Source: an uncultured Verrucomicrobiae bacterium (GTDB lineage: Bacteria > Verrucomicrobiota > Verrucomicrobiia > Chthoniobacterales > Terrimicrobiaceae). Taken from it: DNA of 64,000 nt. The stretch is from NCBI GenBank assembly GCA_963706955.1, contig CAVPOC010000005.1, positions 1 to 64,000 of the forward strand. The letters run 5' to 3'. Each line of letters opens with the position of its first letter. Within the stretch, counting starts at the first letter, position 1. Below the pieces are notes generated by a model. The model saw only the letters and a list, made by a program, of their open reading frames with translations, was not told the origin of the DNA and searched no databases. The translations under genes were made by a program, and so were the position numbers. Of the stretch, positions 1 through 64,000 are shown piece by piece.

Positions 1-1080
1 TGGACTCCGACTGCCTGGGCGACGTTGCACATGGTCATGGGCCGCAAATGGGCCGGACCCAAATCAAAAAGAAATCACGCTGACGCACCACGATCTCGCG
101 CGAGATATTTAAAAGAGCGTGTGCTGGCGTTGCTGGAACAGCGGATAAAGCACCTCCCGCCGCGGAATCTTTTCGCGTAAGTAATCCGCACCTCGCGGTC
201 AGCAGCGGATTGCGAAAGCATATCCTTGTAACGATCGCCAAATCGTAACGAAGGAATCGTTCGTCATCGTTGAGCGAGAGGGTATAATCATCTCCATCTC
301 GCTCAACGATCACGTCGGGCAATATCGTTTGTTCCTCTTCAGACGAGAACGGGCGACCTGGTCGCGGTTCCAACCGGGCAATCGCTTCGGCCGCATTCTG
401 AACGTCGCTCGGGGAGACATGGCACAACTTGGCAATTTCGGGGAGCTTTCGGCGACTGAGTTCCTCCAGATAGTGCTGCACGATTCGACTCTCCAAGCTG
501 TATTGCCGGCCGCTCCGGCGCAGTTGGATAAAAAGGCACTCGGAAAGGCTACGCGCCCCCACACCCGCAGGATCGAAGCCCTATACTATTTCAATCACCT
601 TCTCGGCTTCTTCTTCGCGGCATCCCGCTTGAGAAGCGTTTCGCCGGTGGTCGCGCGCAAATATCCTTGCTCGTCGATGTTCCCAATTACTACCAGGGCA
701 ATGCCGCGATCTTGAGCGCTTATCTCCGAGCCGTTCATCTGCTCGAGGAGGTGCTGCTGGAGCGTCGGGGGCTTCGTTTGTGAATCGAAAAAATGCTGCC
801 GCCGCGCCTGGGCATCTGCGGTCCACGGTTCCGAAGTCGCCCGTTGCGCGTAATATTCGTTCCATTGATCGGTCAGCTCCGATCGTTGGGATTCTTGGGT
901 TTCTGGTTCACGCGCAACTTCCCGCGGCTCTTCCTCAAGGGTCGGATTTAACTCCAGCTCCGCCGTAACAAGCTGCCGAAGCTCCATCAGCGGCGCTTGC
1001 AAGATATGCAAGCTCTGCTGCATCTGCGGAGAAAGCGTCTGCTGTAACGCCAGCCCCTGAGTTTGCTCCATTCCCGCCAT
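1..1080 (-). CDS. rpoN: RNA polymerase sigma-54 factor (3' end beyond window; frameshifted)
   Basis: N-terminal LQQTLSPQMQQSLHILQAP region I; core PTLQQHLLEQ, GARSLSECL, PDVIVE; the window edge reads LRPMTMCNVAQAVGV. ORFs 595..1098 and 35..562 joined by indels. Confidence 0.93.
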
Positions 1081-1146
1081 AGCCGGAGCAAATTTCAATA
1101 CTTACGTCGAGCGAGCAAGCATTCTTCGCGCCAAAATCCGTTTAAA

Positions 1147-1381
1147 GAGACTGTTGAGAAACTGACGCATGTCCCGCGCGAGCTCTGGGGTGGATATCGG
1201 TGGAGCGACGAAGGAGTTCGCGCCGAGAAGGGGTGGGACCCTTTCTTCCACCAGGGTTGCACCACTTTTCGGCCCTCGCGGTATCGCCAAGCTTGCACTG
1301 CGGCTACGACCTGCGCTTGTCTCCTGGCGATCTTCCGAAACTTGGCAGCAACCTGGCATACGTCAGTTTTTCAACAGTCTC
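1147..1381. mobile_element. MITE-like element, 21-bp terminal inverted repeats
   Basis: GAGACTGTTGAGAAACTGACG (1147-1167) and CGTCAGTTTTTCAACAGTCTC (1361-1381) match 20/21 as inverted repeats; 235 bp, no transposase. Confidence 0.7.
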
Positions 1382-1418
1382 CTTAGGCGCGAGATCTGCT
1401 TCCGCGACGCTGTCCTGC

Positions 1419-2323
1419 TCAAAGTAGCTCTGCCTGTTGGAGGGTGTCACGCCTTTCGGATTCTGCTTCGACCTCTTTTATCAGCGTTCTGAATTCGCAT
1501 TCTTGGAGGGCGGCGATGAGAGGATCGTATCGCGGCACAATTCTGAGGTCCTCGAGCGGTTTGGGAAGTGGCAGCTCGTCATCGAGAGCAATCATGCGAC
1601 GGTTGGCTTGGATCAAGTCCTTGGCGTTGGCGAGCCGCTCTCTAATTTCTCGGGGAAGACTGTGGCTAACTGCTTCAACAGATTCTCGACGGTTCCATAG
1701 GTGTGAATGAGCTGCGCAGCAGTCTTTCCTCCGATGCCAGGGACACCTGGAATATTGTCTGTGCTGTCGCCAGTCAGCGCGAGAATTTCTCCAATCTGTG
1801 ACGGGTCAACGCCCCATTTTTCCTTGATCTGCCGCGGACCGAGGAGAGCGAATGCATCGGTGCCTGCGTCAGCTTTGGCGGTCGAATAGATGACGACATG
1901 TTCGCTGGTGAGTTGAAGGATATCTTTATCGTTGGTCGCGATGACAACGTTCTGCCCCGCCGCGACAGCTTTGCGCGTGTAGGAAGCGATGAGATCGTCG
2001 GCCTCTGTCGCAGGGGCGCTCAAGCTGGAAAAACCAGTCAAGGGTAGCTTCTCTTGAAGCCAGATTTCCTGGGAGCGGAGCTCGAGAGGCATCTCGGGGC
2101 GATGTTGTTTGTAGCCAGACTGAAGAGAGGTTCGCCGGTCTGGTAATCCGTGGTCCCACAGCACGGCGCCAAGATCCGGCTTCAGATCCGTTACCATCTT
2201 CCGCGTTGCTTTCAGAAATCCGTAGATCGCGTTGGTAGGCTCGCCTCGCGAATTGGCCAGCCCGCGAATGGCAAAGAAAGATCGATACAAATAGTAATGG
2301 CCATCGATGAGAAGCAGACGCAT
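1419..2323 (-). CDS. Stand-alone 5'-3' exonuclease (PolA N-terminal/ExoIX-like), frameshifted
   Basis: LLLIDGH..YRSFFA, EADDLIAS, ATNDKD, GDSTDNIPGVPGIGGKTA (H3TH); C-terminus in ORF 1419..1616; no polymerase domain. Confidence 0.9.
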
Positions 2324-2419
2324 GAGCCGACAGTCACCTCCGAGCCCGAGGATGCCAGTGCGTTCCCAGTTATAGCGACTTGACGGAAGGCAACTTGTTT
2401 TCTAGGTTGCGCCCCCTGC

Positions 2420-3603
2420 ATGTTTTGTCGAGTTCTTGCGCCCTTCCTTTTTGTTTTAGCGTTTCTGTATTCAGTGGTGGCGCAAACTCCGACTCAAGTA
2501 ACGCCGCCGTCGTCTTTAGGCACGGTCTCTCGGGCGCCTGAATTCAGGCGAGGCGAGCGCCTTTCAGGCTGCCGAGGATTTTTACGCCGCCAAAAACTAC
2601 GACAGTGCGCTTTCCACCTATAAGCGCTTTCTCAAGGCCTACCCTTCTTCAAAGCTGGCCTCCAAGGCTCAACTTCAGATCGCCGATATTCTGCTGATCC
2701 AGGGCCGCTGGAAAGCATCCTTTGACGCTTATCAGAATCTGATTACCCGTTATCCTGACACGCCGGAGTTCGAAGGGGCGGTGGCGCGGCAGGTCCTTAT
2801 TGCCAATTCCTATTTGGATATGAGGAGAGTCATGGTTCTTGGCTACGGAGTGCCCGTCCCTGGCATTACAGGTATCGAGCAGGCGGCCAAGATGTATGAG
2901 ACCATTCTCAAGAATGCGCCTTACAGTATCTACGCGCCGATTACGCAGTTTAATCTCGGTCTCGCTTTTCAGCGCGGAAGGAAGATCAAGGAAGCGCGCG
3001 AATCCTACCAGAAAGTGCTCGACAAGTATCCAAACAGCGATGTCTGCGATGACGCCCTCTACCAGATTGCCTATATTTACATGCAGCTGGGCTTGACATC
3101 GAGCTCCCAGTATCTTTCCGCACTCGTTCTTGCCAGGGAGACTTTCGAAGATTTTCTCCTGCAGTATCCCGCAGCGAAAAGGCGCCGCAAGCGCGAGACA
3201 ATCTCGCGACCATCGGACGCACCGAGGCCGGAAACCTGATCGACATTGCGAAGTGGTACGACTGGTCGAAAGACTACAAAGCCGCGATTATCTATTACAA
3301 CGACGTGGTTCGGAAACAACCGCGAACGCCGGACGCGGAGTTGGCCAAGACACGCATCGAGGAGCTTCGCGGCCAGTACGGTGATGATGTGCTCCGTGTC
3401 GGATCGGAGCGTGCTGATCGGGAGAAAAATTGGCGTTGCGTCGGCGTCTGCAAGCGCAGGTGGAAACTTCCGCGCTTTCCAATTTTGATGGGCCCTCCAA
3501 ACGCGACATTGCCCCTGACGAGTTGCCGGTGGTGAAGCGACCCCGTGTTCGCACCGATTCCCGGGACATCCAGCCGATCGAGCCGCTGCTTCCCACCCAA
3601 TGA
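2420..3603 (+). CDS. BamD-like TPR outer-membrane assembly protein (multiple frameshifts)
   Basis: Signal peptide, repeated TPR-like units (YQKVLDKYPNSDVCDDALYQIA, FEDFLLQYP); stop overlaps the lptE start. Confidence 0.7.
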
Positions 3604-4103
3604 ACCGACTTGTTGCCGCCATCATTCTCTGCGGGCTGATTGGCGGCTGCGGCTACAAATTGGGAGAGATCCGGCCGACGCCGATGCGCTCTGTTCGCAC
3701 CTTGGCGGTGCCGACCTTCAAGAACCGGACGTATGAGCCGCGCGTCGAGGTTCTCCTGGCGGATACACTTATTAAGACTCTGCAAGAGGATGGCACTTAC
3801 ACGATCGTCTCTGACGACATCGCAGATGCGATAATGAACTGCACGCTCAACAGGGTAGAGCGCCGTTCTATCCGCTCTGTCCAGAACAACGTGCTGGCCA
3901 CCGCGGAGTTCGGCCTTTATCTCGATATCGCTTACGAGGTCACCGACCGCGTCACTGGCAGCATTCTCAAAAAGGGCCGGGTAACCGGTAGATCGACATT
4001 CTTTAGCAATACCGATCTCCAGACCACCGAGCGCCAGGCCATTCCGATTGCAGCTCGAAACGCCGCCGTTGAGTTGACAACGGAAGTGTCAGAGGGCTGG
4101 TAG
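3600..4103 (+). CDS. lptE: LPS assembly lipoprotein LptE
   Basis: Lipobox IGGC-GYKLG, TLAVPTFKNRT.EP.VE motif. Confidence 0.85.
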   Translation: MNRLVAAIILCGLIGGCGYKLGEIRPTPMRSVRTLAVPTFKNRTYEPRVEVLLADTLIKTLQEDGTYTIVSDDIADAIMNCTLNRVERRSIRSVQNNVLATAEFGLYLDIAYEVTDRVTGSILKKGRVTGRSTFFSNTDLQTTERQAIPIAARNAAVELTTEVSEGW

Positions 4104-4109
4104 GAGCCG

Positions 4110-4816
4110 TTGCTGACCGTCGTTCCGACCCCTATTGGCAATTTGCAGGACATAACCCTGCGAGCACTACAGACCCTGCGGGAAACAGATCTGATTGCGG
4201 CTGAAGACACGCGCCGTTCAGCGATTCTTCTCCTTCATCACAATATCAAGAAACCGATGATCAGCTTGCACGAGCACAACGAGGAGGCGCGCACGGCTGA
4301 GTTGGTCGAAGAAATTGCCGGCGGCAAGTCTGTTGTATTAATCACAGATGCGGGGATGCCGGGAATATCCGATCCGGGGTTCCGTCTAATTCGCGCGTGT
4401 CGTGAGCGTGGCCTCGGTGTGGATGTCCTCCCGGGGCCAAGTGCAGTGATCACGGCGCTGGTGGGCTCAGGCCTTCCCACCAACGCCTTTTACTTCGGGG
4501 GATTCGTTCCGGTAAAAAGCGGCCGCCGTCGCGCTGAGCTCGAACGGGCTGTCTCGCGCCCGAAACGAGTGTCTACTTTGAGTCGCCGCATCGCCTGCTG
4601 AAGACGCTGCAGGTTCTCGCTGAGGTGGCTCCGGAATCCGATGTCTGTGTCGCCAGGGAGCTCACCAAGAGATTCGAAGAGTACCGACGCGGAGCTCCAG
4701 CCGAGCTTTGTGCCCATTATGAGAGCCGTAGACCGAAGGGTGAGATCACCCTCGTGATCTCGCGCGTGTCTCGCGGGAGCGGAAATAGAACTGAGGCAAG
4801 TTCCGAAAGCTGCTAG
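4110..4816 (+). CDS. rsmI: 16S rRNA (cytidine1402-2'-O)-methyltransferase, frameshifted
   Basis: VPTPIGNLQDITLRA, AEDTR, DAGMPGISDPG, RELTK..EE, KGEITLV. Confidence 0.95.
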
Positions 4817-4867
4817 AGGAAAATACGCGCCTCGAATCTCGGTACGAGCGAAAGCCCTAAAATCCAT

Positions 4868-5420
4868 TTGAACGCCCTTCAGGATAACAAAGCTGGTCAG
4901 TCGGACTTAGCCCGGCCTCCCCGGTCGCGGTATTTGCGGCCGGATCAGCGGAAATCTCGGGCAGTTCTCGCCTTCGTTTTCATGGCGTTGCTGGCAGGCG
5001 TGGCGCTATTGCCATTTGCCTCGAGATCGCCCCTGGTGAGTGTGCAAACATGCGCGTTCAAGGGCGCTACCGGCCTTCCGTGCGCCCTCTGCGGAGGTAG
5101 CCGGGCGGCGCAGGCGGTGCTGCGCGGCGACTTCGCTCAAGCGTGTTATCTCAATATGGCAGCGCTGCCATCCATCGCGATTGTGGCCAGCGTCGTCCTC
5201 TTGTTGTGGTCCGAGGCCATCGGTGGAAATGCAGTGATCGAATTGGGGGAGGTTGCCGCAAAGGATTCGACCCCTTTTGCCGCTTTTGCTGGCGTTCTTC
5301 TGCTTTTACTGGATCGTTCATATTGCCGATGCCATCCGCGCTGCGAAGCCAGAGCTCATCGACGTTCGCAACCCGATCGCCCGCTTTATCTGCCAGCGCT
5401 TTTTGGATTCGGAGCAGTGA
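4868..5420 (+). CDS. DUF2752 family membrane protein
   Basis: C.FK.ATGLPCALCGGSRA....L.GD..A...N motif. Confidence 0.75.
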
Positions 5421-5458
5421 TTTGCGCTCGACGTCCGGGTCCGTAAAACTTACACGGC

Positions 5459-6074
5459 CTGACCAAGGAATTGGTTCTACGCGAAGGATGGCCAGCAGGT
5501 CGGACCGCTGCAGTTCTCCGAATCGAGCCCCTTCGTGCCGAAGGGCAGCTAACCGATGACACGCTTGTCTGGCAGCAAGGAATGGCCAATTGGATTTAGC
5601 TCTCCAGCGTTTCGAAGCCTCTCGTCGAAAAGTCTGTCGCCGAGGTTCCGGCGAGTCCAACGCTGACCCCAACTCCGCCGCAGCCCCTCTCCAGCGACGC
5701 GACGGCGTTGCCCGACTACGGCGATTTGCTTTCTTGGGGCATTAGGCATTCTCCTGCCCTGCGCCGGACTGGCCGTATACATCGCGCTTATCGTCCTTCA
5801 TGTCCTTGAATTTAGCGCGGTCCGCAAAGCGATCGCTGCCGGTCGACTCCCAGAGACTGACTACAGCAAAATCTATCCCGCGCTCTTTATTCTCGGACTC
5901 GTCTGCTGCGGCGGCATCTGCTACCCCTCTTTATGTAATTCCGAAACCGCACAGGCTATTTCAAACCTCAGCCCTACGCGGTTTGGGTAGCGATTATCGC
6001 TTTGGTTCTGAGCATCGGAATTAATGTCGCCCTCAATCTCGGGAACGGCCGCGCTGCAGCAAGCATCGCAGTAA
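5459..6074 (+). CDS. GYF_2 (DUF4339) domain membrane protein, broken by indels and absent from the ORF track
   Basis: Manual translation: WFYAKDGQQVGPLQFSE...EGQLTDDTLVWQQGMANW followed by hydrophobic segments; stop at 6072-6074. Confidence 0.7.
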
Positions 6075-6075
6075 A

Positions 6076-7429
6076 TCACGTGCTTTTGGGACTTCGCTTC
6101 CTCGCACGCAGACTCAAAAAGATAGGCAAACCGGGAAACTCCCACCTTTCCCGCAATCGTGCGCGAAGAAAGTTCAAGTAACTTTCCGGTAGGAGCCGGG
6201 GGTCATTCACGAAAAGAAGGAAGATTGGTGGCTGAAATGGATTGGGCTTCTCTGGCAGGAGTTGAGTGGCATAGAGAAGCTTGAAGCGCCGATTGCCCCG
6301 CAAGGGCGGAGCTTGACGTTCCATGATGGCGCGAAGGAATCGATTTAGCTCGCCTGTGCCTGTTCGTCGGCTTCGCATGCTGTCGGATCTTTTCGATCGT
6401 CGTAAAGAGCCTGTTTACCTGCCCTCGCGTCTTCGCCGACAGGGCGACGATCGGCGCGTGGTCCAGGAAGAATAGTTTTTCGCGGACGCGGGCCACCTGT
6501 TCTCGCAAGAGTCCGGAATCGAGCCGTGCTTGGGATTGAATTAGATCCCACTTGTTCAGCGCGATGACGCAGGCCCTCCCAGACTTCTGAATGAGCCCGG
6601 CAATTTTCTTGTCCTGGGTGAGAACTCCCGCGGTGGCGTCGATGACCAGCACGCAAAGATCGGCGCGTCTGATGGCCTCCTCGGATCGCATGACGCTGAA
6701 TACCTCCACCGACGCATCATGTTTTGAACGGTGGCGAATTCCTGCGGTGTCGCAGAAGATAAAGGGTTTTCCATTCCACTCGCCCGCAGTGTCGATGGCG
6801 TCACGCGTGGTTCCTGGGATTTCACTCACGACAGTGCGTTGATCGCCGAGAATGGCGTTCACCAGTGAAGATTTGCCGACATTTGGTCTGCCAACGAATG
6901 CGAGCTTCGGAGCGTCAGGAGGAGTAATGCTCTCTTCTGCCGGCAGAAGGCTCTCAATCGCTTGGACAAGCTCACCGGTTCCACGCCCATGCGCCGCGCT
7001 TACGCCGAGCGTCTTGGAGAATCCAAGCTTGGCAAAGTCCGCGGTGAAATCCTCGTGCTTTGGCGCGTCTAGCTTGTTGACGACGAGAATTACGCGCTGA
7101 TGCCATCGGCGGAGCCTCTGGGTTAGTTCTAGATCCAGCGGGGTGGCACCATGCTGACCATCAACCACGAAGAGGAGCAAATCCGCGCTTTCGATGGCGA
7201 TCTGAGTAGCCGCATGCGTTTGCTCCGCAAAATCTGGATCAGGGCTCGCGCCGATACCGCCGGTGTCGATAATTTCAAAGGGCGCGACACCGAGGCGGCA
7301 AATCGCAACGACCCGATCACGGGTGACGCCGGGTTGATCATGCACGATTGCAATCTTGCGACCCGCGAGACGATTGAACAAAGCGGATTTGCCCACATTT
7401 GGCCTTCCGACGATTGCGACGCTACGCAT
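6076..7429 (-). CDS. der: Ribosome biogenesis GTPase Der (EngA), frameshifted near C-terminus
   Basis: Two GRPNVGKS G-domains, DTGG/DTAG, NKLD/NKWD, and a KH-like C-terminus in ORF 6076..6378. Confidence 0.96.
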
Positions 7430-7994
7430 GCGGAGTGTCGTGGTGCCTTAATCGAGTGATACCGTCAAAAAGATATCCGATGCCACTGATCAGCGTAAAC
7501 AGCCCTGCGGCATAGACGGAATAGAGATGAAACGGCCATTGCAGCATCACCCACGCAATGGCCACCATCTGTAGGGCGGTGGCGCTCTTTCCCCAGAAAC
7601 TGGGCCTGACTTCAAGATCTCCATTAAGATGCTTGAGGAGGACACAACCAGTGACAATTACCGCGTCGCGCGCGATCACAAGGACAGGAAACCAAAGCGG
7701 AAAAGCATATGTCCACTTGCTCAAGCTTAGGGTGATGATCGCCGTGAGCAGCAGTCCTTTGTCAGCAATAGGATCCAAGACAGCGCCGAGTCGACTTCGC
7801 TGGCCATAGCGACGGGCTACCCATCCGTCGAGGCAATCGGTGATCGACGCAATCAGGAATACGATCACTGCCGCCCAGCGGTGCCACTCCTCGGGTCGTC
7901 CCTGCTCAACACTCCGGCCATAGTAGACCGCAAAGAGCACGAAGAGCGGAATGAGCAATATGCGCGCAATCGTGATCTTGTTGGCCAAAGTCAT
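7422..7994 (-). CDS. CDP-alcohol phosphatidyltransferase (PgsA-like)
   Basis: ANKITIARI, TDCLDGWVARR....S.LGAVLDPIADK signature. Confidence 0.9.
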   Translation of the reverse strand: MTLANKITIARILLIPLFVLFAVYYGRSVEQGRPEEWHRWAAVIVFLIASITDCLDGWVARRYGQRSRLGAVLDPIADKGLLLTAIITLSLSKWTYAFPLWFPVLVIARDAVIVTGCVLLKHLNGDLEVRPSFWGKSATALQMVAIAWVMLQWPFHLYSVYAAGLFTLISGIGYLFDGITRLRHHDTPHA

Positions 7995-8011
7995 AATGAG
8001 AACTCTGTGTC

Positions 8012-9226
8012 GTGGAAAGGCTCGTTCACAGCGAAAATTTCTGGCTCAACTTGCGCCGTGGTCCAGGAATTCAAGTGGATTGCGCTGTCACTAGCGACAA
8101 TCTGGGTGGTCGCGCTCTGTGCGTCCCCTCGGTGCGGGATTCCTATGCGAATGGCTGGAGATGCCTGCTGCGACACGCGTCGTTCTGGAAGTTGCCGGGA
8201 GGCTTTGCTCTCGCGTATGGCCTTTTCCAGCTGCTGGACTTTTGTTTGCTTCAGTGGAGGATCGGGCGAGTTCCGGAGTTTGCTCCATTGATCGCACGGA
8301 TGCCGCTGGACTATCGGCAGATCGCCTTGGATTCGATCCTTCCAGCCGCTGAGTTATTGGCAGCCGCGCTAAATTGCCTGGTGGCGACATTTCCGGTTTC
8401 GATTGTTTGCGGACTCCTCTTTCTCGCCAACTATCGTGGTCTTACTGGTGAGCTGGGCTACGCTTTGTTGCGACGATATCGAATTTGGGGTTGGCTATGG
8501 CTTGGTCTCCTCGCTGCATGCGCCTCGGCTTCGCTCCTCAAACCTCTGACAATTCTCACCTTGCCGGAATTGGCCAGGATCCTGTCCTTTCACGAGCTCT
8601 TATTGGTTTGCAGTGTCGTAAACGGACTCTCATTTGCCTTCGAATACCTCCTCGGCACTTGCCTTCAAGTATACTTGCTTCTGATTGCCTACGGCTGGGT
8701 GCGGGGTCTTCATTTTCGGCGTGCTCGTGTGCTGCAATTTGCCGTCCGTCGCATGGGTTTTGTTCTCAAGTGGGCACTGGTTATCGTTCTTGCGACGGTC
8801 GCGCTCGTTCATTTGCCTCTCCTTCTCGAGGCATGGCTTACTGGAGATCCGATTGGCTGGAGGACCTTGATCCTCGTGGAAATAATCTCTCGTCCAATGC
8901 TTGCAGCCATCATGCTCTTGATGGCCACCGTGCAGATCCGGTTGGTCCTTCACAACGACTCTCTTCGCGGCGCGGTCGCAGCGCATGGACGCTTCCTAAA
9001 AAGGCATGGACTAAGGTGCCTGATTTTCTTGCTCGCTGGATTCTCCGTCCTTTTCCTACTGCAGATTCTGCGCTTGGGCGGAGGTGCCTGGCTTGGCGCA
9101 CCCATCTTCAAGCAGGCCTGGTCATTAGTCCTGGAAACCGGCGGAGCCATCATCGGAGGCTGGATTCTCGCCTCCTGGGTTTGCTTTTATAAGAGATGCG
9201 AGGCGTCGCGGAACATTACTTTCTGA
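8012..9226 (+). CDS. Hypothetical polytopic membrane protein
   Basis: 404-aa ORF with many hydrophobic helices. Confidence 0.7.
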   Translation: MERLVHSENFWLNLRRGPGIQVDCAVTSDNLGGRALCVPSVRDSYANGWRCLLRHASFWKLPGGFALAYGLFQLLDFCLLQWRIGRVPEFAPLIARMPLDYRQIALDSILPAAELLAAALNCLVATFPVSIVCGLLFLANYRGLTGELGYALLRRYRIWGWLWLGLLAACASASLLKPLTILTLPELARILSFHELLLVCSVVNGLSFAFEYLLGTCLQVYLLLIAYGWVRGLHFRRARVLQFAVRRMGFVLKWALVIVLATVALVHLPLLLEAWLTGDPIGWRTLILVEIISRPMLAAIMLLMATVQIRLVLHNDSLRGAVAAHGRFLKRHGLRCLIFLLAGFSVLFLLQILRLGGGAWLGAPIFKQAWSLVLETGGAIIGGWILASWVCFYKRCEASRNITF

Positions 9227-9227
9227 G

Positions 9228-9895
9228 ATGATTCTTTCGTGCCAGGACCTTTGCTGCCAGCGAACCAACTGGAACGAGTGTGACCAGGTGTCAATTCGCG
9301 ATGTGACGCTCTCGTTCTTTCCGGAACGTTCTACGAGTTTAGCGGGCCGGATCATTCTGGCAGAGACCTCCTCATGAATAATCTGGCTCTTCTTGAGCCG
9401 TGGGACTCAGGAACAATCTGGCTTGATGGACGAAACCTACACCAGATCTTGGAAAGTGATCTTCGGCGGCTACGTAACGAAACCTTCGGGTTTGTCTTTG
9501 AGCATCCCTGTCTCTTACCGTCCTTCTCCGTAGCGGAAAATGTGGCCATGCCCCTGTTCCGCATCTGTGGCGCAGACGCTAATGCCGCTCGGGAGCGAAC
9601 TCATGACGTGCTCGACTTTTGCGGCATCCCGGAACTTCAAAATCAGCTCGCCGGCCGCCTGGCCTCATTTGCTCAGCGGCGGGCTGCCTTGGCGCGTGCC
9701 TTGGTTCATGGTCCGCGAATCCTGGTCGGCATCTGCCCGTCTGCCCCCAGCGATCTCCACGATTTAGCGTGGCGAGCTGCCGACGAGCTCGGCGTTTGCG
9801 TGCTTTGGGCGGGGCAGGATGGATCCGCCAGCGGAAAGGCGCAGAGAAAGATTCAGGTGCGCGGCGGCTACGTCTTATGTGAACGGCAAATGTGA
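9228..9895 (+). CDS. LolD/FtsE-like ABC ATP-binding protein with degenerate motifs (one indel)
   Basis: LRNETFGFVFEHPCLLPSFSVAENVAMPL and QRRAALARALVHGPRIL are LolD-like; the Walker A position reads GPDHSGRD. Confidence 0.75.
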
Positions 9896-10752
9896 GTGTA
9901 CCCCGTCTGCAACTTGCCTCCCCCGTAGGCGCAAAGAAATCCAACCTGGCGTTTGCCCTCGGATGTCTGCCACCTGCCCGGCGGCGGGACGCGTTGGTGT
10001 TCTACGACTTTTGTCGCGCAGTTGACGATATCGCCGACGATCCCGGACGCTCTTCTGAGGAAAAGCGCGAACTTCTCGAACTTTGGAAAACATGCCTGAA
10101 CCGCGAGAGAGACCTGCCGGAACCCCTTATAGGGGTGCTGGTCCGCCATGGCATTGATCGTCGGCTGTTGTTCGAGATTGTCCTCGGTGTCGAAACCGAT
10201 ATTGAGCCTACCCGCTTTCAGACTTATGAAGACTTACGCACTTACTGCTGGCGAGTGGCCAGTGCCGTCGGTCTCGTCAGTATCGAAATTTTCGGCTGCA
10301 AAAATCCAGCAAGCAAGAGCTACGCCGAGTTGCTCGGCTATGCCTTGCAGATGACCAACATTCTTCGCGATGTCGCCGAAGACGCCGCCGTCGGTCGCAT
10401 CTATCTGCCAATTGAAGATCTGCGAAAGTTTGACGTCAGCGAGAGCAGCCTCCTGGCTGGAAAACCGAGCGGCAATTTTACTGCTCTCATGCGCTTCGAG
10501 GCAGGCAGAGCCCGCGCGCTTTTTGCCGACGCTCGCCACGCTCTTCCGGACGACGACGCAGACTCCCTCAAACCCGCCGAACTTATGCGCACGATCTATG
10601 AGCGCATCCTCTCCCGCATGGAGGCGGACAACTTTCGCGTCTTCGCGAAGCGCTATCGACTGTCTCGAGTAGAAAAGCTCCTCGTCTTTCTCTACTTCCG
10701 GTTTGGGCCCCTTTCCTTCGTCACGAGCAGCCGCGTGGGAATTATCTGGTAG
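9892..10752 (+). CDS. Squalene/phytoene synthase family protein (HpnD-like)
   Basis: YDFCRAVDDIAD, YCWRVASAVG, LQMTNILRDVAEDA..GRIYLP. Confidence 0.92.
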   Translation: MSVPRLQLASPVGAKKSNLAFALGCLPPARRRDALVFYDFCRAVDDIADDPGRSSEEKRELLELWKTCLNRERDLPEPLIGVLVRHGIDRRLLFEIVLGVETDIEPTRFQTYEDLRTYCWRVASAVGLVSIEIFGCKNPASKSYAELLGYALQMTNILRDVAEDAAVGRIYLPIEDLRKFDVSESSLLAGKPSGNFTALMRFEAGRARALFADARHALPDDDADSLKPAELMRTIYERILSRMEADNFRVFAKRYRLSRVEKLLVFLYFRFGPLSFVTSSRVGIIW

Positions 10753-11483
10753 AGCCAGTCAACGTGGAGGGGCAAAGTCCCCCCGCGGGCGTCTGGCAGT
10801 GCTTTGACGACCAGCAGATCGGCTGCGAGCCCCTGAATTACCTCACACAACGCGTATCCCGTATTGGATGTGACAATCCGCGTTTCGATGTCAACGCCCG
10901 AGTCGAAGAGCGGCGCAGAGAGCTCCTCCAACCAAACCTCCAAATCCTGCGCGGCCTCTCCGCGGGATGCAGCGATAGCGGCGGCGAAAGGAGTCTCGGT
11001 GACCGCGATGGTGGCGTGTTCAGGCCGAAGAAGCTCCAAGGACCTCTGTAGAAAATGTGCCACGTCCTCGCCCGGCTCCAAGGCGAAGACCACTCGACGC
11101 AAGATGTCTGGAGAATCGAGCGGCCGGGGAACAAGGAGAAGATCACAGGGCGCGTCGCGCATCAGTTCGCGAGCTACACTGCTGGTGAACGGGCGATCAG
11201 CATCCTCGACTTGCAAGGCGCCTGCGATGACCAGTTCGTAATCATAGTCCTGTGCGGCACTAATGATCGCCTGGGCTGGCGGATGCCTATTGACCCAGCG
11301 GATCGCGGCATCCCGTCCCATCACTTCAAGAAAACGCCGTTCCTTCTCGGCATCGAATTGCGCTGCATGAACGATCTCCAGCTCGGCGCCCAGATAGCGG
11401 GCGAAGGATTCAGCCTCCGCAAGCACCGCTTCAAACGTCGGTGAGAAGGTGGAAGCAACTGCCACGCGCCGATAGGTCCTCAT
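10692..11483 (-). CDS. Universal stress protein
   Basis: YRRVAVASTFSP, PAQAII, SVARELMRDAPCDLLLVP. Confidence 0.8.
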   Translation of the reverse strand: MRTYRRVAVASTFSPTFEAVLAEAESFARYLGAELEIVHAAQFDAEKERRFLEVMGRDAAIRWVNRHPPAQAIISAAQDYDYELVIAGALQVEDADRPFTSSVARELMRDAPCDLLLVPRPLDSPDILRRVVFALEPGEDVAHFLQRSLELLRPEHATIAVTETPFAAAIAASRGEAAQDLEVWLEELSAPLFDSGVDIETRIVTSNTGYALCEVIQGLAADLLVVKALPDARGGTLPLHVDWLYQIIPTRLLVTKERGPNRK

Positions 11484-11526
11484 CACCGGCAAAGTCGCCC
11501 CGCTTCCCATTCAGCGCCAGTGGAAA

Positions 11527-11934
11527 TCAACCTCTGGCTAGCGCCATGATAGCCCGGTATTCGTCTGCAGTCACGGGCATGACACTGAGTCGCGGACTGC
11601 GCACCAAGGCAAGCTGGCTAAGTTTCTTATCAGCTCTGATTTCCTCGAGTGAGACTCGCCGGCGTAGCGGCTTCAGCGGTTTTAGCTCGACGGCTACCCA
11701 ATTTCCACCCGTCGCGGTGGGATCAGCGAAAGCCTCGCGAAGAACTTGTGCTTCACCGACAATCGCCTTATCGATGACGCTGTGATAAAAGAGCACGCGG
11801 TCACCTGCTTTCATTGAGCGCAAGTTATTGCGAGCCTGAAAATTTCTTACACCCGTCCAGACGGTCTTTCCCTCCTTAACGAAGTCGTCCCACGAATAAG
11901 CCGTCGGCTCCTGCTTGACGAGCCAGGACTTCAT
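11527..11934 (-). CDS. EVE domain protein
   Basis: WLVKQEP..YSW, WTGVRNFQARN, GDRVLFYHS, RLSVMPV. Confidence 0.93.
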   Translation of the reverse strand: MKSWLVKQEPTAYSWDDFVKEGKTVWTGVRNFQARNNLRSMKAGDRVLFYHSVIDKAIVGEAQVLREAFADPTATGGNWVAVELKPLKPLRRRVSLEEIRADKKLSQLALVRSPRLSVMPVTADEYRAIMALARG

Positions 11935-12998
11935 GCGCAGGTGTGGGCGACCGCGCGACCCTCGAGGTAAGAGTTTATGTTTTCCATCGTCACGCCGGTA
12001 AGGCGTTCCATAGCCTCGTGGCTGTTGAAAGCGACGTGCGGAGTAAGCACAACTTCAGGGCGATTCAAGAGCCGGTGATGCGCGACCAGCTTGGAGAATT
12101 CCGCCACCCGCTGCGCCGAGGTTTCTCTGATCATTCTGCCTGCTGAGCTCCGAACCCGTTCCGCAATCTTCTCGCTGAGAACTTGCGTTGCTCCGCCTCG
12201 GAAGACGCGTTCATCCTCGAGGACATCAAGGCCGACCCCGGCGACTCGTCCTGAATCCAAGGCTTCGATAAGTGCACTCGAGTCGATAAGCCCGCCGCGC
12301 GCCGTATTGATAAGCAGGAGGCCAGGTCGGCAGAGCGCGAGGGCCTCGCGGTTAATCATATGACGCGTGGTGGGAGTAAGCGGCACGTGCAAAGTTATCA
12401 CGTCCGACTCACGCATCAGCTCTGCAAAGTCGACATAGCGAAAATCGAGCAGTTCGCTATAAAAAGCATGCGCCGAGTCGTCGAAGGCGAGCACACGCAT
12501 GCCGAAGCCGTTTCCAATTCGGATAACGTGAAGCCCGACCCGACCCGCGCCCACCACGCCAAGAGTCTTGCCCCGTAAGTCGAAGCCACGCAGTCGTTCG
12601 CGTCTGAAACGCCCTGTCCGCACAGCTCGTTCCGAATCCCTCAGACGCCGCGAGAGTGCGAGAATGAGCGCAAAAGTATGTTCGGCGACGGTGTTCTCGC
12701 CATAGCTTCCTACATTGGCAACGCCAACTCCGCGCCTTTCACAAACATCGAGATCGATATGGTCGCAACCCGTCGAACGGGTGGCGATCAAACGAAGGCG
12801 AGGGTGATCATCCAGAAAGGAACCGTCGATTTTTTCCGTTATGAACACCGAGACTATTTCAGTATCTTCGGGCACCTCATCGAGTCGGTCGACAAACAAG
12901 ACCTCGTGCTCGGCAAACGCCTCTTCGAATAGAGTTTTGGCCTCGTTCTCGACCTCCACGAAGCACATTTTCCTGCTTTGCACGGAAGTCTCGCTCAT
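11931..12998 (-). CDS. D-isomer-specific 2-hydroxyacid dehydrogenase
   Basis: TRSTGCDHID, GVVGAGRVG, INTARG, LDVLEDE, TPHVA. Confidence 0.92.
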   Translation of the reverse strand: MSETSVQSRKMCFVEVENEAKTLFEEAFAEHEVLFVDRLDEVPEDTEIVSVFITEKIDGSFLDDHPRLRLIATRSTGCDHIDLDVCERRGVGVANVGSYGENTVAEHTFALILALSRRLRDSERAVRTGRFRRERLRGFDLRGKTLGVVGAGRVGLHVIRIGNGFGMRVLAFDDSAHAFYSELLDFRYVDFAELMRESDVITLHVPLTPTTRHMINREALALCRPGLLLINTARGGLIDSSALIEALDSGRVAGVGLDVLEDERVFRGGATQVLSEKIAERVRSSAGRMIRETSAQRVAEFSKLVAHHRLLNRPEVVLTPHVAFNSHEAMERLTGVTMENINSYLEGRAVAHTCA

Positions 12999-13017
12999 CA
13001 ACAATTATGATTCTGGC

Positions 13018-13680
13018 ATGTCGGACACGAGTCAAACAGGTTTCTTCATCAGTTTCGAAGGATCCGAGGGAAGCGGCAAGAGCACCCAGATTCAGTTGCT
13101 CGACGAATACCTTTCTAGCGTGGGATTAAGGCCGGTTCTGGTCCGGGAACCGGGCGGCACGGCCGTCGGGGAGAGCCTCCGCCACTTGTTGCAGCACTCG
13201 GCCGAAGGGCGGGAGATGACGGCAGAATGTGAACTCCTGCTTTTCGCGGCAAGTCGTGCGCAGTTGGTTCGCGAAAAAATTCTTCCGGCCCTCGCGGAAG
13301 GTGCGATCGTAATCTCGGACCGTTTTCTCGACTCAACAACTGTGTATCAGGGTGTTGCGAGAAGGATCCCGGCGAAGATCGTCGAGGTGATCAATCGCTT
13401 TGCGACCGGACCTAGACTGCCAGACATTACCTTCCTTCTCGACATGGATGCGATCGAGGCCCATAAGAGGATCAGTAGTCGGCGGACCGGCGATCCTGAT
13501 AGGATGGAAGAACAGCCTGCGGAATTCTACCAAGCCGTGCGCTGTGGCTATTTGGATGCGGCGTCGAACTGTACAGACAGGATTCGCCTTTTGGATGCGT
13601 CCAAACCGGAAGAGGAAATTGCCAGGGAAATCCAAGAAACGCTGCGCTTTCATGCCATTTTCAAAGGAAGCAGCACTTGA
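13018..13680 (+). CDS. tmk: Thymidylate kinase
   Basis: FISFEGSEGSGKSTQ, REPGGT, SDRFLDST.VYQG. Confidence 0.95.
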   Translation: MSDTSQTGFFISFEGSEGSGKSTQIQLLDEYLSSVGLRPVLVREPGGTAVGESLRHLLQHSAEGREMTAECELLLFAASRAQLVREKILPALAEGAIVISDRFLDSTTVYQGVARRIPAKIVEVINRFATGPRLPDITFLLDMDAIEAHKRISSRRTGDPDRMEEQPAEFYQAVRCGYLDAASNCTDRIRLLDASKPEEEIAREIQETLRFHAIFKGSST

Positions 13681-14645
13681 ACGGCTGAACGAAGCCCGTC
13701 GCGCCGGCCGATTGGCGCACGCTTATCTGCTAACGGGTCCCGTTGGAAGTGGGAAGTCCTGGTTGGCGGAACGGATCGCGGCCGCGCTTTTGGAGTGTGC
13801 ACCGGAACGCGTGATTACTCATCCCGATTTGCGCGTCGTGCAGCCAGAATCGAAATCTCGACGCATCGTCATTGATCAGATTCGCGAGCTCGAGCATGCC
13901 ATTACGCGCAAGCCTCTGCTGGCGAGCAGCAAAGTCGCTATCATTCACGATGCCGAGCGGATGCAACCCCAGGCCGCCAATGCATTTCTCAAGACCTTGG
14001 AAGAACCGCCAGAGGGTTCGCTGATCCTGCTATTGAGCACCGTTCCCGAGGCAATTCTCGAAACGGTTTTGTCCCGCTGCGTGGAAACTGCCTTGCGGCC
14101 TGATGCGAAACAAGAATCAACCCCGGAAGAAGAGGCCATTCTGAGTGCGCTGCAAGAATCTCTGATCGAGCGAAGAGAGGCCAGGCGTCGCGGCGGCATT
14201 CCGGTTGGCACGAGCGGTTCAGGAGATTCTTTCGGAGATTCGCGAAAGGATCGCGTCAGAACACGAAGATCTGCTCCGCAAGGAGACTGCCCGCTATAGG
14301 CAGGCGGCCGATGACTCTTCATGGTTCGAAGAACGCGCCGGGCAAGTTAAGGCGCTGGTGGAAGCTGGAGCTTTGCGCGAACGCGAGCGCGTGCTCCAGG
14401 CGGATCTTCGAGGCGGTCGCTGCTGCCTTGCGAGCGCAGCATGGACGTGCCCGTCGAAGAATCCAGTTGTCGCTGCTCTATCTCGAAAGTTCTCGGCAAG
14501 AGAGCTGCTACGATGCCTTGACACTCTGGAACTGCTGCGTCGCCGACTCGCTTTGGGCGTTCAGGAATCCCTTGCGTTTGAAAGCGGATTCCTCGAAATG
14601 ATCACTGTCCATGAAACCTCTCGTTCCGCGACCCTCAAGCGCTGA
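13652..14645 (+). CDS. holB: DNA polymerase III subunit delta' (frameshifted)
   Basis: RLAHAYLLTGP.GSGK, HPD, AANAFLKTLEEPP, TVLSRC; follows tmk. Confidence 0.88.
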
Positions 14646-14698
14646 GACTTGCTCGAGAGTGAGGCGCCGGAAAACCGCGGCTATCGACCAACTGCTTT

Positions 14699-15484
14699 AT
14701 GGCTCGAATCGTAATCAAGTTTGGCACGGGCGTCCTCTCGCGCGCCGGCGGGCGGGCGCTTGATGGAAGGCAATTTCGTCGCTTTGCGGCCGAGATTGCT
14801 TCGCTGCGTCAAGGAGGGGAATTCTTGCGTCATCGTCAGCAGTGCGGCGATCGCGGCGGGCGTCCACATGCTGGGTCTCGGCCAGCGACCGGAAGATCTT
14901 CCCGGAAAACAAGCCTGTGCCGCGGCCGGCCAGCCGGAACTTATGCGCATGTATGCCACGGCCTTCAAACGGCACGGCATCAAAGTCGCCCAACTGCTGC
15001 TGACGCACGATGACATCGATAGCCGCATGCGGCGGCAGAATGCGTCCAATACGATCGAACGGATATTCCAAACCCGAAACATCGTCCCGGTCATTAACGA
15101 AAATGATACCGTGGCCGTGGAAGAGCTTCGCTTCGGTGACAATGACCGCCTTTCCGCGGAGGTCGCTCAGCTGGTAAATGCTAATCTCTTGCTCTTGGTA
15201 ACCTCATCCGATGGGCTGATCGATTCGCACGGGCGGCGGATTACGAAAGCTCGAGGCGGTCTCGGAAGTTTGGCAACATGTCCGCCCCGACAAAGGGGAA
15301 ATGTCGGTAGGTGGAATGCGAACAAAGCTTCAAGCCGTGGATTTCGCGCTATCGCATGGGATTACTACGTTTATTGTCGACGGTCGCAAAACCGGTCAGA
15401 ATCTCCGCGGCGCTCAACGGAGAAGACGTTGGCACGCAGTTCCTCCCGGCATCGCGACGTGAGAACGAGCAGGTGCGGACCTAG
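14699..15484 (+). CDS. proB: Glutamate 5-kinase, no PUA domain (frameshifted)
   Basis: IVIKFGT, VSSAAIAAG, KQACAAAGQ, PVINENDTV, FGDNDRLSA, GGMRTK. Confidence 0.92.
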
Positions 15485-15489
15485 GGCCT

Positions 15490-16352
15490 ATGATGAGCCT
15501 CCAAGTGGCGGTCATCGCCAGGAACACCTTTACCGAGCTCGTCCGCCAGAAGGTCTTTTACATCATCCTCGTTTTCGCCGTTTGTGCGATCGGTAGCTCG
15601 GTCTTCATGGCGCGTCTTACCTTTCAGGAGGAATTTCAGATGCTCAAGGATGTCTGCCTGGGAGCGATGTCGATCTTTACCTCGCTGCTGGCCATTCTCG
15701 CCACCGCGAATTTTCTCCCGAAGGATCTCGAAGATCGCACACTCTACAATCTTCTGTCGAAACCGGTTCCCCGCTTCGTCTATCTCCTCGGCAAGCTTCT
15801 CGGAATCATCTTGCTGCTCGCGCTCTTCACTCTTCTGATGAGTGCCGTCTTCGGCATCGTGCTCGGGTTGCGCGAACAGAGCGTTCTCGCGCAAACGCGT
15901 TCGGAATTTCGCGACGCGCCTGAGGAATCGGCGGCCGCGCTCGCGGCCATCCAAGCCGCGACTTTCAACGCGAACCTCGATTCCTGGCATCCTCATCATC
16001 TTCGTAAAGGCTGTCCTGCTCGCTGCGCTGACCCTCTTTATCTCCACCTTCGCCACCTCATCACTTTTCACCGTCATGATCGCCGCGGCCGTTTACTTCA
16101 TCGGTCATCTGCAATCGACCGCACGTGAATACTGGTTGCAAGGAGTCGATATCAAATGGTGGACGCGCCTGATTGTTGCCTTGGTGGCGCTGCTCTTTCC
16201 CGATCTTCAATCGTTCAACCTCACAGACGACGTGATCGCCGGAGCACCCATACCGCTGCACATGTTCCTCGAGACATTTGCCTTCGGCTGGGTATACACG
16301 GCGGTCTATTTTGCTCTTCTCCGCCCTGGTCTTCGCAGGACGAGAACTATGA
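15490..16352 (+). CDS. ABC-2 type permease-like protein (frameshifted)
   Basis: IARNTFTELVRQK, DLEDRTLYNLLSKPV.R..YLLGK, LFPDLQSFN. Confidence 0.8.
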
Positions 16353-17109
16353 TTCGACAGGCGATGGCCATTGCTTTGCTCGGGGTGTTTGGGATTCTCA
16401 AGATGCCGGCAGAAAAGATCTCTCGACGCAGCCCAAAGACAAGCAGGGCTGCGGGGACTGCTCTCAACCTCGATCTACGCGAAAAGGTCGGACAGCTGAG
16501 CTTTCTGGCGGCTTTGAGCGGTTTTCGCTCGCCGCTGGCTGCCTTTCTCTGGATCGAAGCCCACAATGCATGGGAACGAACCGAGTGGGGCCGCATGGCT
16601 GCGCTTTTCGATGCGGTCACTACTCTTCAGCCCCGATCTCTCCTCTATTGGGATATGGCCGCGTGGCACATGGCCTGGAACGCGAGCACAGCCGCGCTCC
16701 AGGATACGTCCCAGCCCAGCGAGGCCTTTCGCATCCGCAACCAACGTCAATACTTTCGGCTTGGACGCGAATTACCTCGAGCGGGGCATTAAGAATAACC
16801 CGGAGAGCTTCTTTCTTTATCGCAGCCTGGCAGTTCTCCTGCGCGACAAGTTCGAGGATCATTGCGGGGCCGGCGAAGCTTTCCTCAAGGCCTCGCAGCT
16901 TCCTGGGCGCTCCAGCCTATCTCGGGCGGTTTGCTGGTTATGAATTGGCGAAGTGCCCGGGTCATGAGCAAGCGGCTTACAATCTGCTCAGGGCGCTCTA
17001 CGACGCAGAACCTGGCGGACGTAAACCAATGCTTATCACAATCCTCAAGGAACTTGAAAAGAGGCTGGATGTCCCCAGCTGGCAGCGCATAAATTCAGAA
17101 GTGGAATAG
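16349..17109 (+). CDS. Conserved hypothetical protein with TPR-like C-terminus (frameshifted)
   Basis: LSGFRS..A..LW, TTLQP, AAWHMAWNAS, ERGIKNNP; ATGA overlap with the upstream permease. Confidence 0.65.
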
Positions 17110-17124
17110 ATTTTACTCTCTCCA

Positions 17125-17847
17125 ATGCGCTTCGCAATTTTTGGCGATATCCATGCCAACCTTCATGCCCTGAAAGTTGTCCTCGCCGACGCTGAGACCC
17201 ATATGTGCTCCCATTTCGTTTGCATGGGCGATGTTGTCGGCTACAACGCCTACCCGAAGCAGTGCATCCAAGCAGTCCGCCAGCTGGACTGTCCCGTCGT
17301 CAAGGGCAACCACGACGAGCAAGCCTCGATGTCTGGTGATCAAGAGGGCTTTAATCCCCTCGCCGAGGAAGCCATCAACTGGACACGCGAGCAACTTTCC
17401 AATGAAGAAAAAGAGTGGCTTCGCGCGCTGCGTCTTCAACGTCAAGTCCGCGATTTCACCATTGTCCACGCCACTCTGGATACACCTCACAAATGGGGCT
17501 ATGTCTTTAATCAGCTCGACGCAGCCGCCAGCTTTAATTATCAGCACACCTCGGTTTGCTTCATCGGGCACACCCACTCGCCAAAGGCCTATGTGCGCGA
17601 CGGCAGCGTGAGAATTATTCCGCTGGATGTTCTGGCACTTCAGCGCGGAAAGAAATACCTGATCAACGTTGGCAGTGTCGGCCAACCCCGTGATGGAGAC
17701 TGGCGGGCGGCCTATTGCATTTACGATACCAGCAGCAATGAGGTTCAGTTGCGCCGCCTGGAATATGATCTCGGTGGTGCCCAGAAAGCCATTCTCGATG
17801 CGGGTCTGCCGCGACGGCTGGCCGAACGTCTGGCCATTGGCCGCTAG
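17125..17847 (+). CDS. Metallophosphoesterase family protein
   Basis: GDIHAN, GDVVGY, GNHD, GHTH, INVGSVGQPRD. Confidence 0.93.
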   Translation: MRFAIFGDIHANLHALKVVLADAETHMCSHFVCMGDVVGYNAYPKQCIQAVRQLDCPVVKGNHDEQASMSGDQEGFNPLAEEAINWTREQLSNEEKEWLRALRLQRQVRDFTIVHATLDTPHKWGYVFNQLDAAASFNYQHTSVCFIGHTHSPKAYVRDGSVRIIPLDVLALQRGKKYLINVGSVGQPRDGDWRAAYCIYDTSSNEVQLRRLEYDLGGAQKAILDAGLPRRLAERLAIGR

Positions 17848-17873
17848 CGTCTCACTTCACAGATTGTTGCGAG

Positions 17874-18851
17874 CTGAAGACGCTCCTTCTCATAAAGCCG
17901 GGTTCGTTAGGCGACATCATTCATGCTCTCCCGTGCGCAGCGGCACTCAAGGACTTTTACCCGGAAATCAAAATCACCTGGCTAGTCGACGAGCGCTGGC
18001 AAGCCGTGCTCAGGGACAATCCGGTTGTCAACGAGATAGTGATTTTTCCACGCGAAAGGTTTCGAGGTTTGGCCGGAATGCTAGCTTCGATTCCGTGGTC
18101 GCTTCAACTCCGTAAGATTCGCCCGGATGTTGCCCTGGATCTGCAGGGACTACTCCGCAGCGCGCTCATGGCCAGGCTAAGTCGCGCCGGGCGTGCCATT
18201 GGAATCAGCGATGCGCGCGAGGGCGCCAGCCGGCTCTATCACCAGGTGGTCCCGGTGATCCGCGGTGAGCATGCTGTCTTGCGCTATCTGAGAATCCTTG
18301 GAAGCCTCGGGCTCCCGAAGATCGAGCGGCCCGTCTTTCCGCTTCCGCCGGGCGTCCCCTTGGCGGCACCGTTTCGCGACCGGCCGTTTGTTGTGCTGCA
18401 TCCGTTTGCGAGAGGCGAAGGAAAGTCGCTTGCGGCTGAACATGTCATCCAGTTTTGTGAAAGCGTCCGGCCACTGACAACTGTCCTGGCAGGCGTCGGA
18501 AAGCTGCCGCGAGAATTGCCCGGAACTACCATCAATCTGCTCAACCAAACTACCATCGGAGAGATGATTTGGCTTCTCCGCGCGGCTGATTTTGTCGTCA
18601 GTGTGGACAGCGGGCCGATGCACATCGCCGCGGCCGTCGACACGAAAATGCTTTCTATTCACACCTGGAGCGATCCCCGGCTGGTCGGCCCATTCAGCGA
18701 CGATGCCTGGATTTGGCAAGGCGGACAAATTCGGCGGCAGCAAATTGGGGCGCACTCGTTGCTTCCCGCACGACCGCCACATGGCGGCGACATCGTTGAG
18801 ATCGCCGATTTCGTCAAGGAGTTGGTCGCCGAGCAGCGATCTTCGCAATAG
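17874..18851 (+). CDS. Glycosyltransferase family 9 (LPS heptosyltransferase-like); start uncertain
   Basis: LIKPGSLGDIIHALP in frame upstream of the annotated ORF, DLQGLLRS, SVDSGPMHIAAA. Confidence 0.9.
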   Translation: MKTLLLIKPGSLGDIIHALPCAAALKDFYPEIKITWLVDERWQAVLRDNPVVNEIVIFPRERFRGLAGMLASIPWSLQLRKIRPDVALDLQGLLRSALMARLSRAGRAIGISDAREGASRLYHQVVPVIRGEHAVLRYLRILGSLGLPKIERPVFPLPPGVPLAAPFRDRPFVVLHPFARGEGKSLAAEHVIQFCESVRPLTTVLAGVGKLPRELPGTTINLLNQTTIGEMIWLLRAADFVVSVDSGPMHIAAAVDTKMLSIHTWSDPRLVGPFSDDAWIWQGGQIRRQQIGAHSLLPARPPHGGDIVEIADFVKELVAEQRSSQ

Positions 18852-18911
18852 CTGGCGACTTCTGCGGCTTCTCTTTCTCTGGAAGAGGCGCAAAGATCTA
18901 CTCTTCTTCGC

Positions 18912-19902
<991 letters not shown>

Positions 19903-19953
19903 TTAACGACGCCTTTACCTAGCCCGTCGCCTCAGGTAATGACACCTAAAAAT

Positions 19954-19993
19954 GAGAAAACCCGTTTTGCGCCTTGGCCAAACGGGTTTTCTC
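19954..19993 (-). terminator. Intrinsic terminator downstream of hup
   Basis: GAGAAAACCCGTTT / AAACGGGTTTTCTC 14-bp stem followed by a T-run on the minus strand. Confidence 0.7.
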
Positions 19994-20011
19994 GGTGCGG
20001 GGGGGAAATCC

Positions 20012-20281
20012 CTACACGAGGTCTTTAAAGGACTTACCAGTGACGAACTTGACCGTCTTCGAGGCCCTAATCTTTATCTTCTCGCCAGTTTTGGGATTTA
20101 CCCCAGTGCGCGCCTTGCGCGAGGCGACTTTGAAGGTGCCAAATCCGATAAGCTGAACGGTCTTGGACTTTTTAACGCCGGCTTTGATGCCGTCGATAAC
20201 GGCGTTCACGGCGCGCTCAGCGTCGGCTTTACTACTTCCGAGGGTTTTTTGGACGGAGGAAACGAGTTCAACTTTGTTCAT
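20012..20281 (-). CDS. hup: DNA-binding protein HU
   Basis: MNKVELV, VQLIGFGTF, RKARTGVNPKTGE. Confidence 0.95.
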   Translation of the reverse strand: MNKVELVSSVQKTLGSSKADAERAVNAVIDGIKAGVKKSKTVQLIGFGTFKVASRKARTGVNPKTGEKIKIRASKTVKFVTGKSFKDLV

Positions 20282-20456
20282 TTGGGCAAGAAAGTGAGGA
20301 AAAAGGGTTGGCGGCTTGTAACTAAGGCAGCGGCACTATGCCGGGATCGGGTCGGAGTGTCAACAATTCAGCGTGACAAAATCTCAATGCAATGTCCCGC
20401 AGAGGCTGTTCTGGCCAAAGGTTGCAGCCGACGACGGCGAGGGATATATAACGTGG

Positions 20457-21017
20457 ATGAGCTTTGACGAGCAGATTGCGATGTTTCTGGGGCGCTCGCC
20501 ACGTGTGGCAGTTTCGGCGTTCATTGCACCCGGGGCATTCGTGGCTGGCGATGTGACCATTGGTGAGGAAGCGAGCATTTGGCCCGGGTGCTCGCTGCGT
20601 GGCGACATCGCGCCAATTGCAATCGGAGCTCATTCCAATATTCAAGATGGTTCTGTGGTTCATGTCGCCGATGATCTACCGGCAGTCGTCGGCGAGTGGG
20701 TCACCGTTGGGCACAAGGCCATCGTGCACGCTTGTGAGATTGGCGATGAAGTTCTCGTCGGCATGGGAGCAATCATCTTGGACGGAGCCAAGATCGGCCG
20801 GCGCTCGATTATTGGCGCGAATGCGACGGTCACCATGCAATCGCAGATTCCGCCGGGGTCGCTGGTTCTCGGATCGCCGGCGATAATCAAACGCATACTA
20901 AGCGAAGAGGAACAGGCTGGGATTCGAAGATGGGCCGAGCGCTACGTGGCGCTGTCGCGTCTCTACCTGGCACGTTCCAGGGGCAGTGACGTGGTTGCTC
21001 ATAGTGTCGTGAGCTGA
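20457..21017 (+). CDS. Gamma carbonic anhydrase family protein
   Basis: Hexapeptide repeats, LRGD, SNIQDGSVVH, VGHKAIVHAC. Confidence 0.92.
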   Translation: MSFDEQIAMFLGRSPRVAVSAFIAPGAFVAGDVTIGEEASIWPGCSLRGDIAPIAIGAHSNIQDGSVVHVADDLPAVVGEWVTVGHKAIVHACEIGDEVLVGMGAIILDGAKIGRRSIIGANATVTMQSQIPPGSLVLGSPAIIKRILSEEEQAGIRRWAERYVALSRLYLARSRGSDVVAHSVVS

Positions 21018-21029
21018 TACCTTTGTGCC

Positions 21030-21509
21030 ATGAGCAAGGATGTGATCCAGGTCCAGATCAAGGCGCTCATTCCCACGAACGCCGGAGTGGCGGTTTTTCT
21101 CGGCAACGAAGAGAAGATCTTTGTGATCTACGTCGATCCGAGCGTTGGCAGTGCCATCAACATGTTCGTAAATGGCACCGCGAAAGAGCGCCCGCTGACG
21201 CATGACTTGATGGCTTTGATTCTCGCGGCAGTCGGAGCAAGAGTAGAGCGGGTGATTGTCAATGATCTGAAGAGCGGAACGTATTTCGGACGGTTGATTA
21301 TCACTGCGGAAAATGAACTTCAGCAGCGCAAGATCATCGAGCTTGATTCCCGGCCGAGCGATTGCCTTGCCATGGCCACACAACAGAAGGCGCCTATCTT
21401 CGTCAGCCGCGAAGTTTGGGACGAGGTCGAAGACATGTCGGATGTATTGGAAACGATGCAGCATCAGAGCGGCAAGAATCCCGATGAGGAGGAAGATGAG
21501 GAAACCTAA
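21030..21509 (+). CDS. Bifunctional nuclease family protein (DUF151)
   Basis: RPLTHDL, DSRPSDCLAMA. Confidence 0.9.
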   Translation: MSKDVIQVQIKALIPTNAGVAVFLGNEEKIFVIYVDPSVGSAINMFVNGTAKERPLTHDLMALILAAVGARVERVIVNDLKSGTYFGRLIITAENELQQRKIIELDSRPSDCLAMATQQKAPIFVSREVWDEVEDMSDVLETMQHQSGKNPDEEEDEET

Positions 21510-21616
21510 AGCGAATACGCGCGCGCCTTCCCGACTGATACGGCCTCCCTCAGTGCTCCGGTGAGACTATTTAAGTCTTACCCAGGGATGGGGAGCACGG
21601 ATTGCCTGCACGATCG

Positions 21617-23044
21617 TCATTCCGGCTCTTCGCTCCGACCGGGATGAAGGCCGAATCGGCTGAGTTTTTCACGCATCGTCAGACGGGAGATGCCGAGCCA
21701 ACGCGCAGCCTTGGCTTGGTTACCCCGTGCAAGTTGAATCGCTTGGGTAAAAAGCTCACGCTCGGTCGCTTCAATAAGCGCGGCGTGGGCGTTCGCAATT
21801 TCGCCTCGGCTGGCGGAGGCGATTAGCTCGGAGACGTAGCTGGCCAGCGACTCGCCCGAGACGCCGGATGGGGCCGAACCAGCGCAAGCACGGGACGCCT
21901 CGTCGAGACCGATTGGGTAGCCACGCGCCATCAGCAGGGCCTTGCGCACGGCGTTCTCCAGTTCGCGCACGTTGCCGCGCCAAGGCTGCTGCTGCAGAAA
22001 GCGGAGCGCTTCGGGATGGATGGAGGGCTCTTTCAGTCCGAGCTCGGCACCGTAGCGGGCGAGGAAATATCTCACCGTGTCGGGAATATCCTCCGGCCGT
22101 TTGCGAAGCGGCGGAATTTCAATGACGACAACGTTGAGCCGAAAGAACAGGTCTTCCCGAAACTCCTTTTCTCGCATCGCAGCCTCCAGGTCCCGATGAG
22201 TGGCCGCGAGAACGCGCACGTCAATTCGCAGGCCGTCGCGACCACCGAGACGCTGAATCGTCTTTTCCTGGAGCACGCGCAGCAGCTTCGCTTGCGTGTT
22301 GGACCGCATGTCGCCAATCTCATCGAGGAAAATGGTGCCGCCATCTGCCTGCTCAAAGCGACCGATCCGCCGTGCATCTGCGCCGGTAAAAGCGCCTTTC
22401 TCGTGCCCGAAGAGCTCGCTCTCCAGTAAAGTCTCCGGGATCGCTGCGCAGTTCACGGCGATGAACGGTTTCTCGACTCGGTCGCTGTGTTGATAGATGG
22501 CTCGGGCAACCAGCTCTTTGCCGGTTCCGGTCTCACCGCGGATGAGCACGGTCAGCGTGGTCGCCGCGACGCGTCCGATCTCCTTATAGATCTCCTGCAT
22601 GGCGCGGCTATTGCCGATGATGGCGTCGCGGCCAGCGACGATGTTACCGATTTCAACCGGCTGAGACATCAGCCGGGTGGCGGCGAGCGCTCGCTCAATT
22701 GCGTGAAGCATCGCTGGCATCTCGAACGGCTTCAGCAAATAGTCGAAAGCGCCATGTCTGGTCGCTTCGATGGCGATGTCGGTCGTGCCGTGCGCGGTCA
22801 TGAGAATGATTGGCAGCCTCGCCTGCACGGTGCGCAACCGCTTGACAATGTCGAGACCGCTCAGGTCTGGCAACTTCAAGTCAGTGAGCACCACGTCGCA
22901 GTTCCTTTTAGCCGCCAGGGCCAGCCCTTGCTCGCCAGTAGCCGCGGCAATCACGGCGTGGCCTTCGTCTTCAAGCACCTGCCGAAGTGATTCCGCGGTT
23001 CCAGAATCATCCTCGACAACCAGCACTGTTCCGGCGCGGCTCAT
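21617..23044 (-). CDS. Sigma-54-dependent NtrC-family response regulator
   Basis: REC domain, GETGTGKE, ELFGHEKGAFTGA, Fis HTH GNQAKAARWLGISR. Confidence 0.95.
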   Translation of the reverse strand: MSRAGTVLVVEDDSGTAESLRQVLEDEGHAVIAAATGEQGLALAAKRNCDVVLTDLKLPDLSGLDIVKRLRTVQARLPIILMTAHGTTDIAIEATRHGAFDYLLKPFEMPAMLHAIERALAATRLMSQPVEIGNIVAGRDAIIGNSRAMQEIYKEIGRVAATTLTVLIRGETGTGKELVARAIYQHSDRVEKPFIAVNCAAIPETLLESELFGHEKGAFTGADARRIGRFEQADGGTIFLDEIGDMRSNTQAKLLRVLQEKTIQRLGGRDGLRIDVRVLAATHRDLEAAMREKEFREDLFFRLNVVVIEIPPLRKRPEDIPDTVRYFLARYGAELGLKEPSIHPEALRFLQQQPWRGNVRELENAVRKALLMARGYPIGLDEASRACAGSAPSGVSGESLASYVSELIASASRGEIANAHAALIEATERELFTQAIQLARGNQAKAARWLGISRLTMREKLSRFGLHPGRSEEPE

Positions 23045-23153
23045 GTTTTACCTGAACCACCATATCGAAAGCGTGCTGGGAATCTATGCCTAGCTCGGAG
23101 CTGACGCGCTTTCTTGATTCTGAAAATCCTCGCCGGGCTGACGCAGGTGCAGC

Positions 23154-24479
23154 TCATGGCTCGAGCGGCAGGACGATGCCGAAGGTCGTGCCGCGGTTCA
23201 CGGTGGTCTCGACTCGCAGGACGCCAGCGTGTTTCTCAACGATGCGCGCGGCAATCGAGAGGCCCAGACCGGTGCCACTCTGCTTTGTCGTGAAAAACGG
23301 ATCGAAGAGCCGCTTGCGCACTTCCGCTGACATTCCAGGACCGTTATCCTCAACTTCGATGATGACGATTTCGCGCATTCGGTCGACGAGCATCATTCGA
23401 CTCTGGATTGCTCGCAGCTTGATCGTTCCACCTGTGCCGAGCGCGTCCGCGGCGTTCTGCACGAGATTGATTAGGACTTGTTTGAGTTGCTCGGGGTCGC
23501 CGAGAATTTTTGTCTCGACGACATGCTCTACAGTAAGATCAATCGACGATTCGCGCAGCTGCGGTGCCATTAGCTGGCTCACCTCGTGCAGCAAGTCCGC
23601 CAGTGAAAGCGGCACGCGCTCTGGTTCGACGGGTCGCGCAAAACGCAGAAAGTCGCTCACGATCTTCTCCAATCTGTCAATCTCCCGGCCGATGAATTCG
23701 GCGTCAGCGCGCCCACGCGAGCCCGGGGCGAGTGCCTTCTGTTGGGTGAAAAGACGGGCCTTGATGGCGGTAAGCGGATTGCGGATTTCATGTGCGACGC
23801 CGGCGGCCAGCACGCCCAGCGCGGCGAGCTTTTCGTGTCGCTCGACCAATTGTTGGCTTTCGATTAGCTTGATCTGTAGGGGTCCGATCATCCTGTGGTA
23901 GACGACCGCTGCGGCCCAGACCACGAGCAAGACAAGCGCCAGCATCGCGGTAAAGGTGATCCCTTGAAGCAGCGAAAGCGATTGCTGGGTCGAAGCGACG
24001 AACCGTTCCACCGCGTCTTGGTGAGCCTCCGCGAGAGTCAGGCCGAGACCGACGAGCCGCTCTTCCGCGGCGTCCACTTTCAACTTGGGAGCTGGGCCGG
24101 CAGCGATCTCACGAGCGGCAGTAAGATAGCCGTCGTAAACTGTGCTGATTTCGGAAAGGATCGCCTTCTCTTCTGACGTGCGGAGTGCCGATTGCTGTTC
24201 CTTCAGCCAAGCGGCCAGTTGTCGGCTCTCGCCCTCAAAGCTACGCCAATCCAGCGGACGGCGACTCTCCTCATATTGCCGGAGATGTAATCCGAGGATA
24301 CGCAAACGTGCCTGCAGTTGATCGGCGATGCGAAAGCTTTGGAGCTGTGTGGTCGTCAAGGTGTGACGCAAGTCGCGGATCTCGCGCCAGCTAACGAATG
24401 CCGACCAGCCAATAAGCAGTGCCAGACAGGCGAGAACGGCAGCAAATAGGAGCAGCTGCCGCGCGACGGGGATTTTCAT
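23154..24479 (-). CDS. Sensor histidine kinase
   Basis: Two TM helices, AHEIRNPL H-box, NLVQNA, DNGPG, GTGLGL. Confidence 0.95.
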   Translation of the reverse strand: MKIPVARQLLLFAAVLACLALLIGWSAFVSWREIRDLRHTLTTTQLQSFRIADQLQARLRILGLHLRQYEESRRPLDWRSFEGESRQLAAWLKEQQSALRTSEEKAILSEISTVYDGYLTAAREIAAGPAPKLKVDAAEERLVGLGLTLAEAHQDAVERFVASTQQSLSLLQGITFTAMLALVLLVVWAAAVVYHRMIGPLQIKLIESQQLVERHEKLAALGVLAAGVAHEIRNPLTAIKARLFTQQKALAPGSRGRADAEFIGREIDRLEKIVSDFLRFARPVEPERVPLSLADLLHEVSQLMAPQLRESSIDLTVEHVVETKILGDPEQLKQVLINLVQNAADALGTGGTIKLRAIQSRMMLVDRMREIVIIEVEDNGPGMSAEVRKRLFDPFFTTKQSGTGLGLSIAARIVEKHAGVLRVETTVNRGTTFGIVLPLEP

Positions 24480-24731
24480 CGAATGCCCCGTGCCTTGTCC
24501 AACCGGCGGCGCCGGAGCGTTCTCTCAAGACCGAACCGGCACGCCGGTGTTTGCGCGGCGAAGTCGTTGGGAAGTTGGCTCAAGCGACAAGTGTCGGCCA
24601 GAATCCGTCTGGTGATTTCGACCGTGTGCAGGACCAAATGGAGAGCAGCGCCGATCTCAGTCGATACGATGCCTTGCACTACGTCAGGACCGCCGCCGCG
24701 GACCGGAATCTGTTGGGTGCTCATTCGACGG

Positions 24732-24770
24732 AAGAGAACCAGATTACCAGGACCGGCAACTTTGTTACCA
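24732..24770. promoter_or_regulatory. Putative enhancer (UAS) copy 1
   Basis: AAGAGAA-N5-TTACCAG-N4-GGCAAC-TTTG-TTACCA, also conserved at 25601-25640 at near-identical distance from a sigma-54 box. Confidence 0.55.
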
Positions 24771-24846
24771 TAGAGAAGCTGCCGACCAGGTTCGCCCCAT
24801 GCTGGAAGTTGTTCATTTTCAAGGTGCGACGCTCTACGGCCAAACC

Positions 24847-24862
24847 TGGCATAGCCATAGCT
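24847..24862 (+). promoter_or_regulatory. Sigma-54 -24/-12 promoter
   Basis: TGGCATAGCCATAGCT with exact GG-N10-GC spacing, upstream of RBS AGGAG and ATG 24913. Confidence 0.65.
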
Positions 24863-24912
24863 AAAGGAAAGCACCGCGCCCAGCAAGCGCGGGACTGAAA
24901 AGGAGAAGTACA

Positions 24913-25318
24913 ATGAAAAAATCAATTCTTATGCACACCTTTGTGGCCTTGGCAATTGTCGCGACGCTTCCGCTGGGCGCCACCGCAGCGACACCAAAAC
25001 AGACGAGCGCACCAAGCGCGATCGAGAAGGTCCACCCCTCCAGAAAACATTACTTCGCGCATAATTGGTTGGACAGTTGATGTGCGCTGAACTCCAAGGA
25101 TGGGCGGCCAGGCTTGTTGCCAACGACAAGGCGGCGGCGCTTCGTGCATCGAATGCGGACGACCGGCTGGTTCGCCGTGGAAAGTAGGATATCAATGCGG
25201 TGAGCCCCTCGGCGCCAAATCCTCTTGCATAAGCGCTGTCTCGCTATGGATGGCAGCCGCGCTGGCACCGCATGGGTATCGTTCATGCCATGCCGGTCAT
25301 GAGAATTGCTGCGTGTAA
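24913..25318 (+). pseudogene. Degraded paralog of the secreted protein at 25786
   Basis: MKKSILMHTFVALAIVATLPLGATAATPKQTSAPSAIEKV aligns with MKTSLLMKSVVALAIGAAIPIGAMAAPPVKTMTERGVIEKV; stop after 55 aa (25080); 3' extent uncertain. Confidence 0.55.
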
Positions 25319-25335
25319 CATTTGCGGGGGAAGGA

Positions 25336-25372
25336 TAGCACGCGGCGGCGCTTTCGCGCCGCCGCCGTGCTA
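25336..25372. repeat. GC-rich hairpin (terminator-like)
   Basis: TAGCACGCGGCGGCGC-TTTC-GCGCCGCCGCCGTGCTA, one bulge. Confidence 0.55.
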
Positions 25373-25600
25373 CCTACCCGACATTTCGGCCAGCGCCGAC
25401 AAACCGCAAGCGACAACCGGGGCGAAGTGACATCGGGTCCATTCGATCATCGGAAGGCCAAATCCCTTATCGATGATGCACGCAGTCTTATCGCGAGACG
25501 CAGAGTGGGTCGGCGTGAACTGACTGAATCTTGGTGATTCAACGCCGCCATCATGTCGCATCGAGGCTGATGAGTGCGCCGCGCGACAGGGGGACGGGAA

Positions 25601-25640
25601 AAGAGAAGCGTGTTACCAGCCATTGGCAAGCTAGTTACCA
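25601..25640. promoter_or_regulatory. Putative enhancer (UAS) copy 2
   Basis: AAGAGAA-N5-TTACCAG-N5-GGCAAG-CTAG-TTACCA, including the imperfect palindrome TGGCAA-N5-TTACCA. Confidence 0.55.
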
Positions 25641-25717
25641 CCGTCAACCGCTCGGTCAGACAGATTGGATGATGAAGATCGCTGATTTCCAACAACTTAA
25701 TCTCGCTCTCCAGACTT

Positions 25718-25733
25718 TGGCACGAGCGAAGCT
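25718..25733 (+). promoter_or_regulatory. Sigma-54 -24/-12 promoter
   Basis: TGGCACGAGCGAAGCT, GG-N10-GC; upstream of RBS AAGGA and ATG 25786. Confidence 0.7.
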
Positions 25734-25785
25734 AACGCATTGCCGATGCGGTGCCCAGTAAGCACAGCTGAGAAAGGACATACAT

Positions 25786-26151
25786 ATGAAAACATCACTA
25801 CTCATGAAAAGCGTCGTGGCGCTTGCCATCGGCGCGGCAATTCCCATCGGCGCCATGGCGGCTCCGCCAGTAAAGACGATGACCGAGCGCGGCGTCATCG
25901 AGAAGGTCAATGACGCGAAAAAGGAATTCGCCCTCAAGGGCGGAGCCCTGAAGCGTTCGGCGAACTTTGAATGGAACGAGTCCACGCGGTTTCTCGAAAA
26001 CGGAAAACCGGTTCCGGCATCCAATCTAAAGATGGGCGAGCGCGCGACAGTCAGCTACGCTAAGAATGGCAAGCAACTTGTCGCAACCAGCATCGCTATC
26101 TCGCCGAACGACAAAACTGCTCCCAAGTCTCGCAAGCCGGCGCATACTTGA
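25786..26151 (+). CDS. Small secreted OB-fold-like (DUF5666-type) protein
   Basis: Signal peptide; RGVIEKV...STRF..NGK.....LK.GERATVSY pattern. Confidence 0.7.
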   Translation: MKTSLLMKSVVALAIGAAIPIGAMAAPPVKTMTERGVIEKVNDAKKEFALKGGALKRSANFEWNESTRFLENGKPVPASNLKMGERATVSYAKNGKQLVATSIAISPNDKTAPKSRKPAHT

Positions 26152-26208
26152 TCGGCAGTAGATTGGCCCTGCGGGAGCGCCAGCTTCCGCAGGGACCAGT
26201 TTGCCACC

Positions 26209-26625
26209 ATGAAAAGACCTAGAGTCCTCCTCGTCGATGATGATCGGTCGGTGCTCGAAGCGCTCGGCGGCGTGATCGAAGCGGAAGGTTTCGAGGTGGT
26301 GCGCGCGGCAAACGGTCACGAGGCTCTACAAAAGTTTCGCCAAGAATCCATGGACATCGTGCTGCTCGATTTGAACATGCCTGTCAAAAGCGGGTGGGAT
26401 ACTTTCGAAGGGTTAACGACGGTCAATCCATTCCTTCCGATCGTAATCATCACAGCGCGAGCGGATGCCCATTCCGAAGCGGCCACCAGGGGCATCGCCG
26501 CTCTCATGCAGAAACCACTAGACATCCCGGCATTGCTGAAAAAGATGAGAGATTTGCTCGCTGAGGCAGCGGTTAAGCGCCTCCTGCGCGTCGTCGATGA
26601 AGGTAGGCAAACACGGCAGAGCTGA
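26209..26625 (+). CDS. Single-domain response regulator
   Basis: VLLVDDD, LLDLNMP, IIITA, KP. Confidence 0.9.
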   Translation: MKRPRVLLVDDDRSVLEALGGVIEAEGFEVVRAANGHEALQKFRQESMDIVLLDLNMPVKSGWDTFEGLTTVNPFLPIVIITARADAHSEAATRGIAALMQKPLDIPALLKKMRDLLAEAAVKRLLRVVDEGRQTRQS

Positions 26626-27341
26626 TGAACCAAGCGAATGGGATGGTCACAGGCACTCCACTGTTACGCTTTCTCTGGCGCATCGGGCACTTGGATTCTC
26701 ACGTCCGACAGATCATCGCTCTCATCGCTGCGACTATTGCGTTTGTCCTCTCCAGTCGACATGGGCATGCTCCCGTCAGCCACTTCATCGCAATTTGGGA
26801 CATTTACGCGATTATCCTCATTATGATGGCGTGGGTGACGATTTGGACCGCTGACCCTCGAACGATTCAACGGCAAGCCAGATTGCAGGATTCAAGCCGA
26901 ACGCTGATCTTCGTTTTCGTGATCGTCGCCGCATGCATGAGCTTGTTGGCGGTGATTCTGGTTATCCACGAGCACAGGGCGCTCCAAAATACTGGAGCGC
27001 TGCATTTGTTTATGGCCGCACTGGCGGTCCTCGAATCGTGGCTTCTGATCCACACGGTTTTTACACTGCGCTACGCCCACCTTTTCTACCGATCTAAGCA
27101 GGAAGTTGACGTAGATGGCTCTGGCGGTGGGCTGATCTTTCCCGGCAAAGGAAATCCGAATTACCGGGATTTCGCGTATTTCTCGTTCATCATCGGAATG
27201 ACTTGTCAAGTGTCCGATGTCAGCGTCGCCTCACATTCCATGCGGCTTTTGGCCTTAATCCATGGTCTTCTCTCTTTCGCCTTCAACACAGTGATCCTGG
27301 CGCTGAGCATCAACATCATTTCCGGCTTATTTGTAAACTGA
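26625..27341 (+). CDS. DUF1345 family membrane protein
   Basis: SWLLIHTVFTLRYAH, FPG...P.Y.DFAYFSF.IGMTCQVSD. Confidence 0.9.
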   Translation: MNQANGMVTGTPLLRFLWRIGHLDSHVRQIIALIAATIAFVLSSRHGHAPVSHFIAIWDIYAIILIMMAWVTIWTADPRTIQRQARLQDSSRTLIFVFVIVAACMSLLAVILVIHEHRALQNTGALHLFMAALAVLESWLLIHTVFTLRYAHLFYRSKQEVDVDGSGGGLIFPGKGNPNYRDFAYFSFIIGMTCQVSDVSVASHSMRLLALIHGLLSFAFNTVILALSINIISGLFVN

Positions 27342-27475
27342 AACGTAGACGACTCAGCCCGGCCGTTCCGCATTGTCGCGACGTGGTCTTCGACGAGGCC
27401 CCAGACGCTGCGGACTCAATGGCCGCATGATGGGGATTACTCGCCGTCTTGCTCGAAGCGTTCGAGCAGCCTTTT

Positions 27476-28657
27476 TTACCCGTGCACGTCGCTCTCCTCA
27501 TCAAAGAAGAGCGCGGTGGTCGCACTGTAGCTGTGAATATAATTGCGACCCCCGAGAGGGCCGATTTCTCCATTGCAAAAGAAACCGGCGCTCGCATGAG
27601 GTCCAAGGATCTCCTCTAGCAAGCGGGCATCATGATCTTTTCTGCCAAACAATCGAGATCCGCGTCCCGTGCACGCGAAGAGTAGCGAGGCAAGCGGTGG
27701 CTTGCCGGACTCAGCGGCCGCTGTCCGGAGCACCGCGCGCCACTCCGCATCCGCCGCGTTCTTATCGCGAAGTTGATATTGGAGTGTCTGCCCGACTCGC
27801 GGAAATCCGCCAATGGCCACCGCGCCGGAATTGGGATCAGCTCCGAGAATGTTCCGAATCAGGAAATCCCCTGGCTTAAATTCTTCGACATACTCGGTGC
27901 CGGCGAGTCCCGCGAAAAGGTTTCCTTTCGCTCCAGCTTTCTCACCTTCGGTAAGGCCTTCAAAAGCCGATTCAAGAGCCTCGTAGGCCGGACGAGCACC
28001 CAGCGAGTAAACAACGTTGCTCTCCGCACGGGTTACGGTCAGCGGTTCTCCAATCGGACGGCACCCCTGACTCACCACCGACATAACTCGCAATCCAGTC
28101 ACCGCTACCACGACCGCATCGGAAAATTTGCCGTTGTGGAATACGCCGACGCCCTCTCCTTCGCTCGAACCAGACGCCAATCCTCCAACGCAAGGGATGT
28201 CCGGCCAGGCAGAATTCCACTCCGCGAGCCATCGCTCCGTATCGAAATTAAAGGGATTGGTTAGAGCAATCCATGCGGACGGGTTCTTCGCCCGGCACAG
28301 CTTTCGCCAAGAGCCTGGATCGGTCGATTCTTCCAATTTCGCCTGATTGAATTCTGCAACCTCAAAGGTGTCCTCATCGCCGGCAAGGGCCAGCAAAGTA
28401 AAGCCTCCACCATCTTCGTTCTCCTCGCCGACGCTGATCAGTCCCGCGCCAGTCGCGCCGACCAACTCGATGACGTGTCCGTCCACCCGAACCATTTCCG
28501 CAAACTCTTCCAGGTACGGGGCGTAGTCGGGTGTGATGAAGGCAAATGCCAAAGCGGTCGGTCCGCCAGCCGACTCTCTAAGCTCAACCGCCGCCGCCGC
28601 GATCTCTTGCCGGGAATAGCTTCCCTTGCGCTGGACGGTGACGCACCTTCTCCTCAT
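27476..28657 (-). CDS. FIST signal transduction domain protein
   Basis: VGGLASG, VSQGCRPIG, LLFACTGRG..LF, GFFCNGEIGP. Confidence 0.9.
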   Translation of the reverse strand: MRRRCVTVQRKGSYSRQEIAAAAVELRESAGGPTALAFAFITPDYAPYLEEFAEMVRVDGHVIELVGATGAGLISVGEENEDGGGFTLLALAGDEDTFEVAEFNQAKLEESTDPGSWRKLCRAKNPSAWIALTNPFNFDTERWLAEWNSAWPDIPCVGGLASGSSEGEGVGVFHNGKFSDAVVVAVTGLRVMSVVSQGCRPIGEPLTVTRAESNVVYSLGARPAYEALESAFEGLTEGEKAGAKGNLFAGLAGTEYVEEFKPGDFLIRNILGADPNSGAVAIGGFPRVGQTLQYQLRDKNAADAEWRAVLRTAAAESGKPPLASLLFACTGRGSRLFGRKDHDARLLEEILGPHASAGFFCNGEIGPLGGRNYIHSYSATTALFFDEESDVHG

Positions 28658-28752
28658 ATCGTGATTCTCCCGCTAAGAGCGACAATGTCAATTGCGAGCC
28701 GGTAACAAGGCCTTCGAAAGTGGCAACATTACGGCGGCATCGATCTCACCAG

Positions 28753-28824
28753 TGGGCAGGGAGGGGATCGAACCCCCGACCAACAGTGTGTAAGACTGCC
28801 GCTCTACCGCTGAGCTACCTGCCC
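28753..28824 (-). tRNA. tRNA-Val (TAC)
   Basis: GGGCAGGTAGCTCAGCGGTAGAGC...CTTACAC...GGTTCGATCCCCTCCCTGCCCA cloverleaf; CCA not encoded. Confidence 0.95.
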
Positions 28825-28880
28825 GAGCCCTTGACAAATTACCCAGAGTTGGCCCGATTGCGAAAATTGGTTCGCCGCAC

Positions 28881-29627
28881 CTAGTGAGCCGATGACCAGA
28901 GGCCTTCGTAGCGCTCGGCCCGCCAGGCGTTCTCGTCTTCGATCTTGCGCAGGTCAATTCCTGCTGCTGTGCGGACGAAAAGGTAGCTCCCCTCGCCGCC
29001 TTGCAGTTGCTGCGGATCAATTGACGACGTATCGGTAAAAACAATCTTGTTTGCCTCGAGCCGATAACGCCCTCGAAATTGAGGCGCCGTGTAGTCGCCG
29101 CCAACATAGACGATATAATTGCCATCCGGGAGAATACGAAGTTCTATCGAACCCTCGCGTTTGAGGCCGCTTCGTCGCCAGGAGCCAACTATCGGCGACC
29201 AGTCGGAATACGCGATTCGAGAAATTCGCCAATAGCCATCTTCGACCTGCCAGTCGATGGTTACACGCTCCCTTAGATTGAAGCGACCCGGAGCGGTGGC
29301 CAAAGCATCGGTTCGCGTGGCTGCGCGCCGAGGCAGAGAATAGACCACTTCGATCCTCGTAAACACAAGTTGGTAGGGCTCGCCTTTCAGCACCTCGAGA
29401 TATTTTTCCACCCTCGCTCCGCGCGGAGTGATTGGTGACTGGATGGTGGCATTCTTGGTAAAGAACGAGCGCAAATCGTCAGTTGCGGAGCGATTGTGCA
29501 GTGACTGAAATTGCCTGAGCCGCTCATCGAACGGCACCCGATCACCCACAAATGGTTTTTCTCGATGGGCACAGCCACCGAGTAGCACACAGGCAAGCAA
29601 TGGAAACAGAGATCGCAGGGAAGTCAT
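28881..29627 (-). CDS. Hypothetical lipoprotein (NTF2-like N-domain possible)
   Basis: Lipobox LLGGC; W..EDG.WRI motif. Confidence 0.65.
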   Translation of the reverse strand: MTSLRSLFPLLACVLLGGCAHREKPFVGDRVPFDERLRQFQSLHNRSATDDLRSFFTKNATIQSPITPRGARVEKYLEVLKGEPYQLVFTRIEVVYSLPRRAATRTDALATAPGRFNLRERVTIDWQVEDGYWRISRIAYSDWSPIVGSWRRSGLKREGSIELRILPDGNYIVYVGGDYTAPQFRGRYRLEANKIVFTDTSSIDPQQLQGGEGSYLFVRTAAGIDLRKIEDENAWRAERYEGLWSSAH

Positions 29628-29664
29628 AGCCTTGGCTCGCAAGCGAGCTTTCGGAGGGCGAGGA

Positions 29665-29943
29665 TTACCGGGTTTGCTGCCGCACCACCGTCGGACGAAA
29701 CACCGGCGCTGCGGTAATCGGAGGTTGAATAAGGCTTTGCGCTATGTAATCGGGATTGATCGGCGCGATCAGGCTGTAGCCACCCTTGCCGTCAGGGAGC
29801 ATCGGCGTTCCCCATCGATTTCGACAGACGACCTCCTTCGCCGGAATTCGCTCTCCGCGAAGCGTATGATTATAGAGCTCTTGCGGTGGTTGCGTGATCG
29901 CGCCCAGCAAGGCGGCAGCAGCGGCAATCAGGAGGGGAAGCAT
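29665..29943 (-). CDS. Small hypothetical exported protein
   Basis: MLPLLIAAAAALLGA hydrophobic N-terminus, downstream of nusG. Confidence 0.45.
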   Translation of the reverse strand: MLPLLIAAAAALLGAITQPPQELYNHTLRGERIPAKEVVCRNRWGTPMLPDGKGGYSLIAPINPDYIAQSLIQPPITAAPVFRPTVVRQQTR

Positions 29944-30004
29944 GGCGGATTTAACCGCATTTCCCGTGGCTAAAGCAAGTCGAATCTCCGGGCTGGCGCC
30001 CGCG

Positions 30005-30568
30005 CTAAGCCCGTTCAACCTGCCAATATTCGAGGTCCACAGGGGTCTCGCGACCAAAGATCGTCACAGAGACACGCAGTTTTCCGCGCTCGGGATCGAT
30101 CTCTTCAACGACACCATTTTGGTTTTGGAACGGGCCGTCAGCGACTTTGACCTTGTCACCAACTTCGAAACTAATCTTCGGTTTGACTGAGTCTTCGCGC
30201 TCCCGCACCTGGGCCAGCAAACTCTCGACCTCCTTCTTCCGCATCGGAATCGGGCGGTCTTTGGTTCCGGCAAATCCGATGACTCCATCGGTATCCTTGA
30301 TAAAATACCACGTCTTCTCGACGAGTTGATTACTCTCATCAAGAAGGTTCATGTTCACAATCAAATAGCCGGGAAAGAACTTCCGGGTCGTCTCGGTCTT
30401 CTTGCCGCGCTTGATTTCCTGAACCCGCTCGGTGGGGATCAGGACCTCATAAACGTAGTCCGACATCTCCTCGAGCTTGATCCGCCGAAGCAGATTCTCC
30501 TGCACTTTCTGCTCCAAACCAGAAAGGACATGCACGACATACCATTGATCTCGCGGCGCTATTGCCAT
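30005..30568 (-). CDS. nusG: Transcription antitermination factor NusG
   Basis: WYVVHVLSG.E, FFPGY, KOW GPF, IFGRETPV. Confidence 0.97.
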   Translation of the reverse strand: MAIAPRDQWYVVHVLSGLEQKVQENLLRRIKLEEMSDYVYEVLIPTERVQEIKRGKKTETTRKFFPGYLIVNMNLLDESNQLVEKTWYFIKDTDGVIGFAGTKDRPIPMRKKEVESLLAQVREREDSVKPKISFEVGDKVKVADGPFQNQNGVVEEIDPERGKLRVSVTIFGRETPVDLEYWQVERA

Positions 30569-30571
30569 TGC

Positions 30572-30787
30572 TTAGGATTTTGTCAGGAAGCTGACGACAT
30601 TGATGAGGATGAAGTCAAAGAAAGCGATGTACCCGCCCAGAATCAGCATCGCAATCAGCACGACCATTGTCGAATCCATGAGTTCCTTATAACGCTTGAA
30701 CCCCTTCTCGTTTGGGTCCCAAGGCCACTGGGCCTTCCCCAGTTCGGTACGAACCTCCCCGATAAACTTCCGGACCTTTCCGATCAT
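30572..30787 (-). CDS. secE: Preprotein translocase SecE
   Basis: EVRTELGKAQWP plus a TM helix; lies between tRNA-Trp and nusG. Confidence 0.92.
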   Translation of the reverse strand: MIGKVRKFIGEVRTELGKAQWPWDPNEKGFKRYKELMDSTMVVLIAMLILGGYIAFFDFILINVVSFLTKS

Positions 30788-30809
30788 AGTCGTGCTTTGC
30801 TCACCAAAA

Positions 30810-30882
30810 CAGGACAGGAGGGACTCGAACCCCCAACCGGCGGTTTTGGAGACCGCTGCTCTACCAATTGAGCTACTGTCCT
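30810..30882 (-). tRNA. tRNA-Trp (CCA)
   Basis: AGGACAGTAGCTCAATTGGTAGAGC...CTCCAAA...GGTTCGAGTCC cloverleaf. Confidence 0.95.
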
Positions 30883-30901
30883 ATCGAAGGAGAGCACCAA
30901 T

Positions 30902-32086
30902 TTAGTCCAGAATATCAGCAACGCGGCCGGCCCCGACGGTGCGCCCGCCCTCGCGAATGGCAAAGCGAATCGTCTTCTCCATGGCGATGGGAGTGATCAG
31001 TTCAACTTCGATCGAGACATTGTCCCCAGGCATGACCATTTCAACTCCCTCGGGAAGCTTGATCGTTCCTGTGACATCGGTCGTCCGAAAATAGAACTGT
31101 GGCCGATAGTTCGAGAAAAATGGCGTGTGCCGACCACCCTCGTCCTTGCTCAATACATAGACCTCCGCCTTGAACTTCTTATGGGGTTTGATGGTCCCTG
31201 GCTTGGCAATCACCTGACCGCGCTCAATATCGTCTTTCTTGATGCCGCGAAGAAGCACGCCAACGTTGTCGCCCGCCTCGGCCGAATCCAGGAGTTTGCG
31301 GAACATCTCGATGTCGGTCACCGTCGTTTTGGCGGTGGGGCGGATGCCGACGATCTCAACTTCTTCCATCTTCTTAAGTACACCCCGCTCGACCCGACCG
31401 GTGGCCACCGTGCCGCGTCCTTCTATATTGAAGACATCCTCAATGGGCATCAGGAACGGCTGGTCCTTCGGTCGTTCCGGCGTCGGGATGTATTCGTCGA
31501 CCGCGGTCATAAGATCGAGAATCGCCTTTTCGTGGTCGGAGCTGCCCTCGAGCGCCTTCAGCGCGCTCCCCTTCACGATCGGAATGGCATCACCGGGGAA
31601 TTCATACTTGCTCAGCAGTTCGCGAACTTCCATCTCCACCAGATCAAGTAGATCCTTGTCGTCAACCATGTCCACTTTGTTCATGAAAACCACGATCGAC
31701 GGGACACCCACTTGCCGGGCCAGCAGGATATGCTCACGCGTTTGCGGCATCGGACCATCAGCTGAACTGACCACGAGAATCGCTCCGTCCATCTGCGCAG
31801 CGCCGGTAATCATGTTCTTGACGTAGTCGGCGTGACCCGGACAATCAACGTGCGCATAGTGGCGCTTGTCAGTCTCGTACTCGACGTGCGCCGTATTAAT
31901 CGTAATGCCGCGCTCTTTTTCCTCGGGGGCGGCGTCGATTTCGTCGTACTTTTTCGCCTGTGCCTTGCCAGACTTCGCCAGCACACTCGTAATCGCCGCC
32001 GTGAGCGTGGTCTTGCCATGATCAACATGGCCGATCGTGCCAATGTTGACGTGCGGTTTAGTTCTCTGAAACTGTTCTTTTGCCAT
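30902..32086 (-). CDS. tuf: Elongation factor Tu
   Basis: [27 protein letters not shown]...GGRTVGAG. Confidence 0.99.
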
Positions 32087-32128
32087 CTTTAGAATTGCTT
32101 TGAATTTGATAGGCGCCTGCCCTGCTGC

Positions 32129-32204
<76 letters not shown>

Positions 32205-32400
32205 ATTGGCGGCCGAAGCCGAGTGAAAGAAACATGGCGCATATACGTTAACCCGCCTGTAAAAGGGTGTAAGACCCTACCCGTCTCACCGGTCGGCAGA
32301 AACGGTTAGAGTCTTTTCCCTATAATAGAAGGGCGGCCAAACCTAACAAAGCGCTTCTGGCTGTCAAAACCAAAAATGAACTTTGGCGGCAGGCGGTAGC

Positions 32401-32937
32401 CTAGGTGCGGCCCAGACCGGAGAGCCTGGATTGCACGAAGGCGCCGACAACGAAGAGCACGATCATGCTGATGAATCGCGCCGTAGGATCAAAGGGGAGC
32501 ACGTCGCTGACCATGCTGGCTCCAATCAAGGCCGAGAGAATGATCAAGGCCCAATCGAACACCGCGGAAACGAGGATTGCCGCCAGCACCGCACCGACAG
32601 CAAAGAAGACCCAGCCTACGGTCTCGGCGGTTATTCCCAGCACAACGGCTAGCCGCATAGCGAGCATTCCACCGGCGATCCCTCCGGCGAGCGCAACGGC
32701 GACGCGTTGCAAGACGATGGCGAGCACGGCCGCCAGCAGCCCGACGCCAATCGCGATGGTCAAGATCAAGATCTCGGATTGGCCGGTTACCAACTGTGCT
32801 CCGAAACGCATGCCTGCGAGGAAGCCGACGACACCAACGAAGAGCCAGAAGAGCTTTCTTCCCAACAGCACGAGCACGAGACCGACTAGAACTTGCGGAA
32901 CCGGACTTAGCTGGAGCTGTTCGAGATTCATCGACAT
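32401..32937 (-). CDS. DUF4203 family membrane protein
   Basis: LLGRKLFWLFVGVVGFLAG, ILSALIGA, multiple TM helices. Confidence 0.8.
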   Translation of the reverse strand: MSMNLEQLQLSPVPQVLVGLVLVLLGRKLFWLFVGVVGFLAGMRFGAQLVTGQSEILILTIAIGVGLLAAVLAIVLQRVAVALAGGIAGGMLAMRLAVVLGITAETVGWVFFAVGAVLAAILVSAVFDWALIILSALIGASMVSDVLPFDPTARFISMIVLFVVGAFVQSRLSGLGRT

Positions 32938-33077
32938 CAATCCGGAAAGGTCAGCATCGGCGGATTTGGCAGTTTTTGATAGGCAGTTTGCGGTGCTTCG
33001 TCCACAAAAGTCTTCTTCATTCCGGCTATCGGCTTTGCACTTGCTCGAGGTTGCCTTCTAGGCTAGCCCCTTGGCCC

Positions 33078-33623
33078 ATGAAACCTAAACTGCTGCAGGC
33101 GAGCGCAGCTATCGCTGTTGTGGCCATCTCCACTTCTGGTTGTGAAAACCTTACGCCAGGTGAGAACGCTGCGGTCTTTGGAACCGCGGCGGGGCTGGCG
33201 ACGGGAATTCCTCTGGTGGCCAGCGGCGTCAACCCGAATATTGCCATTCCGGTGACCGCAGGCGCCGTCGCCGTCGCCGCCGTCGGCGCCTATATTATCG
33301 CAAAGCATCAGGCCACTGAACGTCAGCGAAAAATTGCCGAACAACGCGCGCGCCTCTATATGGCCAGACAGGAAGCTGCCCGCAAGGCGGCTGCCTCGCA
33401 GCCGTCTGCGACCGCTAGAAAAAAGCCGTCCAAACCCCGATATATCGCCGTGAAGACGGTTAAGGAGGAGAACAGCAAAGGTAAAGACCAGGTGATGATT
33501 TTCGACACTCAGAGCAACGAGATCGTCGGAAATAATGTCTATGATCTCAAGGCGGCGCCCCAAGTCGGACAGACCAGCAAATTCGACACCTACACTGCCG
33601 AGTATGTCGGCACGGGATCTTAG
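33078..33623 (+). CDS. Hypothetical lipoprotein with glycine-zipper-like segment
   Basis: Lipobox TSGC-ENLTPGENA, hydrophobic G/A-rich stretch, YIAVKT...VMIFDTQS.EIVGNNVYD. Confidence 0.75.
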   Translation: MKPKLLQASAAIAVVAISTSGCENLTPGENAAVFGTAAGLATGIPLVASGVNPNIAIPVTAGAVAVAAVGAYIIAKHQATERQRKIAEQRARLYMARQEAARKAAASQPSATARKKPSKPRYIAVKTVKEENSKGKDQVMIFDTQSNEIVGNNVYDLKAAPQVGQTSKFDTYTAEYVGTGS

Positions 33624-33751
33624 GCGATTAAGCGATAATGCGCCTGCTCCGCAGATTCGAAACTTTGTAGAAACGCTTGTGCCAAGCGCCTATAGATTTG
33701 GGCGAATCCCTCGTGCGGATTCCGCGGATCATTCCCTCCCGCAAGCCGACC

Positions 33752-34519
33752 TCATTCGATAAAGGAAAACAGGGAACGGACGGCGTGGTGATCGGAAGCG
33801 GACGTGGGAATGACCGAGCACGCCTCCAGCCGCAAACGCCGATTATAAAAGATATGGTCGATCACGAAGGGCATCCTGCGCCAGGTGATCTGAGAATATT
33901 GGGAGGGCTGAAAGCCCGCCCGCTTGAACTGCTCGACCAATGTCTCGCCGGGTGCGCAATTGAAGTCACCACCGAGCAGGGTCGGCCCTTGAGACCTTCT
34001 TAGCTCGACCTCGAGCCGATCACGCTGGGTATGATGGTCGTTGCTCGAGGCGTTGATCATGAAGAATGCTTGCAGATGCGTGTTAATAATCCGCAGAGGA
34101 TAGCCATCAATCTCTGTCTCCGCGCCAATCATCAGCCGATGCGAGGGTTTGCGCATCACTCCACCGAACTCAAAGGCAATCTCTGCAGGCGGGAGATCCT
34201 TGCGAACAAAATTCTTTAGCGGTGACTTGGAAAAGATCGCCAGGCCCAAGCCAAAGGGAATCTCCATTTTATTCGGGCGCGGATAGGCAAAACAGGAATC
34301 GTATCCCGTAAGTTCCGCCCTGAGTCGCTCATAGTGCGGAGGTGGTTCGATCTGCCCGCCGCCGTCATAGCCTCGTTCGACCTCCTGAAGAAAGATAACG
34401 TCGGCGTCTTGTTCACCAAGAAAGGCTATGGAACTGCCGAGACTGACCTCATCCTGGTCTGGATCTTCTTCGTTCCAGACCTGCCCGTTTTGCATGTTAA
34501 AGGTCAGCGCGCTAAACAT
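33752..34519 (-). CDS. Endonuclease/exonuclease/phosphatase family protein
   Basis: TFNM, LQEV, THL, GDFN, IDHIF, SDH. Confidence 0.9.
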   Translation of the reverse strand: MFSALTFNMQNGQVWNEEDPDQDEVSLGSSIAFLGEQDADVIFLQEVERGYDGGGQIEPPPHYERLRAELTGYDSCFAYPRPNKMEIPFGLGLAIFSKSPLKNFVRKDLPPAEIAFEFGGVMRKPSHRLMIGAETEIDGYPLRIINTHLQAFFMINASSNDHHTQRDRLEVELRRSQGPTLLGGDFNCAPGETLVEQFKRAGFQPSQYSQITWRRMPFVIDHIFYNRRLRLEACSVIPTSASDHHAVRSLFSFIE

Positions 34520-34839
34520 CGTCTCTTGCCCGCCTTGTCAATGCTTGCTGGCGAATGATGTGTTCCCCCACACCGAGGACAAGGCGGAGATACCATGCAC
34601 AAACTCTGGACGATTCGTCACGGCGAAAGCGCTTAGCAAGGAAAATCGCCAAGTCGTCGATCCCTAACTGCGGAGATCGCGCTCGCAAGCCGCAAAATTA
34701 CCTGGCTGGGGCAACGGCGCGTCTGCTTTGTAACGTCGGGAAGACCTGCTGGCGCGCGGATTCGATTAGGCCAGCCAAAGGAAGCTTCGCTCTAAGCCAA
34801 CGCCTCACTTCTAAAGGAGAGCCCCTGGCTTCTCCAGAT

Positions 34840-37386
34840 TCACTCCTCCTCCCCGGCTTCGCTGACGACTGGAGCAATGTCTTGAAGCTTTTCTCCTTCA
34901 CGTAAGTCTATGAGCTTGACGCCTTGGGCGTTGCGCCCGGTTTCGCGTATCTCCGCAACGCGAGTCCGGACCATTTTACCCTTGTTGGTGATCAGCATGA
35001 TCTCATCGGCGTCGCGGACGGTGAGCGCTCCGGCGACTCCACCGGTCTTCTCATTTGTCTTCATCGTGATGATCCCCTTCCCGCCACGGCTCTGCACCCG
35101 GTACTCCTCGAAACTCGTCCGCTTCCCAAGGCCGTTTTCTCCGGCGACGAGAAGTTGGGCGTCCTTATTCACGACCGCGGCAGCGACAACATAGTCGCCT
35201 TTTTCCGGACGAATTCCCCACACGCCAACGGTATCGCGTCCTTGATCGCGCATTTCTTCCTCATGAAAGCGAATGCTCATTCCGTCGTGGGTGATCAGCA
35301 CGATTTCATCTTGCCCATTCGTCAACCGGCATTCGATGAGGCGATCGTCATCCTCAATCTTGATGGCGATGATTCCTCCTTTGCGAATGTTCTTAAAATC
35401 ACTAAGATTGGATTTCTTAACGATGCCGCTGCGCGTCGAAAAGGCCACGTGCAACTTTTGACTCCAAGTTTCCTCGTCGCTCTTTTGTGCTTGGACGCGG
35501 ATGGTTGCGGCGATCTTTTCTTCATTGCGCAGTTCGAGGAGGTTGGCGATTGAACGGCCTTTGCTGGCGCGTGAACCCTCGGGAATCTCGAAGACTCGCT
35601 CGACGTAACAGCGACCGCTCTGGGTAAAGAACATCAGGTAATCGTGGGTCGTGGCAGTGAAGAGATGCTCCACGAAATCACTGTCTTCGATGGTCTCCCC
35701 TTCCCGCGCGGTCATCCCGATCACTCCCTTTCCCCCGCGCTTCTGTGCCCGATACGCACTAACCAGGGTGCGCTTGATGAAACCATTGTGCGTTAGGGTG
35801 ACGATGACGCCCTCGTTGGCGATGAGATCCTCAATGGCCATCTCGCCTTCCGCGCTCACGATCTGTGTGCGCCGCCCGGCTCCATGCTTGCTTTGGATCG
35901 CCCGTAGCTCCGTCTTGATGATCTTCAAGACGCGTGCCTCTTTGGCGATAATGTCGGAAAGATCTTTGATCGTTTCGAGCAGGGTATCGTATTCCTTTTT
36001 GATACTCTCGCGCTCGAGGCCGGTGAGTTGATAGAGGCGCAAGTCGAGAATGTGGCCGACCTGCTTTTCGGTGAATCGATACCTCCCTTCGACAATCCGA
36101 GCCTCATCGCGCACAAGGATGCCAATCTGCTCGACGGCTTTGCGAGTCCACGAGAGCGCCAGCAACTTAGCTTTGGCATCGTCACGGTCCCGTGAATCGC
36201 GAATGATCTTTATGAACTCATCGAGGTTCGCCAGAGCGATGAGGTAGCCTTCAAGTTTTTCAGCCTCGACTTCAGCCTGCCGGAGAAGAAAGCGTGTCCG
36301 GCGCAGGACAACCTCGCGCCGGTGCTCAATGTAGCAAGACATCGCGTCCTTGAGCGAGAGAAGCTTGGGCTTGCCTCCGTCGATCGCCAGCATGTTGACG
36401 CTGAAGGAAGATTCGAGGGCGGTGTGCTTGTAGAGATTGTTGATGAGGACCTTTGGGTTACCGTCTCGCTTCAGTTCAATGACCACGCGGGTATTCTCAT
36501 CCGATTCATCGCGAACATCACTGACGCTCTGGAGGACTTTTTCGTTGACCAGCTCGGCAATCCGCTTGACGAGCTCTGCGCGGTTCACTCCAAAAGGAAT
36601 TTCCGTGACGATAATATTCTCGCGACCGCCTTTAACTTCCTCGGTCGCCAGGCGAGCACGCACACGCACCGATCCGCGGCCTGTCTCGAAGTAAGATCTT
36701 ATGCCCGCCATGCCCTGAATAAGGCAACCCGTCGGAAAGTCCGGTCCTTTGATGTGTTGCATCAAGCCTTCGATAACGATGTCGGGATCGTCGATCAGCG
36801 CGCAAAGACCGTCGATTACTTCGCTTAGATTGTGCGGCGGGATGTTCGTGGCCATGCCGACGGCAATGCCGGTGCCACCATTGATCAAGAGGTTGGGAAA
36901 CGAGGCGGGGAAGACGACGGGCTCGGTCAGCCGCTCATCGTAGTTGGGCACAAAATCCACCGTATCCTTTTCGAGATCGTCAAGGAGTGTGCCACCTACC
37001 GGGGTAAACCGCGCCTCGGTGTACCGCATGGCCGCCGGCGGATCGCCTTCGACAGATCCGAAGTTGCCTTGAGGATCCACCAGCGTCTCGCGCATCGCCC
37101 AATTCTGCGCCATGTGCACCAACGTCGGATAAATGACCGCTTCGCCGTGCGGGTGATAATTGCCCGAGGTATCGCCGCAAATCTTTGCACATTTCATATG
37201 CTTGCGCGGCGGATAGAGACTCAGCTCGTGCATGGCATAGAGAATGCGGCGCTGCGAAGGCTTGAGCCCATCGCGGGCGTCCGGCAAAGCTCGTGAAATA
37301 ATAACCGACATCGAATAGTCGAGGAACGACTTCGACATCTCCTCGGCGACATCGACTTTCTCGACGCGTTCGTTGTGCGTATACAT
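34840..37386 (-). CDS. gyrA: DNA gyrase subunit A
   Basis: [24 protein letters not shown], GyrA-box QKRGGKG, CTD repeats. Confidence 0.98.
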
Positions 37387-37483
37387 GCGAGGTCAACTAG
37401 TGGGGCGATGCGACCTTTGCCTGCGAAGCAACGATCGCCAGAAAACCGATCATGCCGCTTCGAGGCTCCTGTGCGGATTAGCC

Positions 37484-40065
<2,582 letters not shown>

Positions 40066-40211
40066 CAAAATCTCTACAAAATTTGCAAATATCTATAAAC
40101 CCCAGAAGATACGAATGCTCGGCCTGATACACAATGTTTTTTTACCCTAGAAAGCGGTCCAATATGCAGCATTTAGTGGGGCCGGCCTCTCGCTCCCACA
40201 AGATATTGGGG

Positions 40212-41775
40212 GTGATAGGCAAAAAATCGCTCCGTTAGCCGGAATTGTCGTTTGCCTGGGGATCTTTGGCTTTCTTCAAGCTCACAAAGCTCGGTTTATC
40301 TTCCTGCCGGACGGGGTGCACTTCGTCGATGCGGACTGCTATTCACGGATGACGCGGGCGCGAATCATTTCGGCGCAACCAGGCACCTTGATCACTCGGC
40401 ACGCGTTCGAGAACTATCCTTATGGAGTTCGTCCGCATACGACCGCACCGATGGATTACTTGATCGTTGGATTCGGTCGGCTTCTCGGCGCCGGAGTAGA
40501 TCTAGATATCGCGGGTGCGTGGATTTCACCTTTTTGGGCGGCTTCCTCATCATACTGGCAGGGCTTTGGGCTGAGGCAAGACCATCCCCTATCGATGGAG
40601 CATGATGGTGCTTCTCTCTACTTCGCCAGTGATCCTTCACGGCTTCGCGGTGGGCAGGCCCGACCACCAGTCGCTAATCTTGCTCTTAGATCGCTAGCGG
40701 GCTAATGGCTGAAGCGGTTCTGTGGACGAGCCGGTCGTCGGCGACTTCATTATGGTGGGGACTTTCCTGGGGTGGCGCGCTTTGGGTATCGTGGTTTGAA
40801 CCGCTTCTGATTCTGGCACTTGTGCTAAGTGTCCGCGTGGTGGTGTGGCGCAGTCAATGCCCTGGCGAAAACCTGGATCCCCTCCCTGGCGATGCGCAGC
40901 AATCGATTGCCTTGTTAGCGATTCTGCTTGAGGGGCTTCCTAGCGATGGTCTTGAGCGAAATCCGATGTCCTCGTTCCTGCAGTGGGCTGGCAGAATCGG
41001 CGAATTGCAATCATTCAATCCAGTCTCCGCCTCGATCGCCTGGATCGGGTGGCTATCTCTGCTTTTGCCATTCGGATTGGCATGGATGGCATATACAGCG
41101 AAATGAAACGATCTGCTGGCTGTGGCTGGTGCTTTTGCTCTCCATGGGTGCACTGACCGGCTGGCATGCGAGATGGGGCTATTTTCTTGCCGTGAGCGGG
41201 GCACTTGCGATGCCGTTTGCGCTGGCGATAGTTCGCCAGCACTGGCTTGGCTACGCGCTTTTCATCGCAAGTCTCTGGCCGGTCGCTCTGACGCTTGACA
41301 ATGAGCTATTTCCGCATGGAAAAACCGCGCGTTACCGTAATTGGATAACCTCCACGAAACCCAGCAACTTCGTCGTGCGGCCGAGGACATCAAGAGTCGT
41401 GACGGTGACGGAATTCTCGCTCCGTGGTGGCTGACACCTCAATTGGTTTATTGGTCCGGAAAAAAATGGTGTTGCGGGCAGTTCACACGAAAGTCTGGCA
41501 GGCACTCTGGATACTGCTCGCTTCTTCACTTCACAGGATGAAGAGGAAGCCAGGTCCATTCTCCGAATGAGCGGAGGCTGGATTTCGTCGTGGTCTGCGA
41601 CGCGGACCGACTGCTTGACAATTCCTACACCGTGCTCGGCCAAACAAGTGAACCGAATCAATCAACTCGCGGTCACCCTGTTTCGAACCCCCTCCCGATC
41701 TCCAAACTACCTGCATCTAATGTCGCAAAATCCATACTTCAAGATCTACAGGTCGATAAAGAGTTGCTCAAGTAA
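40212..41775 (+). CDS. STT3/AglB-like GT-C membrane protein (many indels)
   Basis: FVDADCYSRMTR..FENYPYG..PHTTAPMD, GRPDHQ, many TM helices, C-terminal ILAPWW....YWSG. Confidence 0.5.
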
Positions 41776-41969
41776 CCTTTCGTCGGATAACTCGTGCACA
41801 TTATGGCCCTATTTGTTGCGCGTAACAATCTCTACAAGACCTTCTGAATCTTGGGGATAATGACTTGCTTTGATTCAAAAAGATCGGGTGATTGCCGCAG
41901 TGGGATAGTCTTCGCACTTTTCTCGGGCGAATTGCGTTTTTCTGCTCCAGATGGTCTGATTGACTTGAA

Positions 41970-44900
41970 TTGAAAACAGCGTCCACAGGAGCTCCGGCAA
42001 TCCGCATTTTTCTCTCGTCGCCGGGCGACGTTGCGCATGAGCGACGAATAGCTCGTGAGGTAATTAGCCGATTAAACGCCGAGCTTGCCGAGCGTGTTTT
42101 TCTTGAGACCTACTTCTGGGAATACGAACCTTTCGACTTTTCAAAATCTTTCCAAGCTCAGATACCGAATCCGGCCGATTTCGACGTGGTCCTCTGTTTT
42201 TTATGGTCACGACTTGGCTCGCGATTGCACTCCGCCAGCAAGCTTCCCGATGGCTCCCCCGCCCAATCCGGGACGGAATATGAAATTGCCCATGCCTTGG
42301 AGGGCCAGAAACGGCGAGCCGGGGTGCCGGAACTTCATGTCTGGATCAATCGAACAATTCCACCGTTTCCTCCTGATCCCTCCGGAGGTTCACGACGAAC
42401 GCATCGCTCAGTGGCGCGCCCTCAAACAATTTATTGATCGGTGGACGCGTGATACGAGCGAGGATGTTTTTGTCGGGTCTTTCACCGACTATAAGACTCT
42501 CGCTGAGTTCGAGGAACTGATCGAGATCAAGCTGCGCAAGATCGTTGAGCGTCGATGCCCCCAGCTTCCGGAGCGTCCGACGGGCGAGATTCCGGTGCGA
42601 GCGACTTGGACCGCAGGCTCGCCGTTTCGTGGGTTGGAACCGTTCGAGTTCGAGCACGCTCCGATCTTCTTCGGCCGCACTGGTGCCATCGGGGCGGCGT
42701 TGGAGAGCCTGAGAAAAACGCAGATCGATAAGGATGATCCGCGAGGGTTCCTCCTGATGCTGGGTGCCTCCGGATCGGGGAAGTCATCTCTGGCGCGGGC
42801 CGGTGTGATGCCCACGCTGGTGGAACCAGGCGTCATCGATGGAATCGGCCTATGGAGGCGGGCGGTAATGAAGCCTTCGGATGCTGAGGGCAACGTGTTC
42901 TTGGGGCTGGCCCAAGCCGTGCTCAGTGAAAGTGGTTTACCCGAGCTGGTGGTCCATGGATCGACAGCGGAGACACTGGCACAACGATTTCAGCAAGGCG
43001 GAGCGGAAGCCATGCTCGAGAAAGATTCAGAGCGGACTCCTCATTGCCAGTGAACGGGAACGGGCCAGACAGGAGGTCGAGATCAGCGAGCTAATTCATA
43101 AATATCGCGCTGAAAATCGCAACGCTGACGCGCAGGCTTTAGAAGCGTCGCCTCCGAACTCTGGCTCCACCTAAGCCATGTTTGGCACTGCTAATTGATC
43201 AGCTTGATGAGCTTTTTACCGGTGATGTCTCTCCGGAAAACCGCGAAAGCCTTTGTCGAGATGATGGCCCGCCTGGCTCGTTCGGGGTTTGCCGTGATTC
43301 TGACCACATTGCGCAGCGATTTCTATCACCGGGTTGCGGAATACCCGGTCCTCCTCGAACTCGCTCAGGGCACTGCTTCCTACCATCTGGCGCCACCCAC
43401 GCTTGTGGAAATCGGCCAGATCATCCGCAAACCTGCGCAAGTGGCTGGCCTGCGCTTTGACGTCGAGCCACAAAATCGCCAGTCTCTTGACGAAGCTCTT
43501 CGCGATGCCGCCGCGCAGGATCCCCAGGTTCTGCCTTTGCTGGAGTTTGCACTCGAGGAGCTTTACGTGCGCCAGGCGCAACGTGGGGACGGGATCCTGC
43601 GGTGGGAAGACTACGAGTCGTTCAACCGCTTGGAGGGCGTAATTGCCCATAAGGCAGACGAATGCCTCGCTGTCCTCCCTCAAGATCGTCAAGCACCGTG
43701 TCTGAATGCGGTTTTCGGTAAGCTCCTTTCACTTTCTGCCGGCGCGAACGTGCCCGTGCGTCGAACAGCGCTCTACGATGATCTCCTCGTGAACCCGTAT
43801 CGAAAATCCGAAACGGATTCGTCAGAGTTGCCCGGAGCCCGGACGTTTGTTGATTCCTTCATCGATGCCCGTCTTCTCGTGGGGACCCAGGGAGAAAATG
43901 GCAAGCGCGCGGTGAGCGTCGCTCATGAAGCTTTGTTGCGCTCCTGGCCGCGCTTGAAATCTTGGATTGCCTCGAATCGTGAAAAGCTGCGAATCCGCAA
44001 CCAAATTGACCGTTCGCAGGCCGATTGGCTTGCCAACGGAAAACACCCCTCGCTGCTTTTGACCGCGGGACTTCCCCTCAACCTCGCCGAAAATCTGCAG
44101 AAAGAGGCCCCTGAGCTCCTTTCGCGCGATCTCGACGAATACATATCTGCTTCCCTCAGTCACGATCGCACCCGGCGACAACGAAAGCGCTACACAATTG
44201 GTGCGGTCATTGCGGGCCTCTCTGTGCTCGGCATCATCGCCACGGTGGCGGGCGTTCACGGCGGCAAGAAACGCCAGGCAAGCAATCGTGGAGCGGGACC
44301 GTGCTGAGAATCTCGTCTCCTTCATGGTTTATGACCTTCAGAAGAAGCTCGAACCCATCGGCCGGCTGGAGCTCTTGAAGGATATCCATCAAAGGGCGTT
44401 CGAATATTTCGAAGGCGTTGGGGAAACGGCAGACACGAGGAGTCTCGACAGGAAGACCGACGCTCTGATCAATCGCGGCGTTCAGTTGTTCGCTGCCGGT
44501 CAATTGCCCGAAGCTCGGCAAAGCTTTGAACAGGCCGTGGATCTATCCACGAAGTTAGCTGCCGAAAATCCTCCCAAACGGAATGGCAGCATAATTTGGG
44601 GACCGGCTACCAGCAGATTGGCAATGTCTCAGCTGCGGAAGGTAATCTAACAAGAGCGTTGGAGGCGTATGAGGATTCAAGAAAGCTTCTCGAGAAGCTG
44701 ATCGCACAGGACCCAAGCAACTCTCTTTGGCAACGAGACTTATCCGGAGCGCTGGAGAAGATCGGCGACGTTCAATCCAGGCAGGGAAAACTGGGCGAAG
44801 CTTTGCAAACTCATCAGAGAGCCCGGGCCATCCGGCAGGCCTTTAGTGACAAGGATCCCAGCGAGAATCAATGGCGCCGCGACCTTGCGATCAGCGATGC

Positions 44901-45973
44901 CAAGCTGGGGGTAGTTCTCATGAGGCAGGGCAAACTCGACGAAGCATATCAGGCTTTTAAGAACTCACACGAACTTATTGTTTCATTGACCAAGCTCGAT
45001 CCGAATAATCTGAGCTGGCAGAGTGATTTGTCGACAACGTTCCTCCGAATTGGAGATGTGCTTACTCGCCAAGGGAAGCTCTCCGAGGCCTTTGAGGCAT
45101 ACCAACGTTGTTATGCCATCCGTAAATCGCTCGTCGAGCGCGATTCCGCCAATTCGATTTGGCAGAACGATCTCTCCGCAAGTCTTAGTAAACTGGGAGA
45201 CGCACTCGAAGCTCAAGGCAAGCATGAAGAGGCCGTCAAGATTTACTACGATTCCCTCGAGATCAGGAACCTTCTGGCGTACCAAAATCCATCGAATGCG
45301 ATTCTGCAGAGCGGCATCGCGATTAATCTCGAGAAGGTCGGCGATGTTCTGATGGCAGAAAACAAAACCCCACAGGCGCTCGGTATATACCAGCAGACTT
45401 TGGCCATTCGCAGAACACTGGCGGATAAAGATCCTTCGAACGCGGGTTGGAAGCGCGGCCTCTGCTCGAGTCTGGAGAAGATGGGTGATGCTCTGACGAA
45501 ACTCGGAAGTATCGACGAAGCGCAGGAAGTCTACGGCGAAGCGTTGCGAGATTCGAAAGACGCTCGCCGAGCAGGATACCTCTAATTTGGGCGCAAGACA
45601 TGAGCTCTCGAGTGTGCTGGAGAAACTTGGAAACGTGTCTTTGTCTCAAAATAAAGTTCAGGACGCGGTCCGCTCATACACGGAATCGCTCAAGGTCCGT
45701 GAAGAGTTGGTTAATCGCGAGCCTGGCAACGCTGAGTGGCAGAAAGGTCTCGCGCAAGTCCTCGCGCAACTCGGCGCAGCCGCGCAAAAACAAGGGCAGA
45801 TCGATCTTGCGAAACAGCACTATCAGAGAAGCCTCGACATTCGCCAGGCTCTCACCAATTCCGACGGAAAGAAGAGCGGGTCGAATGAAGAAATTATCAA
45901 GCTTCAGGGGCAGCTTGATGCTCTCACTACTCCGGCGATTGCGCCGCCCCAAGACTCCGTCGCGAGTCCGTGA
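41970..45973 (+). CDS. DUF4062/TIR-like + nSTAND1 NTPase + TM + TPR protein (NLR-like), several indels
   Basis: IFLSSPGDV..ER..W...SGTEYE; SPFRGLEPF..FFGR, GASGSGKSSL, IDQLDELF, TLRSDFY, LPLLEFAL, AHEALLRSWPRL; TM near 44190-44256; ~48-aa TPR repeats (DPSN..WQRDL). Confidence 0.85.
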
Positions 45974-46009
45974 AGAGGCTGACTGCACGAGTTCACCGCT
46001 CGCGGCAGA

Positions 46010-46975
46010 TTACCGGCTGGCATTCGGCTTCCTTTTCCCCTGCGACGGATTAGCTTTCAAGCGTTCGGCTTCTTTCGCTTTTTTTTGTTCCGAGCGGATG
46101 AGGAGTCTGCCCATAAAAGTATCTCCGACGCGAGACGTGAGCGCGTCAGCGGAGTTCAAAAGTTCATTTGCCTTGCGCCGGAGTGCACGTCGCTCCGAAG
46201 GCGTCTCTCCGAAAACGTCGCGAAGATCATTGTGAACCTCGTCAAACCGCTTGTCCGAAGATCGAAAAAAGTTCCCCGTCTGATCGACCAGTAGGCGCGA
46301 CTTGGCAATCAACGAATCATCGTCCGACCGATCCAGTTCATTGCCGAGTCTCTCTGCGACCACCCGCCACGTTTCGAGAAGACGATCGAGCTTGGTGTCC
46401 GGTCCAGCCGAAAGGTCCTCGGCTGGCGCATTGAGTTGGTCGAAAGTTCTCTGAATTGACCGCGAGAGGTCTCTCACCGCCTCGGTCGCATCGTCGACCG
46501 ATTGCTTGGCGGGCGCGATGCGAAACTCGTGTCCAATCAGATTATAGCCGCCCACCGGATCGAAGATGAGTTCGATACCGGAAGCAAGGAACCCACCGGT
46601 CAAGGCGCTGGTTTGCAGTCTGGCTTCGTTGCTGAAGCGCCAATCCTTGCCGCCATAATCTTTTTGAATTCGCGCGACGAGTCGGATTTCGATGGTTCCG
46701 TCTGACTTCAATTGCGGTTTACCCACCCGCTCGATGACGCCGATTCTGACGCCACGGCACACGACTGGGCTCTTGTCTCTGCGGATGCCCGTCACGTCTT
46801 CAGCGATGAAGACAGTTTCGATCGAGTCTTCATCCAACGGAACCATGAAATCCACCGCGGTTTGCTTAACAACTTCCAATTTGCGCACCCAGAGCACATA
46901 GGCCACCAAGGCCAGGAGGAAAGCTCCAATCAACAGGTTGATCAGAATGCTTTTCTGGACCGAGCTCAAGCGCAT
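46010..46975 (-). CDS. MlaD/MCE-family protein
   Basis: N-terminal TM, DVTGIRRDKSPV..RGVRIG.I MCE motif, helical C-terminus. Confidence 0.7.
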   Translation of the reverse strand: MRLSSVQKSILINLLIGAFLLALVAYVLWVRKLEVVKQTAVDFMVPLDEDSIETVFIAEDVTGIRRDKSPVVCRGVRIGVIERVGKPQLKSDGTIEIRLVARIQKDYGGKDWRFSNEARLQTSALTGGFLASGIELIFDPVGGYNLIGHEFRIAPAKQSVDDATEAVRDLSRSIQRTFDQLNAPAEDLSAGPDTKLDRLLETWRVVAERLGNELDRSDDDSLIAKSRLLVDQTGNFFRSSDKRFDEVHNDLRDVFGETPSERRALRRKANELLNSADALTSRVGDTFMGRLLIRSEQKKAKEAERLKANPSQGKRKPNASR

Positions 46976-47000
46976 CTTCTAAGCCTTGGATGAGATTTCT

Positions 47001-47729
47001 TCACGGCCTGTTCAATTGCCTCTCGGCCGCGGAAGGGACTTCCTCCCGAGCCAGCCCCAATGGTAACGAGAGGGGTGCCTGGGCGGGCGAGAGGTCAAGA
47101 TAGCGAGTGGGTAAGTTGTCTAAGCCTTTAGCATCGGCCGTAAAGAGCGCAATCGCATCCACCGCCCCAATTCTTAGGACCGCGGAAAGGAGCTCCAAAA
47201 TTCGCGTTCGCTTCTGCGAAGACATTCCCAATGTCGGTTCCTCAAGCAAGACAATCCTGGTGCCGTGGGCGAGTGCCCGCGCCACCGCCACGCAGCGTCG
47301 TTCTCCGTCCAGGATTTCGTGGGGGTATTTGTTGGCTTTGTCGGCAACGCCAACCAGAGCCAATCTCAGCCGCGCCTGCTCCTTGATCGTTTCATCCGAC
47401 AGCCTCTCGCCTCCGAGCGCCTGACGACAACGATAGGGAAGCACCACGTTGTCGAAAACCGTCAACGAGTGGATCAGGCCGCTATGCTGAAAGGCAATAC
47501 CCAGCGACGAGACGAGTTGGCGGCGCGTCCGCGAATTCGAGAACGTCTGACCGTAATACCGGATTGAGCCTGCTATGGGAGTTCTCAAGCCCGCCAGGTA
47601 AGACAATAGTTGGCTCTTTCCCGAACCGCTTGGACCAACAACGGCCAAGATCTCGCCATAGTCGAGACGGTTCGAAATGGGATCGCTCCGGGCGACGTTA
47701 AGCCTCAGGCCCTCGAATTCCATGGGCAT
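47001..47729 (-). CDS. MlaF-like ABC ATP-binding protein (divergent)
   Basis: GPSGSGKS, FQHSGLIHSLTVFDNV; signature ILDGE, Walker B LLEEP, H-loop FTAD. Confidence 0.8.
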   Translation of the reverse strand: MPMEFEGLRLNVARSDPISNRLDYGEILAVVGPSGSGKSQLLSYLAGLRTPIAGSIRYYGQTFSNSRTRRQLVSSLGIAFQHSGLIHSLTVFDNVVLPYRCRQALGGERLSDETIKEQARLRLALVGVADKANKYPHEILDGERRCVAVARALAHGTRIVLLEEPTLGMSSQKRTRILELLSAVLRIGAVDAIALFTADAKGLDNLPTRYLDLSPAQAPLSLPLGLAREEVPSAAERQLNRP

Positions 47730-47733
47730 TTGC

Positions 47734-48561
47734 TTAGAATGATTCTTCAATGTCGGAGAGAAGCAGATTGACAAGGGTGACCGCGAGATTGCCGATCGTC
47801 AGAGCGAGTGCAGTGAGGGAGCCGACAAGATTGCGGGCTTGCTCGCGTTTTGGCCAAAAACCAAAGGTTCCCGCGACTGTCGCCATGCAAAAGGCAATCA
47901 CGACCGATTTGAACAACGTCTTAGCGTAAGTAGCCGCAGGAAATTTCAGAAATAAAGATCGCCGCAAAGTCCGGTAATGATTGGCCCAGGAGGAAGTTGC
48001 TCCCCAACCAGACTCCGATGAGACCGCAAAAGAATACCAGGAAGCAAAAGAAGGGAGCCACAATAATCAGCGCCACCGCTTTGGGAACGAAGGCTACCTC
48101 GGAAGGGTCCAGGCCGAGGACTTCGAGAACGTCAAGTTCCCGCGACAACCGCATGCTCGCAATCTCTGTGGTGATTGCAACGACCGCAGGCACACAAAAG
48201 AAATTGGCCACGGCGTAGGGGATAACATATTCAAGGAAGATTCTGCCAAAGCGGGGAATGGCGCTCTCCTGGTATTGCGAAAGATCTGGCGCCAGCACTG
48301 CACTTACGAATCCTCCAACGCCAAGCAGGACCAGGAAGAGAAGCGCTGGAGCAACGCATCCCAGCACGCGCCGCATGAGCTGAACACGAAACTCCTCACT
48401 GGAAAGCCCGGCTGAGGCGGCATTCGGACGAAAAAGCAAGTTCAACGCTCCGGTCACGACGGCCCAAGCAAGACCCGCCGCGGTGTATTTCCAAATTGAA
48501 TCACCGGCGGCCATAGGGTCTTCCCTCGCATACAATGCGGAAAGTTTTCGTGCCAGTTCAT
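47734..48561 (-). CDS. MlaE-like ABC permease (frameshifted)
   Basis: AITTEIASMRLSRELDVLEVLGLDP....VPK MlaE motif. Confidence 0.8.
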
Positions 48562-48580
48562 TTTGTGATACGACGACGGT

Positions 48581-50493
48581 GTGGAGGAACTCCCGGGTTC
48601 AATTGATGCCGAAGCGCACCGCGTGGGACAACTCCGCGAGCGGTTGGAACGCGAAGGGGTGGACGTCGGCATCGCGGAACTCAAGCAGATTTGGGAGGGC
48701 CGACTTCGCGCCTTCTGGCGCCTCTATCCCGAGCTCTACTCCACCCTTGCCGGCCTGATGGTTGAACGTTCGGAGAACTTTGCAGCCATTGAAATCTGCG
48801 CCGAGGGACTCTCCTTTTTCCCCAGGCACGGCGACCTCGTCCTCTACCTGGCGTTATCTTTGGCGCGCACCGGATCTCCGAACCGAGCATTTGAGCTGCT
48901 CAATTCAGCCGAGTGGATGGCTGGCGAACATTCCAGATGCTTGGACGCTGCGGGCTCGAATTTACAAAGACCTTTGGAAGCTGACCGGATCATCACGGGC
49001 GCTGGAGCAGTCATTGCACGAGTATGAAAGAGCGGCTGAGAGGAGAAAAGGTGCGGATGCTTACTATCCGGAGGTGAATGTCGCCACACTCGCACTTCTC
49101 GGCGGCGACGAATCGAAAGCCGTAGAATACGCCAAGAAGGTGACCAGCCAACTTACTCCTCTTGCTGAGCGAGACTACTGGGAGGCAGGGAGCTTGGCGG
49201 AAGCCTTGCTCGTCTTACGTCGCGTTGAGGATGCTCGCGGGCAATATGCAACGGCCATGGAGCTTGACCCGCTGCCGGCGCGAAGGCTCACGACTCGGCA
49301 GCAGGCAAGGCTACTTCTTCGGCACCTGGGTGAAGATCCGAATACATTCGAGGATCTCTTTAAAATTCCGCCGGTGGTTTGCGCCACGGGCCACGTCATC
49401 GATCCCCCGGACCGAGCCATTGCTCGATTTCCTGCAACGCGCGAGGCATCGGTCCGCCTTCGCATTCAGTCGCTGCTGAGACGCTGGGGCGTCGGTCTTG
49501 GATATTCCGGAGCGGCAGGCGGCGCCGACATAATCTTTGCCGAGACGATTCACGCTTTGGGAGGCGAGACCTGTCTCATCCTGCCGGTTGACCGGGAGAC
49601 ATTTTGTCGATGGAGCGTCGAAGGATCAGGGGGAGAATATGTGAACCGGTATCGCGTGGCTTTAACCAATGCGGCGTTCGTCAGTGAGTCGCCTTTTTCG
49701 CGCCAAGACCTCCAGGGCGGCGGTCTTTGGGACTTCGGCAATCGAATGATCCTCGGAAACGCGCTGCGGCGAGCGAGCGAACTCGAGACACCGTTAAAGG
49801 TGCTCGCGGTGTGGGACGGCAAGCGCGGCGATGGCCGGGGAGGCACTGCTGACATGGTGGCGCTCGCCCGGCAGTGCGGTCTCACCGTGCACGTGATCGA
49901 TCCGATGGGCGATGAAATCGTGGAACTTCCTGGTTTCTCCGAAAGCGATTTGTCGCCCGCGGAGCGAATCGTTGAACGATCGACGCTCAGATGAGAGCCG
50001 AATCGCTGCCGGAATGTTCCTGTTGTTTCCCGCATCTTGGAAGTCTGAATCGCGCGATTTGGCGATTCCTTCGGAGCGATTCGCAGGCGAGTTTCATAGG
50101 GTAGCTCTCGACGCGGATTTCCGCATCTTCTTTGACTCAGCGACTTCAGCGGTGAGAGCACTGACGCGTCTGCAAGCGAGACTTTGTTCCTGAGGCCGAG
50201 CGAGTTCGGCATTGCTCTCACGGCTGGTCCCGTGCAGGTGCGTTCCTCTGACATCGTTGGCACGCGAGGATGTGCAGGGAACCATGGTGGCTCAAGGGCG
50301 CAGCTTGGCGACGCGGGCACTCCATCCTCCACTGGTCCTCGCATCCGGTGAGTTTGTTGCGCTCGCCGCTACCGAAGGATCTCGCCTGACAAACTTCGAG
50401 TATAGTGGACGCGTGACGTCTCCGGAAGGTAGTTACGCCGTATTTCGTCGCGTCCGAGAGGAAGCTCTCGAGGAAGCTCAGAGTACTCGATAG
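48581..50493 (+). CDS. TRAF-binding/TPR-S + SLOG + degenerate class III cyclase protein (indels)
   Basis: ARIYKD, YYPEVNVATLALL, DYWEAGSLAEA; TGHVID.PDR...RFP, GAAGGADIIFAE, AVWDG..GDGRGGTADMV; IAL.AGPV. Confidence 0.72.
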
Positions 50494-50570
50494 CCGAGCG
50501 GCTTCTCGACTCAACGCGTTTTTTGCCGTGCATTCTTGACGGCGAGGTTGCCGGACCGTACGCTTAGCTC

Positions 50571-51967
50571 ATGCCCCTACTCAGACCCAGATCCCACTTT
50601 TTACCCTTCCCCCCGCCTCGCTATGCAGGCGCCTCCCGAGACGCTCGCTTATGTCGCGGCACTCAATCCTCCCGGAAGTAAGCTCCACGATGCCATCCTT
50701 GTGATCGATGTGGATCCGGCATCGCCGAGCTATGGGAAGCGCATCGGGCAAACCGTTCTTCCCCATGCCGGAGACGAATTGCACCACTTCGGGTGGAATG
50801 CCTGCAGTTCGGCACTTTGTCCCTACGCGCCGCATCCACACGTCGAACGCCGCTATCTTGTCGTGCCGGGAATCCGCTCTTCGCGCATCTACGTGTTGGA
50901 TACCAAGCCGGATCCTCGCAATCCCTCGATCGTAAAGATCATCCAACCTGAGGAGGTTCTTGCTCGAACCGGCTATTCGCGTCCGCATACCGTTCACTGC
51001 GGACCCGAGGGCATCTACGTCAGCGCGCTCGGCTCACCGAGTGGAGATGGTCCGGGCGGCATCTTCCTGCTGGATCACTTTAGCTTTGATGTCCTGGGAA
51101 AATGGGAAATGGACCGTGGACCCCAGTATCTCGGCTACGATTTTTGGTGGCATCTGACCCAGGACACGCTCTTGACCAGCGAATGGGGGACACCGAACCA
51201 GATCGAGAACGGCGTCATTCCCGAAGAGCTTCTGCAAAGCAAATACGGCCACCAGTTGCACGTTTGGGACCTGCGCAAGAGACGGCACGTTCAGGCTCTT
51301 GACCTGGGAAAAGAGCATCAAATGGTTCTTGAGATGCGCCCGGCGCACGACCCGACGAAAACCTACGGGTTTGTCGGCGTGGTTGTTTCGCTTGAAAGAT
51401 CTCAGTGCTTCGGTTTGGCTTTGGCATCGCCAAAACGGCAACTGGCAAATTGAAAAAATCATCGAAATCCCGGCGGAGCCGGCAGACGCCGATCAGTTGC
51501 CCGCGCTGCTCAAGGGGTTCAATGCGGTTCCCCCTTTAGTTACCGACATCAATCTCTCTCTCGATGATCGCTTTCTCTACGTCTCCTGCTGGGGGACCGG
51601 AGAGATGCTGCAATATGACGTTTCCGATCCGTTCAATCCCAAAAAGACCGGCTCGGTGCAGATTGGTGGAATTGTGCGGCAAACACCGCATCCGGCAAGA
51701 CCCGAGCAGCCGTTGCAAGGTGGGCCGCAAATGGTCGAAGTAAGCCGCGATGGAAAACGCATCTACTTCACCAATTCTCTCTACGCGGCCTGGGATGAGC
51801 AGTTCTATCCCACGGGCGTGGGAAGTTGGATGGCAAAGCTCGATGTCAACTCTGAAGGTGGCATCAGCTTCGATAAGAGATTCTTCCTTCAGTCGGATGA
51901 CTATCGTGTTCATCAAGTCCGCCTGGAGGGTGGCGACTCCTCGTCCGACTCTTACTGCTATCCGTGA
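50571..51967 (+). CDS. Selenium-binding protein SBP56 family (methanethiol oxidase homolog), indels
   Basis: PDPTFYPS, DELHHFGWNACSS, GYDFWW, GGPQMVEVSRDG, GGDSSSDSYC. Confidence 0.93.
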
Positions 51968-52628
51968 GCGGTGCCTGGCCGTGGCTGGCGCTGCTCGGCC
52001 TTGGCGCCTTTCATGGCATCAATCCGGGGATGGGCTGGCTCTTTGCGGTCGCCTTGGGTCTGCAAGAGCAGCGGCGTTCGGCAGTTTGGAATGCCCTGCC
52101 GCCGATCGCTGTGGGCCATGCACTCTCGGTCGGCCTGATTGTTGTGCTCGTCGCACTCATGCACGCCAGCATCAGCTACGACGCACTTCGGTGGCTGGCG
52201 GCCCTGGCACTCGTTAGCTTCGGGATCTATCGACTGGTTCGCGCGCGGCACCCACGATGGGTGGGCATGCGCGTGGGCTTTCGCGACCTAACGTTGTGGT
52301 CATTCTTGATGGCCTCTGCGCACGGTGCGGGACTTATGCTTGTCCCAGTTTTTCTTGGATCGAGACATCTCGCGGGCGTCGACAACGCACACACTGCGCA
52401 CGCGCATTCGAGCCATGGCGCTCATCTGGACCTCCTTGATAATTCCTGGCTGGCCGCCACTGGCGGTCATCGTTCACACCCTTGGACACCTCTTGGTGGC
52501 TGGGCATGGTGGCGTTGATCGTTTATGAAAAACTAGGTGTGCGTATTCTCCAGCGCGCCTGGTTCAATTTTGATCTGGCCTGGGCCGTTGCCCTCATCGT
52601 TTCCGGACTGGTGACGGCTGTTATTTGA
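51964..52628 (+). CDS. SBP56-associated membrane protein (frameshifted)
   Basis: LGAFHGINPGMGWLFAVALG, WSFLMASAHGAGLML, WFNFDLAWA. Confidence 0.85.
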
Positions 52629-52652
52629 CGCGCCGAGCTGTCGCTGGAAGAA

Positions 52653-55600
52653 TCATCGGACATCCACGACCGGTTGGTAAGTCGGTTGTGGCGCGGGCAC
52701 TTTTCGTGGCTTAGAGATTCTGCGAATCAGCACATAGAAGACCGGCGTGAGAAAGACGCCGAAAATAGTCACCCCCAACATTCCCGAGAACACAGCTGTG
52801 CCCAGCGTCTGTCTCATCTCGGCGCCGGCGCCAGTTCCGATTACGAGCGGAATCACTCCGGCAATGAAAGCAAACGAAGTCATCAGAATCGGGCGCAGTC
52901 GGAGCTTGCAGGCATCGATTACGGCTGAAACCGGATCTTTGCCCTCGTCCTCGATCTGTTTGGCGTACTCAACGATAAGGATCGCGTTCTTACAGGCGAG
53001 CCCGACGAGGACGACGAAGCCAATCTGGGTGAATATATTGTTGTCCATCCCCCGCAATAACACTCCTGCCAGGGACGAGAGCAGACACATCGGGACAATG
53101 AGAATAATAGCAAAAGGCAGGGCCCAGCTCTCATATTGCGCCGCAAGGGTCAGGAACACGAAGAGGACGCAAAGCGGGAAAATGTACAGGGCGGTGTTTC
53201 CTGCCAGAATTTGTTGAAACGCCATGTCGGTCCATTCAAAACCAAAGCCCGGCGGAAGTAATTGGCGAGACAACTGCTCCATAATGCTAATAGCGTCACC
53301 GGAACTATAGCCAGGGCTGCTACTTCCTGAGATCGCCGATGCGGTATAGAGATTATAGCGCGTGATAAAGGCCGGACCGTAAGTCTCTTTGATCGATGCC
53401 ATGGTACTCAACGGGACCATCTGTCCGGCGACGTTCCGCGTCTTCAGCTTGAGAATATCGGCTGGGGTGACGCGGAATTTGCTGTCCGCTTGCACGTTCA
53501 CCTGGAAGGAGCGTCCCAGAAACGTAAAGTCGTTCACATACGCGGATCCTAAGTAGATTTGCAGCGCGTCAAAGATGTTGTTGAGCGGCACATCCATGCT
53601 TTTCGCTTTCGAGCGATCGACGTCGACATAGATCTCGGGAGTTTCCGCGCGAAAGCCGGAGAACATGCCAACCAGCTCAGGTCGCTTTTCCCCAGCATCG
53701 ACCAGACTTTGCGAGACCGCCTCGAGTTGTTTGAAATTGCCGCCGCGACGATCCTGGACCATCAAGTTGAAACCGCCGGTGCTGCCCACGCCCTGAATCG
53801 GAGGCGGGCCGAAGGCCAGGATCAGAGCCTCCGGGATGGTCGAAAATTTCTTCCTGAGATCACCGACAATCGCATCGGCGGTAAGGTTGGGACCCTTTCG
53901 CTCGTGAAACTCATCCAAGATCACGAAGAGCGAAGCGACGTTTGACGTCGAGGTGCCGGTGAGGATTGAAAATCCGTTGATAATAAGGGTCGTCTTAACG
54001 CCCGAAGTCTCTTTGATCATCGCCAATGCTTTGGCGGTGACCGCTTGGGTTCGCTCGAGCGAGGCGCCGTCGGGAAGTTGACAGCCAACCAGCAGGTATC
54101 CTTGATCCTGCTGAGGAACAAAGCCGGTTGGAGTGATCCTAAATCCGTAGCCAGTCAAGGCGAGCAAACCGGCGTAGAGGATCATGACGATCACGACCTT
54201 GCGCACCAGGCCGGCCACTGATCGTCCGTACCTCTCGATCATCCAATCGAAGCCGCGGTTAAATCCCCTGAAAAACCAGCCGAAGGTCGCATTAAAGAAT
54301 CGCGTTAGGATGTCCTTCTGCTCTCCATGCGGCTTCAAGAGTATCACACTCATCGCCGGGCTCATTGTCAGCGAGTTGAATGCCGAGATGATTGTCGAGA
54401 CCGCTATGGTAAGAGCAAACTGACGGAAGAATTCACCGGAGATTCCGGTCATAAATGCCGTCGGGATGAACACCGCGGACAAGACCAAGGCGACCGCTAT
54501 CACAGCTCCACCGACTTCATTCATGGCCTGACGGGCGGCGTCGCGTGGCGATAGTCCAAGACTAAGCTTATGTTCGATCGCTTCGACGACGACGATCGCA
54601 TCATCGACCACGATCCCGATCGCAAGAACAAGACCGAAAAGCGAGATTGTGTTAAGTGAAAATCCGAAAGCTGCCATGGCCGCAAACGTCCCGATAAGAG
54701 AAACCGGCACGGCGATAAGCGGGATGATTGCAGCCCGCCACGTTTGCAGAAATAACATCACGACGATCGCGACGAGGAGGACAGCTTCAATCAGGGTGTG
54801 CTGAACCGCAGAGATCGACTCGCTGACGAAGACGGTCGTATCATAGACGATCCTGTAATCGACGCCCTTCGGGAAATCCTTCTTAAGCCTCTCCATCGTC
54901 TTGCGAATCGCCTCGGCGGTGGAAAGCGCATTGCTGCCAGGCAACTGATAGACGGCCAAGGTTGCCGTGGGCTTGTCGTCGAGCGTAGATTTAACCGCAT
55001 AAGACTTGGCGCCGATCTCGACCGAGCCGAGTTCACTCAGCCGGACAACTTCACCTCGCTCGCCGCGTTTGACGACAATGCGGGAGAATTCCTGCGGATC
55101 GATCAAGCGGCCCTGGGCATTGACGACCAGCTGAAATTCGGTGCCCTGGGGAGCCGGCTGCTGGCCAACTATGCCAGCGGCAACTTGCCTGTTCTGTTCC
55201 TGCACGGCCGCGACTACGTCGGAGGCGGTCAGCCCGAGCGATGCCAGTTTGTTCGGATCCAACCAGATCCGCATCGAGTACTCGGAGCCGAAGATGTTGA
55301 TTGCGCCGACGCCTTCGACTCGTGCCAATGTGTCCTTGACTTGAAGAATCGCGTAGTTGTTGAGATAGAGCTCGTCGCGCGAATTGTCTGGGGAGATCAA
55401 ATTCACGCACAGGATCATCGAGGCAGACTGCTTGTTGACGGAAACACCCGTGCGTCGAACCTCCTCGGGTAAGATAGGCAGGGCAAGGTTGACGCGGTTC
55501 TGCACAAGCACCTGTGCCGTATCGAGGTCGGTGCCCAGCTTGAAGGTAATCGTCAACGCATACGAACCGTCGCTCGCTGACTGCGAGGACATGTAGAGCA

Positions 55601-55829
55601 TGTTCTCGACGCCGTTAACCTGCTGTTCAATGGGCGCCGCGATCGTTTCGGCGATCGTCTTGGCATTTGCTCCGGGAAAGCTCGCCGAAACCTGGACCGT
55701 TGGCGGAACAATATCTGGATACTGAGCAATCGGCAAAGTCAGCAAAGCAATGCCGCCAACGATCGTGATGACCAGGGAAAGAACCGTCGCAAAGATCGGA
55801 CGGTCGATAAAGAACTGACTGATATTCAC
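52653..55829 (-). CDS. RND efflux permease (HAE1 family)
   Basis: FFIDRPIFA, GIVVDDAIVVVE, RLRPILMTS; 1058 aa. Confidence 0.96.
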   Translation of the reverse strand: MNISQFFIDRPIFATVLSLVITIVGGIALLTLPIAQYPDIVPPTVQVSASFPGANAKTIAETIAAPIEQQVNGVENMLYMSSQSASDGSYALTITFKLGTDLDTAQVLVQNRVNLALPILPEEVRRTGVSVNKQSASMILCVNLISPDNSRDELYLNNYAILQVKDTLARVEGVGAINIFGSEYSMRIWLDPNKLASLGLTASDVVAAVQEQNRQVAAGIVGQQPAPQGTEFQLVVNAQGRLIDPQEFSRIVVKRGERGEVVRLSELGSVEIGAKSYAVKSTLDDKPTATLAVYQLPGSNALSTAEAIRKTMERLKKDFPKGVDYRIVYDTTVFVSESISAVQHTLIEAVLLVAIVVMLFLQTWRAAIIPLIAVPVSLIGTFAAMAAFGFSLNTISLFGLVLAIGIVVDDAIVVVEAIEHKLSLGLSPRDAARQAMNEVGGAVIAVALVLSAVFIPTAFMTGISGEFFRQFALTIAVSTIISAFNSLTMSPAMSVILLKPHGEQKDILTRFFNATFGWFFRGFNRGFDWMIERYGRSVAGLVRKVVIVMILYAGLLALTGYGFRITPTGFVPQQDQGYLLVGCQLPDGASLERTQAVTAKALAMIKETSGVKTTLIINGFSILTGTSTSNVASLFVILDEFHERKGPNLTADAIVGDLRKKFSTIPEALILAFGPPPIQGVGSTGGFNLMVQDRRGGNFKQLEAVSQSLVDAGEKRPELVGMFSGFRAETPEIYVDVDRSKAKSMDVPLNNIFDALQIYLGSAYVNDFTFLGRSFQVNVQADSKFRVTPADILKLKTRNVAGQMVPLSTMASIKETYGPAFITRYNLYTASAISGSSSPGYSSGDAISIMEQLSRQLLPPGFGFEWTDMAFQQILAGNTALYIFPLCVLFVFLTLAAQYESWALPFAIILIVPMCLLSSLAGVLLRGMDNNIFTQIGFVVLVGLACKNAILIVEYAKQIEDEGKDPVSAVIDACKLRLRPILMTSFAFIAGVIPLVIGTGAGAEMRQTLGTAVFSGMLGVTIFGVFLTPVFYVLIRRISKPRKVPAPQPTYQPVVDVR

Positions 55830-55832
55830 GTT

Positions 55833-57044
55833 CTATTTCGCAGCCTGGGTCGTCGCTGCAGCCGGCGTGGCAGAATCCGCAGGCTTGGGATCTACCTTCT
55901 CACCGGGGCGCACCTTCAGCAGTCCGTCCACCACAACGGTCTCACCGACTTGCACTCCGCTCTTGACCACCTGCATGGTGTCGAAAAGCGTTCCAAGTTC
56001 GACCGGTTGAAACTCAGCCGCATTCTCCTTGTTGACGACGACGACATACTTCTGGCCTTGATCGGACGCCACACAACGCTCCGGCACCAGAATGGCGTTG
56101 TATGGCAATCCCGCGGGAATGCGTACCCGAACGAAGAGTCCTGGCCCAAGCAGACCATTTTCGAAGTCGAAGACGCCTCGGATCCGGATGGTGCCCGTCG
56201 ATGGGTCGACACGATTGTCGAGGAAGTCGATGTAGCCGGTATGCGGAAAGCCTGTTTCGTCCTGTAAAGACAACTCGATCGGGATCTTCACTTCGTCCGC
56301 ATCTTCGGGCCCCTTTTTCTTACTCTGGTAGTAGCGGACGTAACGGAGCAATGAACGCTCATCGACATCCGCATAGGCGTAAACTGGATTCGTCGAGACG
56401 ATCGTCGTCAATGGATCCTTGCCATCGGCGGAGACAAGGTTTCCGACGGTGACATTCGCGAGTCCCGCCCGGCCATCAATCGGTGCTGTCACGGTGCAGA
56501 ACTCCAGATTTAGCTTAGCCCTTTCCAGGGCTGCGCGGGCGGACTGGAAAGCTCCGGTGGCCTGCTGAAAGGTTGCGGCGCGCTGATCGAAATCTCCCGC
56601 AGCCGTGACTCCTTTGTCCCGCAGTTGTCGTGCCCGGTCAAAATCGGCGGAGGCCAGCTTCAAGGCGGAATCAGCTTTGTCGAGCTCCGCCTTGGCTTGC
56701 TCGTAGTCCGCCTGATATGGTCGCGGGTCGATGATGAAGAGCGGCTGGCCTTTCTTGACGAGGTCGCCGTCAACGAATTTGACCTCCGTAATGTAGCCGC
56801 TCACGCGAGGTCGGACGTCGACCGTTCCCATCGGAGCGAGGCGGCCGGTATATTCGTCCCAATCTTGCACTTGCTTTTCAACGGCCTGGGTGACGGTGAC
56901 GATTGGCGGTGGCAGCTCCAGCGCCTCCTGCTTCTTACAAGCGCTTACGGCCGCAAGCGCCAGCCAAAAGAGTAAGGTGGTCCGCAAAGGCAAACGGAAT
57001 GCGGCGAAGGGCGAGCGATCCGAAAGAGTGTTCGAGCGCACCAT
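55833..57044 (-). CDS. RND efflux membrane fusion lipoprotein
   Basis: Lipobox VSAC, RPRVSGY, APIDG, DPSTGTI. Confidence 0.95.
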   Translation of the reverse strand: MVRSNTLSDRSPFAAFRLPLRTTLLFWLALAAVSACKKQEALELPPPIVTVTQAVEKQVQDWDEYTGRLAPMGTVDVRPRVSGYITEVKFVDGDLVKKGQPLFIIDPRPYQADYEQAKAELDKADSALKLASADFDRARQLRDKGVTAAGDFDQRAATFQQATGAFQSARAALERAKLNLEFCTVTAPIDGRAGLANVTVGNLVSADGKDPLTTIVSTNPVYAYADVDERSLLRYVRYYQSKKKGPEDADEVKIPIELSLQDETGFPHTGYIDFLDNRVDPSTGTIRIRGVFDFENGLLGPGLFVRVRIPAGLPYNAILVPERCVASDQGQKYVVVVNKENAAEFQPVELGTLFDTMQVVKSGVQVGETVVVDGLLKVRPGEKVDPKPADSATPAAATTQAAK

Positions 57045-57166
57045 TGCTTATCTCCTTTTTCCAGACAATAGGCGGCTGGTCAATACAAACAGAGCAAGCA
57101 ATCGGGGGAAGGTCGCCTGCCACAAAACAGCTGGAGTTAAGGCCAGCGATACGATAGACACGTGCC

Positions 57167-57682
57167 ATGACTCGAAAGGAAGCAATCATTGTAGGCGCGG
57201 CCAGCCTCTCCGCTCTGGCGATGGCCGCACAATCCGGGCGGGCCGAAGAGGCGGCGGAACAAAATCCCGAAGTAACGAAAATCTGGGCGCTTCTTAAGGC
57301 ACACGACGAAGCCATGGCGAACCATGATCTTGGTGGCGTCATGAAATGTCTGACCGAAAAGGCCGCTATCATGGGCACCGGCCCCGGCGAGTTTTGGGTC
57401 GGGCCGGAGGAGATCAAAATAGCTTATGAACATTTCTTTGAGACCTTTGACAAGGGCGCGCAGGATTTTCAGTATCAGTTCAGGATCGGTGGCGTCGGCA
57501 CCGACATGGGTTGGCTGATGGCGTCCGGGAATGTAGCCGCTAAGAAGGATGGCAAGGAGTTGACCTTTCCCTTGAATATTTCCCTGACAGTCGCAAAGAA
57601 ATCGGAAGAATGGCGCATCGCCGCCATGCACTTCTCCACGTTGACCGGAGACATGGGAAGCCACGAGAAAAAGAGCAGTTGA
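57167..57682 (+). CDS. Exported SnoaL/NTF2-like protein
   Basis: Signal-like N-terminus, GTGPGE.W.G..EI, WRIAAMHFS. Confidence 0.85.
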   Translation: MTRKEAIIVGAASLSALAMAAQSGRAEEAAEQNPEVTKIWALLKAHDEAMANHDLGGVMKCLTEKAAIMGTGPGEFWVGPEEIKIAYEHFFETFDKGAQDFQYQFRIGGVGTDMGWLMASGNVAAKKDGKELTFPLNISLTVAKKSEEWRIAAMHFSTLTGDMGSHEKKSS

Positions 57683-57691
57683 TCAAACGTT

Positions 57692-58009
57692 ATGAACCCT
57701 GAAGCATCGAATGAGGGAAACGTGCAGGCGGAGAACCAGGAGTCGTTGAATCGGCGATTGTTCTTGCGGAGCCTCGGAAAGTGGTCGGGTGCGGCGGCGA
57801 TTGCGGCTGTCGCTGGAGGAGTTTGGATCGCCTCTTCGCCAAAGGCAGCTGCGGGCTGGTTAAATCGAAGAGGAGTAGTTCGGGGCGGAGGTTGGATCAA
57901 TGGCGGAGGTTGGGTCAATCGAGCAGGAGGATGGATTAATGGTGGTGGTGGTGGTGGTTGGATCAATCGGCGTGTCGGCGGCGGCGGCGGCTGGATCAAT
58001 CGCTGGTAA
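57692..58009 (+). CDS. Tat-signal Gly-rich W-x-N repeat protein, putative RiPP precursor
   Basis: NRRLFL twin-arginine motif, hydrophobic region, AAA site; 51-aa core with WLN, WIN, WVN, WIN, WIN, WIN. Confidence 0.8.
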   Translation: MNPEASNEGNVQAENQESLNRRLFLRSLGKWSGAAAIAAVAGGVWIASSPKAAAGWLNRRGVVRGGGWINGGGWVNRAGGWINGGGGGGWINRRVGGGGGWINRW

Positions 58010-58027
58010 GCACCCAGGGTCGGTCCC

Positions 58028-58870
58028 ATGCCTCAGGAAGCTGAGATCTTATCCTTCCGGGAGGCTGACTCGAAAGAGAACTCGGACATCGGTCCGTTTG
58101 TAGTCGTCGTTAGAGATTCTCAGCAGATGGGCATATGGCTGCGCGATCGTTCTCCGGCGCTTCAATGGATCCAGGTCGAGGGAGTTTTAAAGGATGACGA
58201 CGTCTGGCGCCTTGCTGCCGAAGACCCTGGCGAAGTGCCGCTCGATGTCATCCTGATCGACCCGGGCAGAGAGTTCGCGGACCTCTATCGGTTGGTGGAC
58301 GTGCGTTCGGCGCGCGATGTTCGCGTCAGCATGCCCGCACGACCCGGATTTCTCAAGGCAGTCCGACTGGCTGCCTCTCTTGGCCTGCCGGTGCGACTCC
58401 TTCCCCAGCAGCCAACAGCCGATGTCTTAGCTGAGCTTCAGGAAGCCCTGACATTTTATCTGCGCAATCCGCTGGTGGAAGCTCCCATCGAATTTTTCCA
58501 TTCGGCCCTGGCCTGGCTCAGAGGGGCACCGACAGGTTCGCTTTGGAGAGTTCTTGAAGAAGATCCCTCGATCTACCAACGCAAGGCGATCAGCACGGCG
58601 TGGGACTCGCCGCAACTCTCGGACCTCCCCATCGATCCTACACAAGACTTTGGCTCCCTATTCTTAGAGCGGCTCACACAGCAGGGCGGCGAATGTGCCA
58701 CCTGTCGCTGGCGTGATTTCTGCGCAGGCTACTTTAAGTGGCCGACTCCTGAATATTCTTGCACGGGCGTTAAACTGCTCTTTTCGAATCTGCTTGCGGC
58801 CGTCAAAGAGATCGAGGACGACTTCCGGACCTTTGCAGCGCCAACTGCTGAACTGCAATCCTCATTATGA
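58028..58870 (+). CDS. Radical-SAM-associated protein with C-terminal SPASM-like Cys motif
   Basis: CATCRWRDFCAGY...C near the C-terminus; no CxxxCxxC; ATGA overlap with the rSAM gene. Confidence 0.7.
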   Translation: MPQEAEILSFREADSKENSDIGPFVVVVRDSQQMGIWLRDRSPALQWIQVEGVLKDDDVWRLAAEDPGEVPLDVILIDPGREFADLYRLVDVRSARDVRVSMPARPGFLKAVRLAASLGLPVRLLPQQPTADVLAELQEALTFYLRNPLVEAPIEFFHSALAWLRGAPTGSLWRVLEEDPSIYQRKAISTAWDSPQLSDLPIDPTQDFGSLFLERLTQQGGECATCRWRDFCAGYFKWPTPEYSCTGVKLLFSNLLAAVKEIEDDFRTFAAPTAELQSSL

Positions 58871-60058
58871 ATCGTCGCGTTTTCAGCGTCATTCTTCTTC
58901 CAACGTCAGATTGCAATGTCGCCTGCGAATACTGCTTTGAGCGAAAGGAGAAGCATCGACTTTCAACGAACCTGCTGCCATTGCTGACAACTCGCCTGCT
59001 CGATCATCTCGAGAACGAGGGAATCACGGAATGCGAAGTTTACTGGCAAGGCGGAGAGGCGATGATCATGGGACCGGAGTGGTTCGTCGCAGCCGGGCGG
59101 CTTATGGATCGCGCAGCCGCGGAACGAGGACGTCACTTCATCCACTATCTTCAGACCAACCTCATCAGCTATACCGAATCCTGGAACGAAGTCTTGCGAA
59201 CGATGTTCCAGGGGTCGTTGGGAACTTCCATGGACTATCCCAACCATCACCGGAAGTTGTTCAACGGCGGCCCCGAGGCCTATACGCGTTTGTGGACACG
59301 GAAGCTTAGAGCCGCGCAAGCCGCCGGGATCAAGGTCGGCGTCATCGCCGTGCTTCACCAGGGGAGTTTGGATGCGGGTGCCGGAGGACTTCTATCGCTA
59401 TTTCACGGAGGAACTCGGGCTGACTGACTTCCAAGTCAACACGCCATTTCCAGGTGGTCCCGCCGGGGAAGTTGAAGGCGCTTTTCAGCTCGAGACAAGC
59501 AAGTTGGCGAGCTTCCTTGCGAGGTTGTTCGATATCTGGATGGAGCGCGGTTTCGATGTCGGAGTGTCGCTTGGTCCGTTTGACGCATTGATTGACCACT
59601 TTACCGGCAGGCCGGCGCGATTGCCGTGTATTTGGAAAGAGAATTGTTCCAATCAATTCATCTCGATTGATTCCAAAGGGACGGTCGCTCAATGCGATTG
59701 TTGGGTAACGAGCTATCCCGAAAGCTTCTTCGGCAATATCTTTCGAGAGCCCGACCTTACCCGAATGCTAAGGACCAGCCCGGCGCGGCGCCAGTTCGTC
59801 GAGCGTCCCAAGCACCTCGTTGAACACGAAGATTGCCTCTCGTGTCGTTACCTTTCGATCTGCCATGGTGGCTGCCCCGTGCGGACATACACTGCCTTAG
59901 GGACGATGATGGCTAAGGATCCCTACTGCGAAGTTTACAAAGCGGTCTTCGGACGAGCGGAGGCTCACGGGCGAACGATAGCCGGGCGGCGCCTCCACAC
60001 TTTGCAAAAATCCGAATCACTCCCGTTCTCTTTTCACTCTGAACCCAAACTGCTGTGA
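58867..60058 (+). CDS. Radical SAM/SPASM peptide maturase (one indel near 59375)
   Basis: CNVACEYC, WQGGE, LQTN, SMD; SPASM CIWKENC..G.VAQC..CLSC.YLSICHGGCP..YC. Confidence 0.9.
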
Positions 60059-60147
60059 TCTCGTGGGACGCCAACCCCAGCCATCCACCGTGAAAACGTC
60101 CGCTAACTAAGCAAATTCCGGAGATGAACAGGTTGCTTCAATCACTT

Positions 60148-60154
60148 GTTGGGC
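60148..60154 (+). mobile_element. First cassette recombination core (attI-like/array start)
   Basis: GTTGGGC is the exact complement of R'' GCCCAAC at 60534. Confidence 0.6.
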
Positions 60155-60215
60155 GTCTCATCAGCGCGCTGGGCGCGGTGTGGTTGGAATTGCTTGAGCC
60201 ATCTGGGAGAGAGAT

Positions 60216-60509
60216 ATGTCGGCCTTCGTCATCTTCGATGTTGAGATTCGCGACCCGGAGCGTTATCAAGACTTCATGCGCCAAGTGAAACCTGCGCTCG
60301 AGGCCGCTGGCGCAAAGTACCTCGCTCGCGGAGGCGCTCACAAGGTGTATGAGGGTGATTGGTCTCCCAGAAGGATCGTCTTGCTTGAGTTCCCGTCCGT
60401 AGCCGCTTGGGAGAGTTTCTACAACGGGCCTACCTACCAGGGCCTTAAAGCCATCCGTGACGAATGCAGCTCTGCACGGTTGGTCAGCGTCGAAGGGCTA
60501 GCGCCCTAA
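60216..60509 (+). CDS. DUF1330 protein (gene cassette)
   Basis: YLARGG...EGDW.P.RIVLLEFPS..A...FY....YQ. Confidence 0.92.
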   Translation: MSAFVIFDVEIRDPERYQDFMRQVKPALEAAGAKYLARGGAHKVYEGDWSPRRIVLLEFPSVAAWESFYNGPTYQGLKAIRDECSSARLVSVEGLAP

Positions 60510-60533
60510 GGTGCCGAGCATGTGCCGCCAGAC

Positions 60534-60610
60534 GCCCAACCCTCCATCGAGCGGACAGCTTCCGGCATGCTGCGCCTGCCTCCAGCTGCCGCTCATGTCG
60601 AACGTCAGAT
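60534..60610 (+). mobile_element. attC site 1 (R' mutated)
   Basis: GCCCAAC..CATCGAGCGGACAGCT...AGCTGCCGCTCATG..GTCAGAT imperfect palindrome. Confidence 0.75.
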
Positions 60611-60627
60611 GACTTCTCGGACTCCAA

Positions 60628-60921
60628 ATGAACGCGCTGCAGAGACTTCAGGATTGTTATTCGGCGCAATGCGAAGGTGATCGGGACCACCAGCAGGGCG
60701 TTCGCATCGAGTCACTGGACAATCCGGGATGGGCGCTCGACATCGACTTGGCTGACACGGCTTTGGCCGACAAACCTTTCACGGAGGTCAAGCGCGGCTG
60801 CGAAGACACGACCGATTGGCTCATTTGCTTTCTTCCCGATGGCAAATTCATGGGAAGATGTGGTCCGCAGAAGCTTCAGGAAATGATCGGGGTGTTTTTG
60901 ACGTGGGCGGAAGAATCTTAG
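60628..60921 (+). CDS. Immunity protein 53 family (gene cassette)
   Basis: QC.GD..H..GV.I.SLDNPGW..DIDL..T, DW..C, CGP..L. Confidence 0.85.
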   Translation: MNALQRLQDCYSAQCEGDRDHQQGVRIESLDNPGWALDIDLADTALADKPFTEVKRGCEDTTDWLICFLPDGKFMGRCGPQKLQEMIGVFLTWAEES

Positions 60922-60950
60922 ATCATGTCGATCGTGTTGCCACGCCAGTC

Positions 60951-61073
60951 ATCTCACCAGGCGATGGAGCGAACGGCCACTCGCCGCGCGTTCGCGCTTG
61001 GCATGACTCGTACGCCCCCACTGCGGCTGACGTTCGCTCCCGGTAGCCGTCGCTCATCTTATTCTCATTAGCG
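60951..61073 (+). mobile_element. attC site 2 (both cores mutated)
   Basis: ATCTCAC..GATGGAGCGAACGGC...GCCGTCGCTCATC..ATTAGCG. Confidence 0.7.
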
Positions 61074-61105
61074 CGCACAATGTCATGCAATCGTAGGAGA
61101 GTCAT

Positions 61106-61774
61106 ATGAGGAAACTTATTGCGTCCACATTTACATCCCTGGACGGTGTCATGCAGGCACCAGGAGGACCGACCGAAGATCCAACCGGAAATTTTACGTT
61201 AGGTGGTTGGTTGTTCGCTTTCGGGGACGCAGGGGTGGATCTTTCTGCGTCAGGTTTCGATGGTAAAGATCGAGAGGTTGTCCTCGGTCGCAAAACCTAC
61301 GAAATATTCGAGGCATATTGGCCTTACCAATCAGAGGATCATCCGATTGCGAGGACGCTCAATGCGGCAAAAAAGCATGTGGCGTCCCGCACTTTGAAGT
61401 CATTGCAATGGAACAATTCGTCGGTCCTTGGCGGTGACATCGTTTCAGCCATAACCGCACTCAAGGTTCAGCCCGGACTCGACCTTCAAATCATTGGCAG
61501 CGGCAATCTCATTCAGACGCTACAAGCCGCATCGCTCATTGACGAATACAACATATGGACCTACCCGGTAGTTCTTGGCCGTGGAAAGCGATTGTTTGAA
61601 GATGGTGCAAGGCCATGTGCACTGCGACTCGTGGCTTCGAAGGTTTCAACAACTGGCGTTGTGATGAGCACCTATGTTCCAGCCGGAGATATTCCGCTTG
61701 GTTCGCTTAGCCAGGCCGAGCCAAGCGCGAAGGAATTGACCCGACGCGCCAAGATGGCTACAGATGTGACGTGA
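61106..61774 (+). CDS. Dihydrofolate reductase/RibD C-terminal family protein (gene cassette)
   Basis: SLDGVMQAPGG, LGRKTYE, GSGNLIQTL, DEY..W.YPVVLG.GKRLF. Confidence 0.92.
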   Translation: MRKLIASTFTSLDGVMQAPGGPTEDPTGNFTLGGWLFAFGDAGVDLSASGFDGKDREVVLGRKTYEIFEAYWPYQSEDHPIARTLNAAKKHVASRTLKSLQWNNSSVLGGDIVSAITALKVQPGLDLQIIGSGNLIQTLQAASLIDEYNIWTYPVVLGRGKRLFEDGARPCALRLVASKVSTTGVVMSTYVPAGDIPLGSLSQAEPSAKELTRRAKMATDVT

Positions 61775-61795
61775 ATATGCTGTCGACAAGCTGTG

Positions 61796-61856
61796 CGCTA
61801 ACAACGCGCTTCAAGGGACGCCGCTATCGCGGCGCCCCTGAGCTCAGGCGTTAGGC
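61796..61856 (+). mobile_element. attC site 3 (intact, short type)
   Basis: CGCTAACAACGCGCTTCAAGGGACGCCGCTATCGCGGCGCCCCTGAGCTCAGGCGTTAGGC, 61 bp. Confidence 0.88.
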
Positions 61857-61867
61857 GTCACACTACG

Positions 61868-61980
61868 CTCTGACCAAAGCGGTAACCGATCCTGATATCG
61901 CTGCCGCCAAGCTCGCTTTCGATGCGATGATGCAGATGAAAAAGATCGACATCGCTGCAATCGAGGCGGCGCGCCGCTGA
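61868..61980 (+). pseudogene. 3' remnant of a VOC/PhnB-like gene
   Basis: LTKAVTDPDIAAAKLAFDAMMQMKKIDIAAIEAARR-stop with no 5' part. Confidence 0.7.
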
Positions 61981-62108
61981 GGTTGCATCTTCGAAGCGCG
62001 CATCTCGAAAACGCAAGGGGGACATCACGGGCGGACCCGAACCCGCTCCATCCTGAGCCTGCGGTTTTCGACCGATGGGAGAACATATTCGCGCTCGCAC
62101 GAGAGGCG

Positions 62109-62209
62109 AGATAACCAGTCGTTGCAGCGGACCGGGCGGGAGTCGCGGTCCTCGTGATTTGAGAGTGCGCCTGGCGTCCGCCCGGCCGCTGAACGTCGGT
62201 CCGTTCGGA
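62109..62209 (+). mobile_element. attC site 4
   Basis: AGATAAC..TGCAGCGGACCGGGCGG...CCGCCCGGCCGCTGAA..GTTCGGA. Confidence 0.7.
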
Positions 62210-62481
62210 AAAGTAGTCGAAACCAGGCCCTGCCGATGACCCGCTCAAAAAGCGAATTGTTACTGACGGCGGCGTTCGCCTCCTCTCTTTTTCCCAACTG
62301 CCTTAAATTTCCCGCGAAACAATGGACCGGCCATGGCAGCTCGCACGCGAGCTTAATGCGGGCGTTGAACGCCTGCTTGCTAGCGGGCGCCGGCCCGCCC
62401 AAGAAAGATTAATGGAGATCCCGCAAAGTCCACAACCCATCCCATATCCGGTGCAACTTGCTTGGCCGCGGCTGCGGCGCA

Positions 62482-63804
62482 CTATGGTGCTGGATGAGAC
62501 CTAACGAATTTGCTAAACCAAATGCCTGTCGGCTCCATGATCAATTCCTTAGTCTCGCGATTGAGACTTGTCAGGCCGAAATTAGCTGCGTAACCCTCCG
62601 CCCACTCATAATTGTCGACGAGCGTCCAAGGGAAGTATCCACGCACGTCCACGCCGTCTGACATTGCGCGACGCATTTGGTTTACGTGCTCGCGATAGTA
62701 ACGGATCTTCTTTTGTTCACTCTGCGTCCCGATGCCGTTCTCGGAGACGACGATCGGTTTGCCATAGCGCTTGAAGACGGTGGCCAGACTTTCATAAAAG
62801 CCTTCCGGGTTGATTTCCCATCCGTTCTGGGTGTAATTCGAGCTTTGCTCTCCATGGCCGCGAAGAATGAAGCGCAGCGGAGTCGCATCTTGGGAGTAGT
62901 AATAGTTTAGGCCAATGATGTCAGTGACGTCGGCTACCTGATCGAGGTGATCCCAGTTCTGATGCATCATCATGTTGTAAACCATCCCAGCGGGATCTGC
63001 GAAATACTTCCGTCTCCAATTTGGAATCGAATAGATTCCCATGATAATGGCGTCTGGCCGGTCTTGGCGGATGATGGCGGCAGCGTCGCGATACATCCGC
63101 ACACTGATCTCTGTCGCCTTTTTTAACTTGAACGGAGTCAGCAATAGGCCGGGAGGCCAATGCCCGCCAAAATAGCCGATGTAAAGGTCGCCATTAGGCT
63201 CGTTCTGTGGAACATAAACTCGGACATAAGGGGAAAGCGCGCCGACCATCTTTTCCACATAGGCGCGCCATGCTGTTTCCACATCGGGATGCAGGAAATT
63301 TGAGCGAGCCTTCTTTTTGGTGTCGTACAACCAAGAGGGAAAGGTAAAATGCCACAAAGTGACAATCGGCTCGATCCCGGCGGCCTTCAATTTACGAGCC
63401 ATCCGCACGTATTGCTGGATTGCCGCTTCATTATAGACGCCCTGTTTTGGCTCAACCCGCGCCCACTCGATGCCAAAGCGGTAATGGTTAACTCCCAGCT
63501 CGCGGAGAGTTCTCAAGTCCCGGTCGAAGTGCGTCCATGAGAAGGTCGCGTCGTCACCGCGTGGCGGGATATGGCCTTCCTCTGCATAAACATCCCAGTC
63601 GGTCTTGAAGTAGTAAGGCGAACCAGGCGTGACCCCCCGATCCTCATTCTGGTAGCTAGCGGTCGAGGTGCCCCACCAGAACTTCCCTGTGTTCACAGGC
63701 GCCGCTATCTCACGCTTCTTGTAGGGCTTCGGTGGCAAGATACAGCCAGAAAAACCTACAAGGATGACGGCCACGCACAGAAGGTGGTGCTTGGAGATAT
63801 TCAT
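62482..63804 (-). CDS. Glycoside hydrolase family 1, predicted lipoprotein
   Basis: WGTSTASYQNE, YRFGIEWARV, NEP acid/base, SENG nucleophile, DNYEWAEG; lipobox FSGC. Confidence 0.93.
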   Translation of the reverse strand: MNISKHHLLCVAVILVGFSGCILPPKPYKKREIAAPVNTGKFWWGTSTASYQNEDRGVTPGSPYYFKTDWDVYAEEGHIPPRGDDATFSWTHFDRDLRTLRELGVNHYRFGIEWARVEPKQGVYNEAAIQQYVRMARKLKAAGIEPIVTLWHFTFPSWLYDTKKKARSNFLHPDVETAWRAYVEKMVGALSPYVRVYVPQNEPNGDLYIGYFGGHWPPGLLLTPFKLKKATEISVRMYRDAAAIIRQDRPDAIIMGIYSIPNWRRKYFADPAGMVYNMMMHQNWDHLDQVADVTDIIGLNYYYSQDATPLRFILRGHGEQSSNYTQNGWEINPEGFYESLATVFKRYGKPIVVSENGIGTQSEQKKIRYYREHVNQMRRAMSDGVDVRGYFPWTLVDNYEWAEGYAANFGLTSLNRETKELIMEPTGIWFSKFVRSHPAP

Positions 63805-63843
63805 GTTGAAGCGAGTTTCGAAAGATGCTTCGGTTACGAAGCG

Positions 63844-64000
63844 ATGGCGAGGACTTTAATCACCAATTCAACTTTGCGGCATGCGGCAATCCTGCTGACA
63901 CTATTGACTCTGACAGTGGGCCTGCAGGGGGCCGACGACACCTACCGTTCGCCGGATAGTCTCCACCTGGCCGATGGGACCGTGGTGCGTGGGCTGATTA
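63844..64000 (+). CDS. Partial exported protein (runs off window)
   Basis: Open frame AILLTLLTLTVGLQGA-DD...LHLADGTVVRGLI. Confidence 0.5.
   Translation, partial: MARTLITNSTLRHAAILLTLLTLTVGLQGADDTYRSPDSLHLADGTVVRGLI

Follow-up and report, generated by a model that had tools for sequence, protein, structure and literature searches.

A predicted twin-arginine signal peptide as candidate leader of a W-x-N repeat precursor, encoded beside radical SAM and pseudo-radical-SAM proteins in an uncultured Verrucomicrobiae bacterium

The analysed window, a stretch of 64,000 nucleotides on the forward strand of contig CAVPOC010000005.1 from an uncultured Verrucomicrobiae bacterium (GCA_963706955.1), carries a cassette in which neighbourhood clustering and profile searches revealed the gene order SnoaL-like protein, precursor peptide, 280-aa protein and radical SAM/SPASM enzyme (Table 1). 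The extra base that splits the last gene was absent from the closest relative (L004) and from the short-read contigs of both runs covering the position (two of the four runs), so the enzyme gene is probably intact (396 aa) and the frameshift a likely assembly error; a broken maturase gene was rejected because both covering runs miss the base. Short contigs from the four RNA runs lay over the SnoaL-like gene and the precursor, some bridging both, which is a kind of evidence that cannot show transcription. No promoter stood out (2 sites versus 1.4 expected).

Table 1 Features of the cassette, in positions of the 64,000-nucleotide window.
Feature	Position	Strand	Basis
SnoaL/NTF2-like protein with export signal; predicted periplasmic partner of the W-x-N core	57167..57682	+	Pfam SnoaL_3 E=1e-12, NTF2 fold
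Precursor peptide, 105 aa	57692..58009	+	Translated ORF, homologue search
Acidic n-region, residues 1-20, variable in sequence	57692..57751	+	Median length 20 aa and net charge -5 in the family
Twin-arginine motif RRLFL, residues 21-25	57752..57766	+	Conservation in 293 homologues
GKWS, residues 29-32, predicted docking element for the maturation machinery within the signal peptide	57776..57787	+	Conservation, common to unrelated cores
h-region and c-region up to the predicted signal peptidase I site A52-A53-A54|G55	57788..57853	+	Charge-free stretch, -3/-1 residues
Predicted mature core, 51 aa, six W-x-N motifs	57854..58006	+	Translation; Trp-Asn spacing across the family
Pseudo-radical-SAM/SPASM protein, 280 aa, predicted leader reader	58028..58870	+	Radical-SAM fold, no CxxxCxxC
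Radical SAM/SPASM maturase, split here by one extra base at 59383	58867..60058	+	Both halves match radical SAM and SPASM models

The cassette recurs beyond this genome. In 46 well-flanked loci (2.5 kb on both sides), the SnoaL-like gene accompanied the precursor in 33, the 280-aa gene in 30 and the enzyme gene in 32; all three were present in 26 loci and none in five. Neither a protease nor a transporter was conserved in the cassette across the loci compared, and no conserved outer-membrane exit was found near it. In Competibacteraceae the cassette is split over several loci with its parts kept: the 280-aa gene lies elsewhere in all five genomes, behind another precursor in four of them, and precursor genes number 2, 4 and 5 in three genomes. 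An RND efflux pump and adaptor (52653-57044, minus strand) diverge from the cassette at a distance of 122 bases, a synteny seen in close relatives only. We rejected the pump as a cassette member, as the pumps near the Competibacteraceae loci are at most 41-47% identical to it, below the 55-59% of paralogues within this genome. Elsewhere in the window, a methanethiol-oxidase-like (selenium-binding) gene runs over two frames at 50536-51967 (+), possibly another assembly indel, and genes for DUF1330, Imm53 immunity and RibD-C proteins (60216-61774, +) lie between the cassette and a glycosidase-like gene (62482-63804) that in relatives comes straight after the cassette.

The family has no name in Pfam or NCBIfam. 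A protein search with the precursor returned 1,280 clusters and a profile of distant members 1,587 (the best 120 examined in each), and by sequence similarity the family spans at least five phyla, with more than 1,200 protein clusters. A genome scan covering 54 of 64 parts of the collection found at least 69 loci, in Verrucomicrobiota, Competibacteraceae, Thiodictyon, Pyrinomonadaceae, Blastocatellales, Vulcanimicrobiota and one Desulfobacterales record. Among the matches listed, the closest were Verrucomicrobiae records at 92% identity. The gene was present in 14 of 18 genomes of the same genus and in none of 72 genomes from other genera of the same taxonomic family, nor in any of 300 further genomes sampled across the phylum. 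The enzyme tree groups by phylum, with Vulcanimicrobiota nested among Verrucomicrobiota, and no enzyme relatives were found in viral contigs or, at E 1e-40, on plasmids. One homologue (P0429) carries a GrrA-type name in its source record, and another (L063) is a truncated precursor at a contig start. At high score the ESM Atlas returned unnamed clusters only; its named neighbours, all below 0.8 and usable as leads only, were a methylamine dehydrogenase light chain, a Rieske Tat signal and a CXXX-repeat radical SAM target. According to passages of PMC11499958, the catalogues of Nguyen 2020 and Sugiyama 2022 hold about 3,900 putative triceptide pathways, and these may already include this family.

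The first-pass annotation had described a leader ending exactly before a 51-aa core, and translation of 57692-58009 (+) confirmed this layout. The twin-arginine motif region reads S18-L-N-R21-R22-L-F-L25, an uncharged stretch extends from W31 to A47, S-S-P-K-A-A-A54 follows, and G55-W56 comes directly after A54, with W56 opening the first W-x-N motif. The core contains 21 Gly, 7 Arg and no Asp or Glu, and has an unmodified monoisotopic mass of 5,327.7. Variation of the repeat codons had been taken as a mark of selection on the protein. This stands for Gly (3 codons), Arg (5 codons) and the x position, which differ between repeats, but not for Asn, which is AAT in all six. Protein-level selection is better seen in the arginine codons of homologues, where both twin arginines are kept in 61 of 61 genes through 5 and 6 different codons. 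The motif spacing also held across the family, with Asn at +2 of 1,896 of the 1,989 core Trp residues. In L124, L143, L144, L155, L173 and others, Pro/Arg-rich spacers replace the Gly-rich ones, giving strongly cationic Trp/Arg cores.

To examine the leader, 293 of 299 unique homologues were aligned by anchoring on the downstream WS and not on RR (three of the six left out have RR by eye; three are truncated or frameshifted). The RRxFL motif proposed earlier, for which loss of RR among homologues had been set as a refutation, was conserved: RR occurs in 291 of 293 (KR and RH are the exceptions), F is kept in 290 and L in 292, and the position between F and RR varies freely. The 14 residues after WS were free of charge in 264 of 293, with a median best 13-aa hydropathy of 1.99. 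A [AVSTI]-x-A pattern ended 0-4 residues before the first core Trp in 263 of 293, compared to a mean of 140 and a maximum of 159 after shuffling; position -2 was free and a Pro lay upstream in 211 of the 263. Small residues at -3 and -1, a free -2 position and an upstream Pro are expected of signal peptidase I sites. A simple in-house Tat rule, applied to six-frame ATG ORFs and to the family, was passed by 15 of 7,333 genome ORFs (4-8 with shuffled N-termini) versus 232 of 293 family members, the other 61 failing it; the signal features thus exceed what chance would give. Against the Tat reading count the long, acidic n-region and the curated Tat model TIGR01409, which matched 6 of 28 members at E up to 1 (best E=5e-4) and left this precursor unmatched.

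Part of the leader conservation reflects selection bias, because most homologue sets were gathered with leader-containing queries. We also collected 80 metagenome loci by enzyme instead of by peptide, all at least 75% identical and thus close kin; an intact precursor was found in 54, with RR in 54 of 54 (52 by pattern, two by eye), and the others comprised one frameshifted precursor, one false candidate and 24 loci without a precursor, mostly for want of upstream sequence. A leader-only profile, which itself contains RR, recovered RR in 111 of 111 new proteins. In a five-member clade a lipobox-like cysteine motif replaces the signal peptidase I site, and independently, in genome G658, the h-region of two Tyr-rich precursors ends in a canonical lipobox. 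Such switches would make sense only for a genuine signal peptide and support that reading. The SnoaL-like protein of the same operon always has an export-like N-terminus, with RR in 21, RK in 10 (including this window) and a Sec- or lipoprotein-like form in 12 of 43, the last group having two or three cysteines in the mature part. Its signal type thus drifts while the precursor keeps RR, an indication that for the precursor it matters how export happens as well as where the product ends up. A tatC gene scored above cut-off in this genome and in 14 of 15 carrier genomes, a weak support because tatC is common. Lipobox-type precursor paralogues without enzyme genes nearby were also seen at L002:1160-1468, L003:7001-7309 and L005:7001-7309; the source genomes of L002 and L003 have a full cassette elsewhere, and L005, titled Woesebacteria, nests among Verrucomicrobiota sequences and may be mis-binned.

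Overall, the comparative data are well in accord with the earlier proposal of a Tat signal, with signal peptidase I standing in for a RiPP-specific protease and cross-linking in the cytoplasm. Our main reading, to which we assign a probability of roughly 0.6, is that the precursor is cross-linked in the cytoplasm by the neighbouring enzyme, exported by Tat and freed by signal peptidase I at AAA|G, the signal peptide probably doubling as the recognition leader.

The first-pass annotation overlooked a second near-invariant leader element, GKWS, which by sequence comparison lies outside the Tat motif and tracks the pseudo-radical-SAM partner. Its G is kept in 281 of 293 and its K in 275 of 293 homologues, W and S are invariant in an alignment of 28 distant members, and the GKWS leader segment is also found on unrelated Cys-rich and Tyr-rich cores. 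The 280-aa partner matched no Pfam or NCBIfam family; its structure model (pLDDT 89.7) had as best folds the cyclophane synthase ChlB (9gm3, Z 12.6, rmsd 4.0, 250 aligned) and anSME (Z 11.7). CxxxCxxC is absent in 23 aligned members, and four C-terminal cysteines (C223, C226, C232, C245) are invariant. There are 462 relatives at the 50% cluster level. In P0301, P0323 and L213:3593-6010 the pseudo-enzyme is fused to DUF483, in some also to a methyltransferase domain.

Leader and pseudo-enzyme occurred together. A degenerate DNA pattern for the leader lacked specificity, matching 54 of 401 genomes with a similar outcome in controls, and a profile search took its place. Among the 401 genomes of the phylum of genome G462, the leader-only profile matched strongly (E <1e-12) in 11, eight matches at 5e-5 or weaker being set aside, and the pseudo-enzyme was strong in 11, with one more at E 6e-4 set aside. 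Co-occurrence amounted to 10 of 11 versus 1 of 390 genomes, a count that is partly circular and drawn from related, non-independent genomes; as the profile contained leaders of those genomes, the useful finding is that the other 390 were nearly devoid of strong matches. The exceptions fit contig ends, with a SnoaL gene and a precursor at the end in G611 and a SnoaL gene at the end in G585. When the leader-only search was opened to proteins of up to 2,000 aa, the best 120 were all 75-183 aa long.

Under the same leader, the cores were mostly of the W-x-N type, with a Cys/Gly/Arg repeat in G833, CRVWG repeats in G612, Tyr-rich lipoprotein-type cores in G658 and an additional His-rich core in G545. 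The SnoaL gene was present in 2 of 2 W-x-N-type genomes tested versus 0 of 3 others, and its structural fold search returned generic NTF2 proteins only. We read these distributions, in few, partly related and incomplete genomes, as the pseudo-enzyme going with the leader and SnoaL with the W-x-N core. The modularity argument draws on G833, G612 and G658, the last with peptide and pseudo-enzyme on different contigs. At L214:3333-6265 (G833), a leader three residues shorter and a long acidic spacer precede the Cys/Gly/Arg repeats, after which come a different radical SAM enzyme and the pseudo-enzyme. L216:3581-8531 (G612) has two CRVWG-repeat precursors, a radical SAM enzyme, a pseudo-enzyme and a double-domain radical SAM protein. 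In G658, L259:7833-8887 holds the two Tyr-rich precursors with leader and lipobox, and on another contig (L217:3432-8799) a distant pseudo-enzyme is accompanied by two radical SAM genes and two additional genes of unknown kind.

Given the co-occurrence, the pseudo-enzyme likely reads the leader. An alternative explanation is that the active enzyme itself does so and that the pseudo-enzyme is a scaffold, electron-transfer or cluster-carrying subunit. Judging by its entry titles, ChlB was crystallised with its own leader bound and no separate element, so here, too, the leader may be read by the active enzyme; the pseudo-enzyme keeps its four-Cys site, and four of the six long homologues examined are fusions with radical SAM domains. 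Against this, the leader in G833 stays with a pseudo-enzyme 34-40% identical to this one and to that of G633, while the adjacent active enzyme becomes one of only 24% identity, and neither the family enzyme nor SnoaL was found in that genome. We consider this alternative a serious one that is nevertheless somewhat doubtful. For the pseudo-enzyme as reader, we tentatively propose, well short of conviction, a modular Tat-coupled maturation platform: one short segment would be RiPP leader and Tat signal at once, its reader and private export-proofreading chaperone would be a radical-SAM-fold protein without catalytic activity, and a range of active enzymes and of unrelated cores (W-x-N, Cys-rich, Tyr-rich lipoproteins) would plug in, so that macrocycles reach the periplasm or surface without a dedicated transporter or protease.

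In the active enzyme, CxxxCxxC and nine SPASM-region cysteines are invariant in 40 orthologues. The anSME-type cysteines, which we take to be the ligands of both auxiliary clusters, are kept together with one more, as is the Asp after C276. Five intact orthologues scored 119-138 on the NCBIfam model for anSME (cut-off 349), 123-134 on DynA (450), 67-92 on GrrM (310), 91-110 on DarE (650) and up to 75 on AmcB (425); membership of the GrrA/GrrM, Dyn, Dar, Amc and anSME families was rejected, all scores lying far below the cut-offs. The best bits per model were about 137 for anSME, about 133 for DynA, 119 for DarW, 110 for DarE and 83 for GrrM, and both ChlB and GrrM are without the first-auxiliary-cluster cysteines that this enzyme keeps. 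Since it scores higher with anSME, DynA and DarW than with GrrM and keeps these cysteines, its chemistry may differ. Export could then proceed as proposed with a darobactin-type ether link, or with oxidation or epimerisation at Asn, as the ranking of models and the anSME-type cysteine set with its Asp would allow. We regard such other chemistry as unlikely, as strict spacing with a free x is the triceptide pattern in passages of PMC11499958 and PMC11002830. XncB and OscB form Trp-to-Asn-C-beta bonds on i,i+2 motifs in a part of the latter, and xenorceptide A2 contains a WVN ring, as excerpted from 10.1101/2024.12.16.628070.

The main reading, with the pseudo-enzyme as leader reader, can be laid out in five steps. 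Tat proofreading chaperones (TorD, DmsD and NapD families) bind the twin-arginine signal in the cytoplasm until maturation is complete. In a first step, about which we are evenly divided, the pseudo-radical-SAM protein would bind RRxFL-xx-LGKWS as the recognition element and probably mask the arginines until modification is done; most likely, it would present the core to the active enzyme and delay export. The active enzyme would then very probably modify the W-x-N motifs, with somewhat better than even odds that the bond runs from the Trp ring to the Asn C-beta in each motif, for up to six rings at -2 Da each. Export of the rigidified peptide by Tat is quite likely, because macrocycles pass Sec poorly. 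Macrocyclic peptides are described as poor Sec substrates in passages of PMC5686179 and 10.1101/2024.03.18.585515; the former also reports that engineered Tat display of lanthipeptides failed in preliminary trials, which counts against this step. Signal peptidase I would free the intact 51-aa core, or Lgt and signal peptidase II would anchor it in the lipobox variants, and the exported SnoaL-like protein would bind or further process the ringed core.

The biological role is the weakest step. We tentatively suggest that the product is a cationic, multivalent peptide working within the envelope of the producer itself, as its near-core presence in the genus, the similar cores across phyla and the lipid-anchored variants favour such action over a diffusible antibiotic. 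A diffusible antibacterial, with the SnoaL-like protein as periplasmic immunity factor, would suit the cationic Trp/Arg-rich cores, the nearest enzyme models, which make BamA-targeting antibiotics, and the finding of SnoaL only with W-x-N cores among the five genomes tested. It appears rather unlikely, however, for a family whose cores are alike across phyla, which is present in most genomes of the genus, has no conserved outer-membrane exit and was not found on plasmids or viral contigs.

The suggestion of the first-pass annotation that RR or R residues permit further cleavage into small units fared poorly. Exported cores might be cut at Arg into active units of one or two rings, given that Arg follows most W-x-N motifs and that the repeat number ranges from 1 to 16. 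This is improbable, as the cassette has no conserved protease, RR follows only 547 and GG 251 of the 1,896 motifs, some cores are Arg-dense throughout and the lipobox forms imply a tethered chain with its repeats intact. Very unlikely, finally, is that RRxFL is only an enzyme-docking helix and that the peptide remains cytoplasmic or takes some other way out: GKWS, which lies outside the Tat motif, roughly equals RR in conservation, and the n-region and TIGR01409 scores agree with such a view, but the ordered RR, h-region and -3/-1 site far above shuffles, the two independent lipobox substitutions, the export signal of the SnoaL partner and the cassette's lack of a conserved transporter or protease all argue against it.

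If the export proposal is right, a ring-forming system that is naturally routed through Tat would reveal how modification is timed ahead of export in the cell, and a pseudo-radical-SAM protein would for the first time have a defined function. The signal-peptide RiPPs in the papers covered use Sec, which suits small modifications and not bulky rings, and the display of macrocycles in the periplasm or on the cell surface would benefit from a portable leader, about 35 residues long, able both to recruit a cyclising enzyme and to export the product. With a large family and a cultured carrier, Verrucomicrobium sp. BvORR034 (L007), the system is directly testable. Searches of open-access full text turned up no description of a natural RiPP leader with a Tat signal, nor of a pseudo-radical-SAM protein that reads a leader, and on text search the word Tat was absent from PMC12452194, PMC13056109, PMC10885120 and PMC8939145.

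Among known systems, Tat proofreading chaperones have a role like that proposed for the pseudo-enzyme, with an unrelated fold and with cofactor enzymes and not peptides as substrates; binding by the pseudo-enzyme is predicted. An outward likeness exists to GrrA/GrrM (OscA/OscB; TIGR04260/TIGR04261), a Gly-rich repeated W-x-N core beside a radical SAM/SPASM gene, and 13 of 28 family members match TIGR04260 at E up to 1. This precursor, however, reaches 10.4 bits on that model (cut-off 31), through its core only, and the enzyme 83 bits (67-92 in the five intact orthologues) on TIGR04261 against a cut-off of 310. The same genome has a true GrrA/GrrM pair (G000:C3:411108-412680; L289:1495-3067) at 45.1 and 435.5 bits, over both cut-offs. 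That GrrA has, by eye, a Sec-like hydrophobic N-terminus without RR and then a separate leader stretch; that GrrM is 24% identical to the cassette enzyme and without the first-auxiliary-cluster cysteines; and the pair is without a pseudo-enzyme, the fold partner occurring in this genome only in the cassette as far as examined. By these sequence comparisons the system would work like a triceptide system but lies outside the Grr family, and its precursor is not alone in having a signal-like N-terminus.

With triceptides the cassette shares the repeated W-x-N motifs (six here) and a linked radical SAM/SPASM enzyme with invariant CxxxCxxC, found at 32 of 46 loci. Xenorceptides (XyeB), darobactin (DarE) and dynobactin have aromatic-to-C-beta cross-links made by anSME-like SPASM enzymes, as predicted here; xenorceptide clusters have a Gly-Gly leader and a dedicated protease and transporter in passages of 10.1101/2024.12.16.628070, whereas the cassette is without these. 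Sec- and lipoprotein-signal RiPPs are already known, as is a Tat-secreted unmodified halocin precursor. Bufferins and lipidated DAG-RiPPs, as portrayed in parts of 10.1101/2024.03.18.585515 and PMC13056109, likewise replace dedicated RiPP transport and proteolysis with housekeeping export and signal peptidase, and have signal peptidase I and II forms within one family, as here; they use Sec and MNIO enzymes, unlike the Tat-type signal and radical SAM enzyme of this precursor. The bufferin signal peptide is dispensable for modification in an excerpt of the former source, whereas the leader here is nearly frozen and directly abuts the core. The halocin C8 precursor ProC8 resembles this one as a Tat-secreted precursor cleaved to a free peptide, but is archaeal, 283 aa long and without a radical SAM modification in the passages of 10.64898/2026.07.27.741052 that describe it. 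With the PADLOC models (2023 library) nothing was found beyond viperin, at E 4e-4 on a common motif, and the core has no HxS repeats. The HXS antiphage system (HxsA/B/C/D) shares a signal-peptide-bearing cationic repeat substrate, radical SAM maturation and periplasmic action, and differs in its HxS repeats, a peptidoglycan-binding domain, two enzymes with intact clusters and, within the same passages of PMC13128918, no native Tat signal. By analogy, HXS would offer a precedent for the biological role that is worth testing.
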